Below the pieces are notes generated by a model. That model saw nothing but the letters and a program-made list of their open reading frames with translations. It was not told the DNA's origin and made no database searches. From NCBI GenBank assembly GCA_041737255.1, contig JBGSSB010000042.1, positions 32,129 to 96,128 on the forward strand: a stretch of DNA of 64,000 nucleotides, written 5' to 3'. The position numbers and the translations under genes are program-made. Shown here piece after piece: positions 1 to 64,000 of the stretch (positions are counted from its first letter, which is position 1; every line of letters starts with the position of its first letter). The stretch is from Chlamydiales bacterium (GTDB taxonomy: Bacteria; Chlamydiota; Chlamydiia; Chlamydiales; FEN-1388).

Positions 1-19
1 TTTACTTCATAAAGGGGAT

Positions 20-1039
20 TCATACACCACTTCCCATAGTTACCAGCTGCTGCTGCTGCTTAAAGCATCGGCATTGATGACCGCTGTCGCTACCTATTAG
101 CTGTGGCACTTTTTGCGTGCAGACTTTCATAGCAAAGGGGCAACGTGGCATAAAGGCACACATGCCAAGATACTGGCCAATCTGAGGCGGTGATCCCTGA
201 ATTGGGCGAAGCTCGCTTGAATCATGGTCGATAAGGCGAGGAAGACATCCCAAAAGGGCTTGCGTATAGGGGTGTTCTGGCTTAGCAAAAATATCTCTGA
301 TAGCAGCCTGTTCAACGATTTTTCCGGCATACATAACGGCCACGCGATCTGCTATTTTTGCCACTACGCCCATATCGTGGGTAATAAAAAGTAGGCTCAT
401 GCCAAGTTCTTTTTGCAGCTGCATAAGTAGGTCTAGTACTTGGGCTTGTATTGTCACATCAAGAGCTGTTGTTGGCTCATCGGCAATTACAAGTTTTGGA
501 CGGTTTACAAGAGCCATAGCAATAAGCAGTCGCTGTCTCATACCACCAGATAACTCATAAGGATAGGCCGAAAGACGCCGCATGCAATCAGAAAATCCAA
601 CCTGGCGCAGCATCTCTGCTGCAACGGCATATCGCTCATCTTTTGATGGATATAAATCTGAGCACATAGCCTCCATAAGCTGCGTGCCTATTTGAAGTGT
701 AGGATTTAAACAGCTAAGAGGGCTTTGAGGGATAAAGGCAATGTCTTTACCTCGAATTTTGCGCATTTGGGCCTGAGATTTTTCGAGCAGGTTTTGCCCT
801 TCAAAAAGTATCTGGCCACCAGCTACCTTGGTTAGGGGAGAGCGAAAGAGGTTCATAATAGACATGGCGGTGATTGTCTTACCAGATCCTGATTCGCCAA
901 CAAGGGCTAGTGTCTCGCGAGGAAAAAGGCTAAATGAAACATCGCGCAAAAGGGGATGGCAACCTGTTTGGGTGTTTAAGGTAACATGAAGGTTTTCAAC
1001 TTTTAGCAAAGGTGCTTGATCCATTAGCTTTTGATCCAT
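20..1039 (-). CDS. oppD: Oligopeptide/dipeptide ABC transporter ATP-binding protein
   Basis: 339-aa ORF. Walker A GESGSGKT, ABC signature LSGGMRQR, Walker B LVIADEPTTALD, and an Opp/Dpp-type C-terminal extension. Abuts the upstream permease gene at 1039. Confidence 0.9.
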   Translation of the reverse strand: MDQKLMDQAPLLKVENLHVTLNTQTGCHPLLRDVSFSLFPRETLALVGESGSGKTITAMSIMNLFRSPLTKVAGGQILFEGQNLLEKSQAQMRKIRGKDIAFIPQSPLSCLNPTLQIGTQLMEAMCSDLYPSKDERYAVAAEMLRQVGFSDCMRRLSAYPYELSGGMRQRLLIAMALVNRPKLVIADEPTTALDVTIQAQVLDLLMQLQKELGMSLLFITHDMGVVAKIADRVAVMYAGKIVEQAAIRDIFAKPEHPYTQALLGCLPRLIDHDSSELRPIQGSPPQIGQYLGMCAFMPRCPFAMKVCTQKVPQLIGSDSGHQCRCFKQQQQLVTMGSGV

Positions 1040-1974
1040 TAATTCTCCTTCACTTTTTGTGTAAGGTGACGACGCGACTGCGGATCAAGCATATCCCTTA
1101 CGCCATCCCCTAGCAAATTAAAGGCAAAGATAGTAAGGGTAATTGTTACCGAAGGTATAAAAAGGCGCCACGGATAAAAGCGCATAGCACCCATGGCATC
1201 GCTTACTAAAGAGCCAAGACTTGCTAAGGGTGGCTGCATGCCAATGCCTAAAAAGCTTAAAAAAGCCTCAGCAAATATAGCCTGTGGAATACTGAGCATA
1301 ACAATGCATGTAACAGGCCCTGATATGTTTGGTAAAATATGGCGCAAGATAAGGCCGCCTGTTCCTACACCAAGAGACCGGGCAGCTCTGAAATACTCAG
1401 TTTGTTTTATACCTATTACAAGGCTTCTTGTAATACGCGCCATCTGAATCCAGCCAATAATTACCATGGCAGCAATAATTGGAGCAAAGCCAGGGCCCAT
1501 AATTACAGTAATTAAAATAGCAAAAAGCAGATAAGGAAGGCAGTAGATCATTTCGGCGATGCGCATCATAATATGATCCGTATTACCACCTCTAAGCCCC
1601 GCTGTCATACCCCATGAAACACCAAGCACAAGATCGACAAAGGCAGCAGCAAGGCCAATTTCAAGAGATATACGTAAGCCTATGCACACCCGAGTCCACA
1701 TATCTCGGCCAAGTTCGTCAGTTCCAAATATATGAGACATGCAAGGTGAGAGATTTTTTAGCGGCAGGTTTGTCTGGTCATATGCATAAGGGCTTAACAT
1801 TGGCCCAAAAATGGCCATAACAGCCAGCACGCTTAAAATAATAGTCCCAATAAAAATACTTTTTTGGGTGCGAATTACTGAAAAAAATGAACGCGGATCC
1901 TGAACCTTAGGTTCATGATCTAGCAAAATCTGCTCTCTTTCGCTTGCTGACAGTGGATAAAATTCGTCTATCAT
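1039..1974 (-). CDS. oppC: Oligopeptide ABC transporter permease
   Basis: 311 aa, multi-TM binding-protein-dependent permease with an OppC-like N-terminal extension. Its start overlaps the oppB stop (1971-1974). Confidence 0.85.
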   Translation of the reverse strand: MIDEFYPLSASEREQILLDHEPKVQDPRSFFSVIRTQKSIFIGTIILSVLAVMAIFGPMLSPYAYDQTNLPLKNLSPCMSHIFGTDELGRDMWTRVCIGLRISLEIGLAAAFVDLVLGVSWGMTAGLRGGNTDHIMMRIAEMIYCLPYLLFAILITVIMGPGFAPIIAAMVIIGWIQMARITRSLVIGIKQTEYFRAARSLGVGTGGLILRHILPNISGPVTCIVMLSIPQAIFAEAFLSFLGIGMQPPLASLGSLVSDAMGAMRFYPWRLFIPSVTITLTIFAFNLLGDGVRDMLDPQSRRHLTQKVKEN

Positions 1975-2936
1975 GCAGTAGCCCTGACAGTTTTACGAGT
2001 CATTAACATGCTTTTAGCTTCGGGATTAAGAAGCGCACACAGCAGATCAATTACAGTGTGATTAAAAATTAAAAGTATGCTGTAAAAAAGTGTAAGACCA
2101 CCAATTACCGGAAAATCACGATTGATAACGCTATTTACAAACCAGAGGCCAAGACCTGGTATTCCAAAAACACGCTCAACAGCAAAGCTGCCAACAAGAA
2201 CATTTGTGGTAACAGGGCCAAGATAGGAGAGTATAGGTATAATTGCATTTTTTAAAACGTGAACAAATACAACACGACCCTCTTTTATCCCTTTAAGGCG
2301 GGCAACCTGTATATATTCTTTTGTAAAAACCTCGAGCATGTTTACACGAAGGAGCCTTGCTATGTAACATGCCGGCCCAATAGATAACGCCAGCGCCGGA
2401 AGGACAGTATGAGCAAAGCTTCCCCAACGGGCTACAGGAAAAATCGGAAAGTAAAAAGCAAAAAGAAACTGCAATCCTGCTGCCAAGACAAACGTGGGTA
2501 TTGAAACCCCTAGCACAGCAAAAGACGTTAATACAACATTTGAATAACCCCGGGAATTAAGTGCGGCAAGTGTGCCAAACAAAATACCGCAAGGAAGTGC
2601 AAACAAAAGCGCTTCAAGACCAAGTGTTGCAGAAATTGGCAAACTGCCAAATATAATTTGGTTTACTGTTTGCGAAGGATATTTGAGTGAGGGACCAAAA
2701 TCAAAAGTAAATACCTGAAGGATATAGCGAGAGTACTGTAGATGCAACGGGTCATCAAGGCCATAGTAGCGCCTAATTGCTTCTAGCGTTGCAGGCGGCG
2801 CATTTATTGACTCTTCTGCAAACGGGTCACCCGGCACAAGATGCATCAAAATAAATGTTGCCGTAGCAATAGCAAATAAGGTGAGTATTGACACCCCAAT
2901 TCGACGTAAAAGAAAGTTACATATTGCAGCAAACAC
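1971..2936 (-). CDS. oppB: Oligopeptide ABC transporter permease
   Basis: 321 aa, GTG start. N-terminus FLLRRIGVSILTLF is typical of OppB/DppB permeases; multiple TM segments. Confidence 0.85.
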   Translation of the reverse strand: MFAAICNFLLRRIGVSILTLFAIATATFILMHLVPGDPFAEESINAPPATLEAIRRYYGLDDPLHLQYSRYILQVFTFDFGPSLKYPSQTVNQIIFGSLPISATLGLEALLFALPCGILFGTLAALNSRGYSNVVLTSFAVLGVSIPTFVLAAGLQFLFAFYFPIFPVARWGSFAHTVLPALALSIGPACYIARLLRVNMLEVFTKEYIQVARLKGIKEGRVVFVHVLKNAIIPILSYLGPVTTNVLVGSFAVERVFGIPGLGLWFVNSVINRDFPVIGGLTLFYSILLIFNHTVIDLLCALLNPEAKSMLMTRKTVRATA

Positions 2937-3032
2937 ACTCTACCTATTCTATAGTCCTTACAGAGATAAGCTTATTGCTAGTTTGCTGCAACAAAAAAAT
3001 AACGCTCAAAAATGATTTTAACTTGCTGATTG

Positions 3033-4607
3033 TTAAAGTTTAAGAAGCTCAAATGCAGCATCAAGCGATGCAGGCGTTGGCCCAAAGCTTGCCACAGCAC
3101 TACTACAGGAGGGTATTACCTCTGCATCAAGCGTGGTGCCAACACACAAAAGCACCACATTTTTATTACGCTTTTGTATCTGTTTTATTAGTTCAATCTG
3201 ATTAGAAAATTTCCAGGCATTAGCAGTTAACACAACAATGGAATCTGCTGTTTCAGCAGATTCTAGTACTCGGTTGATCTCATCTTGCGATGGCTGAAGC
3301 GTCTTGTAATAAATAGTTTTATTTTTAGCCATTCGGGTCTGTTCAACTTCAAAACTCAAAAGCTTTGGCGCCACAACAACCAAAGATTTTGGTTTAAAAT
3401 CCGGTTTCATATTGTTGTAGAGTAGCTGCACGCTTCGTTTAGCCACATCCTGGCTAAGCTCTTTACTGTCAGGCATATCAGTTGTAGAAAATGTAAGCGG
3501 ATAGGCTGCTTTACGTTTGAGAATTCTTGCTACAGACTCATCAACTCTTGATGTTGCAATGCGCCCATCAAGTACAGCCTGAACAAGTGCTTGATGCACC
3601 TTGTACATTGAATCAGCCGTCCCAAGTGATTCTTTTGAAAAACCGCCCGCTATCATTAAGAGGTCACAGCCGGCATTAAACGCTTTAATTGCTGCCTCTG
3701 CAACACCTGAGGCCTGACTAAGGGCACCATCCATCAGAAGCGAGTCACTTACGATAATGCCCGTAAACCCAAGTTTTTGCCGTAAGAGACCCTGTAAAAT
3801 GGGCGCTGAGAAAGTGGCGCACATATCAGGGTCTAGTGAGGGAACTAAGAGATGAGCCGTCATAATCACTTCAGCATCATGTGCAAGCTTCATAAAAGGA
3901 TAAAGCTCCACAGCTTCAAGTTCTGTTACAGATTTATCTACTACAGGAAGCCCTTTGTGTGAGTCTACAGTGACATCGCCATGTCCCGGAAAGTGCTTAA
4001 GTGTAGCTATTATTCCCTGCTCTTTATACCCCTCCAGACTTGCCTTAGCAAAAGTGGCTACCTGTTGAGGGCTTGTGCCAAACGAGCGTATGCCAATAAC
4101 AGGGTTTTCGGGGTTTGTGTTCACATCCACAACAGGGGCGAGGTTCATATTGATGCCCACAGCTTTAAGCTGTTGGGCTATAGCGACAGCCACACGCTTG
4201 GCATACTCAGGCTCACCGGTGCGACCAACGGCCCAGTTGCTCGGAAAAAGCGTGAAACCCTGTTTAAGGTGAGTAATAGCTCCTCCCTCCTGATCAATAG
4301 CAATAAAAAGGGGAATGCGGGCAAGACCTTGGAGGCCATCGCTTAGGCGCTTTACCTGCTCGGGGCTTGTAAGGCCATTTGCCGCACGAAAATAGATAAT
4401 ACCCCCTACATGGGCCTTTTGCACCAAAAGCCTGGCATCTTGGCCCACTTCCTCACCCATGTAGTGCACCATGAGCAGCTGCCCTACTTTTTCCTCTAGT
4501 GTCATAGTCTCAATAGCAACGGCGTTGAGTCCCAAAGAAGTCACAATAAACACAAAAAAAGAGAAAAGAAGGGGGAAAAATGCCATTTTACACCTATTTT
4601 TTGACAT
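3033..4607 (-). CDS. nagZ: Exported glycoside hydrolase family 3 beta-N-acetylhexosaminidase (NagZ/YbbD-like, two-domain)
   Basis: GH3 motif KHFPGHGDVTVDSHKGLP. N-terminal hydrophobic signal/anchor MAFFPLLFSFFVFIVTSLG. Extra C-terminal domain as in secreted Bacillus YbbD-type NagZ. Start set at the internal ATG (4605-4607); the track ORF extends to 4673. Confidence 0.8.
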   Translation of the reverse strand: MSKNRCKMAFFPLLFSFFVFIVTSLGLNAVAIETMTLEEKVGQLLMVHYMGEEVGQDARLLVQKAHVGGIIYFRAANGLTSPEQVKRLSDGLQGLARIPLFIAIDQEGGAITHLKQGFTLFPSNWAVGRTGEPEYAKRVAVAIAQQLKAVGINMNLAPVVDVNTNPENPVIGIRSFGTSPQQVATFAKASLEGYKEQGIIATLKHFPGHGDVTVDSHKGLPVVDKSVTELEAVELYPFMKLAHDAEVIMTAHLLVPSLDPDMCATFSAPILQGLLRQKLGFTGIIVSDSLLMDGALSQASGVAEAAIKAFNAGCDLLMIAGGFSKESLGTADSMYKVHQALVQAVLDGRIATSRVDESVARILKRKAAYPLTFSTTDMPDSKELSQDVAKRSVQLLYNNMKPDFKPKSLVVVAPKLLSFEVEQTRMAKNKTIYYKTLQPSQDEINRVLESAETADSIVVLTANAWKFSNQIELIKQIQKRNKNVVLLCVGTTLDAEVIPSCSSAVASFGPTPASLDAAFELLKL

Positions 4608-4707
4608 AGTATAGCTGGTTTCCCTAGGCAAAACAAGGTGCAATACGTAACTCATTGAAATAATAATTATCATTATATAGAATAAAAATTAACAGAAGGG
4701 GTAAGTT

Positions 4708-6330
4708 ATGCACATTCAAAATAGCGCAGATTTGAACAATTACTACCAAAATACAGTTGAAAATGAAGTAAAAGAGCCAAAAAGTAATAAAACAAGACTA
4801 ATTATTGTCAAAGACAAGGATGGCTCTGAACATCTAGAAGCCAGAAAGCTTAGTCTCACTGAACGTATCGGTGCTTTTTGTGGTGGCAAAGCTTCTCTTT
4901 CACGCGTGGTGGAGTTTTGTAACCAGAAAAACATGAACTGCGAAGCTCTAGTAAAATTAGTTGATAGCTACAACGATCAACACAAGGGTAAAATTAGCTA
5001 TTCCTATATGATTCACGGAACATCAGCCACTAAAACAGAGCCGTCTATCATGGGTGTAGCCAATTTAGATACAGCCATTGAACGAGCCTTTGATAAGCAA
5101 GACCTAGAGCCTTTAAATAATTTTCTTGTTTCAAAATTTCCCAATGACCCTGATGTGATGAAGAAGTTAATAGACTACTTTAAACAGGCCGTCAAGAAAG
5201 GGCATAAGGATGTAGCTACTGTATTAGTAAAGCGTCTCGATTTAAAAGACGTAAAAGATATGCTATTATCTGCCTGCACGAACGGCGATCTTGAAACTGC
5301 GAAGGCAATTTGTTCAGGAAGGGATGATAACGTCCTCTACAATAAGGCCCAAGCTGCCGACACACCACTCATAAACGCCGTAAGGGAAAACAAGTTGGAA
5401 GTAGTAGAGGTTCTGCTTTCAACAGCGGTTGTTGACCCTACAGTTAAACCATATACCGGCGACGCCTTGCAAGCTGCAAATAGTGATAAACATATTGAAG
5501 TTGCAAAAGCCCTTCTTAATCACCCCAAAATGTCTATATCCCCAGAGAGATTTGTCTTTCTTCTAAACGAATCAATAAAAAATGGGTCAACTGAAATTAC
5601 AAAAGCACTTTGTTCATCAAAATTTGCTAGTCAGGTAAATGAACATGCTGACACACCTCTTATTAGTGCATGTAAAGATAAGAACATTTCGCTTAGCGAG
5701 CGTAAAGCTGTAGTGAAGCTACTGCTGGAAAACACTGGAGACACAATATTTCATGAAAATTCAAATCATCTCGACGCACTATCTTATACCACAGAGCTAC
5801 TTGATGTGTTTACCGAGTTTGCTAGTAGCCGAGCGCCTCTTGCAGACAAAATGAAAGATAAATTACAACTTAAGCAGCTAAAAGAGCTCGCGACAACCTC
5901 AAGTCAAGAGACGAAAGGTAAAAAAATTAATGACCTTAAATCATTACCTAAAATTGATCGTATGGATCTGCAAAATGCCTTCAATGCAGTCCTAGCCCAA
6001 AAAGATGGGCCTTCAAGCATAAAAACACTAACTCAATATGAACGAGCAGCAATACTTTTTGATCTCGTTCGATCGAGCAGAGTTATTACACCTCAAGAAG
6101 CCGACTTGCTAGTTAAAGGGTTAACTAAAGGACAAGTAGCAAGTTCACTCTCTTGGCTTAACAATCAATTATCGAAATTGAACCCAATCAGTTTGGACAA
6201 ACAAACTTTAAAAGTGTCCAGTGAACAGATAATATTGTTAGGAAAAACGCTGATGAAAGCTTGTGCAGACAGCCCTAAATCAACTGAATACGATCAGTTA
6301 GAACGCATGTACAAGGATTTTAAACCATAA
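4708..6330 (+). CDS. Ankyrin-repeat protein, candidate secreted effector
   Basis: 540 aa. Repeated ANK-like units (GDLETAKAICSG..., DTPLINAVRENKLEVVEVLLS..., DALQAANSDKHIEVAKALLNH..., DTPLISACKDK...). No signal peptide. Opposite strand to the flanking opp genes. Confidence 0.75.
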   Translation: MHIQNSADLNNYYQNTVENEVKEPKSNKTRLIIVKDKDGSEHLEARKLSLTERIGAFCGGKASLSRVVEFCNQKNMNCEALVKLVDSYNDQHKGKISYSYMIHGTSATKTEPSIMGVANLDTAIERAFDKQDLEPLNNFLVSKFPNDPDVMKKLIDYFKQAVKKGHKDVATVLVKRLDLKDVKDMLLSACTNGDLETAKAICSGRDDNVLYNKAQAADTPLINAVRENKLEVVEVLLSTAVVDPTVKPYTGDALQAANSDKHIEVAKALLNHPKMSISPERFVFLLNESIKNGSTEITKALCSSKFASQVNEHADTPLISACKDKNISLSERKAVVKLLLENTGDTIFHENSNHLDALSYTTELLDVFTEFASSRAPLADKMKDKLQLKQLKELATTSSQETKGKKINDLKSLPKIDRMDLQNAFNAVLAQKDGPSSIKTLTQYERAAILFDLVRSSRVITPQEADLLVKGLTKGQVASSLSWLNNQLSKLNPISLDKQTLKVSSEQIILLGKTLMKACADSPKSTEYDQLERMYKDFKP

Positions 6331-6352
6331 AAACAAGCATACCACACTGTCC

Positions 6353-6381
6353 GATCACACCGCACATGGCGCGGTGTGATC
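6353..6381. terminator. Bidirectional stem-loop terminator between the convergent ank gene and oppA
   Basis: Perfect 11-bp stem GATCACACCGC/GCGGTGTGATC (6353-6363 and 6371-6381) with a 7-nt loop, followed by a CTTTTTT run. Confidence 0.7.
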
Positions 6382-6392
6382 AGACATCTTTT

Positions 6393-8006
6393 TTACTTCA
6401 CATTGATAAAGTAGGCATCGTCAATATCTACCATTCCCATAGGCGATAGTGTAGCTTGCTCAAAATTATCATTCTTCCCATAAGAGAAGGCAAAGTGAAA
6501 CAATGGCAAGATTGGTGCATCATCCATAAGTACATTTTGTGCGTTTTGTAGCAACGTCATACGACGTACTGGGTTTGCTTCTGCATTAGACTGATTAAGC
6601 AGGCGAGTGTAGTCTGCATTTTCCCAGCCAGTGTAGTTTGTGCCGTTGTCTTTGTACTGAAACACTGACAAAAAGCTCATTGGGTCGTAGTAATCAGCAA
6701 ACCAGGATCCTGCAGCTAAATCATACTCTTCAGCAAAAAATTTATCATAAAACGTATGAGGCACAGAACCTTCAAGCTTTACATCTATATTAAAAGCTGT
6801 TTTCCAGTTTTGGGCTAAGAGCTCTGCAATTTTCTGCATGCGCTCTGATGAGACGTATGACAAAGTAATTTCAGGCAGGTCATTTCGTGTCATCCCCATG
6901 TCAAGCAAGGCTAGCTCAAAAAGCTTGGCAGCTTCAGCTACGTTATAAAGAGGGGGTCTTGATTGTATGCCCATTCCAGGAGGCACTAAAGATCCCGCAG
7001 GCTTTTGATCGCCTTTCATCACTTTAGCAACGATACTTTGGGTATCAGTAGCTAGGCTGAAGGCTTTTCTAAATTTTACATCATTAAAAGGCGCTTTAGT
7101 TAGATTCATTCGTAAAAACTGTGTGCCAGCAGCAGGTAAAAAATGAAGAGCGTTAGTTGTTTTAAGGGCTGCTTGGCCAGCCTCACCTAGAGTTGAAAGA
7201 GGTGCTCCAACCCAGTCAAGATCACCATTTCTAAATGAAGCAAGTGCTGCTTGATCATCCATAAATGATATATGCGCCTTTTCAAGCTTTACCGTTGGAT
7301 GTCCCCAATAATTTGGATTCTTAACAAGTTCCAGCTTTTGATCAGGCATAAATGAAGCTACATTAAAGGGCCCGTTGGACACGCACTGCATTGCATTTTC
7401 ATCTTTAAAGCCTGGATGAGCTTCGGTCCATTTTTGGTGCACAGGCATATATGCAGCCGTTGCTGTGAGCTGTAAAAAGTATGACATTGGGTTTTCGAGG
7501 TTTACAACGAGTGTGGTGTCGTCTAGTGCATAAATGCCAATTTCATCTTGAGTAGTTCGTCCTTCAAAGTAGCTCTGGGCACCCTTTATCGGAAAGAGCA
7601 TATAAGCCATAGGGGCTTTCATATCAGCCCTAAGCATAGACTTCCAGCTATATTCAAAGTCGGATGCGACAACTTTATCACCATTAGACCATTTAGTGTC
7701 ACGAAGCTTAAAGGTATATGTTTTTAAATCAGGGGATATTTGAATGTTCACAGCACAGCCAGGAAAAATCTTTCCATTTTCATCGATATAGGTAAGGCCT
7801 TCAAATATCATACGGGATATATTTGATGTAATAAGGTTGCTCGACAACCTAGGGTCAAGGCTTAATGCCTTTTCTGCCAAGGGCAGGCGCACTTCTTGCT
7901 TTTTAGAATCGGCTACATCTGAAGCGCTTTGGCTTGATTTTGACGTACAACCTGTAACAATACAGGTAGCAAACAGTGTCGCTACACAGCCATTAAAAAG
8001 TTTCAT
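6393..8006 (-). CDS. oppA: Oligopeptide-binding lipoprotein (ABC substrate-binding protein family 5)
   Basis: 537 aa. Lipobox ATCIVTGC. Length and sequence are typical of OppA/DppA solute-binding proteins. Confidence 0.85.
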   Translation of the reverse strand: MKLFNGCVATLFATCIVTGCTSKSSQSASDVADSKKQEVRLPLAEKALSLDPRLSSNLITSNISRMIFEGLTYIDENGKIFPGCAVNIQISPDLKTYTFKLRDTKWSNGDKVVASDFEYSWKSMLRADMKAPMAYMLFPIKGAQSYFEGRTTQDEIGIYALDDTTLVVNLENPMSYFLQLTATAAYMPVHQKWTEAHPGFKDENAMQCVSNGPFNVASFMPDQKLELVKNPNYWGHPTVKLEKAHISFMDDQAALASFRNGDLDWVGAPLSTLGEAGQAALKTTNALHFLPAAGTQFLRMNLTKAPFNDVKFRKAFSLATDTQSIVAKVMKGDQKPAGSLVPPGMGIQSRPPLYNVAEAAKLFELALLDMGMTRNDLPEITLSYVSSERMQKIAELLAQNWKTAFNIDVKLEGSVPHTFYDKFFAEEYDLAAGSWFADYYDPMSFLSVFQYKDNGTNYTGWENADYTRLLNQSNAEANPVRRMTLLQNAQNVLMDDAPILPLFHFAFSYGKNDNFEQATLSPMGMVDIDDAYFINVK

Positions 8007-8182
8007 CCGGGGTCTCCTGTCATATTCAGTGGAAAAGTCTAGTTAAAGCAAAAGGTTGGCTTTCGAGTCAAGCAACAAAAAACACTTTGCAAAAAAATAA
8101 AAATCGTTAGGATGCTTAAAACCTAGATTCTGCAATAGAAGATGCTAAATTTAGGGTAACAACATTATCTGGAGACCGAAAC

Positions 8183-8767
8183 ATGTTATCTCAAAAGCAA
8201 TGGATTACAATTGCATCAATCGGCCTAGTTGCCACATTAGGCTATTGGGCGGTATCTGAAACTGAATATACACCGACGCACATGGATGCTGAGACCTCCA
8301 CCTGGAAACTCTACAAGCCTAACAGCGATCAATTTGAAGTAATGCTCCCTGCTATTCCTCAGCACGTTAGAGAGTCGCATCCAACAGGCGATGAGTTTAC
8401 AAATTATGATGTCTATCTTTCACAAGATAAGCAGGGCAACGTTTATATGATCAGCCTAACACAATATCCTGAAGCATATGACATGGGCAATCCCGATGAT
8501 ATGTTAGAAGCTGTAAAAAATGGGGCTCTAAGCTCGAATGCCAAAAATGAACTTAAGGAAGTTGAAAAGGGCACCTACATGGACCTTCCATCAATTGATT
8601 TTTTTATTTCTAACAACGACACCGCCATCAGAAGTAAAGTTATTCTAAGCAACAACACACTCATCGTACTCACAGTGATGAACAGAGATGAGGCTAAGAT
8701 TAATAAAGATTTTAAATATTTTGCTGACTCTTTTGTTTTAAAACCCTTTGTAAACCAAAACCCGTAG
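8183..8767 (+). CDS. Hypothetical membrane-anchored protein
   Basis: 194-aa ORF with a single N-terminal hydrophobic helix (WITIASIGLVATLGYWAV). No recognisable motif. Confidence 0.5.
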   Translation: MLSQKQWITIASIGLVATLGYWAVSETEYTPTHMDAETSTWKLYKPNSDQFEVMLPAIPQHVRESHPTGDEFTNYDVYLSQDKQGNVYMISLTQYPEAYDMGNPDDMLEAVKNGALSSNAKNELKEVEKGTYMDLPSIDFFISNNDTAIRSKVILSNNTLIVLTVMNRDEAKINKDFKYFADSFVLKPFVNQNP

Positions 8768-8817
8768 TACTAAAGTCTCATTTTGGGGTACAATACTCCT
8801 AAAATTTTGAGATTTTA

Positions 8818-10056
8818 ATGATAGCCAGTAGATTACGTCTGATTTTAAGCTTAGAGCTTATAGCCTACTACTTTGCAGCCCCCTATATAATCCTCCTTGG
8901 GTTGGATGAAAAAAGGGGACTGCTCGATGCAGCAACCTCCATGAATCACCGCTTATGGAGCTATGCACTTTTAGTTGGAATCTACCCATTTTTACTCATG
9001 CTTGTATCTCCCTATGTGGGACGCCAACTTGATCAGAGACGCTCTAAAATATCTGTGTTACGCAAGGTGCACCTTGCCAATAGTGCCTGCTACTTACTGC
9101 TTGGCCTTGCTGCCTATTTTCAAAGCTATACATTAGGGATTATTGCTCTTTGTATCCCAGGGGTTGTAGGCTGTGCCTCGCCTATTGGAAAATCTCTTAT
9201 TGCAGGGGTTACAAAACCCGAAGTGCGCGTACAGGAATTTGCAAAGCTTGCCTTTTTAAAGGGTCTCGTAAAACTGAGCATTCCACTTGCCAGCGCCTTC
9301 ATTTTTAAAGTATTTCTAAATGAGTCTGGCTATATGCCAATGTTTTTGGTTTCCTGTGCTTTATCTTTTTTCAGCTTTATTTATAGTTTTACCTTTGTTC
9401 ATGATTGCTCCTCAACAGATACCCCCCAACAGGCAAACTGTAAAAATGTGCCAACACCAACGCTCTCTTTACTGCGCAGCCTTGTGCAAAAAAATTATGC
9501 CCTGCTTTTAGCCTTTGTGCTTTCAATTACGGGGTATTCTGTTTTTGTAAAGTTTACACCATTTGTGCTCTTTGAAACATTAGGCGAAAACCCCTCAATC
9601 GTAAACTACTTTGCCTCACTTGTTGGTCTTGCCTATGCCCTAAATCAATTTATTGTGGTTCGCTATGCAGATAAAGTAGCAAAACTCGTTGGCCTTATTT
9701 TTGCTATACTTTGCAGCTGCACGATGCTTCTTTGTTTTACAAGCGCAAGCCCTGTTTGGTTTTTAGGGTTTTTTATAGTACTTTTTTGCTTTTCAGTACT
9801 TAACACATGCATAGAGGCTAGGCTTTCGCTCCAGGGGATAGCAGCAAACCAAGGCACCGTACAGGGGATTTTATATAGCGTCGAAAACTGGGGATACATA
9901 ATAGCTCCCATAATGGGCTCCTTCATTGCCAGTTTTTCAACACTCTACCCACTTTATTTTGTTACCATACTGGCAATGATTGCCTCCCTATTTTTTGCCT
10001 ATTCACAGCTACTTAACAAGAGATTACAACGTGAGTATTATACTAAAACCGGGTAG
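8818..10056 (+). CDS. MFS-type transporter
   Basis: 412 aa, roughly 12 hydrophobic segments. MFS loop motif YVGRQLDQRRSK. Unrelated in sequence to the Bcr-type pair further downstream. Confidence 0.7.
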   Translation: MIASRLRLILSLELIAYYFAAPYIILLGLDEKRGLLDAATSMNHRLWSYALLVGIYPFLLMLVSPYVGRQLDQRRSKISVLRKVHLANSACYLLLGLAAYFQSYTLGIIALCIPGVVGCASPIGKSLIAGVTKPEVRVQEFAKLAFLKGLVKLSIPLASAFIFKVFLNESGYMPMFLVSCALSFFSFIYSFTFVHDCSSTDTPQQANCKNVPTPTLSLLRSLVQKNYALLLAFVLSITGYSVFVKFTPFVLFETLGENPSIVNYFASLVGLAYALNQFIVVRYADKVAKLVGLIFAILCSCTMLLCFTSASPVWFLGFFIVLFCFSVLNTCIEARLSLQGIAANQGTVQGILYSVENWGYIIAPIMGSFIASFSTLYPLYFVTILAMIASLFFAYSQLLNKRLQREYYTKTG

Positions 10057-11194
10057 AGAAAAATCTCTACACGCTCGCCATCCATGGATATTTTCTGGCG
10101 CCATAGCTAAACTACCTGAGTTTACAGATGGGGATACACTAGCCGTACACTCATCAAAAGGTGACCATTTAGGCTTTGGCTACTTTAATCGGCGCTCAAA
10201 CATTATTGGCCGCATGCTTTCATTTACTAAAGTAGCGCCACTTGATGCACTCACAAGCCATATTAAAGATGCAATTGCGCTTAGAAAAAACCTTATCAGC
10301 ACTACGCGCACAAACGCTATTCGCCTTATCAATGCCGAAGGGGATTTTTGCCCAGGGCTTATCGTAGATCAGTATAATGATGTATTAGTTATGCAAATAT
10401 CAACACTTGGCATAGATAAGCTCAAAAGTCAAATCGTTGCTATCTTGCAAGAAGAGCTTAACCCATCATGGATTTATGAAACATCGACAAGCCCCTCAAG
10501 AAAAGAAGAAGGGCTAAATGAATGCAGGCAAACCCTTTTTGGTAAGCCTCAGGATGAAATTGCAATTCATGAAGATGGTCTAAAGTTTCTTGTAAACCCA
10601 CTTAAGGGCCAAAAAACAGGCTTTTTCCAAGATCTTCGCGAAATGAGAAAGCTTGTAGGGGAGTATTCTGCATCAAGGCGCGTGTTAAACTGCTTTAGCT
10701 ATACGGGGGCCTTTTCATGCCATGCCTTAAAGGGTAATGCTAGTCATTGTGTATCTGTAGATATATCTAAAGAGGCTATAGAGCAAACAAAAAAACATAT
10801 GGCACTTAACAATTTTGATGAGTCACGCCATTCAGAAGTCGTTGCAGACTGTTTTGATTACCTGCGCGATAATGAGCTAAACTACGACCTTATCATCCTC
10901 GACCCACCAGCATTTGCAAAACGAAAATCTGACATCCCAAAAGCCCTTAAAGGCTATCAGGAGATCAACCGCACAACCCTTGCGAAGATGCCTAAAAATT
11001 CGTTACTTCTTACCTGTTCTTGCAGCTACCATGTAGATGAAGAGCTCTTTTGTAAAATGCTATTTCACGCAAGCCGCGAGGCTAAACGAGAGTTGAGGAT
11101 AGTGCAAAAGCATAGACTAGCCTTTGATCATGCTCTTAACATATATCACCCAGAAAGTAGCTATCTTAAAAGCTATCTGTGCTATATTACCTAG
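10031..11194 (+). CDS. SAM-dependent rRNA (cytosine-C5) methyltransferase, RlmI/YccW-like (PUA + MTase)
   Basis: N-terminus [22 protein letters not shown] is typical of the RlmI family. SAM-binding region [12 protein letters not shown] and catalytic region ILDPPAF. Probable GTG start at 10031 overlaps the MFS gene 3' end; the track ORF begins at 9980. Confidence 0.75.
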   Translation: [387 protein letters not shown]

Positions 11195-11307
11195 CTTGAA
11201 AGCTGTAACCAACCCCAAGCTTTACACAAACTTGATGTGAACTTTATGGGAGCTTTGTAGTAGTAATAGAGACTTCTAAAGTCATAACAAAATAGGAGAG
11301 AGAGTCT

Positions 11308-11937
11308 ATGTCAATACCAGCAGTGTTTACCAATTTCTTGCCCGCACAAGTTACGGAGCACCTCGAAAAGGGCTGTCAAACCATATCTAAAGTAGCAACG
11401 CAGGCCCAAGGGTTATATAAGCAAACTGAAGAGCGTCTTATAACGCTACTTAAAGATACATTGCCAGAAGAAGTACACACCGTAGCCGAAAAGGTCGCAA
11501 GATCTATTCCCGAAACACTTTTTGCAGCAAGCATGCTCTCTGGATCCATGAAGCTTGCAGCCTCTATATATGGCGTAGCACGCCTTACATGGGCCGCAAC
11601 ACCTATGATCCAATCAGCACTCAATGGTGATTTTGAAGGCGAGCCTATGGAGAGAGCCGCAGGACAAGCTCTTGAGCGCCTAAAACAAATTAACGAGCGT
11701 TTTCGCCCAGCCATCTTTTTGGCATGCGCAGTTGGCGCTGTTGCCTCGACAGCACTCGGCATAGCAAGCTTTAGTCCAACACTTACGATGACGGGCGCAT
11801 TTTTAGGCATGATTAGCTACATGGCTTTTGAGTCAATACAAGAGGTTAAACAAGTAGCTCAACCAGCCCCACAACCCCAACATCAAGCTGCTGCTGTTCA
11901 AGTTGCTCAACAAAATGCTCCCGTAGGCGTAGACTAA
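11308..11937 (+). CDS. Hypothetical membrane protein with a bilobed hydrophobic domain (Inc-like candidate)
   Basis: 209 aa. A roughly 40-aa two-lobed hydrophobic stretch (AIFLACAVGAVASTALGIASFSPTLTMTGAFLGMISYMAF) and a Q/A/P-rich tail. Confidence 0.55.
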   Translation: MSIPAVFTNFLPAQVTEHLEKGCQTISKVATQAQGLYKQTEERLITLLKDTLPEEVHTVAEKVARSIPETLFAASMLSGSMKLAASIYGVARLTWAATPMIQSALNGDFEGEPMERAAGQALERLKQINERFRPAIFLACAVGAVASTALGIASFSPTLTMTGAFLGMISYMAFESIQEVKQVAQPAPQPQHQAAAVQVAQQNAPVGVD

Positions 11938-11954
11938 CTGCCTGATCTACTCTC

Positions 11955-11985
11955 ATGTGCATCTCTTGTTTCAAGAGATGCACAT
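11955..11985. other. Perfect 14-bp stem / 3-nt loop hairpin, 18 nt after the stop codon
   Basis: ATGTGCATCTCTTG-TTT-CAAGAGATGCACAT. No U-tract follows, so it is not a canonical intrinsic terminator. Confidence 0.6.
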
Positions 11986-12112
11986 CACCATAAAAAATCT
12001 AACAAAAGTCCATAAAGCAAAGCCTGGCAATAAGACTCGACTAAACGCAGATTCAGCCCTCTTCAAATTAATTCGAGATATCTATATTCTCAAATTAAAA
12101 AAGAGAAATGCC

Positions 12113-12757
12113 ATGATACCCGTTTCACGTGTTACCAGCCCAGAAACTTTCGAGCCTGAATGGGTAGGCTCTGCGCCCGAAGCTATTACAAAACGCTATG
12201 CTACCTACTATCACAACAGAAAGCTTGAAGCTGATGCTGAAGGCTGGACAAGCTGGATGGTTCGAGTTGCTGCACGGAATCTGCTTTCACTTGCCCAAGC
12301 AGGAAGTGCCTTTGTAGTTTCAGGCTACTCAGCAGTTGCGGTGAGCCTCGCAATGAAAAACGAAGTTGCCTATCACACGGCTGGCAAAGTAGTAAAGAGC
12401 GCCCATGCTGTTTTTGTAACCAAAACACGCGTGCCTATTGATCACATGCGGGTAGCTGCTACTACTGAAAAACTCCGCCGCATTGCAAGCACCGCCAACC
12501 CCGAAGAGTTCATCGAAGCCATTAAAAAATTGTACACCAAGGGCTATCTTTCATCTCATAGCTCGTATGTTTTAATGAATACCCTCAACTCCGAACTTGA
12601 ACCTGCTCAAAAAATAGAAGCCATTATTCGATTCTTGAACCGTGCCGTGAAACTAGCAGGCTACGAAGACCTTTACTACAACAACGGTAAGTGGCTTTAT
12701 CAAATACTTACCTGCATCACTGAAAAGGCAACTATTGAACAAGAAAAAACTAACTAA
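12113..12757 (+). CDS. Hypothetical protein
   Basis: The track ORF starts with GTG at 11957, inside the hairpin. The first ATG (12113, MIPVSRV...) is the more plausible start. One central hydrophobic segment. Ends inside a (CTAA)n repeat. Confidence 0.5.
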   Translation: MIPVSRVTSPETFEPEWVGSAPEAITKRYATYYHNRKLEADAEGWTSWMVRVAARNLLSLAQAGSAFVVSGYSAVAVSLAMKNEVAYHTAGKVVKSAHAVFVTKTRVPIDHMRVAATTEKLRRIASTANPEEFIEAIKKLYTKGYLSSHSSYVLMNTLNSELEPAQKIEAIIRFLNRAVKLAGYEDLYYNNGKWLYQILTCITEKATIEQEKTN

Positions 12758-12776
12758 CTAACTAACTAACTAGTAG
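12750..12776 (+). repeat. Tetranucleotide repeat (CTAA)x5 followed by CTAGTAG
   Basis: Read directly: ctaactaactaactaactaactagtag. Provides stop codons in all three forward frames. Confidence 0.95.
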
Positions 12777-12813
12777 AATATCAAATAAAAAAAACAGCAC
12801 ACTGGGGGTATCA

Positions 12814-13890
12814 ATGCATTCAGAGGTGCTACTAAGTAGTCTACAGACACTAGCAAATGCAAGTATCAATGAACAAACAGGCCAGCCACATCTTGCTAGG
12901 CGTCTTACATGGCACGGCTATACTCTTACACAAGCCGTCTACCCATCAACGTTTATAACAGCAAACGATCTGCGTCTCTTTCTCGATAAAATAATAAATG
13001 CCATTTGCCGATTAGAGCATGAAAGGCCCTTTTTATTTTTCTCAGTGCGTCTTATCGAAGAAATGACTCCACTAGAAGAGAAAATAAAAAGAGTCTGTGA
13101 GTGGCTTGTAAATCCAGCGCACGCAAATGAAGGGGAGTACTTGCTTTTGCGTAATGTGCAAGAATCGATTCCTACACGATTAGCTCTTCTCGTGCAAAAT
13201 CAGGCTTTAGAAGTCCAAAGAAAAAATGCGTGGAATCTTCTTGAGAGCCCATGTACATTCCATCACTTTTCTCAAATTATTGGCGGCAAATTCAGACAAA
13301 GGCTAGAACAGGGAATCGACCCTAAAATGCCAACGTTTGCCTTCTTGGCAATAGCCTACGCCGCATGTGGCTTTCATTTTGGAATGTACAGGTATACCCA
13401 GCTTGTGACCTATATACAAAGCCTTGAACAGGTTGATCCCTTAAGCCGCGATATGATTTTGCTCGCTGTTATCCATAGAAATATTCTTCACGCACAGCTA
13501 CTGTTACACAATCCACAAAGCAATCAAGATGCTCTTCGTGAAGCTCTAAAAGATTTTTATAGAACACGAAAAACACTTTTAGAAAAACCGACTGGCAACA
13601 TTTTAAAGCAGATGGAAATTGATAGCTATTTGTTGTCATTGTTTGTAGATTTCAAACATGAAATTGCTGGTTTTGAAGTTGTAGACCACAAAGCACGTGC
13701 GGTATGTTTGTGCGTAGGACTTGAAGCGGCAAATGAGATGCAATTACTCGAATCATTTCAAAGATGTCACAATTTAGCGACTCTACACGAGGATGTACTA
13801 GACCCCTTCGAAGAACTAAACTCTCTGCAGCACGTAGGATACTTTCGATACTTCATGTTTCACACCGGCAACCTACCTAAGGGGACTTGA
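12814..13890 (+). CDS. Hypothetical protein
   Basis: 358-aa ORF with an ATG start. No motif recognised. Confidence 0.5.
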   Translation: MHSEVLLSSLQTLANASINEQTGQPHLARRLTWHGYTLTQAVYPSTFITANDLRLFLDKIINAICRLEHERPFLFFSVRLIEEMTPLEEKIKRVCEWLVNPAHANEGEYLLLRNVQESIPTRLALLVQNQALEVQRKNAWNLLESPCTFHHFSQIIGGKFRQRLEQGIDPKMPTFAFLAIAYAACGFHFGMYRYTQLVTYIQSLEQVDPLSRDMILLAVIHRNILHAQLLLHNPQSNQDALREALKDFYRTRKTLLEKPTGNILKQMEIDSYLLSLFVDFKHEIAGFEVVDHKARAVCLCVGLEAANEMQLLESFQRCHNLATLHEDVLDPFEELNSLQHVGYFRYFMFHTGNLPKGT

Positions 13891-13896
13891 TGTCAC

Positions 13897-13938
13897 AATC
13901 GGGGTCCAATCGGGGTCAGACCCGTTAATCCGTTAATC
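13897..13938 (+). repeat. REP-like end, orientation A
   Basis: aatcGGGGTCcaatcGGGGTCAGACCCGTTAATCCGTTAATC. Confidence 0.9.
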
Positions 13939-14108
13939 TTGGAATTTTTGGCCAATTACTCCATTATACGTCTCGGCAATAATGGGCCGGATATTTTTTT
14001 CTAAGAATCACACAGATATATCCATGTATTCTGGCTATCGCTACATGATCTATAACGTAAAGAAATAATAACCCAAAAATTGTGAACACGTGACCAATAG
14101 TGCAAAAA
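13939..14108 (+). pseudogene. Remnant of a REP-associated tyrosine transposase gene
   Basis: cggcaataatgggccggatatttttttc (13974-14001) matches the intact gene's cggcaataacggccaggatatttttttc (LRGNNGQDIFF). A later fragment translates to YIHVFWL versus YIHAFCL in the intact gene. Stops and deletions interrupt it. Confidence 0.7.
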
Positions 14109-14172
14109 GATTAACGGATTAACGGGTCTGACCCCAATATGACCCCAATATTGACCCCAATATATTGACCCC
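14109..14172 (-). repeat. REP-like end, orientation B, with four GACCCC iterons
   Basis: GATTAACGGATTAACGGGTCTGACCCCaatatGACCCCaatattGACCCCaatatattGACCCC. Confidence 0.9.
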
Positions 14173-14189
14173 TCATCTTTGGTTAGAGG

Positions 14190-15386
14190 CTAGCTAGATA
14201 AAATTTGACATGCTTTCATGCGTTGTCTCAGAGCAAATATAGCAGTAGTTGTTATTGCTATAAGTAGTATCGAGATTGCATATGTAGCATTAGTTATAGG
14301 AAAAAGCAAAAGAAGTGATCCTAAAAGAGCCGAAATACTAAATTGACCTGCTCCAAGAGCAGCTGCTGCTGTGCCCGCAATAGCTTCAAATGGCTCTAGG
14401 GCAGCAGATGCTGATCCGCCTATTATGAACATTGCACCCATGCAAGCAATAATCATAGGCAGCAAAAAGCCTGTCAAGCTAGATGCCGCCAACATATGCC
14501 AGGCAAGCATGCTACTTCCACCTATAAACATAAGAAGAATACCTACCTTAAGTGTAGGCAAAATTCCTATCTTTTCAAGAACCTTCCCACTGGCAAGGCC
14601 ACCTAAGCTAATAACACACCCAAAGAGCGCAAAATAATATCCAAACTCGTGTACCGGCACACCATGAAGTGTAATGATGATAAAGGGCGATACCGATAAA
14701 AAGCAAAAAAACACAGCTTCGGCAAGTCCTGTCATGGCTGCAAAAACCATAAACTTTGGATTACTAACAACAGCTTTGTAGCGACGAAAAAGAGACCAAT
14801 CAATCTTTACTTGATTTACAGTTGGCAGTGTTTCCTGAATAAAGCGTTTTGTAATAAAAAATGCGAAGATACCAATAGCCGAAAGAAAATAAAAAACACT
14901 TTGCCAGCCAAAAAAGAAATATAGGTATCCACCTAAAATAGGTGCTATAGTTGGAGATATCCCAATAGCTCCTTTTAGAAGACTATACATTTTAGCACTT
15001 TCGTCGTTAGAGTAAAGATCTCTTACCATGGCAAATGATGTGACAAGCATTCCACAAGCGCCAATAGAGGTGAGTACACGCGCCACAATTAGTTGGGCAA
15101 TATCCCCGGCATGTGCGCAACAAAGCGCACCAAACGCAAAAAAAAGCGCAGAGGCATAGAGGGTTGGCTTTCTCCCAAAGCGATCTGCTAGCGGCCCTAT
15201 AAAAAGCTGACCTAACCCTGTAATAAACAAAAATAGACTCATTGTAAGCTGGACGAGAGCAGGCGTAGTGTCAAATATTTCAATCATTTGCGGCAGCATT
15301 GGAATGTAGATATCCAAGCCAAAGGCGAAACTAAAAACAAAAGGCGTTAGAATAGCTACTAGCTGAAATTGAGAATATTTTTTCAT
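14190..15386 (-). CDS. MFS drug-resistance transporter, Bcr/CflA family (paralog 1)
   Basis: MFS motif A GPLADRFGRKP; 12 TM segments. Start set at MKKYSQFQLV (ATG 15384-15386). The track ORF's extra 40 N-terminal codons run through the REP end and are probably not coding. Confidence 0.85.
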   Translation of the reverse strand: MKKYSQFQLVAILTPFVFSFAFGLDIYIPMLPQMIEIFDTTPALVQLTMSLFLFITGLGQLFIGPLADRFGRKPTLYASALFFAFGALCCAHAGDIAQLIVARVLTSIGACGMLVTSFAMVRDLYSNDESAKMYSLLKGAIGISPTIAPILGGYLYFFFGWQSVFYFLSAIGIFAFFITKRFIQETLPTVNQVKIDWSLFRRYKAVVSNPKFMVFAAMTGLAEAVFFCFLSVSPFIIITLHGVPVHEFGYYFALFGCVISLGGLASGKVLEKIGILPTLKVGILLMFIGGSSMLAWHMLAASSLTGFLLPMIIACMGAMFIIGGSASAALEPFEAIAGTAAAALGAGQFSISALLGSLLLLFPITNATYAISILLIAITTTAIFALRQRMKACQILSS

Positions 15387-15443
15387 AGAAAAAGAGTATA
15401 GCTGCATGTCATTTGATAGGGTAGTCATAAATTGATTCATCAA

Positions 15444-15485
15444 AATCGGGGTCAAATCGGGGTCAGACCCGTCAATCCGGTAATC
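15444..15485 (+). repeat. REP-like end, orientation A
   Basis: aatcGGGGTCaaatcGGGGTCAGACCCGTCAATCCGGTAATC. Confidence 0.9.
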
Positions 15486-15553
15486 TTGAATATTGTTAGC
15501 CGGCAAGAAATTTTATATTTACGTTTATTCGTTAAATAAATAACCTCTACTCC

Positions 15554-16513
15554 ATGAGCAGAAAGCCTCGTATTCACAAACCAGCCGGCTTTTACCACGT
15601 TATGCTACGCGGCAATAACGGCCAGGATATTTTTTTCACAGAGTCAGACCGATATCGTTTTTGTCTCTTTCTGCAAGAGGGAACTCTACGATTTGGACAT
15701 TATATTCACGCATTCTGTTTAATGACGAACCACGTACATTTGGTAATTCAGCCAGGGATTACTCCCTTGTCGCAGATTGTAAAGCGCTTAGCTTCATGTT
15801 ATGCTATGTACATAAACCGGGTTCATGCAAGAATTGGTCATCTTTTTCAAGGCAGATTTAAAGCCATTCTTGTTGATGATAGTAAATACCTAGCAGAACT
15901 TATTCGCTATATTCATCTCAATCCTGTTCGTGCTGGAATGGTAAAAGCACCCGAAGGATATCTTTGGAGTAGCCACCAGACCTACTTAGGCCTTAACCAT
16001 ATCCCGTGGTTAACTCAAGAGACGCTTATGAAAAAATTCGATAATTCTGCCACTCATTCTGCTCGTAAATGCTATCTGGCCTTTATCAACGAGGGTATAG
16101 GGCTGCCTATACCCAAAGAAGTCTACTTGGGCTTTTATCGGGGAGCTATAGTAGGTGACAATAAATTTAGCGATGAAATAGCAAAGGCTGTTCGGCTAAG
16201 CGAAAAGCAAAATTCACAGCTAACAACAATCGACATCCTGAATCAAGTAGCTTCTCTGCTGGAAATTTCGGTTGCTGCCATGCAAAGCCGTGCCAAACAA
16301 TCCAGACTGGCCCAAGGCAGGGGGATAGCAGCTCTTATCACAAAAGAACATCCCGGGCTAACCATTCAGGCATTAGCAAACGAGCTCAATAAAGACCCAG
16401 ACGCGCTCTCTAAATCAGCCATTGCAGTAGAAACAATGGCAATTCAGGATGAAAAACTTAAAGAAGCAATTGACAAGATTCGGCAACAATTAGCGAAAGT
16501 GAGCCAAGATTAA
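15554..16513 (+). CDS. REP-associated tyrosine transposase (RAYT; IS200/IS605-like HUH Y1 transposase) with a C-terminal HTH-like extension
   Basis: 319 aa. HUH motif TNHVHLVIQP (HVH codons at 15731-15739). Catalytic-Tyr motif RYIHLNPVRAGMV, typical of COG1943/RayT. The C-terminal roughly 100 aa resemble a DnaA-C-like DNA-binding domain (unverified). The stop codon lies inside the right REP. Confidence 0.85.
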   Translation: MSRKPRIHKPAGFYHVMLRGNNGQDIFFTESDRYRFCLFLQEGTLRFGHYIHAFCLMTNHVHLVIQPGITPLSQIVKRLASCYAMYINRVHARIGHLFQGRFKAILVDDSKYLAELIRYIHLNPVRAGMVKAPEGYLWSSHQTYLGLNHIPWLTQETLMKKFDNSATHSARKCYLAFINEGIGLPIPKEVYLGFYRGAIVGDNKFSDEIAKAVRLSEKQNSQLTTIDILNQVASLLEISVAAMQSRAKQSRLAQGRGIAALITKEHPGLTIQALANELNKDPDALSKSAIAVETMAIQDEKLKEAIDKIRQQLAKVSQD

Positions 16514-16554
16514 CGGATTAACGGGTCTGACCCCTATCTATGACCCCTATCTAG
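16508..16554 (-). repeat. REP-like end, orientation B, with two GACCCC iterons
   Basis: GATTAACGGATTAACGGGTCTGACCCCtatctatGACCCCtatctag. Confidence 0.9.
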
Positions 16555-17737
16555 TCTCGCACCCTATCATACGAGGTCTTAGAGCAAATATAGCCGTAGT
16601 TGCTATTGCGATAAGTAGTATCGCAATTGCGTATGCAGCAGTAGTTACATCAAAGAGCAACAGTAGCGAGCCCAAAAGAGCCGATATACTAAATTGAATG
16701 GCTCCAAAAGCAGCTGCTGCAGTACCAGCAATAGCTCCAAATGGCTCTAAGGCAGCAGATGCTGATCCGCCTATTATAAACATTGCTCCCATGCAGGCAA
16801 TAATCATAGGCAGTAAAAAGCCAGTTAAACCAGGTGTGGCTACTATAGGCCAGCTTAGCATGATACAGCCACCTATAAACATAAGAAGAATGCCTATCTT
16901 CAGAGTAGGCAAAATTCCTATCTTTTCAAGTACCTTACCACTAGCAAGGCCACCCAAACCAATTACGCATCCAAAGAGCGCAAAATAGTAGCCAAACTCA
17001 TGAACCGGAACTCCATGAAGTGTAATGATGATAAAGGGCGATACCGAGAAAAAGCAAAAAAACACCGCTTCTGCAAGCCCTGTAATGGCTGTAAAAACCA
17101 TAAACTGGGGATTGCTCACAACCTCTAGGTATCGATTAAAAACAGAACTATTGATTCTTACTTGGTTTTCGATAGGCAATGTTTCTTGAATAAAGCGCTT
17201 TGTAATAAAAAATGCCAAGATGCCAATGGATGAGAGAAAATAAAAAACACTTTGCCAGCCAAAATAGAAGTAGAGGTAGCCACCCAAAATAGGCGCAAAG
17301 GTAGGGGAGATCCCAATAGCTCCATTTAGCAGGCTATACATTTTAGCGCTTTGTTCACTCGCGTAAAGATCTCTTACCATGGCAAATGATGTAACAAGCA
17401 TTCCGCAAGCACCAATGGAGGTGACAATACGGGCTACAATAAGTCCTGTAATATCTCCAGCATATGCACAACCAAGTGCGCCAACAGCAAAGCATAGCGC
17501 AGCGGTATAAAGTACTGGTTTTCGCCCAAAGCGGTCGGCTAGAGGTCCTATAAAAAGCTGCCCTAACCCTGTAAAGAGCAAAAAAAGACTCATTGTAAGC
17601 TGGATGAGGGCAGGCGTAGTATCAAATATTTTGATCATTTGAGGAAGCATTGGTATGTAAATATCCAAGCCAAACGCAAAACTAAAAACAAAAGGCGTAA
17701 GAATAGCTACAAGCTGAAACTGAGAATATTTTTTCAT
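16547..17737 (-). CDS. MFS drug-resistance transporter, Bcr/CflA family (paralog 2)
   Basis: Colinear with paralog 1 and highly similar by eye (most residues identical), with the same MKKYSQFQLV start. Its last codons and stop lie inside the REP(B) repeat. Confidence 0.85.
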   Translation of the reverse strand: MKKYSQFQLVAILTPFVFSFAFGLDIYIPMLPQMIKIFDTTPALIQLTMSLFLLFTGLGQLFIGPLADRFGRKPVLYTAALCFAVGALGCAYAGDITGLIVARIVTSIGACGMLVTSFAMVRDLYASEQSAKMYSLLNGAIGISPTFAPILGGYLYFYFGWQSVFYFLSSIGILAFFITKRFIQETLPIENQVRINSSVFNRYLEVVSNPQFMVFTAITGLAEAVFFCFFSVSPFIIITLHGVPVHEFGYYFALFGCVIGLGGLASGKVLEKIGILPTLKIGILLMFIGGCIMLSWPIVATPGLTGFLLPMIIACMGAMFIIGGSASAALEPFGAIAGTAAAAFGAIQFSISALLGSLLLLFDVTTAAYAIAILLIAIATTAIFALRPRMIGCETR

Positions 17738-17835
17738 GGAAAAGAGTATAGCTGAATACACTTTGAGGTGGTAGCTATAAATTTAATTTATCAAAGAAAC
17801 CCCATGACTGCTCACGAAAAGGTGTACTGCTTTGT

Positions 17836-17864
17836 AAAAAGGAGCAACGGTTGTTACTCCTTTT
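17836..17864 (-). terminator. Stem-loop terminator after the 91-aa gene
   Basis: AAAAGGAGCAAC-GGTT-GTTACTCCTTTT (one mismatch). An A-run and a T-run flank the stem on either side. Confidence 0.6.
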
Positions 17865-17873
17865 AATGATTTT

Positions 17874-18149
17874 TCAAGGTCTAGAAACAGTATAGTACAA
17901 TTGCTGCCAGTTAGGAATACATTCTGATAATTCATGGTCATCAAAGATGTAGGTTCCTTCTTCTATTTTGTCGTAAATAACTTTCCAACCAGTAGGATAT
18001 CGGTAAAGCATTCCTTGCTGATCAAATGCCTTATACGACTCTATGATTGTTTTAGCAAAACCCGAACCTCTAAGATCTACCTCTTTTGCCGAGAGCGACG
18101 ATCCTACTGTGCAGGTGATGCAAAAAAGAAAAAATTGCAAAACTTTCAT
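17874..18149 (-). CDS. Small secreted hypothetical protein
   Basis: 91 aa with an N-terminal signal-like sequence MKVLQFFLFCITCTVGSSLSA. Confidence 0.5.
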   Translation of the reverse strand: MKVLQFFLFCITCTVGSSLSAKEVDLRGSGFAKTIIESYKAFDQQGMLYRYPTGWKVIYDKIEEGTYIFDDHELSECIPNWQQLYYTVSRP

Positions 18150-18206
18150 TGTTAATCCTTTTTAAATCAACCCCTCAACAACAATACTGAGGGGTTGATC
18201 ATGTAA

Positions 18207-28155: not shown

Positions 28156-29096
28156 TATGATCCCTTAACAATAGGTGTAATTTTTACCTTTTCTACAAAG
28201 CGATCGCCCGTATTCAAAATTTCTATATTAAATTCGTCATGATGAAGCACAACACCCTTCTTAGGGATCGTGCCTAATCGGAAGAATACATAACCTGCAA
28301 GAGTATCATATTCACCCTCTTGCGGCACCTTAATACCTATCTCTTCGGCTAAATCAAGTAAATTTACTCTACCATCAACAATCCAAGAGCCTCGGCCTGT
28401 AGGTATAACTACAACCTCTGCTTCATCATACTCATCTGCAATTTCGCCCACAATCTCTTCCAAAATATCTTCAATCGTCACGATGCCGGCAGTACCACCA
28501 TATTCATCAACGACAACAGCAATATGGCTCTGTTTTTTACGAAATTCCTGTAGTAGAAAGGATATTTTTTTTGTCTCAGGTGTGTAGAGTACGTTTTTAG
28601 CAAGATCTTCGATTGGCTGCTCTAAAAACTCTTTTTCTTTACCCTCAGATACATATTCCATGTACTTGGCCAAAATGTCTTTGTACATAAGTACCCCGAC
28701 AATATGATCTTGAGTATTTTTGTAGACAGGCACACGGCTATATCCCTCTTTTTGCATACTTTCAGCAGCATCTTTAATCGAGCAGCTTTCAGATAAGCAA
28801 AAAAGGTCAACTCGCGGAACCATTACCTCACGCACAATGCGCTCTCGAAAGGTAAGTACTGACTCAAACAGTTTTTTATCGTGATCGTTGAGTAAATTAC
28901 CTTCTCCAATATCACGTATTAAGTCGGCCAAACTCTCAACGCTATGCTCTTTTTTGAACACACGAACAATGCGAGATTTCCAGGAAACTTGTTTACCGTT
29001 TTTTAGTGGGGATTTTTTGTTTTTTATAACTATAAACACTATGAGAGCACAAAGAAGTATGAGAGCTATCAACGAATAGAGGCCTACTTCCGACAT
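28155..29096 (-). CDS. CBS-domain / CorC_HlyC transporter-associated protein (TlyC/CorC-like)
   Basis: 313 aa with an N-terminal TM, a CBS pair (REVMVPRVD..., VPVYKNTQDHIVGVL...) and a C-terminal CorC_HlyC-like domain. Overlaps ybeY and rny. Confidence 0.8.
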   Translation of the reverse strand: MSEVGLYSLIALILLCALIVFIVIKNKKSPLKNGKQVSWKSRIVRVFKKEHSVESLADLIRDIGEGNLLNDHDKKLFESVLTFRERIVREVMVPRVDLFCLSESCSIKDAAESMQKEGYSRVPVYKNTQDHIVGVLMYKDILAKYMEYVSEGKEKEFLEQPIEDLAKNVLYTPETKKISFLLQEFRKKQSHIAVVVDEYGGTAGIVTIEDILEEIVGEIADEYDEAEVVVIPTGRGSWIVDGRVNLLDLAEEIGIKVPQEGEYDTLAGYVFFRLGTIPKKGVVLHHDEFNIEILNTGDRFVEKVKITPIVKGS

Positions 29097-29548
29097 AAAA
29101 TGTTTCCAGTTTTTTCAAGGAGTTTCATATATTTTTTTTCTTTAGCACGCATTCGAGTGCGATCTTTAGGGTCAATATCATCATACCCAAGAAGATGTAA
29201 GAGCCCATGTACAACATAAAGAGTTATTTCTCGATAGGGGTCGTTATTTCCTGTTTCTTCAGCATAGTTCATAGCTTGCCTAGGACAAACAAACACATCG
29301 CCTAAGTAACAAAAACCAGCCGTTGCATCAGTATCCATAGGAAAAGAGATACAGTCTGTAATCGTAGCATCGTCGAAAAATTCTTTATGCAATTTACATA
29401 TAACTGGGGAGGAAACAAAATGAACGGAAACTTCGTCACACGCTTGTTTTTCAGCTGCAAGAACGAGCATAACAAGCATTTCAAGCTTCTGACGTTCGTG
29501 TTTGAGGGGCAGGTCCTTTTGTCGATCTGAAATGAGTACCTTCATCAT
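29084..29548 (-). CDS. ybeY: Endoribonuclease YbeY
   Basis: 154 aa with the zinc motif HGLLHLLGYDD. Confidence 0.9.
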   Translation of the reverse strand: MMKVLISDRQKDLPLKHERQKLEMLVMLVLAAEKQACDEVSVHFVSSPVICKLHKEFFDDATITDCISFPMDTDATAGFCYLGDVFVCPRQAMNYAEETGNNDPYREITLYVVHGLLHLLGYDDIDPKDRTRMRAKEKKYMKLLEKTGNILCRK

Positions 29549-29622
29549 ACTTTAACCATATTGCTCAGACAAAATCTTTGCAAGCTCCAACGCAATTAAA
29601 ATGAAGGTTTAAGAAAAAATCA

Positions 29623-29653
29623 ACCACAGAGAACTTTAATCGCGCTCTGTGGT
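29623..29653. terminator. Stem-loop terminator downstream of the small basic protein genes
   Basis: ACCACAGAG-(13 nt)-CTCTGTGGT, with A-rich sequence on one flank and a T-run (ATTATTTTTT) on the other. Confidence 0.6.
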
Positions 29654-29735
29654 AAATTATTTTTTAAGCAGTTACAAAAGCTCGAAAGCTCTCTTACTAC
29701 TATAGGAAAGGGCTCTGTCAAATCGCCACAATATA

Positions 29736-29897
29736 CTACGGTATGATTGGCGTTTTTGGAAGACCAGTTACTTTTGTATTTTCACCATCTTTCCAGCGAC
29801 CGAGCTTTTTAAGAGCATCAACACGTTCGAATCGCTTCAAAACGTTTCGCTTTTTTACAGATTTATTTGACTTTCCAAAACTTGGGTGTCGTGACAT
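29736..29897 (-). CDS. Small highly basic protein
   Basis: 53 aa, MSRHPSFGKSNKSVKKRNVLKRFERVDALKKLGRWKDGENTKVTGLPKTPIIP. Strong SD (GGAGG) 8 nt upstream of the ATG at 29895-29897. The longer track ORF start is unlikely. Confidence 0.6.
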   Translation of the reverse strand: MSRHPSFGKSNKSVKKRNVLKRFERVDALKKLGRWKDGENTKVTGLPKTPIIP

Positions 29898-29913
29898 GCT
29901 AATTCGCCTCCAG

Positions 29914-30087
29914 TTACAGTTTGGGAATATAGGCATTAAGTGCAGTTTGTGTACCTGTGAGGGCATTCGCGTGCTCTTTAAAACCTTTTTCTAGTGCATC
30001 TTTTTTTGGGCCAGTTTTTGCAAAACCGACTTTTGGTCTTCTTGGGGAGACCGATCTATCTCTTGTTTTTTTACTTAAGCGTACCAT
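29914..30087 (-). CDS. Small basic protein (below the ORF-track length cutoff)
   Basis: My own translation gives 57 aa: MVRLSKKTRDRSVSPRRPKVGFAKTGPKKDALEKGFKEHANALTGTQTALNAYIPKL. SD AAGGAG lies upstream. Its stop is 16 nt before the next small gene. Confidence 0.45.
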   Translation of the reverse strand: MVRLSKKTRDRSVSPRRPKVGFAKTGPKKDALEKGFKEHANALTGTQTALNAYIPKL

Positions 30088-30129
30088 TGGAATACTCCTT
30101 ACAACAGTTGGCTAGACATTCTAACGATT

Positions 30130-30780
30130 TTATTCTTTTACTGCAATTGCCTTAGCACTTCCAAAACTCATTACATATTTAAGAGCCTCATCGGCAGGAA
30201 CATCGAACGTAGATACATCAGATTTTAAGAAGGTACAAAGGTAGCCATTTGTGGCATTTGGAGTAGATGGAATGAATACAGAAACGTACTGTTTGGCTTC
30301 TGTTTCATGATCAGACAGCTTAGCCTCGAATTCGGCTGTAATTATGCCCACTGTAAGCTGATCTGCCGTAGGGTAGGGCACAAGTACTGCATCGCGAGAA
30401 GTTTGCTTCTCGTGCGGCTTAAAGAAGACGTCAACTAATTCTTTTGATGGAGAGTAGATATTGCGGATTATAGGAATTTTTCTCAGCACTCTATCAACAT
30501 AATCTCCGCACGATTCAAGTAATACTCGAGCAGCTAGAAATCCCACTAAAAAAACAAACACTACAAGAGCTGCTACAATGAGCGCTTTTGAAACTAAATA
30601 AGTGACCTGGTCACGGGTAATAACGCCGAGGCCATTATCAAATAAATGAGTGCTATTAATAAAAGAGTTTACCGCGACCTCAAAAGGCTTGGTGACCAAA
30701 CTAATACCAAATGCCATAACTACATAGGTCACGATCACAGGAAGAAGTGTTACAAGGCCTAAGAAAAAGCTTTTTTTCAT
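30130..30780 (-). CDS. DUF502 family membrane protein
   Basis: 216 aa with two N-terminal TM helices and the conserved STPNATNGYL region. Paralog of the upstream gene. Confidence 0.7.
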   Translation of the reverse strand: MKKSFFLGLVTLLPVIVTYVVMAFGISLVTKPFEVAVNSFINSTHLFDNGLGVITRDQVTYLVSKALIVAALVVFVFLVGFLAARVLLESCGDYVDRVLRKIPIIRNIYSPSKELVDVFFKPHEKQTSRDAVLVPYPTADQLTVGIITAEFEAKLSDHETEAKQYVSVFIPSTPNATNGYLCTFLKSDVSTFDVPADEALKYVMSFGSAKAIAVKE

Positions 30781-31382
30781 AAATCGTTACTTTTTATAAC
30801 GTTGGGCATAAGAACGCCACATGAAATAATGTACCTCAAAGCCTCTTCAACCTTCATATCTAACTCGATAACATCATCTTTGCGATACATAAGCAAAAAG
30901 CCAGTGGTAGGGTTTGGGGTGGTAGGCACAAAAACTGCCACGCGACCATCTAGCGAAACCTCTTGTGTGACAAATCCAACAACCATTGAACCCGGGTGAG
31001 GAAAAGGCACAAAAACTACCTGCTTAAATGAAACACTATCATGCCTAAAGACAGACTGAATAAGCTCTTGGGATGTTTTATACACAGCACTTACGATAGG
31101 TATGCGGTGCAATATGGCATCAGATAGTTGCAAAAGATATTTAAATAAAAAATACCTACCTATGGCGCCAATGGAGATAATTAAGCCAAACAAAAGGCAA
31201 AGAGCAAGGACTTTACCGCCGAATTCTAAAATTTCAGGGGAGTGTATGCCTAGCAACTTTAATGCAGTTATGGCAACCCCGGTAAATGGGTCTGTTAACA
31301 CAGCTAGAATAAAGCCAATAATCCAGTAGGTAAGTGCTAATGGCAAAAGCACAACGAGACCAGTAACAAAATACTTTTTCAT
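30777..31382 (-). CDS. DUF502 family membrane protein
   Basis: 201 aa. TTPNPTTGFLLMYRKDDVIELDMKVEEALRYIISCGV is typical of DUF502. A 4-nt overlap joins it to the downstream paralog. Confidence 0.7.
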   Translation of the reverse strand: MKKYFVTGLVVLLPLALTYWIIGFILAVLTDPFTGVAITALKLLGIHSPEILEFGGKVLALCLLFGLIISIGAIGRYFLFKYLLQLSDAILHRIPIVSAVYKTSQELIQSVFRHDSVSFKQVVFVPFPHPGSMVVGFVTQEVSLDGRVAVFVPTTPNPTTGFLLMYRKDDVIELDMKVEEALRYIISCGVLMPNVIKSNDL

Positions 31383-31465
31383 GCAAACCTCTCAAGTAGC
31401 CGGATACTACCACAACAGCACTGTTTGTGATAAGAAAAAGAATTATTGGTTAGAGTCAGATCTCA

Positions 31466-31810
31466 CTACTTTTTCCATTCCCAATCGCCGCCCTTTGCAT
31501 AGCGTTTTTTCTTTTCACGCTTTTCTTCTTTCAGCTTTGCGATTCTTTCTAGCGTAGCCTTCTTTTCATAAAGAAGGTCTTCGTAGCCTTTAGAGAGGCT
31601 TTGAGCAAGAGGATGCGTTGGCAAGAGGATTTTTTTTGCAATCTGAGAGCGATTACCATGTGCGCAGTAAATATATAATACTTCGTCTGCTGGCAAATTA
31701 TCTGGGATATTTCCTTTCATGAGTTCGCTTAATGGGCAGTGAATAGCATCTTTTAGATGGCCCATGTCCCATTCATCTTGTTCTCGAACATCGACATATA
31801 TACCTTCCAT
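31466..31810 (-). CDS. Single-domain rhodanese-like sulfurtransferase with a Lys/Glu-rich tail
   Basis: Active-site loop CAHGNRS. The ATG at 31808-31810 lies immediately after the rnr stop (31812-31814). Confidence 0.7.
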   Translation of the reverse strand: MEGIYVDVREQDEWDMGHLKDAIHCPLSELMKGNIPDNLPADEVLYIYCAHGNRSQIAKKILLPTHPLAQSLSKGYEDLLYEKKATLERIAKLKEEKREKKKRYAKGGDWEWKK

Positions 31811-31811
31811 C

Positions 31812-34211
31812 TTAGCGTCTCCTTCCAGATCGTCTTCTATCTTTTTTATTACTTTTATTTCTATTATCCGGCTTGTTTCCAAAGCCGCTTCGAGGCCTAC
31901 TTACATCGCCAACTTCATTTGAGTGTGTAACAAGGTTCCAGGAGCAGTCCTGCAAAATAAAGTCGATGTGTCGAACTATCACAGTAAGTTTGTCACCGGC
32001 TTTATAACTCAAGCCCTGGTAACGCCCCAGCAGCATCATCTCTTTTTCGCTATATTCAAAATAATCTTCATCAAGATCTGAAACATGTAAATAGCCCTCT
32101 AACATAAACTCTAGGACATCAAAATAGATTCCAAAAGGTTTTACGCGAGTGACAACAGCTTCAAAGGTGCGGTGACGCTCTTTACTATGACAAGCATCAA
32201 GCATGCGAAGCTTCTTCAAAAAGGTAACTCCGCCCTCTGCTCGGGCTGAAATCCTTTCACGCTCCGATGCATCGCTGCTTATCTCTTGAAGCTTATCTCT
32301 ATCAATATTGCCCTCAAAGAGCAAGCGATGGATTATCGTATCAACATAGCGGCGAATAGGGCTTGTAAAGTGGGTGTAGTGCTCAAGGCTTAGGCCGTAG
32401 TGGCCAATGTTGTCAGGGGAGTAACAGGCTAGGCGCATGCTGCGTATGTAACAGGTAGCAAGGTACTGGGCAGATCTTCCCTCATCAAGCTCAGAAAAAA
32501 ACTGCTGTATATCTTGCGGTGTCGGATCTTGTGCTAAACTATACCCAAAAGCACAGGCAAGAGCCGAAAATTCACGAAGTGACTCTTTAGCAGGCTCTTC
32601 ATGCACTCTGAAGGTGGCATTTTTGCCCTGCTTTGTAAGTGCTATAGCTACAGTCTCGTTTGCCTTAAGCATAAACTCTTCAACAAGCTGGTGGGTGATA
32701 TCATATTCTATGATCTCAGTACCAACAGGTACGCCTTTTTCATCTACTCGTATTTTAAATTCGGGCATAAATAGCTGAACACTTCCACGCTCTGATCGCT
32801 TTTTCTTAAGCAGGTAACAGACTTCCAGCATCTGCTGTAGTTTATTCTTGTGCTTGCTCTCTAGCTCGCCGTCCAAAACCTTTTTTGCCTGCTTGTACGT
32901 AAAGCGCTTTTGGCTTTTGATAACGCTACGGCAGATACGATAATTCTTGGTTTCGCCATGATCATCGATATGTATAAATACGCTCACAGTAAGGCGTATA
33001 ACGCCTTCTCGTAAGGAGCATAAGTTATCAGAAAGCTCTGGAGGCAGCATGGGAATGCATTTTCCAGGAAAATAGGTAGAGTTACATCGAAGTGACGCTT
33101 CACGATCAAGCGCAGATTGTGCTTTGACATAGTGTGAAACATCAGCAATATGCACACCCAGTATCCAAACGCCATCTTTACGCTCTAATGATACAGCATC
33201 ATCATAGTCTTTTGCAGTATCTGGATCGATGGTAAAACATTCAGTATTACGCAAGTCTTCTCTGCCTTCGATGTCTTCTTTGCGAACTCGAGTACCATAT
33301 GAGAGAGCTTCAAGGACGGCATCTTGTGGAAATTCGGTGCGAAGTTCATTTTCTAAAATCGCAACAGGGATATCACTTGAAGGATCTGAGATATGGCCTA
33401 TAATTTTAGAAAGCTCGCCTTTTGCCCCTTCATCTTTATCGCCCCACTTAGTGATGTCAAGTAACACTCGATCACCAACTTTTAATACCTGATCAAGGTT
33501 AGCAACCTCTACTGTACGCTTTTCACCAAGTAAGCTTGCAAAAACAAATGCTTTTTCATTAGCAACCTCGGCTACCGTGCCTACAAGAGTTTTTCTTTTG
33601 CGAGAAATAATCGATAGGATTTTACCTTCAGGACCGCGCTCGGAAACAGCCTCAAGGTTAACAAGAACCTCTACAACGTCGCCATCAATGGCGCCATTGG
33701 TGTAAGGTTTTGGAATAAAGACATCAGGCTCAGGGGAGTTTTTAATGACAACAAAACCAAAGCCTCTAACGTGCATTTTGATGGTGCCAACAACAATCTT
33801 TTCTTTAAGAGTGTCTTCTTGAGCTACAAGTTTATCGCCTGACTGCTCGACCATCCCTTCTGATTTAAGATCTTTTAGCACTCGGTCAAATATTTCCAGG
33901 TGTTCTGGATGTATTCTAAGGCGCTCGATAAGCGAATCTTTATTTTGAGGGGAGTAGTTTCGACCTTTTATGTATTCATAGGTAACTTTAAGCAGATTCT
34001 GAAAGAGTCGCTCCTGTTTTACATTACCTTTAGGTGGGGTCGCTTTTTTAGCAGCTTTCGCGCTTGGGCGTGCTTTTTTGGTGCTTGCAGGTTTTGTATC
34101 TGCAGGTATTGCACTTTCTTGTGTTGCACTTACTTGCGTTACACTTTCTTGTGTTACATTCTCTTGAGTGCTTGTATCTGTGGCGTCGCTAGTGCGACGT
34201 TTTCTTGGCAT
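31812..34211 (-). CDS. rnr: Ribonuclease R
   Basis: 799 aa with cold-shock/OB domains, an RNB domain (DPDTAKDYDDAVS; HYGLSLEHYTHFTSPIRRYVD) and an S1 domain. Basic low-complexity N- and C-terminal extensions. Confidence 0.9.
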   Translation of the reverse strand: MPRKRRTSDATDTSTQENVTQESVTQVSATQESAIPADTKPASTKKARPSAKAAKKATPPKGNVKQERLFQNLLKVTYEYIKGRNYSPQNKDSLIERLRIHPEHLEIFDRVLKDLKSEGMVEQSGDKLVAQEDTLKEKIVVGTIKMHVRGFGFVVIKNSPEPDVFIPKPYTNGAIDGDVVEVLVNLEAVSERGPEGKILSIISRKRKTLVGTVAEVANEKAFVFASLLGEKRTVEVANLDQVLKVGDRVLLDITKWGDKDEGAKGELSKIIGHISDPSSDIPVAILENELRTEFPQDAVLEALSYGTRVRKEDIEGREDLRNTECFTIDPDTAKDYDDAVSLERKDGVWILGVHIADVSHYVKAQSALDREASLRCNSTYFPGKCIPMLPPELSDNLCSLREGVIRLTVSVFIHIDDHGETKNYRICRSVIKSQKRFTYKQAKKVLDGELESKHKNKLQQMLEVCYLLKKKRSERGSVQLFMPEFKIRVDEKGVPVGTEIIEYDITHQLVEEFMLKANETVAIALTKQGKNATFRVHEEPAKESLREFSALACAFGYSLAQDPTPQDIQQFFSELDEGRSAQYLATCYIRSMRLACYSPDNIGHYGLSLEHYTHFTSPIRRYVDTIIHRLLFEGNIDRDKLQEISSDASERERISARAEGGVTFLKKLRMLDACHSKERHRTFEAVVTRVKPFGIYFDVLEFMLEGYLHVSDLDEDYFEYSEKEMMLLGRYQGLSYKAGDKLTVIVRHIDFILQDCSWNLVTHSNEVGDVSRPRSGFGNKPDNRNKSNKKDRRRSGRRR

Positions 34212-34416
34212 AGTTTATCTTGTTATAAGGTTACGAGCCCCAATATCACTACAGGACTCTTACAAAAACTTGATTATACCACATGGCCATGATTGTACGC
34301 AAAGATGAACCAGGCTCTTCAATTTTACATACCAAAGCCTTTGCTAGATAGTCGCTTCAAAAAAATGGTCTTTATTTGCTACACTTGCAGGCCATTACGA
34401 AACCTTAAGGCTATCG

Positions 34417-36939
34417 ATGCGCAAATACGAACACAAAGAAATTGAAAAAAAGTGGCAAAAATATTGGGAAGAAAAAGGCACCTACACCGTAGCTGTAGAT
34501 ACCTCCAAACCCAAATACTACGTCCTTGACATGTTCCCCTACCCATCAGGCGCAGGACTGCATGTAGGTCACGTAGAAGGCTACACAGCAACTGACATCG
34601 TAGCTCGTTACAAACGCATGCGTGGTTTTAATGTTCTTCACCCCATGGGCTGGGATAGTTTTGGCCTTCCAGCAGAACAGTATGCTGTTCGCACTGGCAA
34701 GCACCCTGCAATATCTACAAAAGCAAATATCGACACCTTCCGCAAACAGCTTAAATCTTTGGGCTTCAGCTACGACTGGTCCAGAGAAATTGCAACAAGC
34801 GATGCTACTTATTACAAATGGACGCAATGGATCTTCACCAAACTTGTCGAAAAAGACCTTGCCTACGAAGCTGAAATTTCTGTTAACTACTGCCCACACC
34901 TTGGCACAGTACTTGCCAATGAAGAAGTAGACAACGGCAAATCAAAAGAGGGCGGCTATCCTGTTGTCCGCAAGCCTCTCAAGCAGTGGATGCTTAAAAT
35001 TACTGCCTATGCCGACCGCCTTTTGGCTGACATCGAAGCTGTAAACTGGCCCTCATACATCAAAGCCGCACAGATCAACTGGATTGGCAAAAGCTCTGGT
35101 GGTACCATGCACTTTGAGGTGCCATCTATAAAACAGCACTTCACTGTATATACAACACGTCCAGAAACAGCATTTGGCGCCACCTTCGCCGTGTTAGCAC
35201 CTGAACATCCCTTTGTTGATGCACTTACAACGCCAGCACAAAAAGCCGCTATCGAGGCATACAGAGAGCAAGCTGCAGCTAAAAACGACTTTGAGCGAAC
35301 AGAGCTTAACAAAGATAAAAGCGGCTGCTTCACAGGAAGCTACGCCATAAACCCAGCAACCGGAAAAGAGATCCCCATCTGGATTGCCGACTATGTACTT
35401 GCAACCTATGGATCTGGTGCCATCATGGCAGTTCCGGGCTCTGATAGCCGAGACTATGACTTTGCTAAAAAGCATAACCTTCCAATAGTGGCTGTAGTAA
35501 AGCCAAAAGAAGGTGAAGCAGCTGTAGAGGGGGCATTTGAGGAAGAAGGCATTGCCATAAATAGCTCAAACAGCGAACTATCACTTGATGGCCTTGAAAC
35601 TAAAGAGGCTATGGACAAGTTCCTTACCTGGATTGAACAAAAGGGAATTGGCAAAAGGGCTACGCACTACAAACTACGCGACTGGCTTTTCTCACGACAA
35701 CGCTACTGGGCAGAGCCTATGCCCATTTTACACTTTGAAGATGGCTCAACACGCCTTCTTGATATAGATGAGCTACCATTATGCCCACCAGAGCTTGATG
35801 ACTACAAGCCAGCAGGCGACGGTCAAAGCCCGCTTGCCAAAGTAAAAGAGTGGGTAGAAATCACCGACTCTAAAACAGGCAAAAAAGCGCGCCGCGAAAC
35901 AAACACCATGCCTCAATGGGCTGGCTCTTGCTGGTACTACCTTCGCTTTGCCGATGCAAACAACCCCGATGCTGCCTGGTCTAAAGAAGCTGAAAAATAC
36001 TGGCTTCCGGTAGATTTATATGTTGGGGGAGTAGAACACGCCGTACTACACCTATTATATGCACGTTTTTGGCATAAAGTGCTTTATGACTGCGGGCTTG
36101 TATCTACTGTTGAGCCCTTCCAGATGCTCAGAAACCAGGGCCTTATTGTAGCACGCTCCTACAAAAATAGCGCAAACGCCTACGTCGACCCGGTTGAAGT
36201 TACAGAAAAAGAGGGCAAATACCTCCACCACAAAACGGGTGAAGAGCTAATCAGCCAAGTAGAAAAAATGTCTAAGTCAAAACTTAACGGCATAACCCCT
36301 GATGAAATCATTGAAACCTATGGTGCCGATGCCCTGCGCCTTTATGAGATGTTCATGGGACCGCTTGAAAAAGAAAAGGTATGGAACACCGATGCTGTTG
36401 CTGCTTGCAGACGATTTCTTGCACGTGTCTATGACCTTGTTGCAACAACTGAAAAACACTCAGATCAAACCAACGAAGAAACCCTGCGCATCACCCACAA
36501 GCTTATAGCTAAGGTTGGAAGCGACCTTGAAAACCTCATGTTTAATACATCGATAGCCAAGATGATGGAATATGTAAATGAGGTAAGCCGCCACGAAACC
36601 TACTCTAAATGGTCTCTTAAAGTGTTTGTGCAGCTACTTTCTGCCTTTGCCCCGCATATTGCAGAAGAGCTTTGGCAGATGCTAGGACAAACAGATGAAC
36701 TTTCGTTTGTTTCATTTCCAACGTATGATGAACAGTACCTTGAAGACTCCGTCGTTACCTATGTTATCCAGGTAAACGGCAAGCTGCGAGGAAAAGTTGA
36801 TTTGCCAAAAGATCAAAGCGAAGAGGTGATTGTAGGTTTAGCCCAAAACCACCCCAACGTCATAAAATTTTTAGATGGCAAGGCTATGAAAAAGGCAATT
36901 TTTGTGCCAAACAAGCTTTTGAACATCGTTGTAGCATAA
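34417..36939 (+). CDS. leuS: Leucine--tRNA ligase
   Basis: 840 aa. HIGH-type motif PYPSGAGLHVGH, KMSKS motif present, typical LeuS N-terminus (EIEKKWQKYWEE). Confidence 0.95.
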   Translation: MRKYEHKEIEKKWQKYWEEKGTYTVAVDTSKPKYYVLDMFPYPSGAGLHVGHVEGYTATDIVARYKRMRGFNVLHPMGWDSFGLPAEQYAVRTGKHPAISTKANIDTFRKQLKSLGFSYDWSREIATSDATYYKWTQWIFTKLVEKDLAYEAEISVNYCPHLGTVLANEEVDNGKSKEGGYPVVRKPLKQWMLKITAYADRLLADIEAVNWPSYIKAAQINWIGKSSGGTMHFEVPSIKQHFTVYTTRPETAFGATFAVLAPEHPFVDALTTPAQKAAIEAYREQAAAKNDFERTELNKDKSGCFTGSYAINPATGKEIPIWIADYVLATYGSGAIMAVPGSDSRDYDFAKKHNLPIVAVVKPKEGEAAVEGAFEEEGIAINSSNSELSLDGLETKEAMDKFLTWIEQKGIGKRATHYKLRDWLFSRQRYWAEPMPILHFEDGSTRLLDIDELPLCPPELDDYKPAGDGQSPLAKVKEWVEITDSKTGKKARRETNTMPQWAGSCWYYLRFADANNPDAAWSKEAEKYWLPVDLYVGGVEHAVLHLLYARFWHKVLYDCGLVSTVEPFQMLRNQGLIVARSYKNSANAYVDPVEVTEKEGKYLHHKTGEELISQVEKMSKSKLNGITPDEIIETYGADALRLYEMFMGPLEKEKVWNTDAVAACRRFLARVYDLVATTEKHSDQTNEETLRITHKLIAKVGSDLENLMFNTSIAKMMEYVNEVSRHETYSKWSLKVFVQLLSAFAPHIAEELWQMLGQTDELSFVSFPTYDEQYLEDSVVTYVIQVNGKLRGKVDLPKDQSEEVIVGLAQNHPNVIKFLDGKAMKKAIFVPNKLLNIVVA

Positions 36940-36948
36940 GAAATACCA

Positions 36949-37001
36949 TTCACCGCAGAGAAAAAATCTTTTATGTTTATCTACCGGTTCTCTGCGGTGA
37001 A
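36949..37001. terminator. Long stem-loop between convergent leuS and the PCD gene
   Basis: Perfect 14-bp stem TTCACCGCAGAGAA/TTCTCTGCGGTGAA with a 25-nt loop, followed by TGCGTTTTC. Confidence 0.6.
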
Positions 37002-37023
37002 TGCGTTTTCAATCTTCCCTCTA

Positions 37024-37359
37024 TCAGATAGCGTCAATTTTAGCAGCTAAGATGAAATCGTTAACTGACAGCCCCTTAATCTTATGGGTCCACAAGGTAA
37101 TTTTTACTTTACCCCAGCTAAGAAGTATATCAGGGTGGTGCCCCTCTTTTTCAGCGAGATTGCCTACGGCAACGGTAAAATCAAGCGCTTCCTTAAAATC
37201 TACAAACTTAAAATCCCTTTCTAAGTGATGAAAATCAACTACTTTCCAGTCACTTTGCAAAGAGGGAACTAACTCTGTAATTTCCTCCTCTTGTAGAGGC
37301 ATTGTAGCACTTGTGCAAGGTTCACACTTTTTGCTGTAAAGTTCATCATTTCCAGTCAT
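37024..37359 (-). CDS. Pterin-4-alpha-carbinolamine dehydratase
   Basis: 111 aa. EGHHPDILLSWGKVKITLWTH is diagnostic of PCD/DCoH. Confidence 0.85.
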   Translation of the reverse strand: MTGNDELYSKKCEPCTSATMPLQEEEITELVPSLQSDWKVVDFHHLERDFKFVDFKEALDFTVAVGNLAEKEGHHPDILLSWGKVKITLWTHKIKGLSVNDFILAAKIDAI

Positions 37360-37438
37360 AAAAACACCAAATTAAAAGTATTTGTTGATAATAATCGTCA
37401 CGCCACCTATTTGGAAGTAGAACATAGGAGTTTATTTA

Positions 37439-37816
37439 ATGAAAGTCGAACGTGCAGATATCACACCATTGGTAAACGTGGCATGCAAAAATCTTGAAAA
37501 CCTGAAATCAAAAATAGGCGAAGATGTAAGCAACGTAAACGAAGACGAACTAAAAGAGATCATAACACTCTTACACCAAGAGTCTAATCAGCTAACTCGC
37601 GAGATCAACCAAAGTAGAGAAATAGCACCACTTGATGGAACCCTTAAAACAAAGCTGACATCGCTAATCGATTCAATTAGACACATGTCAACATTTACTC
37701 AAGCGCTAGGGCCTCAACAAGCCTTACTTCTTGGTGTGTTTAAGCGTATCGAAAACTGTATACATAAGTTTGAGTCTAAAGTTACTAAGGTTGATTCAAG
37801 CGAGCCATTGCGTTAG
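37439..37816 (+). CDS. Hypothetical coiled-coil protein
   Basis: 125-aa ORF with no recognisable motif. Confidence 0.4.
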   Translation: MKVERADITPLVNVACKNLENLKSKIGEDVSNVNEDELKEIITLLHQESNQLTREINQSREIAPLDGTLKTKLTSLIDSIRHMSTFTQALGPQQALLLGVFKRIENCIHKFESKVTKVDSSEPLR

Positions 37817-37843
37817 ATTGCCTTGGCATGCTACCCTTGATGC

Positions 37844-38995
37844 ATGAAAATACAAACCAATACGTTTATACATGACCTCACACGGCGCATTAACGATGCG
37901 CCGCAAAATTTTGTCTTTGCTGCTTTTAGCGCACCAAACGACAAAACATCTGATATCAAGCGCGTGCGGATGCGCCCTATCATGATTCGAGGGTCTTTGC
38001 ACTACCAAATATGCTCTTTTACTAAAACTCAATCATTCAGCGTAAATGTTGCTGTTAACGAACTCTCATCTGAGTTTAGCAAAGCATTTTCTCGGTTTTC
38101 ACAGGCTCTTGTACACTTTGTCAACGACGAAATTCATGCACACATCGAGCAAGAAAAATCCTCCTACAAAGTTACAACACATAAAAAAGTCTACCTTCAA
38201 GACCTCTCTCACAACAGACCTAAAAACTACCAGCTACCAGAAAAAGAGCCCTCCGATCTACTAATAGCACTTGGCATACAGTCCAAAGAGGGGAGGGTAA
38301 TGCGCGATAAGTTTGATAAGTTTAAGCAGATTAACCGCTTTTTAGAGCTTATCAACGATATCCGACCTGAAATGAACGAATCGCCTCATATTGTAGACTT
38401 TGGCTGCGGCAAGGCCTACCTTACGTTTGCTATATACACCATGTTGCAAGATGCTACCATTGTGGGCATCGACGCCAGAAAAGATGTTATCGACAAATGC
38501 CAAGCCTTAAAAGAGACGCTTGATGCCACAAATTTACATTTTAAGCAGATGCGGATTGAAGAATACTCCCAAGATGCACCGGTAGATTTAGTCCTTGCGC
38601 TGCACGCATGTGATACAGCCACAGATGCAGCCCTTGCTAAGGCAATAAAGCTTAAGTCCCAGGTTATCCTTGTGGCCCCTTGCTGCCAGCACGAGGTGGC
38701 AGGGCAAATAAAAAAAGATGCTATGCCACTTCTTTTAGCTCACGGACTATTAAAAGAGCGCCTCTCAGCACTTATTACCGACGCGCTCAGAGCCGAAATC
38801 TTAAACCAGCTTGGCTATATGGTAGACCTTGTAGAATTTATCGACCCCGAGCATACCCCAAAAAATCTGCTTATCCGCGCAACGCGCAAAAAAAACCCTC
38901 CAGCTGCAGACTGGACGGCTTATAAAGAGCTTACAAAATCTCTTGGTGTATCTATCACACTAGAAAAGCTGCTGGGGTTAGGCGAGCCCAATTAA
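37844..38995 (+). CDS. SAM-dependent methyltransferase (Methyltransf_32-like)
   Basis: 383 aa. Motif I VDFGCGKAYLT, followed by LALHACDTATD. Confidence 0.7.
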   Translation: MKIQTNTFIHDLTRRINDAPQNFVFAAFSAPNDKTSDIKRVRMRPIMIRGSLHYQICSFTKTQSFSVNVAVNELSSEFSKAFSRFSQALVHFVNDEIHAHIEQEKSSYKVTTHKKVYLQDLSHNRPKNYQLPEKEPSDLLIALGIQSKEGRVMRDKFDKFKQINRFLELINDIRPEMNESPHIVDFGCGKAYLTFAIYTMLQDATIVGIDARKDVIDKCQALKETLDATNLHFKQMRIEEYSQDAPVDLVLALHACDTATDAALAKAIKLKSQVILVAPCCQHEVAGQIKKDAMPLLLAHGLLKERLSALITDALRAEILNQLGYMVDLVEFIDPEHTPKNLLIRATRKKNPPAADWTAYKELTKSLGVSITLEKLLGLGEPN

Positions 38996-39577
38996 AAAGG
39001 CTGCATAGCCAACAAGGCAAAGGTAGCCATTGTCAGCAACTGAACCAAGCGATACTAACGCAAGTGAAAAAACGGTAAAAGAGCTTGTATCTGGGCTTTG
39101 GATAAAGCCCACCTGAAATGCTGCAAAAATAAGCACAAGAGGGTTGATTTTACGAAATACCCCAGAGAACTCCTCATAAAAGGGAGCTTCAGGAATCCAT
39201 TTTTTTATCCCCTCAAAGCATGACATAATATATGCCGCAGTCTTAATGACTGTACCGGAGGCAATTTTATAGCTTTTCAACGAGTCTGTAAGCCATAGGC
39301 GCTCATTAAACAAAAGTAAGATTGACAAGGCTAGTATACAAAAGCAAAGAGGCAGTGCGATCCACAAGCTTGAAAAGATAAAGAGGGGCAATGTGAGTAA
39401 AAATGCTAAAAATGCACATAAAGAAGCGCTATAAAGTTGGCATATTTCAAAAACTGTAACGGTTTCATAGCGGTTGGCATAGACCACAAGCTCTTCTGTT
39501 CTTTCTAAAAAGGTTAGTCGTTTCATTTTGTCCTCGGTGTAGTATTCCATACCTTGGCAATTTTTCGAATTTTCCAC
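38978..39577 (-). CDS. Polytopic membrane protein (possibly ExoD-like)
   Basis: 199 aa with several hydrophobic helices (LCAFLAFLLTLPLFIFSSLWIALPLCFCILALSILLLF). The ExoD assignment is only a by-eye impression. Confidence 0.45.
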   Translation of the reverse strand: MENSKNCQGMEYYTEDKMKRLTFLERTEELVVYANRYETVTVFEICQLYSASLCAFLAFLLTLPLFIFSSLWIALPLCFCILALSILLLFNERLWLTDSLKSYKIASGTVIKTAAYIMSCFEGIKKWIPEAPFYEEFSGVFRKINPLVLIFAAFQVGFIQSPDTSSFTVFSLALVSLGSVADNGYLCLVGYAAFLIGLA

Positions 39578-39650
39578 AAATAAAAAAGCTATTCTAACAA
39601 TTAAAATATTTTGATATAATAATCAATAGACATAAAAGCAGGTACTATCG

Positions 39651-41417
39651 ATGATTCCGGAGAAAACTTCACAAATGCAAACGGAAGAAGCGCTTGATCT
39701 TTTTCGGGCTCGAGAAGTCTTTCGAAGCGATCAAAAACTGAACGGACGCAAAGTTGAACCTAGAGTTTTACTAACTCTTGTGGGCAAAGGTCAAAATAGA
39801 CACCTTGAGGCTCGAGAAGACACCGTCTTTGAGCGTGTCAAAACACTTTTTTTTAGAAAAGATTATAAGCTGGAAGAAATTCAGACATTTCTTGAGCCAT
39901 CTACACATAGTGCTAAAGAAATCATCGCCTCTAAAATCACGAACCGTGATCACAACCCCAAAAAAAATATAATACAACGGATTTTCGAAGCAATAATTGC
40001 GCGTGGCGAAAAAAATGAATCTACCCCACAAAAGCCCACTAACACACAATCCAAGTCTGAAATAGTCCCACCAAAAGAAGACGCTGACGAAGTAACAACT
40101 CTTATTGAAATGCTTACGAATATTAAAATTTCAAACCGCGAAGAGCTTGTGCCCTATCAAGCACAACTTGAACAACTCGAAAAACAATACCCGAAACGAT
40201 CTGAAGACATACAAGTAGCAAAGCAAATCGTAACTGAAATTGCACACTCGCTACAAAATGTTCAAGTAGACGCACCACCAGCTAACGCTACATATGGAAT
40301 AGTTAATCCAGGACTCAATGCCTGCTTTTTAAATGCAACGCTTCAGGGTCTTGGCAGATCTCCAGTATTTCTTAACCTACTGCATGAGCGTCAAAAAGAG
40401 CTCACAACACTCCTCGAAGAAGTTTTTAAAAGAGAAGATCTTGCCCAAGATATAGACTATTTTGCAGATGACATATACGATCTCTCAAAACAAAATCTTG
40501 ATGATTCTGATGACTATCTCCAAGGCAACAGACTTAATGATGAAGGCAAACTCTTTGTCCAGCTCGTTATTGTAACCAAGCTCTGCGAAATTTATGAGCA
40601 GATACAATCAAACACTATTGATCTTGATACAATCCAAACCCTTCGTTCACTTATCATTGCCACTGGCTTTAGAGAACGGGACACAAGCCTCTATAGCCAA
40701 GAAGATGCGGGCATGCTTTGCATGCACCTTCTTGATAGCATTGGAATACAACCTTTCACCTATAAAATGAACATTGCCTACCCAGCAAGCTTTCCAATAC
40801 CCGCACTTGATAGACAGGGTGACGTAGCCAACATCTACCCTATTCAGCTAGCTAACGCCAAAGCAGGAGCCTCTATACAAGATCTTGTACGAGATACTAT
40901 AGTTGAGGAAGAGGTAGACAAAAAGGCGATAATAGATTCAAAACAAATACTTACACGCAAACAAAAAGAACAAATTAAAGCACTACCTAAAGAATCAACT
41001 ATCACAACCTTGCAGTCAATAGCCTTTCCTAAGGGAAAAGAGCCCAAAATGCTTCCTTTATGGCTGAAACGCTACACCGCTACTGGAGAAAAAATAACTA
41101 CGAAGATTACACCTTCATACTCTCTTGATTTCCCTTTGGCAGGAAAGAACGATCAGATGGCTCGTTACCGCCTTGTTGCTGTAGCCGTTCACGAAGGAAC
41201 AACGTTAAAAAAAGGCCATTTTTACACCTACGCACCTGTTGTTGACACACAAGACCAAGCCAGCTGGGTTTGCTACAACGACTCTAGCGTCACTGCTTCA
41301 CCTAATAAAACGTCATTTGACGCAGTAGCAGAAAAAGGCTACATCTACTACTACGAATTTGTAGAATACGTAAAAATAGGCACGCCTACACCTAACATTG
41401 ACTTAGCAAAAGATTAA
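39651..41417 (+). CDS. Eukaryotic-type ubiquitin-specific protease (USP/UCH family C19 deubiquitinase)
   Basis: 588 aa. Cys box GIVNPGLNACFLNATLQGL (Cys codon at 40323-40325). His box YRLVAVAVHEGTTLKKGHFYTYA, followed by WVCYNDSSV. Confidence 0.8.
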   Translation: MIPEKTSQMQTEEALDLFRAREVFRSDQKLNGRKVEPRVLLTLVGKGQNRHLEAREDTVFERVKTLFFRKDYKLEEIQTFLEPSTHSAKEIIASKITNRDHNPKKNIIQRIFEAIIARGEKNESTPQKPTNTQSKSEIVPPKEDADEVTTLIEMLTNIKISNREELVPYQAQLEQLEKQYPKRSEDIQVAKQIVTEIAHSLQNVQVDAPPANATYGIVNPGLNACFLNATLQGLGRSPVFLNLLHERQKELTTLLEEVFKREDLAQDIDYFADDIYDLSKQNLDDSDDYLQGNRLNDEGKLFVQLVIVTKLCEIYEQIQSNTIDLDTIQTLRSLIIATGFRERDTSLYSQEDAGMLCMHLLDSIGIQPFTYKMNIAYPASFPIPALDRQGDVANIYPIQLANAKAGASIQDLVRDTIVEEEVDKKAIIDSKQILTRKQKEQIKALPKESTITTLQSIAFPKGKEPKMLPLWLKRYTATGEKITTKITPSYSLDFPLAGKNDQMARYRLVAVAVHEGTTLKKGHFYTYAPVVDTQDQASWVCYNDSSVTASPNKTSFDAVAEKGYIYYYEFVEYVKIGTPTPNIDLAKD

Positions 41418-41422
41418 GAAAC

Positions 41423-41899
41423 CTAAAAGATAAATTGAAATTTCCCTCTCAGCCGCAATTGAGAGAAAAAATTTCTTCTCACAAATCCTTCAATTTTCAA
41501 TAGGGCTGTCTCTAGATCGTCCGAAGCATAGTCCTTGTCTTGGGGGGCTAGATTTTCAGAGTCAATATCAAACTTCAAAAAGGCAAACCCTTTTGTGGCT
41601 ATCCAGCATTCGACTTGGTCATTTTCAGGATAAGAAATTGGAATTAGATGATCAAATTTTCTGTGTAACTCATGAGGAAAAAAAAGCGCAAAGCCACCGG
41701 TATGTAAAAGTATTCGAACATTTTTATCTATTATACGATGCCCACGAAGTTCACCAAATTTTTTGCCTGTCCATGCTGCAACCTCATCAATAGACTCTGT
41801 TGTCTGGGCTTGTACTACCTGGGCTTGTACTGCATGGATTTCTGTTACCTGCAATACGGGCTGAAAAAATGAACCTAAAAATGTTACTGGAAAACTCAC
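41423..41899 (-). CDS. Hypothetical protein
   Basis: 158-aa ORF with no motif. Ends in ...GKFQFIF. Confidence 0.45.
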   Translation of the reverse strand: MSFPVTFLGSFFQPVLQVTEIHAVQAQVVQAQTTESIDEVAAWTGKKFGELRGHRIIDKNVRILLHTGGFALFFPHELHRKFDHLIPISYPENDQVECWIATKGFAFLKFDIDSENLAPQDKDYASDDLETALLKIEGFVRRNFFSQLRLRGKFQFIF

Positions 41900-41958
41900 A
41901 CAATCTCCTGATTATTTACGAATTTTCCAAAGATCATACCACAGCCTTAGGGTTTACC

Positions 41959-42603
41959 TTAAGAGCAAATACCACTGCAGGCAACATCCATAGCACTATA
42001 ACTGCCCGCAGAAACCACTGTTGCAAGGATATCCCCAATAAAAAAGGTGACAGTAGGTGCAGCCATAACAACTATGGCAGGTGCCATGCAAGCGACGATA
42101 AGTGATGCACCACTTAAAGGAGCTGTCATGACAAGCCCACACTTAAGAGCGTCTGCAACATATCCCATGGCGTAGTTACAAAAGTAGGCCTTGGCAAAAA
42201 AGCCCAGCGCAAAACTTGACACGCTAAATGCCATATCACGCCATAGGGGAGGGAACTTAGGATGATCTTCTCCTAATACCCTTGTGCGAAAAATATCCCG
42301 AATAGCCCTAGCTGTTTCTTTAATAGCAAATGTTGTCATATCGGCCATGAAGAGTGTAACTGGTATAGCAGTCATAGTGCCAAGCTGTGTGCCAACAACA
42401 GAGGCAAAAAAACCTCCAAGCTTTGGAAGGGCAATGTCAGTAATGGTCGCCTGCAAGCTAGTGCGCACATTACCAAGAGCATAGTAGAGGTAGGTATTTT
42501 TGATAGCAAAACTGACAGTTGAGTTTGTTATAACCCCAGCAACGTATGAAACAACCATTATAAGCATCCTTCGTAAAAAAGGTGATGCATACCACGACAG
42601 CAT
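41959..42603 (-). CDS. Hypothetical polytopic membrane protein
   Basis: 214 aa with multiple hydrophobic segments. No family recognised. Confidence 0.5.
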   Translation of the reverse strand: MLSWYASPFLRRMLIMVVSYVAGVITNSTVSFAIKNTYLYYALGNVRTSLQATITDIALPKLGGFFASVVGTQLGTMTAIPVTLFMADMTTFAIKETARAIRDIFRTRVLGEDHPKFPPLWRDMAFSVSSFALGFFAKAYFCNYAMGYVADALKCGLVMTAPLSGASLIVACMAPAIVVMAAPTVTFFIGDILATVVSAGSYSAMDVACSGICS

Positions 42604-42666
42604 AAATCTTTCATTAAGATTTTTTGGCGGGGGTCAGAGCTGGCGTGAAACAAATGTTATTTAATT

Positions 42667-42756
42667 TTTACCGCAGAGAAAACAGCCGAGAACTCAGAGA
42701 AGAGCCCTGAGAGGTATTGTTTTCTCCGCGTTCTCGGCTGCTTTCTCCGCGGTAAA
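42667..42756. repeat. Imperfect 27-bp inverted repeat pair (palindromic element A)
   Basis: TTTACCGCAGAGAAAACAGCCGAGAAC (42667-42693) versus GTTCTCGGCTGCTTTCTCCGCGGTAAA (42730-42756). Two transition mismatches and a 36-nt spacer. Confidence 0.85.
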
Positions 42757-42787
42757 TAATATTTTCATGGCTATTTCGAAAATCTAG

Positions 42788-43040
42788 TCCTGTTTTCCCC
42801 GCGGTAGCGGGGGCAGTGGGTAGCCCCGCGTGAATTGGAAGGGCTGGGACCTGAAATGGAACGTGGGGTTGAAGCATATTATAACCATGGAGCTGTGGTA
42901 GCAGCGATACTTTAGTGTGTCGCTGCTACCGCAGCTCTTGTATTTTTCATCATACAACCCCACGTTCCACTACAGACCGACTGGCCTTTCATTGCACGCA
43001 GGGCTAATAAATCCTCCCGCTACCGCGGGGAAAACAAAAC
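42788..43040. repeat. Roughly 250-bp foldback palindrome (element B), centred near 42913
   Basis: Matched arm blocks: GTTTTCCCCGCGGTAGCGGG (42792-42811) with CCCGCTACCGCGGGGAAAAC (43016-43035); TGGAACGTGGGGTTG with CAACCCCACGTTCCA; GAGCTGTGGTAGCAGCGATAC with GTGTCGCTGCTACCGCAGCTC. Confidence 0.85.
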
Positions 43041-43061
43041 GGAATTTAGCAGAGGCACCAA

Positions 43062-43104
43062 GATTAACGGATTGACGGGTCTGACCCCCATGCGTGACCC
43101 CAAT
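43062..43104 (-). repeat. Solo REP-like end, orientation B
   Basis: GATTAACGGATTGACGGGTCTGACCCCcatgcgtGACCCCaatgcg. Same core as the RAYT ends about 27 kb away. Confidence 0.85.
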
Positions 43105-43109
43105 GCGAG

Positions 43110-43559
43110 TTAAGAGTTTTTCATCTGCTGGTAGTGATACTTTAATTTGTGGACAAAGCAAAATTCAATTGCAATTTCTTTTAATTGTTCGTGAAGAAAT
43201 TGTAACCACTGTTCCTCTATTTTAAAGCAATAAACCGCTGTTTTAAATCGACCAAATGCACCACTTCCACGAATAGCATGAATAAGTCGCTCTTGTATCT
43301 CATCATTATCAACTGTATAGCAAAAGTCTTCCATGATTTTGTATTTATTGATATCCCACTCATTAGGGAGTAAAATGAATTGAGAAGGATCTGGTTCTTG
43401 ATCAAATTGCTCATCGATATCTAAAAAATCTTCACCGGCCATCTGATAGGTGATCTTTCCATCTTCAAGATTGAGAAAGTGGTTGGACTCATTTGATGTC
43501 ATATCCAGGGCATCAATAAGATCGTTTAAATTAACTAAGGTCTGTCCAGATGCTTTCAT
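43110..43559 (-). CDS. UPF0158-like hypothetical protein
   Basis: 149 aa, acidic. IRGSGAFGRFKTAV resembles the conserved UPF0158 motif (recognised by eye). Confidence 0.5.
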   Translation of the reverse strand: MKASGQTLVNLNDLIDALDMTSNESNHFLNLEDGKITYQMAGEDFLDIDEQFDQEPDPSQFILLPNEWDINKYKIMEDFCYTVDNDEIQERLIHAIRGSGAFGRFKTAVYCFKIEEQWLQFLHEQLKEIAIEFCFVHKLKYHYQQMKNS

Positions 43560-43793
43560 AGTATACCACCCATCATGAAGCTCAGATTGTAAGAAAATAA
43601 CAATAATTCAGCAAGAAGACTGCCTAAATCTTCAGTAGGTGTGCGCGTAAACACCTCAACAATATTTTTAATCCTTGACAACTAGGAGCACATAGAAAAT
43701 GTATTTTAGATAGATTGATTTAATAAAATGCTGTAGTCTAGTTGTAAAAAACAAACCTAACTTGCGCGGCATCTATTACGCCGAAGGATTAAA

Positions 43794-44753
43794 ATGATTT
43801 ATAAGTCAGTTTTGCTAATCACATGTGTGAGTTTAGTTTCTGGTTGTGCAACAGTTGCAAAACAGTCACAAGCAGTAGAACCTCCAGTTTCACAGCAGCA
43901 GCAAATAGAGGCGCAGCAGCACGCCCAGTTGCCACAGATGAAAAAATACAAGCAAAAAATTGTAATTGGCCGTTTTACGAACGAAACCAATTATGGCAAG
44001 GTTTTACTCACTGATCAAAATTACGACCCCATCGGAAAGCAGGCCAGTGACATGTTATCTACCCGTTTGATACAGTCTGGTCGCTTTCTTGTTTTTGAGC
44101 GACCTGATTTAAATAAAATTGAAGCCGAACAAAAAATACTAAATCAAAATGATTTGGTTGGAGCTGACACAGTTATTTTAGGTTCAGTTACTGAATTTGG
44201 ACGTTCTGTAACAGGAAAAAAAGGCTTCCTATCCGACACCAAACTACAAACCGCCAAAGCTAAAGTTGAAATTCGACTTGTTGACACCAAAACTGGCTTG
44301 GCATTCTTTTCAACAACCGGTGCAGGCCAAGCTACAACAGAATCTGGGGACGTTTTAGGCTTTGGAAGCAGGGCGGCCTACGATGCCACACTTAATGACA
44401 AGGTTATTGCAGCTGCAATATCTGACTTAATTAACAATTTGATAGTGACACTTCAGAATCGCCCCTGGACAACCGATATATTAGAAATTCAAGCAAATCA
44501 GGTGTTTATTAGCGGCGGAAAAAGCCAAGGAATAAAAGAAGGCGATGTGCTTCAGATTTTAAAAAAAGTAAATTCAGTTAAAAGTCAGCAGTCAGGTTTT
44601 ATGATAGATTTACCACCTGAAAAGGTTGCCACGATCAAGATTATAAGTTTTTTTGGCAACAGCGAAACAAACGAAGGATCCGTCGCTGAGATTATAGATG
44701 GAACACTGGATGCACAAACTGTAGACAAATATATTGTAAAAGAGGTCGAGTAA
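43794..44753 (+). CDS. CsgG-family lipoprotein (curli-type secretion channel homolog) with a C-terminal extension
   Basis: 319 aa. Lipobox LVSGC. CsgG-like core (IVIGRFTNET..., LIQSGRFLVFERPDL..., ILGSVTEFG...) plus an extra C-terminal domain of about 80 aa. Confidence 0.75.
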   Translation: MIYKSVLLITCVSLVSGCATVAKQSQAVEPPVSQQQQIEAQQHAQLPQMKKYKQKIVIGRFTNETNYGKVLLTDQNYDPIGKQASDMLSTRLIQSGRFLVFERPDLNKIEAEQKILNQNDLVGADTVILGSVTEFGRSVTGKKGFLSDTKLQTAKAKVEIRLVDTKTGLAFFSTTGAGQATTESGDVLGFGSRAAYDATLNDKVIAAAISDLINNLIVTLQNRPWTTDILEIQANQVFISGGKSQGIKEGDVLQILKKVNSVKSQQSGFMIDLPPEKVATIKIISFFGNSETNEGSVAEIIDGTLDAQTVDKYIVKEVE

Positions 44754-44754
44754 A

Positions 44755-45069
44755 ATGATAAAAAATATTGTATTACTATTCAGCATGCTTTTACTTGTTT
44801 GTGGGTGCCGCTACCCAACAACGAATGTTTCTACAGGAGATTCTCGTCCAACGCTTAGTTTTAACAATGCCCCAAAAGGCTCATATGTTTGGGTAGATGG
44901 TATAAACATGGGCCATGCTGCTCAGTATAATGGCAACCCAAAAGTATTGATTGTTCAGCCAGGGACTCATGAAGTAAAGGTTACTCTAGAAAATATCCTG
45001 CTTACAAAACAGACGATATTTGTAGAGAGCCAAAATAAAGTGATCAACATACAATATCCAGAGCTCTAG
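44755..45069 (+). CDS. Small PEGA-like lipoprotein
   Basis: 104 aa. Lipobox LLVCGC. PEGA-like pattern APKGSYVWVDGINMG...LIVQPGTHEVKV. Starts 1 nt after the csgG-like stop. Confidence 0.6.
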   Translation: MIKNIVLLFSMLLLVCGCRYPTTNVSTGDSRPTLSFNNAPKGSYVWVDGINMGHAAQYNGNPKVLIVQPGTHEVKVTLENILLTKQTIFVESQNKVINIQYPEL

Positions 45070-45435
45070 ATGTACAAGATTTTTTTAAGCATCTCTATGT
45101 TACTGATTTTAGGTGGATGTACCCACCAAAAATATGCATGGAATGGATATGACGATAACCTCTATGCCTATTACCAGAACCCACAAAACAAACAACAATT
45201 CATTGAGCACCTACAGAAAACCATTGTTTTGGGGGAGCAAAAAAATAATCTTCCGCCAGGAATATATGCCGAATATGGTTATTTACTTTACGAAAACCAA
45301 AATTTTTCAGAGGCTATTGTCTACTTTAAAAAAGAAAGCGACCTATTCCCCGAATCTAAATTTTTCATGGCAAAAATGATTGACAACTCACAAAAAATGT
45401 TAGAAAGAAACCAACTGATGGTGCATTCGGAATGA
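45070..45435 (+). CDS. DUF4810-like lipoprotein
   Basis: 121 aa. Lipobox LILGGC. PPGIYAEYGYLLYENQNFSEAIVYFKKESDLFPES resembles the DUF4810 core. Starts immediately after the previous stop. Confidence 0.6.
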   Translation: MYKIFLSISMLLILGGCTHQKYAWNGYDDNLYAYYQNPQNKQQFIEHLQKTIVLGEQKNNLPPGIYAEYGYLLYENQNFSEAIVYFKKESDLFPESKFFMAKMIDNSQKMLERNQLMVHSE

Positions 45436-46088
45436 AAAGCAAAATAATTTCTGCGATTGCCCTCGTTTTTTTAACTTCAAGCTGTGCAACAGCACCTAAG
45501 AAAGATTACGATAATTTCTATACAGCAGCACCTCGTTCAATTTTAGTAGTCCCTGTAGTTAACCAAAGCATCAACGTTGAAGCCCCAGATTATTTTTTAT
45601 CCACAATTTCTGCTCCAATTGCTGAACAAGGGTATTATGTTTTCCCCGTGAATATGATCAAACGCGTACTTGAGGATAATGGCATATCTGATGCAGATTT
45701 GGTGCACAACTCGCCAGTAGAAAAACTTGCTTCATTATTTGGCGCAGACGCTGTTTTATATGTAAAAATTAAACGCTGGGATGCGCAATACCTTATTCTG
45801 TCAACTACTGTAACCGTTGAACTAGAGTATGAAATCAAAGATGGAAAGACTGGTGTTTTATTGTGGCAAGATTTTCGACATATACATTACACCCCCTCGA
45901 ACAATTCCGGGGATCCACTTGCTGCTTTAATTGCCAGTGCAATAACTGCCGCTATTCAAAAAGCAGCCCCGAATTATATGCCCCTAGCAAAACAAGCCAA
46001 CTATGAAGCCTTTACTTTTCCTGGCCCAGGAATTCCTCCAGGACCATATTGTGTAAAAGAGGAGAGTAAAGAGATAGCGATTCAATAA
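45432..46088 (+). CDS. DUF799 (GNA1162-like) lipoprotein
   Basis: 218 aa. Lipobox FLTSSC. SILVVPVVNQS...AEQGYYVFPV...FGADAVLYVKIKRWD is typical of DUF799. ATGA overlap with the upstream gene. Confidence 0.7.
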   Translation: MKSKIISAIALVFLTSSCATAPKKDYDNFYTAAPRSILVVPVVNQSINVEAPDYFLSTISAPIAEQGYYVFPVNMIKRVLEDNGISDADLVHNSPVEKLASLFGADAVLYVKIKRWDAQYLILSTTVTVELEYEIKDGKTGVLLWQDFRHIHYTPSNNSGDPLAALIASAITAAIQKAAPNYMPLAKQANYEAFTFPGPGIPPGPYCVKEESKEIAIQ

Positions 46089-46132
46089 GATAAATCAAGA
46101 ATGCACCAATGCATCGTTGCGCTAAACTTTAC

Positions 46133-64000: not shown

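Follow-up and report, generated by a model that had tools for sequence, protein, structure and literature searches.

A probable TIRtron with modular terminal inverted repeats and duplicated end junctions in an environmental chlamydial genome

An HUH/Y1 transposase gene bracketed by inverted ends is carried by a 64,000-nt stretch of a Chlamydiales genome (the window hereafter). The locus raises the question of whether this unit is a REP-associated tyrosine transposase (RAYT) set between inverted REPs, as the original prediction held, an insertion sequence of the IS200/IS605 family or a unit of another kind. The unit, termed element B (~15444-16547), is probably a TIRtron, i.e., a low-copy IS-like unit with one TIR-associated tyrosine transposase (TIRYT) gene and 30-bp terminal inverted repeats (TIRs), for which a mode of working and a history can be proposed. 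Its host is chlamydia-like, as had been supposed: the nearest named LeuRS relatives belong to Chlamydiia, Chlamydiales and Protochlamydia, with 66-67% identity. The features of element B, of the related elements A and C and of the adjoining MFS genes are collected in Table 1.

Table 1. Positions of the elements, their ends and the adjoining genes in the window
Feature	Position	Strand	Description
Element A	13897..14172	+	decayed, internally deleted paralogue of element B
Element A, left stutter	13897-13911		
Element A, left TIR	13912-13941		
Element A, tnpA N-terminal remnant	13956-14040		77% nt and 50% aa identity to aa 14-41
Element A, right TIR	14107-14135		
Element A, right stutter array	14136-14172		three extra GGGGTCA units
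MFS1, Bcr/CflA-type MFS transporter	14190..15386	-	tandem unit 1 (13887-15445)
Junction of the two tandem units	15432..15445	+	TTGATTCATCAAAA; similar sequences at 13887-13898 and 17783-17796
Element B, left outer stutter	15444..15458	+	extra tandem unit AATCGGGGTCA = 4 nt of flank + first 7 nt of TIR
Element B, left TIR	15459..15488	+	box GGGGTCAGACC (15459-15469), tandem 8-mers CGTCAATC CGGTAATC (15470-15485), TTG
tnpA (probable TIRYT / RAYT group 1)	15554..16513	+	319 aa; profile, alignment and structure evidence
Element B, right TIR	16505..16534	-	minus-strand reading: GGGGTCAGACC CGTTAATC CGTTAATC TTG
Element B, right outer stutter	16535..16547	-	extra unit TAGATAGGGGTCA = 6 nt of flank + first 7 nt of TIR
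MFS2, MFS1 paralogue	16547..17737	-	84% nt and 85% aa identity to MFS1; tandem unit 2 (15432-17796)
Element C, candidate degenerate left end	42630..42639	+	conserved box GGGGTCAGAG only, without 8-mers
Element C, right TIR and stutter unit	43059..43101	-	right TIR 43059-43088, one stutter unit 43089-43101; defective, no tnpA gene

The 319-aa protein is encoded as predicted, with NHVHLVI and YIHLNPVRAGMV both present in the open reading frame. It has been shown to consist of two domains, a TnpA_REP-like HUH/Y1 single-strand nuclease and a helix-turn-helix (HTH) resembling DnaA domain IV. The first spans aa ~1-150 and contains H60, H62 and the Y119-x3-N123-P124 motif (Y119IHLNP); the second is found at aa ~213-319, and a low-confidence linker lies in the middle. 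The Pfam Y1_Tnp model matches the protein with 47.1 bits at a cut-off of 23, in agreement with the original prediction. The DnaA-C-type HTH that had also been anticipated is recovered when the family profile is compared with the PDB, where it matches DnaA DNA-binding domains (E = 8e-10), and when the predicted C-terminal domain is superposed on the DnaA DNA-binding domain (TM 0.90-0.92). Bac_DnaA_C run against the protein alone, however, gives 23.4 bits (E = 6e-5), under the gathering cut-off of 31.5. The homologues found number more than 7000, with lengths of 311-325 aa; the majority combine Y1_Tnp with Bac_DnaA_C, and the matches are named RayT or transposase. The closest TIRYT homologue found anywhere is 56% identical. 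All residues that are invariant in the family alignment are kept. Taken at the level of sequence and predicted structure, the protein is an intact HUH/Y1 member of the RAYT (TnpA_REP) superfamily.

The near-perfect inversion of the ends was likewise confirmed. The 30-nt TIRs are complementary at 28/30 positions, and the left end GGGGTCAGACCCGTCAATCCGGTAATC (15459-15485) and right end GATTAACGGATTAACGGGTCTGACCCC (16508-16534) at 25/27. The right TIR covers the final two codons and the stop codon of tnpA. In the 64-kb window, exact matches to GGGGTCAGACCCGTYAATCC occur five times, spread over two loci (13912+, 14116-, 15459+, 16515- and 43069-), with a chance expectation of 0.00 matches in dinucleotide-preserving shuffles, and its inner part CCGTTAATCCGTTAATCTT is present at those five sites and at no other site in the window. 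The three copies outside element B lie at 13912, 14116 and 43069; the coordinates given for them earlier, 13897, 14109 and 43062, were right to within the outer sub-repeats. Each of the five ends starts with GGGGTCAG. Folding of the single-stranded ends into hairpins was no better than that of shuffled sequence (z from -1.4 to +0.2), and neither a GTAG nor a CGTC tag is present in them. No target-site duplication was seen at the ends; the outermost bases, where equal at both ends, match in inverted orientation and therefore extend the TIR instead of representing such a duplication. Scanning the surroundings of the element for promoters and terminators gave no more sites than shuffled sequence.

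The design of these ends becomes clearer from about 60 homologous loci taken from metagenomes. At nearly all of them, the TIRs begin with (T)GGGGTCAGGC and lie ~20-40 nt upstream of the ATG. Doubled 7-8-mers were present in 36% of the ends as compared with 5.9% of controls. The nearest relatives (51-56% identity, adjoining CesT genes) share GACC plus TGTTAATC-type boxes, and an example of the 8-mer of another clade is TTGACATTTGACATT. As judged from these loci, the TIRs are modular and comprise a family-wide outer box, GGGGTCAG(G/A)C, followed by two tandem clade-specific boxes of ~8 bp, here CGTTAATC. Position 12 of the TIR is C here and T in 96% of the other ends. The box GGGGTCAGACCC of the present element forms the short palindrome GGGTC-A-GACCC, which was considered as a REP-like hairpin and rejected. 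The palindrome is specific to the chlamydial clade, the box elsewhere being the non-palindromic GGGGTCAGGC. When one genome per species was scanned with a 20-mer of the TIR, only three loci in other organisms were found; two other genomes (L001 and L003) carry TIRs with this sequence that are solo or defective.

The placement of element B in the TIRYT/TIRtron class follows from the TnpA_REP-like Y1 domain, the DnaA-type HTH and the non-folding ends starting with GGGGTCAG; it is based on domain architecture, homology to ~7000 proteins of the same architecture and the TIR motif. The class was described by Di Nocera, De Gregorio & Rocco (2013, BMC Genomics 14:522, PMC3733652), where GGGGWSAS is the outer motif of the main TIR type; GGGGTCAG fits it. 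TIRYT corresponds to TnpA_Y1 subclass 2.1.2, with Bac_DnaA_C (Quentin, Siguier, Chandler & Fichant 2018, PMC6006769), and to RAYT group 1 (Bertels, Gallie & Rainey 2017, PMC5581495). The C-terminal HTH extension of subclass 2.1.2 is of the Bac_DnaA_C, HTH_23 or HTH_28 type. Roughly 15% of the bacterial strains sequenced contain the class (PMC6006769); RAYT group 1 is the largest RAYT group. The original prediction, which was aware of no described REP/RAYT system for this lineage, had stressed a different REP and an extra HTH domain. The HTH is indeed there, but both features are typical of the family and not novel, since the ends are the TIRs of a published class and ~60 homologues have the same end design. 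A literature search yielded no paper that connects Chlamydiae with RAYTs or TIRYTs, so that the TIRYT record for this environmental chlamydial lineage may be new.

How element B came to its present site can be approached through elements A and C. The inverted TIRs of element A are 166 nt apart, and the 13912/14116 pair encloses a tnpA pseudogene remnant, which identifies it as a decayed element and not a REPIN. The identity between A and B amounts to 92% in the TIRs, 75-77% in the neighbouring non-coding DNA and 84% in the MFS coding sequence (binomial P for the conservation of the TIRs, 0.0009 with the non-coding rate as reference and 0.04 with the coding rate). Comparison of the two tandem units indicates that an [element + MFS gene] unit was duplicated segmentally in tandem and that element A is a product of this event. 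The 13912/14116 pair was accordingly rejected as evidence of transposition, as the tandem duplication explains it. Element C lies 27 kb away from A and B and has different flanks; its candidate left end is a right-orientation 9-mer match within ~500 nt (chance expectation roughly 0.002 by the author's estimate). Neither the ends nor the hairpin-rich interior of element C gave an Rfam match. The ORF at 43794-44753, also of 319 aa, was considered as a second transposase and rejected, as it encodes a CsgG-like lipoprotein. In the relatives compared (MFS identity 71-83%), a single MFS gene is present with no element and with different neighbours, and the 64-kb window and these relatives showed neither an empty site nor a target duplication nor a second intact copy. 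The history would comprise one ancient insertion beside an MFS gene, then the tandem segmental duplication, and then the decay of copy A. Activity of the family in this genome, which had been deduced from the further end copies, is weakly supported, the 13912/14116 copies bounding a decayed, tandem-duplicated paralogue and only the defective element C being dispersed; the element may now be dormant.

These data could also arise from a domesticated, immobile TIRYT, i.e., a nicking and DNA-binding factor retained by the host, with the TIRs as its fixed binding or cleavage sites and with the extra TIRs produced by segmental duplication and decay instead of transposition. The tandem duplication accounts for elements A and B, the window holds a single intact tnpA, the base composition of the element equals that of the host, and in the decayed copy A the conservation of the TIRs exceeds that of neutral DNA; class 2 genes in general show low copy number and housekeeping-like behaviour. 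Immobility is nevertheless unlikely in view of the dispersed element C with its different flanks, the solo or defective TIRs in L001 and L003 that share its sequence, and the absence of an orthologue of tnpA from the sister genomes, which exist at 84-87% LeuRS identity. Among the RAYT groups, group 1 is moreover the one that most resembles an IS: duplicates amount to 6.3%, and some of its members are plasmid-borne.

The classic REPtron, in which a single-copy domesticated RAYT stands between inverted REP hairpins that populate the genome as REPs or REPINs, was the reading of the original prediction. REPs of this type are GTAG-tagged palindromic stem-loops of 20-40 nt and number tens to hundreds per genome. 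The reading would agree with the Y---NP motif, with the inverted ends and the inverted pair among the extra copies, with REP_Tyr_transpos (NF047646) as the top NCBIfam model and with E. coli TnpA_REP as the nearest solved structure (4ER8, TM 0.74). The NCBIfam score of 63.3 bits is, however, under the cut-off of 80, the ends are TIRs with neither tag nor stable stem-loop, and the inverted pair holds the remnant of a decayed element. Related genomes contain one exact copy of the TIR motif each, and the describers of subclass 2.1 searched for REPs and found none. A REPtron is thus highly improbable, and element B is best annotated as a TIRYT / RAYT group 1 unit instead of a REP system. The reading as an ordinary insertion sequence of the IS200/IS605 family, suggested by the Y1_Tnp domain and by a fold resembling the IS608 and ISDra2 TnpA proteins, can practically be dismissed: the IS200 model NF033573 gives 13.7 bits, well under its cut-off of 55, the protein has 319 aa and the class 2 Y---NP motif instead of ~130-150 aa, the ends are true TIRs and not same-orientation subterminal hairpins, tnpB is absent, and so are identical extra copies in the window.

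A further property of the TIRtron ends is a tandem duplication of some flank together with GGGGTCA, termed a stutter, which is present at all five ends in the window. The last base of the right stutter of element B and the next two bases (16547-16549) form the stop codon of MFS2. In the family, stutters were found at 31 of 123 ends (25%) and at 69 of 4000 random positions (1.7%; p ~5e-27). The inner breakpoint of the stutter peaks at TIR position 7 (12 ends, against 9 that fit position 6, the top-strand C|A), where the complementary strand has a C|T dinucleotide at the breakpoint. The right-end stutter array of element A departs from the simple rule by which the unit is a prefix of the flank. 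It is possible, and proposed here tentatively, that the stutters are in vivo footprints of abortive nick-extend-reseal cycles, which would map cleavage to C|T in 5'-G(N)C|TGACCCC-3', the strand cut being the one whose 3' end is that of the element, and that the ends have two modules, of which the 8-mers are read by the DnaA-like HTH. As far as could be found, the stutter footprints and the two-module end design have no earlier report in the literature.

In such a mechanism, the HTH domain would bind the doubled 8-mers on duplex DNA (candidate target CGTTAATCCGTTAATC) and set the Y1 domain on the conserved box. The Y1 domain would then nick the strand 5'-...GGGTC|TGACCCC-flank-3' at C|T, both site and strand being deduced from the breakpoints of the duplications. 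With known TnpA_REP enzymes, the cut falls at C|T or C|A, and the enzyme stays attached to the 5' side (PMC8266576). By analogy, the enzyme would stay covalently on the 5' T and leave the element side with a 3'-OH. Owing to the inversion of the ends, nicking would free the 3' end of each element strand. A polymerase could extend this 3'-OH outward, and resealing of the displaced strand by the enzyme would leave a tandem copy of TGACCCC plus some flank, i.e., the stutter.

The biochemistry of RAYTs is known for groups 2 and 3 only. The footprints and the two-module ends together, if true, would give a first access to the mechanism of RAYT group 1 / TIRYT; in contrast to IS200/IS605, such a design implies an element that frees both its 3' ends. 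From the modular ends and the stutter follow concrete predictions of the strand cut, the dinucleotide and the duplex boxes bound, and these features could also reveal past activity of the enzyme in genomes from sequence alone.

Among the known systems, the IS200/IS605 TnpA proteins (IS608, ISDra2) share the HUH/Y1 chemistry and fold with the present protein; they differ in being short, in using subterminal hairpins with guide tetranucleotides and strand-specific 'peel and paste', and in having no TIRs. E. coli TnpA_REP of the REPtron (4ER8; RAYT group 2) has the same Y1 HUH fold with aligned HUH and Tyr motifs and presumably the same C|T cleavage and 5'-phosphotyrosine link. However, it has 165 aa and no HTH, recognises GTAG-tagged REP hairpins in single-stranded DNA and is accompanied by hundreds of REPs and BIMEs. 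In the present protein, the C-terminal domain shares the fold of DnaA domain IV as seen on DnaA boxes (3PVP, 1J1V; TM 0.9, rmsd 1.3 A), and the tandem 8-bp repeats beside the protein could act like DnaA boxes. The 8-mers CGTTAATC are nonetheless unlike TTATNCACA, and the base-contacting DHTTV is replaced, here by D-P-D-A-L-S.

The likeness to subclass 2.1.2 / RAYT group 1 extends to the long class 2 protein, the Y---NP motif, the conserved W-S-S-H segment after the catalytic Tyr, the C-terminal Bac_DnaA_C-like HTH with no REP nearby, the low copy number and the patchy taxonomic distribution. From the published TIRYT/TIRtron units element B differs in its host phylum, Chlamydiota not being among the published examples as far as checked. 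It also differs in its palindromic box GGGGTCAGACCC with C at position 12, and in the doubled 8-mers and the junction stutter, of which the passages of PMC3733652 consulted make no mention. Element B is an ordinary member of the published class, to which it adds the record of an environmental chlamydial lineage. As in the units described there, a RAYT-like Y1 gene is accompanied by TIRs of the GGGGWSAS type in place of REPs, a TIR lies near the gene, the right TIR overlaps the 3' end of the gene, and there are small families of solo or paired TIRs.

The tnpA gene of element B, an intact transposase gene between terminal inverted repeats (TIRs), encodes an intact two-domain enzyme combining a Y1 nuclease of the RAYT (REP-associated tyrosine transposase) class with a helix-turn-helix (HTH) resembling DnaA domain IV. 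This assignment draws on profile scores, invariant residues and structural matches. Of the two models named in the original prediction, Pfam Y1_Tnp is passed (47 bits against a cut-off of 23), and Bac_DnaA_C is not reached on the single sequence (23 bits, cut-off 31.5). The top NCBIfam family is REP_Tyr_transpos (63 bits, under its cut-off of 80), and the IS200 model remains far under its own (13.7 against 55). The profile of a 23-member alignment, in which the window protein keeps all invariant residues, including H60, H62, Y119, N123 and P124, recovers DnaA DNA-binding domains from the PDB (E = 8e-10). The N-terminal half aligns weakly, in register, with E. coli TnpA_REP 4ER8, which is also the first structural match of the AlphaFold model (TM 0.74 of target; mean pLDDT 76, residues 151-220 a disordered linker). 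The M. tuberculosis DnaA DNA-binding domain matches at TM 0.90-0.92 and rmsd 1.3 A. Membership of the RAYT superfamily and the extra C-terminal HTH domain, of DnaA type, are thus confirmed. A database search returned more than 7000 homologues of 311-325 aa, the majority with Y1_Tnp and Bac_DnaA_C and part of them named 'REP element-mobilizing transposase RayT'; the closest shares only 56% identity.

The 20-mer GGGGTCAGACCCGTYAATCC occurs exactly five times in the window (13912+, 14116-, 15459+, 16515- and 43069-) and zero times in shuffled sequence; the inner half of the TIR as query returned the identical five sites and none further. A gene between inverted ends with further end copies in the window is therefore borne out by the reading frame, the complementarity of the ends and these sites. 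The reading as a classic RAYT between REPs is not supported: folding of the five single-stranded ends is no stronger than that of shuffles (z -1.4 to +0.2), the GTAG tag is absent from all five, and the TIR begins GGGGTCAG, which fits GGGGWSAS. Together these features point to a TIRtron. Di Nocera et al. 2013 (PMC3733652) introduced the names 'TIRYT' for RAYT-like genes between terminal inverted repeats and 'TIRtron' for the whole unit, and give GGGGWSAS as the TIR motif common to TIRYTs.

Most TIRYTs were assigned to TnpA_Y1 subclass 2.1 by Quentin et al. 2018 (PMC6006769), who detected it in 14.9% of strains, found no REPs near its genes and described a Bac_DnaA_C-like C-terminus in group 2.1.2. 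The same authors equate subclass 2.1 with RAYT group 1 as defined by Bertels et al. 2017 (PMC5581495). In that paper group 1 is larger and more IS-like than any other RAYT group; near-identical duplicates make up 6.3% of it, and 1.2% of its members are plasmid-borne. The appropriate label for the unit is TIRtron, and the claim of novelty gives way to these three papers. The original prediction is thus partly supported, being right on superfamily, domain architecture and host and wrong on the REP system and novelty.

The chlamydial host is supported by sequence comparison. The nearest LeuRS relatives with a taxon label (66-67% identity) belong to Chlamydiia, Chlamydiales and Candidatus Protochlamydia, LeuRS identity rises to 84-87% in other genomes, and the nearest TIRYT relatives (51-56%) adjoin CesT type III chaperone genes. 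The literature search yielded no publication that connects RAYTs or TIRYTs to Chlamydiae. The window also encodes a 588-aa protein (39651-41417, +) whose ubiquitin C-terminal hydrolase (UCH) domain is of eukaryote type, which fits an amoeba-associated chlamydial lifestyle. An Rfam group II intron D1-D4-2 match (51563-51673, -; 44 bits, above the gathering score) lies in the spacer separating the gene of an AAA_14/DUF4143 ATPase (50352-51497) from that of a superoxide dismutase (51991-52740); as no reverse-transcriptase ORF adjoins it, it looks like an orphan intron fragment.

Features of the three elements and their stutter units (tandem duplications of flank and first TIR bases, just outside the TIR)
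Feature	Position	Strand	Detail
tnpA ORF	15554-16513	+	319 aa; contains NHVHLVI and YIHLNPVRAGMV
Element B, quoted ends	15459-15485 and 16508-16534		complementary 25/27
Element B, extended ends	15459-15488 and 16505-16534		complementary 28/30
Element A	13897-14172		two TIRs enclosing remnant of tnpA N-terminus
Tandem array	13887-17796		two units [TIRYT element + Bcr/CflA-type MFS gene], 13887-15445 and 15432-17796
Element C, right TIR	43059-43088		complete
Element C, left side	42630		only GGGGTCAGAG
Stutter unit, left end of B			AATCGGGGTCA
Stutter unit, right end of B			TAGATAGGGGTCA
Stutter unit, element C			CGCATNGGGGTCA
Stutter, right end of A			three units

Element A might be taken for a REPIN; the tnpA remnant inside it (77% nucleotide identity, 13956-14019 against 15592-15655; 50% amino acid identity) marks it as a decayed element. 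Elements A and B are paralogues that arose when an [element + MFS] unit was duplicated in tandem, since A adjoins MFS1 in exactly the same way as B adjoins MFS2, the MFS genes share 84% DNA identity at a constant offset of 2351 nt, similar sequences of about 14 nt mark the outer borders and the junction (13887-13898, 15432-15445, 17783-17796), and the flank-derived spacer is identical at both left ends. The left end of the element falls on the unit border. In relatives the MFS gene is single and the element is missing. Between A and B the TIRs agree at 58/63 positions (92%), more than the adjacent non-coding sequence (75-77%; P = 0.0009) and the MFS coding sequence (84%; P = 0.04), which suggests that these ends are still under constraint. 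The MFS2 stop codon (16547-16549) takes one base, the final C, from the outermost GACCCC stutter unit and the other two from the TA that follows, and the C-termini therefore differ (..CETR* in MFS2, ..CQILSS* in MFS1); the distance between element and stop codon is 17 nt longer for MFS1 than for MFS2.

Element C, a defective copy with a hairpin-rich interior without tnpA, is the sole dispersed copy within the window. One solo TIR of identical sequence is present in each of two MAGs, L003 (Chlamydiales) and L001 (uncultured bacterium). Past mobility of the element is likely; the predicted activity in this genome is weakly supported, and copy A does not count as evidence, being a tandem duplicate. 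The base composition of the element does not differ from the host's. The interior of C (42662-43047) forms two long imperfect hairpins with arms of 40 nt (42662-42761) and 63 nt (42780-43047), has no Rfam match, and could represent either a palindromic repeat family of its own or a non-autonomous element's body; a block of about 90 nt (42955-43040; CGTTCCAYTACAG...GGCCTTTCATTGCAC...) is kept beside the solo TIR of L003 (60-170). At L001 5150-5195, only 2 nt separate a truncated left core GGGTCAGA from a complete right TIR, leaving an almost empty element whose deletion endpoint, TIR positions 8-10, is close to the putative nick site discussed below.

The ends were compared across 80 metagenomic loci with homologues at 30-57% identity and five loci of closest relatives. 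Nearly all family genes lie between TIRs that start (T)GGGGTCAGGC and usually stand 18-40 nt ahead of the ATG. Of 112 ends, 96% have T at position 12; the window element has C, creating a small palindrome GGGTCAGACCC that is a peculiarity of the clade and no REP feature. Directly after the conserved box, a 7-mer is repeated with period 7-8 at 36% of ends against 5.9% of control windows (TGACATT, GAGTTATT and TTCGGTAA, each twice); boxes of the TGTTAATC / CGTTAATC / TGATAATC type are common to the chlamydial clade. The TIR is thus modular, with an invariant box followed by two clade-specific boxes of about 8 bp. The invariant box would be the target of the Y1 domain, and the doubled boxes would be read by the DnaA-like HTH, which, if true, would resolve the puzzle of Quentin et al. 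(PMC6006769) that GGGGWSAS is unlike a DnaA box. In many members (L004-L083; for example L028, L064, L073, L077, L043, L063 and L071) the left but not the right TIR ends in a perfect TTGACA, which looks like a built-in -35 box for tnpA; in the window element the corresponding bases are TTGAAT, and the search for a -10 box gave no convincing candidate. Among the closest relatives, L090 (about 2660-2740) carries a tandem duplication of the entire right TIR with flank ATATA, and L087 (1-80) has two left-TIR copies 52 nt apart, where contigs stop exactly at the outer copy, suggesting an assembly break at the repeat.

Every window end carries 1-3 extra tandem units just outside the TIR, each of a few flank bases plus GGGGTCA; the same structure is present in L003 and at the left end of a further comparison locus, L091. 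The spacer is constant within one end and varies between ends, and the units therefore arose in place. With a period of at least 8 and at most 1 mismatch, tandem duplications spanning the flank-TIR junction were found at 31/123 ends against 69/4000 random positions from the same loci (1.7%; binomial p about 5e-27). Inner breakpoints cluster at TIR position 7 (GGGGTCA|G; 12 compatible ends), with two further clusters, one at positions 1-2 and one in which the entire TIR is included. Read on the complementary strand, the break at position 7 corresponds to the C|T of 5'-G(N)C|TGACCCC-3', and C|A is the usual dinucleotide at the outer boundary.

These footprints could be produced if the enzyme nicked at this C|T, a polymerase extended the element-side 3'-OH outward, displacing the protein-linked strand, and resealing added one unit 'TGACCCC + prefix of flank'. 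The prefix rule holds at 5/6 chlamydial ends, the exception being the right end of A. However, 9 ends are compatible with position 6, a top-strand C|A, and filler bases occur in some arrays. Replication slippage at a protein-bound site is an alternative to this nick-and-extend scheme. The modular ends and stutter footprints across the family are the most useful output of the analysis and make the mechanism of RAYT group 1 directly testable. RAYT biochemistry is limited to groups 2 and 3 (PMC8266576). The enzymes of those groups cut C|T or C|A, the same two dinucleotides as the stutter boundaries, and remain joined to the 5' base (PMC8266576). Given the inverted arrangement of the ends, nicking at the C|T of the TIR would release the 3' end of both element strands, a polarity that differs from that of IS200/IS605.

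Follow-up and report, generated by a model that had tools for sequence, protein, structure and literature searches.

The window, as we call the whole 64,000-nucleotide stretch of chlamydial DNA analysed here, contains at positions 42604-43109 an intergenic region between two genes of the minus strand. Its only ORFs are short (52-69 aa) and every one of them lies on palindromes, in agreement with the first-pass annotation, which had seen no convincing ORF here. The following features were identified:

42604-43109: intergenic region, holding a hairpin of ~95 bp and an imperfect palindrome of ~250 bp, then a repeat end at 43061-43107
42629-42638, plus strand: GGGGGTCAGA, 10 nt that match, inverted and without mismatch, the core of that repeat at 43080-43089
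42662-42761: the ~95-bp hairpin, with arms 42662-42701 and 42722-42761 (40 nt, 85% complementary)
42791-42912, minus strand: left arm of the large palindrome, unit copy L (nhmmer E 3.3e-27, 92.2 bits)
42797-42812: mini-hairpin B of copy L, CCCCGC-GGTA-GCGGGG
~42820-42871: core hairpin of copy L, degenerate
42892-42905: mini-hairpin A of copy L, GCTGT-GGTA-GCAGC
42913/42914: centre of the palindrome and A-end junction of both units; the loop TTTAGT of the hairpin spans 42911-42916
42915-43036, plus strand: right arm of the large palindrome, unit copy R (nhmmer E 1.9e-29, 99.5 bits)
42922-42935: mini-hairpin A of copy R, GCTGC-TACC-GCAGC
~42957-43003: core of copy R
43016-43029: mini-hairpin B of copy R, CCCGC-TACC-GCGGG
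43061-43107, plus strand: solo terminal inverted repeat (TIR) CAAGATTAACGGATTGACGGGTCTGACCCCCATGCGTGACCCCAATGCG, abutting the stop codon of a UPF0158 gene

The two palindromes and the GC hairpin CCCCGC-GGTA-GCGGGG are found just as the first-pass annotation described them, namely as a 27-bp inverted pair and a long palindrome centred at ~42913. The arms of the latter correspond block by block, 42780-42842 to 42985-43047 (63 nt, 76%), 42851-42871 to 42955-42975 (90%) and 42890-42910 to 42917-42937 (90%). Aligned with gaps they cover ~125 nt each, at an arm-to-arm identity of 69-76% and with indels, and the GC hairpin on the left is mirrored by CCCGC-TACC-GCGGG on the right. Folding of the 506-nt region yielded -254.7 kcal/mol for the plus strand (z -15.5) and -251.8 kcal/mol for the minus strand (z -18.1), and 0 of 100 shuffles matched the native fold. 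An asymmetry of potential G-U pairs, which had been pointed out before, proved real: according to the folding, the central hairpin pairs fully on the plus strand only and the ~95-bp hairpin on the minus strand only.

Judged from its sequence, the large palindrome consists of two diverged, inverted copies of a conserved DNA repeat unit of ~120 nt, joined head-to-head with their A ends 2-6 nt apart. As single-stranded DNA the unit forms three hairpins: the mini-hairpins A and B, each with a stem of 5 bp, and between them a long core hairpin, which is imperfect and has mismatches that are conserved. Each of the three has a TNCC loop, which reads GGNA in the opposite strand; among the units this loop is TACC, TTCC or TGCC. 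The core is highly conserved, with purine-rich internal loops on the GGNA-loop strand. DNA folding recovers the same three hairpins in the unit of another locus (L015), while the core hairpins of the window are degenerate. In an analysis of 14 units, 95.5% of the cells were paired, compared with 29-51% when the partners were slid, and at nine pairs both partners had changed. Seven of the nine belong to mini-hairpins A and B, which covary across units; this result was equalled in 0 of 500 shuffles. Watson-Crick pairs occupy 292 of the 308 cells, with A-C in 8 and G-T in 2. The tetranucleotide GTAG, noted earlier across loop and stem of the GC hairpin, is not a conserved foot and arises in the units only where a GGTA loop precedes a G.

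The core of the ~95-bp hairpin (42667-42693 and 42730-42756) forms 27 contiguous pairs on the minus strand, G-U included. Each arm comprises two tandem ~21-nt copies of ACCGCGGrGAAArCA, a motif that the 120-nt units likewise have at their outer (B) end; it has five matches at up to 3 mismatches where 0.28 are expected, all in the palindrome locus. The hairpin is probably a by-product of the same unit system. It has no sequence homologue in any of the fetched loci, and a GAGA-rich long hairpin in L014 (787-989) resembles it in style only.

Searches with the region itself returned little. The palindrome blocks do not recur within the 64-kb window, the 506 bp had no BLASTN match among plasmids or phages, and neither the scan of genome contigs with the terminal 20-mer CCGCTACCGCGGGGAAAACA nor that of viral contigs with the terminal 16-mer gave any. 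Exact look-up of the neighbouring 214-aa and 199-aa proteins recovered no contig. Several other functions were considered for the region and rejected: an intrinsic terminator for the flanking genes (the sole good site is on the plus strand, both genes on the minus strand), an attC or integron site (R'/R'' core sites and an integrase are lacking), a CRISPR repeat (a chance match of only 14.5 bits) and a retron msr/msd (no nearby reverse transcriptase).

The arms were sought in other genomes, as the first-pass annotation had proposed, and homologous units are present in 13 other independent MAG or metagenome loci, where they occur solo, head-to-head (HH), tail-to-tail (TT) or split by group II introns, and in either orientation relative to neighbouring genes. 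A two-block search pattern built from both window arms and L012 identified five metagenome contigs, against ~0.3 chance matches (an estimate). The unit profile detects exactly two copies in the 64-kb window, at a single locus, and matches L012, L014-L021, L022/L023/L025, L028 and L029-L032, the closer ones with E-values of 1e-33 to 1e-20; positions 87-165 of L012 share 76% identity with 42958-43035 of the window. Wherever the source gives an organism, the hosts of related units are Chlamydiales, Chlamydiae or Parachlamydiales. A six-frame pseudo-protein profile of the unit, compared with 5.8 billion proteins, had three matches only, which led to L019-L021 and from there to a transposase. No LE and RE clusters by which to class the window arms appear in the identity matrix. 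Among the more elaborate arrangements, L016 has a TT dimer with 165-nt arms at 95%, L030 has TT doublets at both sides of a transposase gene, and L022 and L028 possess additional tandem units. The gene order at the element's site in the window is unlike that of all relatives.

Several of these units adjoin group II introns. In L017, an intron sits exactly between the A ends of an HH dimer, right after mini-hairpin A; in L020, a unit comes after an intron maturase ORF; and in L014, an intron adjoins a long hairpin. Group IIC-type introns target DNA stem-loops (e.g. PMC10190682), with which these positions agree, and the hairpins of the unit would attract group II introns; the window copy differs in having none. 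In chlamydial MAGs the units mark both rearrangement points and landing sites of group II introns.

Palindromes of this kind also raise the question of whether the locus is an assembly artefact, a palindromic read-through or a chimera. Short-read contigs often end at such structures, and here the contig L001 stops within the loop of the 95-bp hairpin, L012 begins close to a palindrome centre and L032 switches strand at hairpin B. The arms produced by an artefact would be perfect, whereas those of the window contain indels and differ at ~24-31% of positions; moreover, 42694-44962 recurs without a single difference (100% identity) in a Logan assembly, SRR28170464, and homologous dimers occur in unrelated samples. 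We therefore give this explanation, which the first-pass annotation had named as a refuting outcome, a negligible chance.

The clue to the nature of the unit comes from at least five loci (L015, L019, L021, L028 and L030-L032) in which inverted units flank the ORF of a Y1/HUH transposase, tnpA. It is frameshifted in L019; in L030-L032 an ORF of 150/151 aa lies between the inverted units, and further ORFs of this size are:

L015, 266-721: tnpA ORF (150/151 aa)
L021, 9805-10257: tnpA ORF (150/151 aa)
L028, 10001-10453: tnpA ORF (150/151 aa)

The full element measures ~710 bp and is bounded by two 120-nt units in inverted orientation, 69-98% identical to each other within a locus, with both A ends facing the ~450-bp gene; the centre of the window palindrome corresponds to the position of tnpA in these full-length relatives. 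The transposase ORF matches Pfam Y1_Tnp (PF01797; E 3e-28) and passes the NCBIfam IS200 model (NF033573; 72 bits, cutoff 55), but it stays below the cutoff of the RAYT model (NF047646; 29-35 bits, cutoff 80). The proteins of L015 (151 aa) and L021 (150 aa) contain the motifs PDHVH/PDHIH, AWQEGY and YIQNQKQHH/YIQNQAQHH, which agree with subclass 1.2 in Table 1 of PMC6006769, and by these motifs the unit-flanked TnpA belongs to the IS200-like proteins of TnpA-Y1 subclass 1.2. The family has 623 members at E-values up to 1e-10, and the named organisms are again Chlamydiales, Chlamydiae or Parachlamydiales. Contigs of 0.6-1.2 kb, on which many members are found, are typical of collapsed repeats, while the contigs of P0040 and of P0038 represent one locus each across samples. 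The seven contigs of P0040 are one locus in several samples, so that this gene looks single-copy and vertically inherited, as a RAYT would be, and not like an active IS. At the decayed end of the range, a C-terminal remnant of tnpA adjoins a solo unit in L014 and L018; a tblastn search for such a remnant across the 64-kb window found none.

This arrangement has to be weighed against the view that the region is a long structured RNA, either an sRNA or the 5' leader of the minus-strand 214-aa gene, with the unit as an RNA motif. The extreme fold z-scores on both strands would suit it, as would the conserved core with its purine-rich internal loops, and the excess of A-C (8) over G-T (2) among the non-Watson-Crick cells would mean that wobble is tolerated on the sense strand upstream of tnpA. 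In the full elements, the minus-strand unit is indeed the 5' leader of tnpA, with hairpin A only 6-10 nt from the ATG, and IS200 is known to employ a leader structure and an antisense sRNA (PMC4513863). Yet Rfam, searched at gathering and E-value thresholds with the window region and five of the loci, gave no family at threshold, the best matches being generic miRNA-hairpin models and DUF3800-VIII (20.8 bits, E 0.6). With 95% of the cells Watson-Crick, the structure is equally good on either strand; the G-U bias of one hairpin in the window points to the plus strand and that of the other to the minus strand; the minus strand has no promoter-like site inside the region; and units that occur in both orientations to genes and as HH and TT dimers are unexpected for an RNA gene. 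Since the covariation is Watson-Crick almost throughout and Rfam has no matching family, DNA hairpins are favoured, and we regard the RNA explanation, one of those offered in the first-pass annotation, as very improbable.

Our preferred interpretation, which we consider likely, is that the palindrome is a dimer of the ~120-nt units that flank tnpA elsewhere, and represents either a gene-less LE+RE derivative of the transposase element or a REPIN-like doublet. In the window copy the units are arranged end to end as in the tnpA elements, with no gene between the A ends. Of the features of a classical, DDE-type MITE it has the inverted arms and the lack of an ORF; a direct repeat flanking 42791-43036 was looked for and none was seen, and neither a target-site signature nor a precise cleavage site emerged. 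The foldback, transposase-less, MITE-like alternative of the first-pass annotation was thus essentially right, and so was its link to REP and Y1-transposase biology, as the arms flank an IS200-like TnpA in relatives. Given that the arms are only 69-76% identical and that the 64 kb contain no cognate tnpA, the copy is probably an old, inactive, non-autonomous relic of the REPIN or MITE type, with at most incidental effects on neighbouring genes. The dimer could have originated by deletion of tnpA, by insertion of two units side by side, or by inverted duplication. The unit dimer and its associated repeats account for the structured ~500-bp intergenic region, and the dimer explains why assemblies of such genomes break here.

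The last of these routes can also be formulated without any transposase, as a local inverted duplication of a solo unit with its flank, generated by template switching at the hairpin and since decayed. In L016 and L017 the complementary arms run 40-55 nt past the unit, which, together with the 165-nt arms at 95% in L016, suits duplication of unit and flank better than two insertions, and the window arms have 7 nt (GAAAACA) in common beyond hairpin B. Against this, the dimer is head-to-head with its A ends 2-6 nt apart, the exact geometry of the units around tnpA, and several genomes have HH and TT dimers, a recurrence that REP families also show (PMC3733652). We find this origin unlikely; it would in any case bear on the origin of the dimer only and leave the nature of the unit unchanged.

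The repeat at 43061-43107 belongs to a second Y1 system, unrelated to that of the palindrome. The first-pass annotation called it a solo REP(B) at 43062; a repeat end is present there, one of five copies in the window, but it is the TIR of a TIRtron, with a GGGGWSAS motif on the minus strand. The complete TIRtron lies elsewhere in the window:

15446-16551: TIRYT/TIRtron, with a 319-aa ORF at 15554-16513

The ORF contains PF01797 (Y1) and PF08299 (a Bac_DnaA_C-like HTH), with the motifs NHVH and YIHLNP, and the flanks 15446-15495 and 16507-16551 are inverted and include GGGGTCAG, fitting the GGGGWSAS motif defined for TIRtrons and TIRYTs in PMC3733652 and PMC6006769. A TIR doublet with an interior of 166 nt is found at 13887-14160. 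Scanning viral contigs with the TIR 19-mer gave zero matches, and scanning genomes gave 7 single matches where ~9 are expected by chance (an estimate), with true TIRs in L012 and L009 only. In its Y1 core, HTH, inverted GGGGTCAG repeats and dispersed solo and doublet TIR copies, the window's TIRtron is the same as those of Di Nocera 2013 and of subclass 2.1 in Quentin 2018; nothing essential is different, and it is a new member. Quentin et al. reported no REP-like repeats for subclass 2.1 (PMC6006769).

A core-like sequence had also been noticed on the other side of the palindromes, and GGGGGTCAGA is indeed a perfect inverted match to the TIR core. It has six matches in the window at up to one mismatch, compared with 1.49 expected, the other four being within TIR copies. 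Homology with the closest relative, L002 (88% identical), ends at ~42625, 4 nt from it. GGGGGTCAGA may be the remnant of a second TIR, and on the strength of this 10-nt match a truncated TIR bracket may enclose the palindromes. The main reading of the first-pass annotation went further and regarded 42629-43107 as a transposase-less element between inverted GGGGTCAG-type TIRs, with the palindromes as cargo and the 319-aa TIRYT as the mobilising enzyme. The 10-nt match and the nearby end of the L002 homology are in keeping with it, the doublet at 13887-14160 demonstrates that true TIR doublets exist, and a unit adjoins a TIR again in L012. The left end, however, consists of 10 nt only and is without the other ~40 nt, to which CCCGTTAATCCGTTAATC and a second GGGGTCA repeat belong. 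The spacing of unit and TIR in L012 is 95 nt rather than 25 nt, with the left side of L012 out of view. The supposed cargo is itself made of the paired ends of another Y1 element, which in L014-L021, L028 and L029-L032 are free of TIRs. We consider such an element quite unlikely and retain the tnpA-derived unit dimer.

By analogy with the biochemistry of IS200/IS605 and RAYT enzymes, we infer that hairpins formed in single-stranded DNA at the replication fork would be recognised by a Y1 enzyme, which would cut and rejoin beside them; units or doublets would then be copied or moved in trans. To apply the mechanism of IS608 to the unit element would be an extrapolation, since its ends are full inverted copies, unlike those of canonical IS200/IS605 elements.

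REPIN or REP doublets with a RAYT (REPtron) were reportedly also described in Nunvar 2010 and Ton-Hoang 2012. As presented by Bertels & Rainey 2011 (PMC3116915) and Di Nocera 2013 (PMC3733652), they resemble the present system in that a hairpin-forming repeat occurs as inverted doublets that form one long hairpin, that the dimers are head-to-head as well as tail-to-tail, that a Y1/HUH gene lies between inverted repeats, at times in doublets or clusters (L030, L028, L022), and that this gene may be single-copy at a fixed locus (P0040). The window has the doublet, 42791-42912 on the minus and 42915-43036 on the plus strand, but no tnpA between. The unit differs from a REP, a single palindrome of 20-40 nt, in its length of ~120 nt and its three hairpins, and the conserved element is the TNCC/GGNA loop instead of a GT[AG]G foot. 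The enzyme is not a class 2 TnpA-REP, as it fails the RAYT model and passes that of IS200.

With the IS200 group the system shares an element of ~710 bp with a single ~150-aa Y1 TnpA that passes NF033573, structured ends, and a hairpin directly before the start codon; copies that are decayed or lack the ORF occur as well, as among PATEs and MITE-like derivatives. Canonical IS200/IS605 ends are distinct subterminal hairpins of the same strand, not inverted repeats, whereas in the unit-flanked element a single 120-nt unit, repeated in full and inverted, makes up both ends, and its TnpA bears the signature of subclass 1.2 (Y---Q--HH and a C-terminal tail), not of 1.1.

To our knowledge, the proteins of subclass 1.2 have not been tied to a DNA substrate by experiment. 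Quentin, Siguier, Chandler & Fichant 2018 (PMC6006769) described them by DH[IV]H, WQ, YIKNQKEHH, a median length of 148 aa and a conserved C-terminal tail, as proteins without REPs and without IS properties, and left their function and substrate open. The chlamydial enzymes agree in length (150 aa), in motifs (DHVH, WQ, YIQNQKQHH) and in an apparently low copy number where visible, but differ in that conserved, structured units lie inverted on both sides of their genes and also form dimers that have no gene. The link between the ~120-nt unit and a subclass 1.2 transposase seems not to have been described. We propose, with our confidence evenly divided, that environmental chlamydiae harbour a subclass 1.2 TnpA with cognate ~120-nt TNCC-loop units as an intermediate between IS200 and RAYT/REP systems. 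The units would pair up into REPIN-like HH and TT doublets, gather about the gene as in a REPtron and offer group II introns sites for homing, and the window palindrome would be a gene-less doublet. This would supply a candidate DNA partner for this Y1/HUH subclass, with three defined hairpins of common TNCC loop as candidate substrates. The states of the family extend from IS-like, as in the 710-bp elements with their pair of ends and in decayed copies, to REPtron-like, with a single fixed gene, clustered repeats and gene-less doublets, a range that bears on the origin of REP/RAYT systems from IS200-like elements.

The structured intergenic region 42604-43109 sits between two minus-strand genes, and both palindromes described there by the first-pass annotation are real: a repeat finder recovered a smaller hairpin and a large imperfect palindrome.

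Genes and repeats at the locus, and related repeats elsewhere in the window
41959-42603, minus strand: gene for a 214-aa protein, no Pfam family (ORF and Pfam)
43110-43559, minus strand: gene for a UPF0158 protein (ORF and Pfam)
42662-42701 / 42722-42761: arms of the smaller (95-bp) hairpin, 40 nt, 85% (repeat finder)
42780-42842 / 42985-43047, 42851-42871 / 42955-42975 and 42890-42910 / 42917-42937: blocks of the large imperfect palindrome, centre 42913/42914
42791-42912, minus strand: repeat unit (nucleotide profile)
42915-43036, plus strand: repeat unit (nucleotide profile)
43061-43107: terminal inverted repeat (TIR), solo
13887-13940: TIR, doublet
14107-14160: TIR, doublet
15446-15495: TIR, TIRtron
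16507-16551: TIR, TIRtron

Aligned with gaps, the arms of the large palindrome extend over ~125 nt each, conserved blocks alternating with diverged stretches. Folded as RNA, the 506 nt reach -254.7 kcal/mol on the plus and -251.8 on the minus strand (shuffles -153 and -144; z -15.5 and -18.1). The block sequences have no further occurrence anywhere in the 64-kb window, BLASTN of the region against plasmids and phages gave no match, and Rfam gave none above threshold, only generic miRNA-hairpin models being returned. An assembly artefact as the source of the palindrome is ruled out, since the arms are strongly diverged; the Logan assembly of SRR28170464 is identical over 42694-44962 and terminates in the small-hairpin loop.

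The element at 43062 that the first pass called "REP(B)" is indeed a solo repeat end. It shares the repeat of a complete TIRtron (15446-16551), in which two inverted TIRs of ~50 nt with tandem GGGGTCA motifs surround a 319-aa ORF (15554-16513), and can thus be identified as a solo TIR belonging to a Y1 system of known type, with four other copies in the window, two of them around the TIRtron enzyme (TIRYT). The ORF combines a Y1_Tnp core (NHVH and YIHLNP) with a Bac_DnaA_C-like HTH tail; its best NCBIfam match is the RAYT model (63 bits vs a cutoff of 80). The arrangement received the name TIRtron/TIRYT from Di Nocera et al. 2013 (PMC3733652) and has the TIR motif GGGGWSAS, which reads GGGGTCAG in the window; Quentin et al. 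2018 (PMC6006769) classify it as subclass 2.1. The gene-less doublet 13887-14160 (54-nt arms at 85%, 166-nt interior) is a REPIN/MITE-like TIRtron derivative. The TIRtron itself is located between two MFS transporter genes, each of which may be half of a locus that was duplicated or interrupted.

Among the matches to the TIR 19-mer in a genome scan, two were true TIRs. One belongs to L012, a MAG with 41% GC and the label Chlamydiales bacterium, where a 79-nt stretch adjoining the TIR is 76% identical to the right arm of the window palindrome, in a different gene context. True TIRs outside the window lie at L012 264-307 and at 5161-5195 of another locus, L009. The pattern CGTTCCAYTWCAG-N(14-24)-CACRCRGGGCTA, built from three copies (the two window arms and L012), was present in five metagenome contigs, of which two had a pair of inverted matches, and a nucleotide profile located copies of the repeat unit in all fetched loci and exactly two in the window. 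The unit (~120 nt) consists of mini-hairpin A (5-bp stem, loop T[A/T/G]CC), an AT-rich spacer, a core CCCCACGTTCCAYTWCAGGCC-TNCC-GGCCTTTCATTKCACGCGGGG forming an imperfect hairpin with conserved pyrimidine-pyrimidine mismatches, then CTA, ~10 nt and mini-hairpin B, whose loop is the same as that of A. Resemblance between the copies in L029, L030 and L032 extends to the 3' foot of hairpin B and no further, which puts the unit's outer limit at that point. In L012, direct repeats AGGCCCGGCCCCC(A/G)AAT(A/T)AC on either side of the unit (14-35 and 231-252) may represent a further repeat family or a target duplication.

In L015, L021, L028 and L030-L032, a 150/151-aa ORF lies between two inverted units, the A ends being 6-10 nt from its start and stop codons and the whole element ~710 bp long; L019 shows this arrangement too, its ORF being frameshifted. 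The protein is a Y1/HUH transposase (Pfam PF01797, E 3e-28; NCBIfam IS200, 72 bits, cutoff 55) that obtains only 29-35 bits with the RAYT model (cutoff 80) and carries the motifs PDHVH, WQ and YIQNQKQHH. TnpA-Y1 subclass 1.2 of Quentin et al. 2018 (PMC6006769) has the published motifs DH[IV]H, WQ and YIKNQKEHH and a median length of 148 aa; judged by motifs and length, the unit-flanked transposase matches this subclass. In the protein collection the family of this transposase numbers 623 proteins at E<=1e-10, many on 0.6-1.2-kb contigs, and all members with an organism name are labelled Chlamydiales, Chlamydiae or Parachlamydiales. The seven contigs of one member (P0040) represent a single locus recovered from several samples, which makes the gene at that locus look fixed and single-copy. 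Neither tnpA(1.2) nor a remnant of it is present in the 64-kb window.

In an alignment of 14 units (A4), four helices were paired in 95.5% of cells, vs 29-51% with the 3' partners slid. Nine pairs have changes on both sides (three in A, four in B), and none of 500 shuffles was as good. Stems vary between copies (GTCGC/GCGAC, GCTGC/GCAGC, GCAGT/ACTGC, ATCAC/GTGAT, CCCGC/GCGGG) and loops remain TNCC; this comparison establishes conserved hairpins with covarying stems and fixed loops. Watson-Crick pairs occupy 292 of the 308 base-pair cells (G-T 2, A-C 8), and thus the structure is preserved on both strands, as DNA hairpins predict; the slight A-C excess could at most hint at tolerance, at the RNA level, on the GGNA-loop strand. 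DNA folding recovered all three hairpins of L015. Both window copies retain intact A and B hairpins, with degenerate cores.

The arms of the window palindrome, part of a region for which a REP-bounded cargo element, a foldback MITE or a structured RNA had initially been considered, are homologous to the units that flank tnpA. Their A ends lie 2 nt apart in profile coordinates, with a hairpin loop of 6 nt. In geometry the ~250-bp palindrome corresponds exactly to the two element ends minus the gene, and it is therefore a non-autonomous derivative of left and right ends (LE+RE), or REPIN-like head-to-head (HH) doublet. Arm identity is 69% in the unit alignment and 76% in ungapped blocks, and this copy is, to judge from its divergence, old and probably inactive. 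By analogy with the biochemistry of IS200/IS605 and TnpA-REP, the Y1 enzyme would bind the unit hairpins on single-stranded DNA and cleave and rejoin beside them, and units and doublets could thereby be moved or copied in trans.

Comparison of the loci establishes unit dimers of both the HH and tail-to-tail (TT) kind and intron insertions at hairpin A. L016 contains a TT dimer (165-nt arms at 95%), L030 TT doublets on each side of tnpA, L022 and L028 extra tandem units on one side of it, and L014 and L018 a solo unit with a C-terminal tnpA remnant. In L017, whose HH dimer resembles that of the window, a group II intron (208-2131; GTGCG at 208, domain V/VI at 2061-2131) sits precisely between the two A ends; L020 has a maturase ORF with a unit downstream (group II intron ~5500-7130). 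In L014 a group II intron (281-501) adjoins a long GAGA-rich hairpin. The unit and the long GAGA-rich hairpin repeats appear to be homing sites of group II introns; introns of this group targeting DNA stem-loops are already known (PMC10190682), in agreement with the insertions at units. The window itself contains a group II intron D1-D4 fragment (51563-51673, minus strand; RF01999, 44 bits) with no repeat unit beside it; downstream there is no reverse-transcriptase ORF and an AAA_14/DUF4143 gene instead, and the fragment is probably a truncated intron. A separate family of long near-perfect hairpins with GTGCCCG repeats (L016 3884-4024 and 8156-8232; L021 2678-2826) recurs within and between these contigs, so there are several hairpin-repeat families per genome.

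In each arm of the 95-bp hairpin the motif ACCGCGGrGAAArCA occurs twice in tandem (copies of ~21 nt); in the window units the same motif makes up the 3' half of hairpin B and its flank. At <=3 mismatches this motif has five matches, all at this locus (0.28 expected window-wide), and on this resemblance the hairpin is built from the same material as the units; no homologue was found elsewhere in the fetched loci. A smaller hairpin directly after the LeuRS stop (36945-37005) has the same foot, TTCACCGCAGAGAA; with GCGTTTTC coming next, this smaller hairpin is a possible terminator.

Gene order breaks at the palindrome locus. Homologs of the 214-aa gene in L003-L006 (64-69% identity) have a 120-230-bp upstream spacer and other neighbours, and neither unit nor TIR repeats are present there. 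Nucleotide homology to L002, the closest relative (88% aa), stops at ~42625, 4 nt from GGGGGTCAGA (42629-42638), the core-like match noticed in the first pass, which proved to match the TIR core perfectly in inverted orientation. It is therefore possible that a truncated second TIR, recognizable by 10 nt only, brackets the whole segment. The NCBI protein of the 214-aa gene (P0001, 199 aa) starts at 42558, 15 codons downstream of the longest-ORF start (42603); conservation of the upstream ATG in L002 makes the longer start plausible, and this start, being only 26 nt from the repeat region, leaves little space for a promoter of the gene's own. Downstream, ORFs overlap on both strands (41423-42105); a convergent 145-146-aa gene overlaps the end of the homolog in L003-L006, and the window may contain a decayed or differently called copy of it. 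The window (~40% GC) and L012 have two lineage-specific repeat families in common. The window also encodes RNase Y and two eukaryote-like proteins, a 588-aa ubiquitin C-terminal hydrolase (39651-41417) and an ankyrin-repeat protein (4708-6330), which fit an intracellular lifestyle. Taken together, the shared repeats, these proteins and the GC content make an environmental chlamydia the most likely source of the window.

The window copy is probably an ordinary relic, and the importance of the unit family lies in its link to a subclass 1.2 transposase; we found no report in the open-access literature of repeats associated with subclass 1.2 enzymes. The system would work like REPtron/REPIN, but has neither the short GTAG-footed REP nor a class 2 enzyme. 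The unit-tnpA element looks like IS200, but its ends are inverted, whereas those of IS200/IS605 are non-inverted. The unit-tnpA system departs from defining features of both REPtron/REPIN and IS200/IS605.
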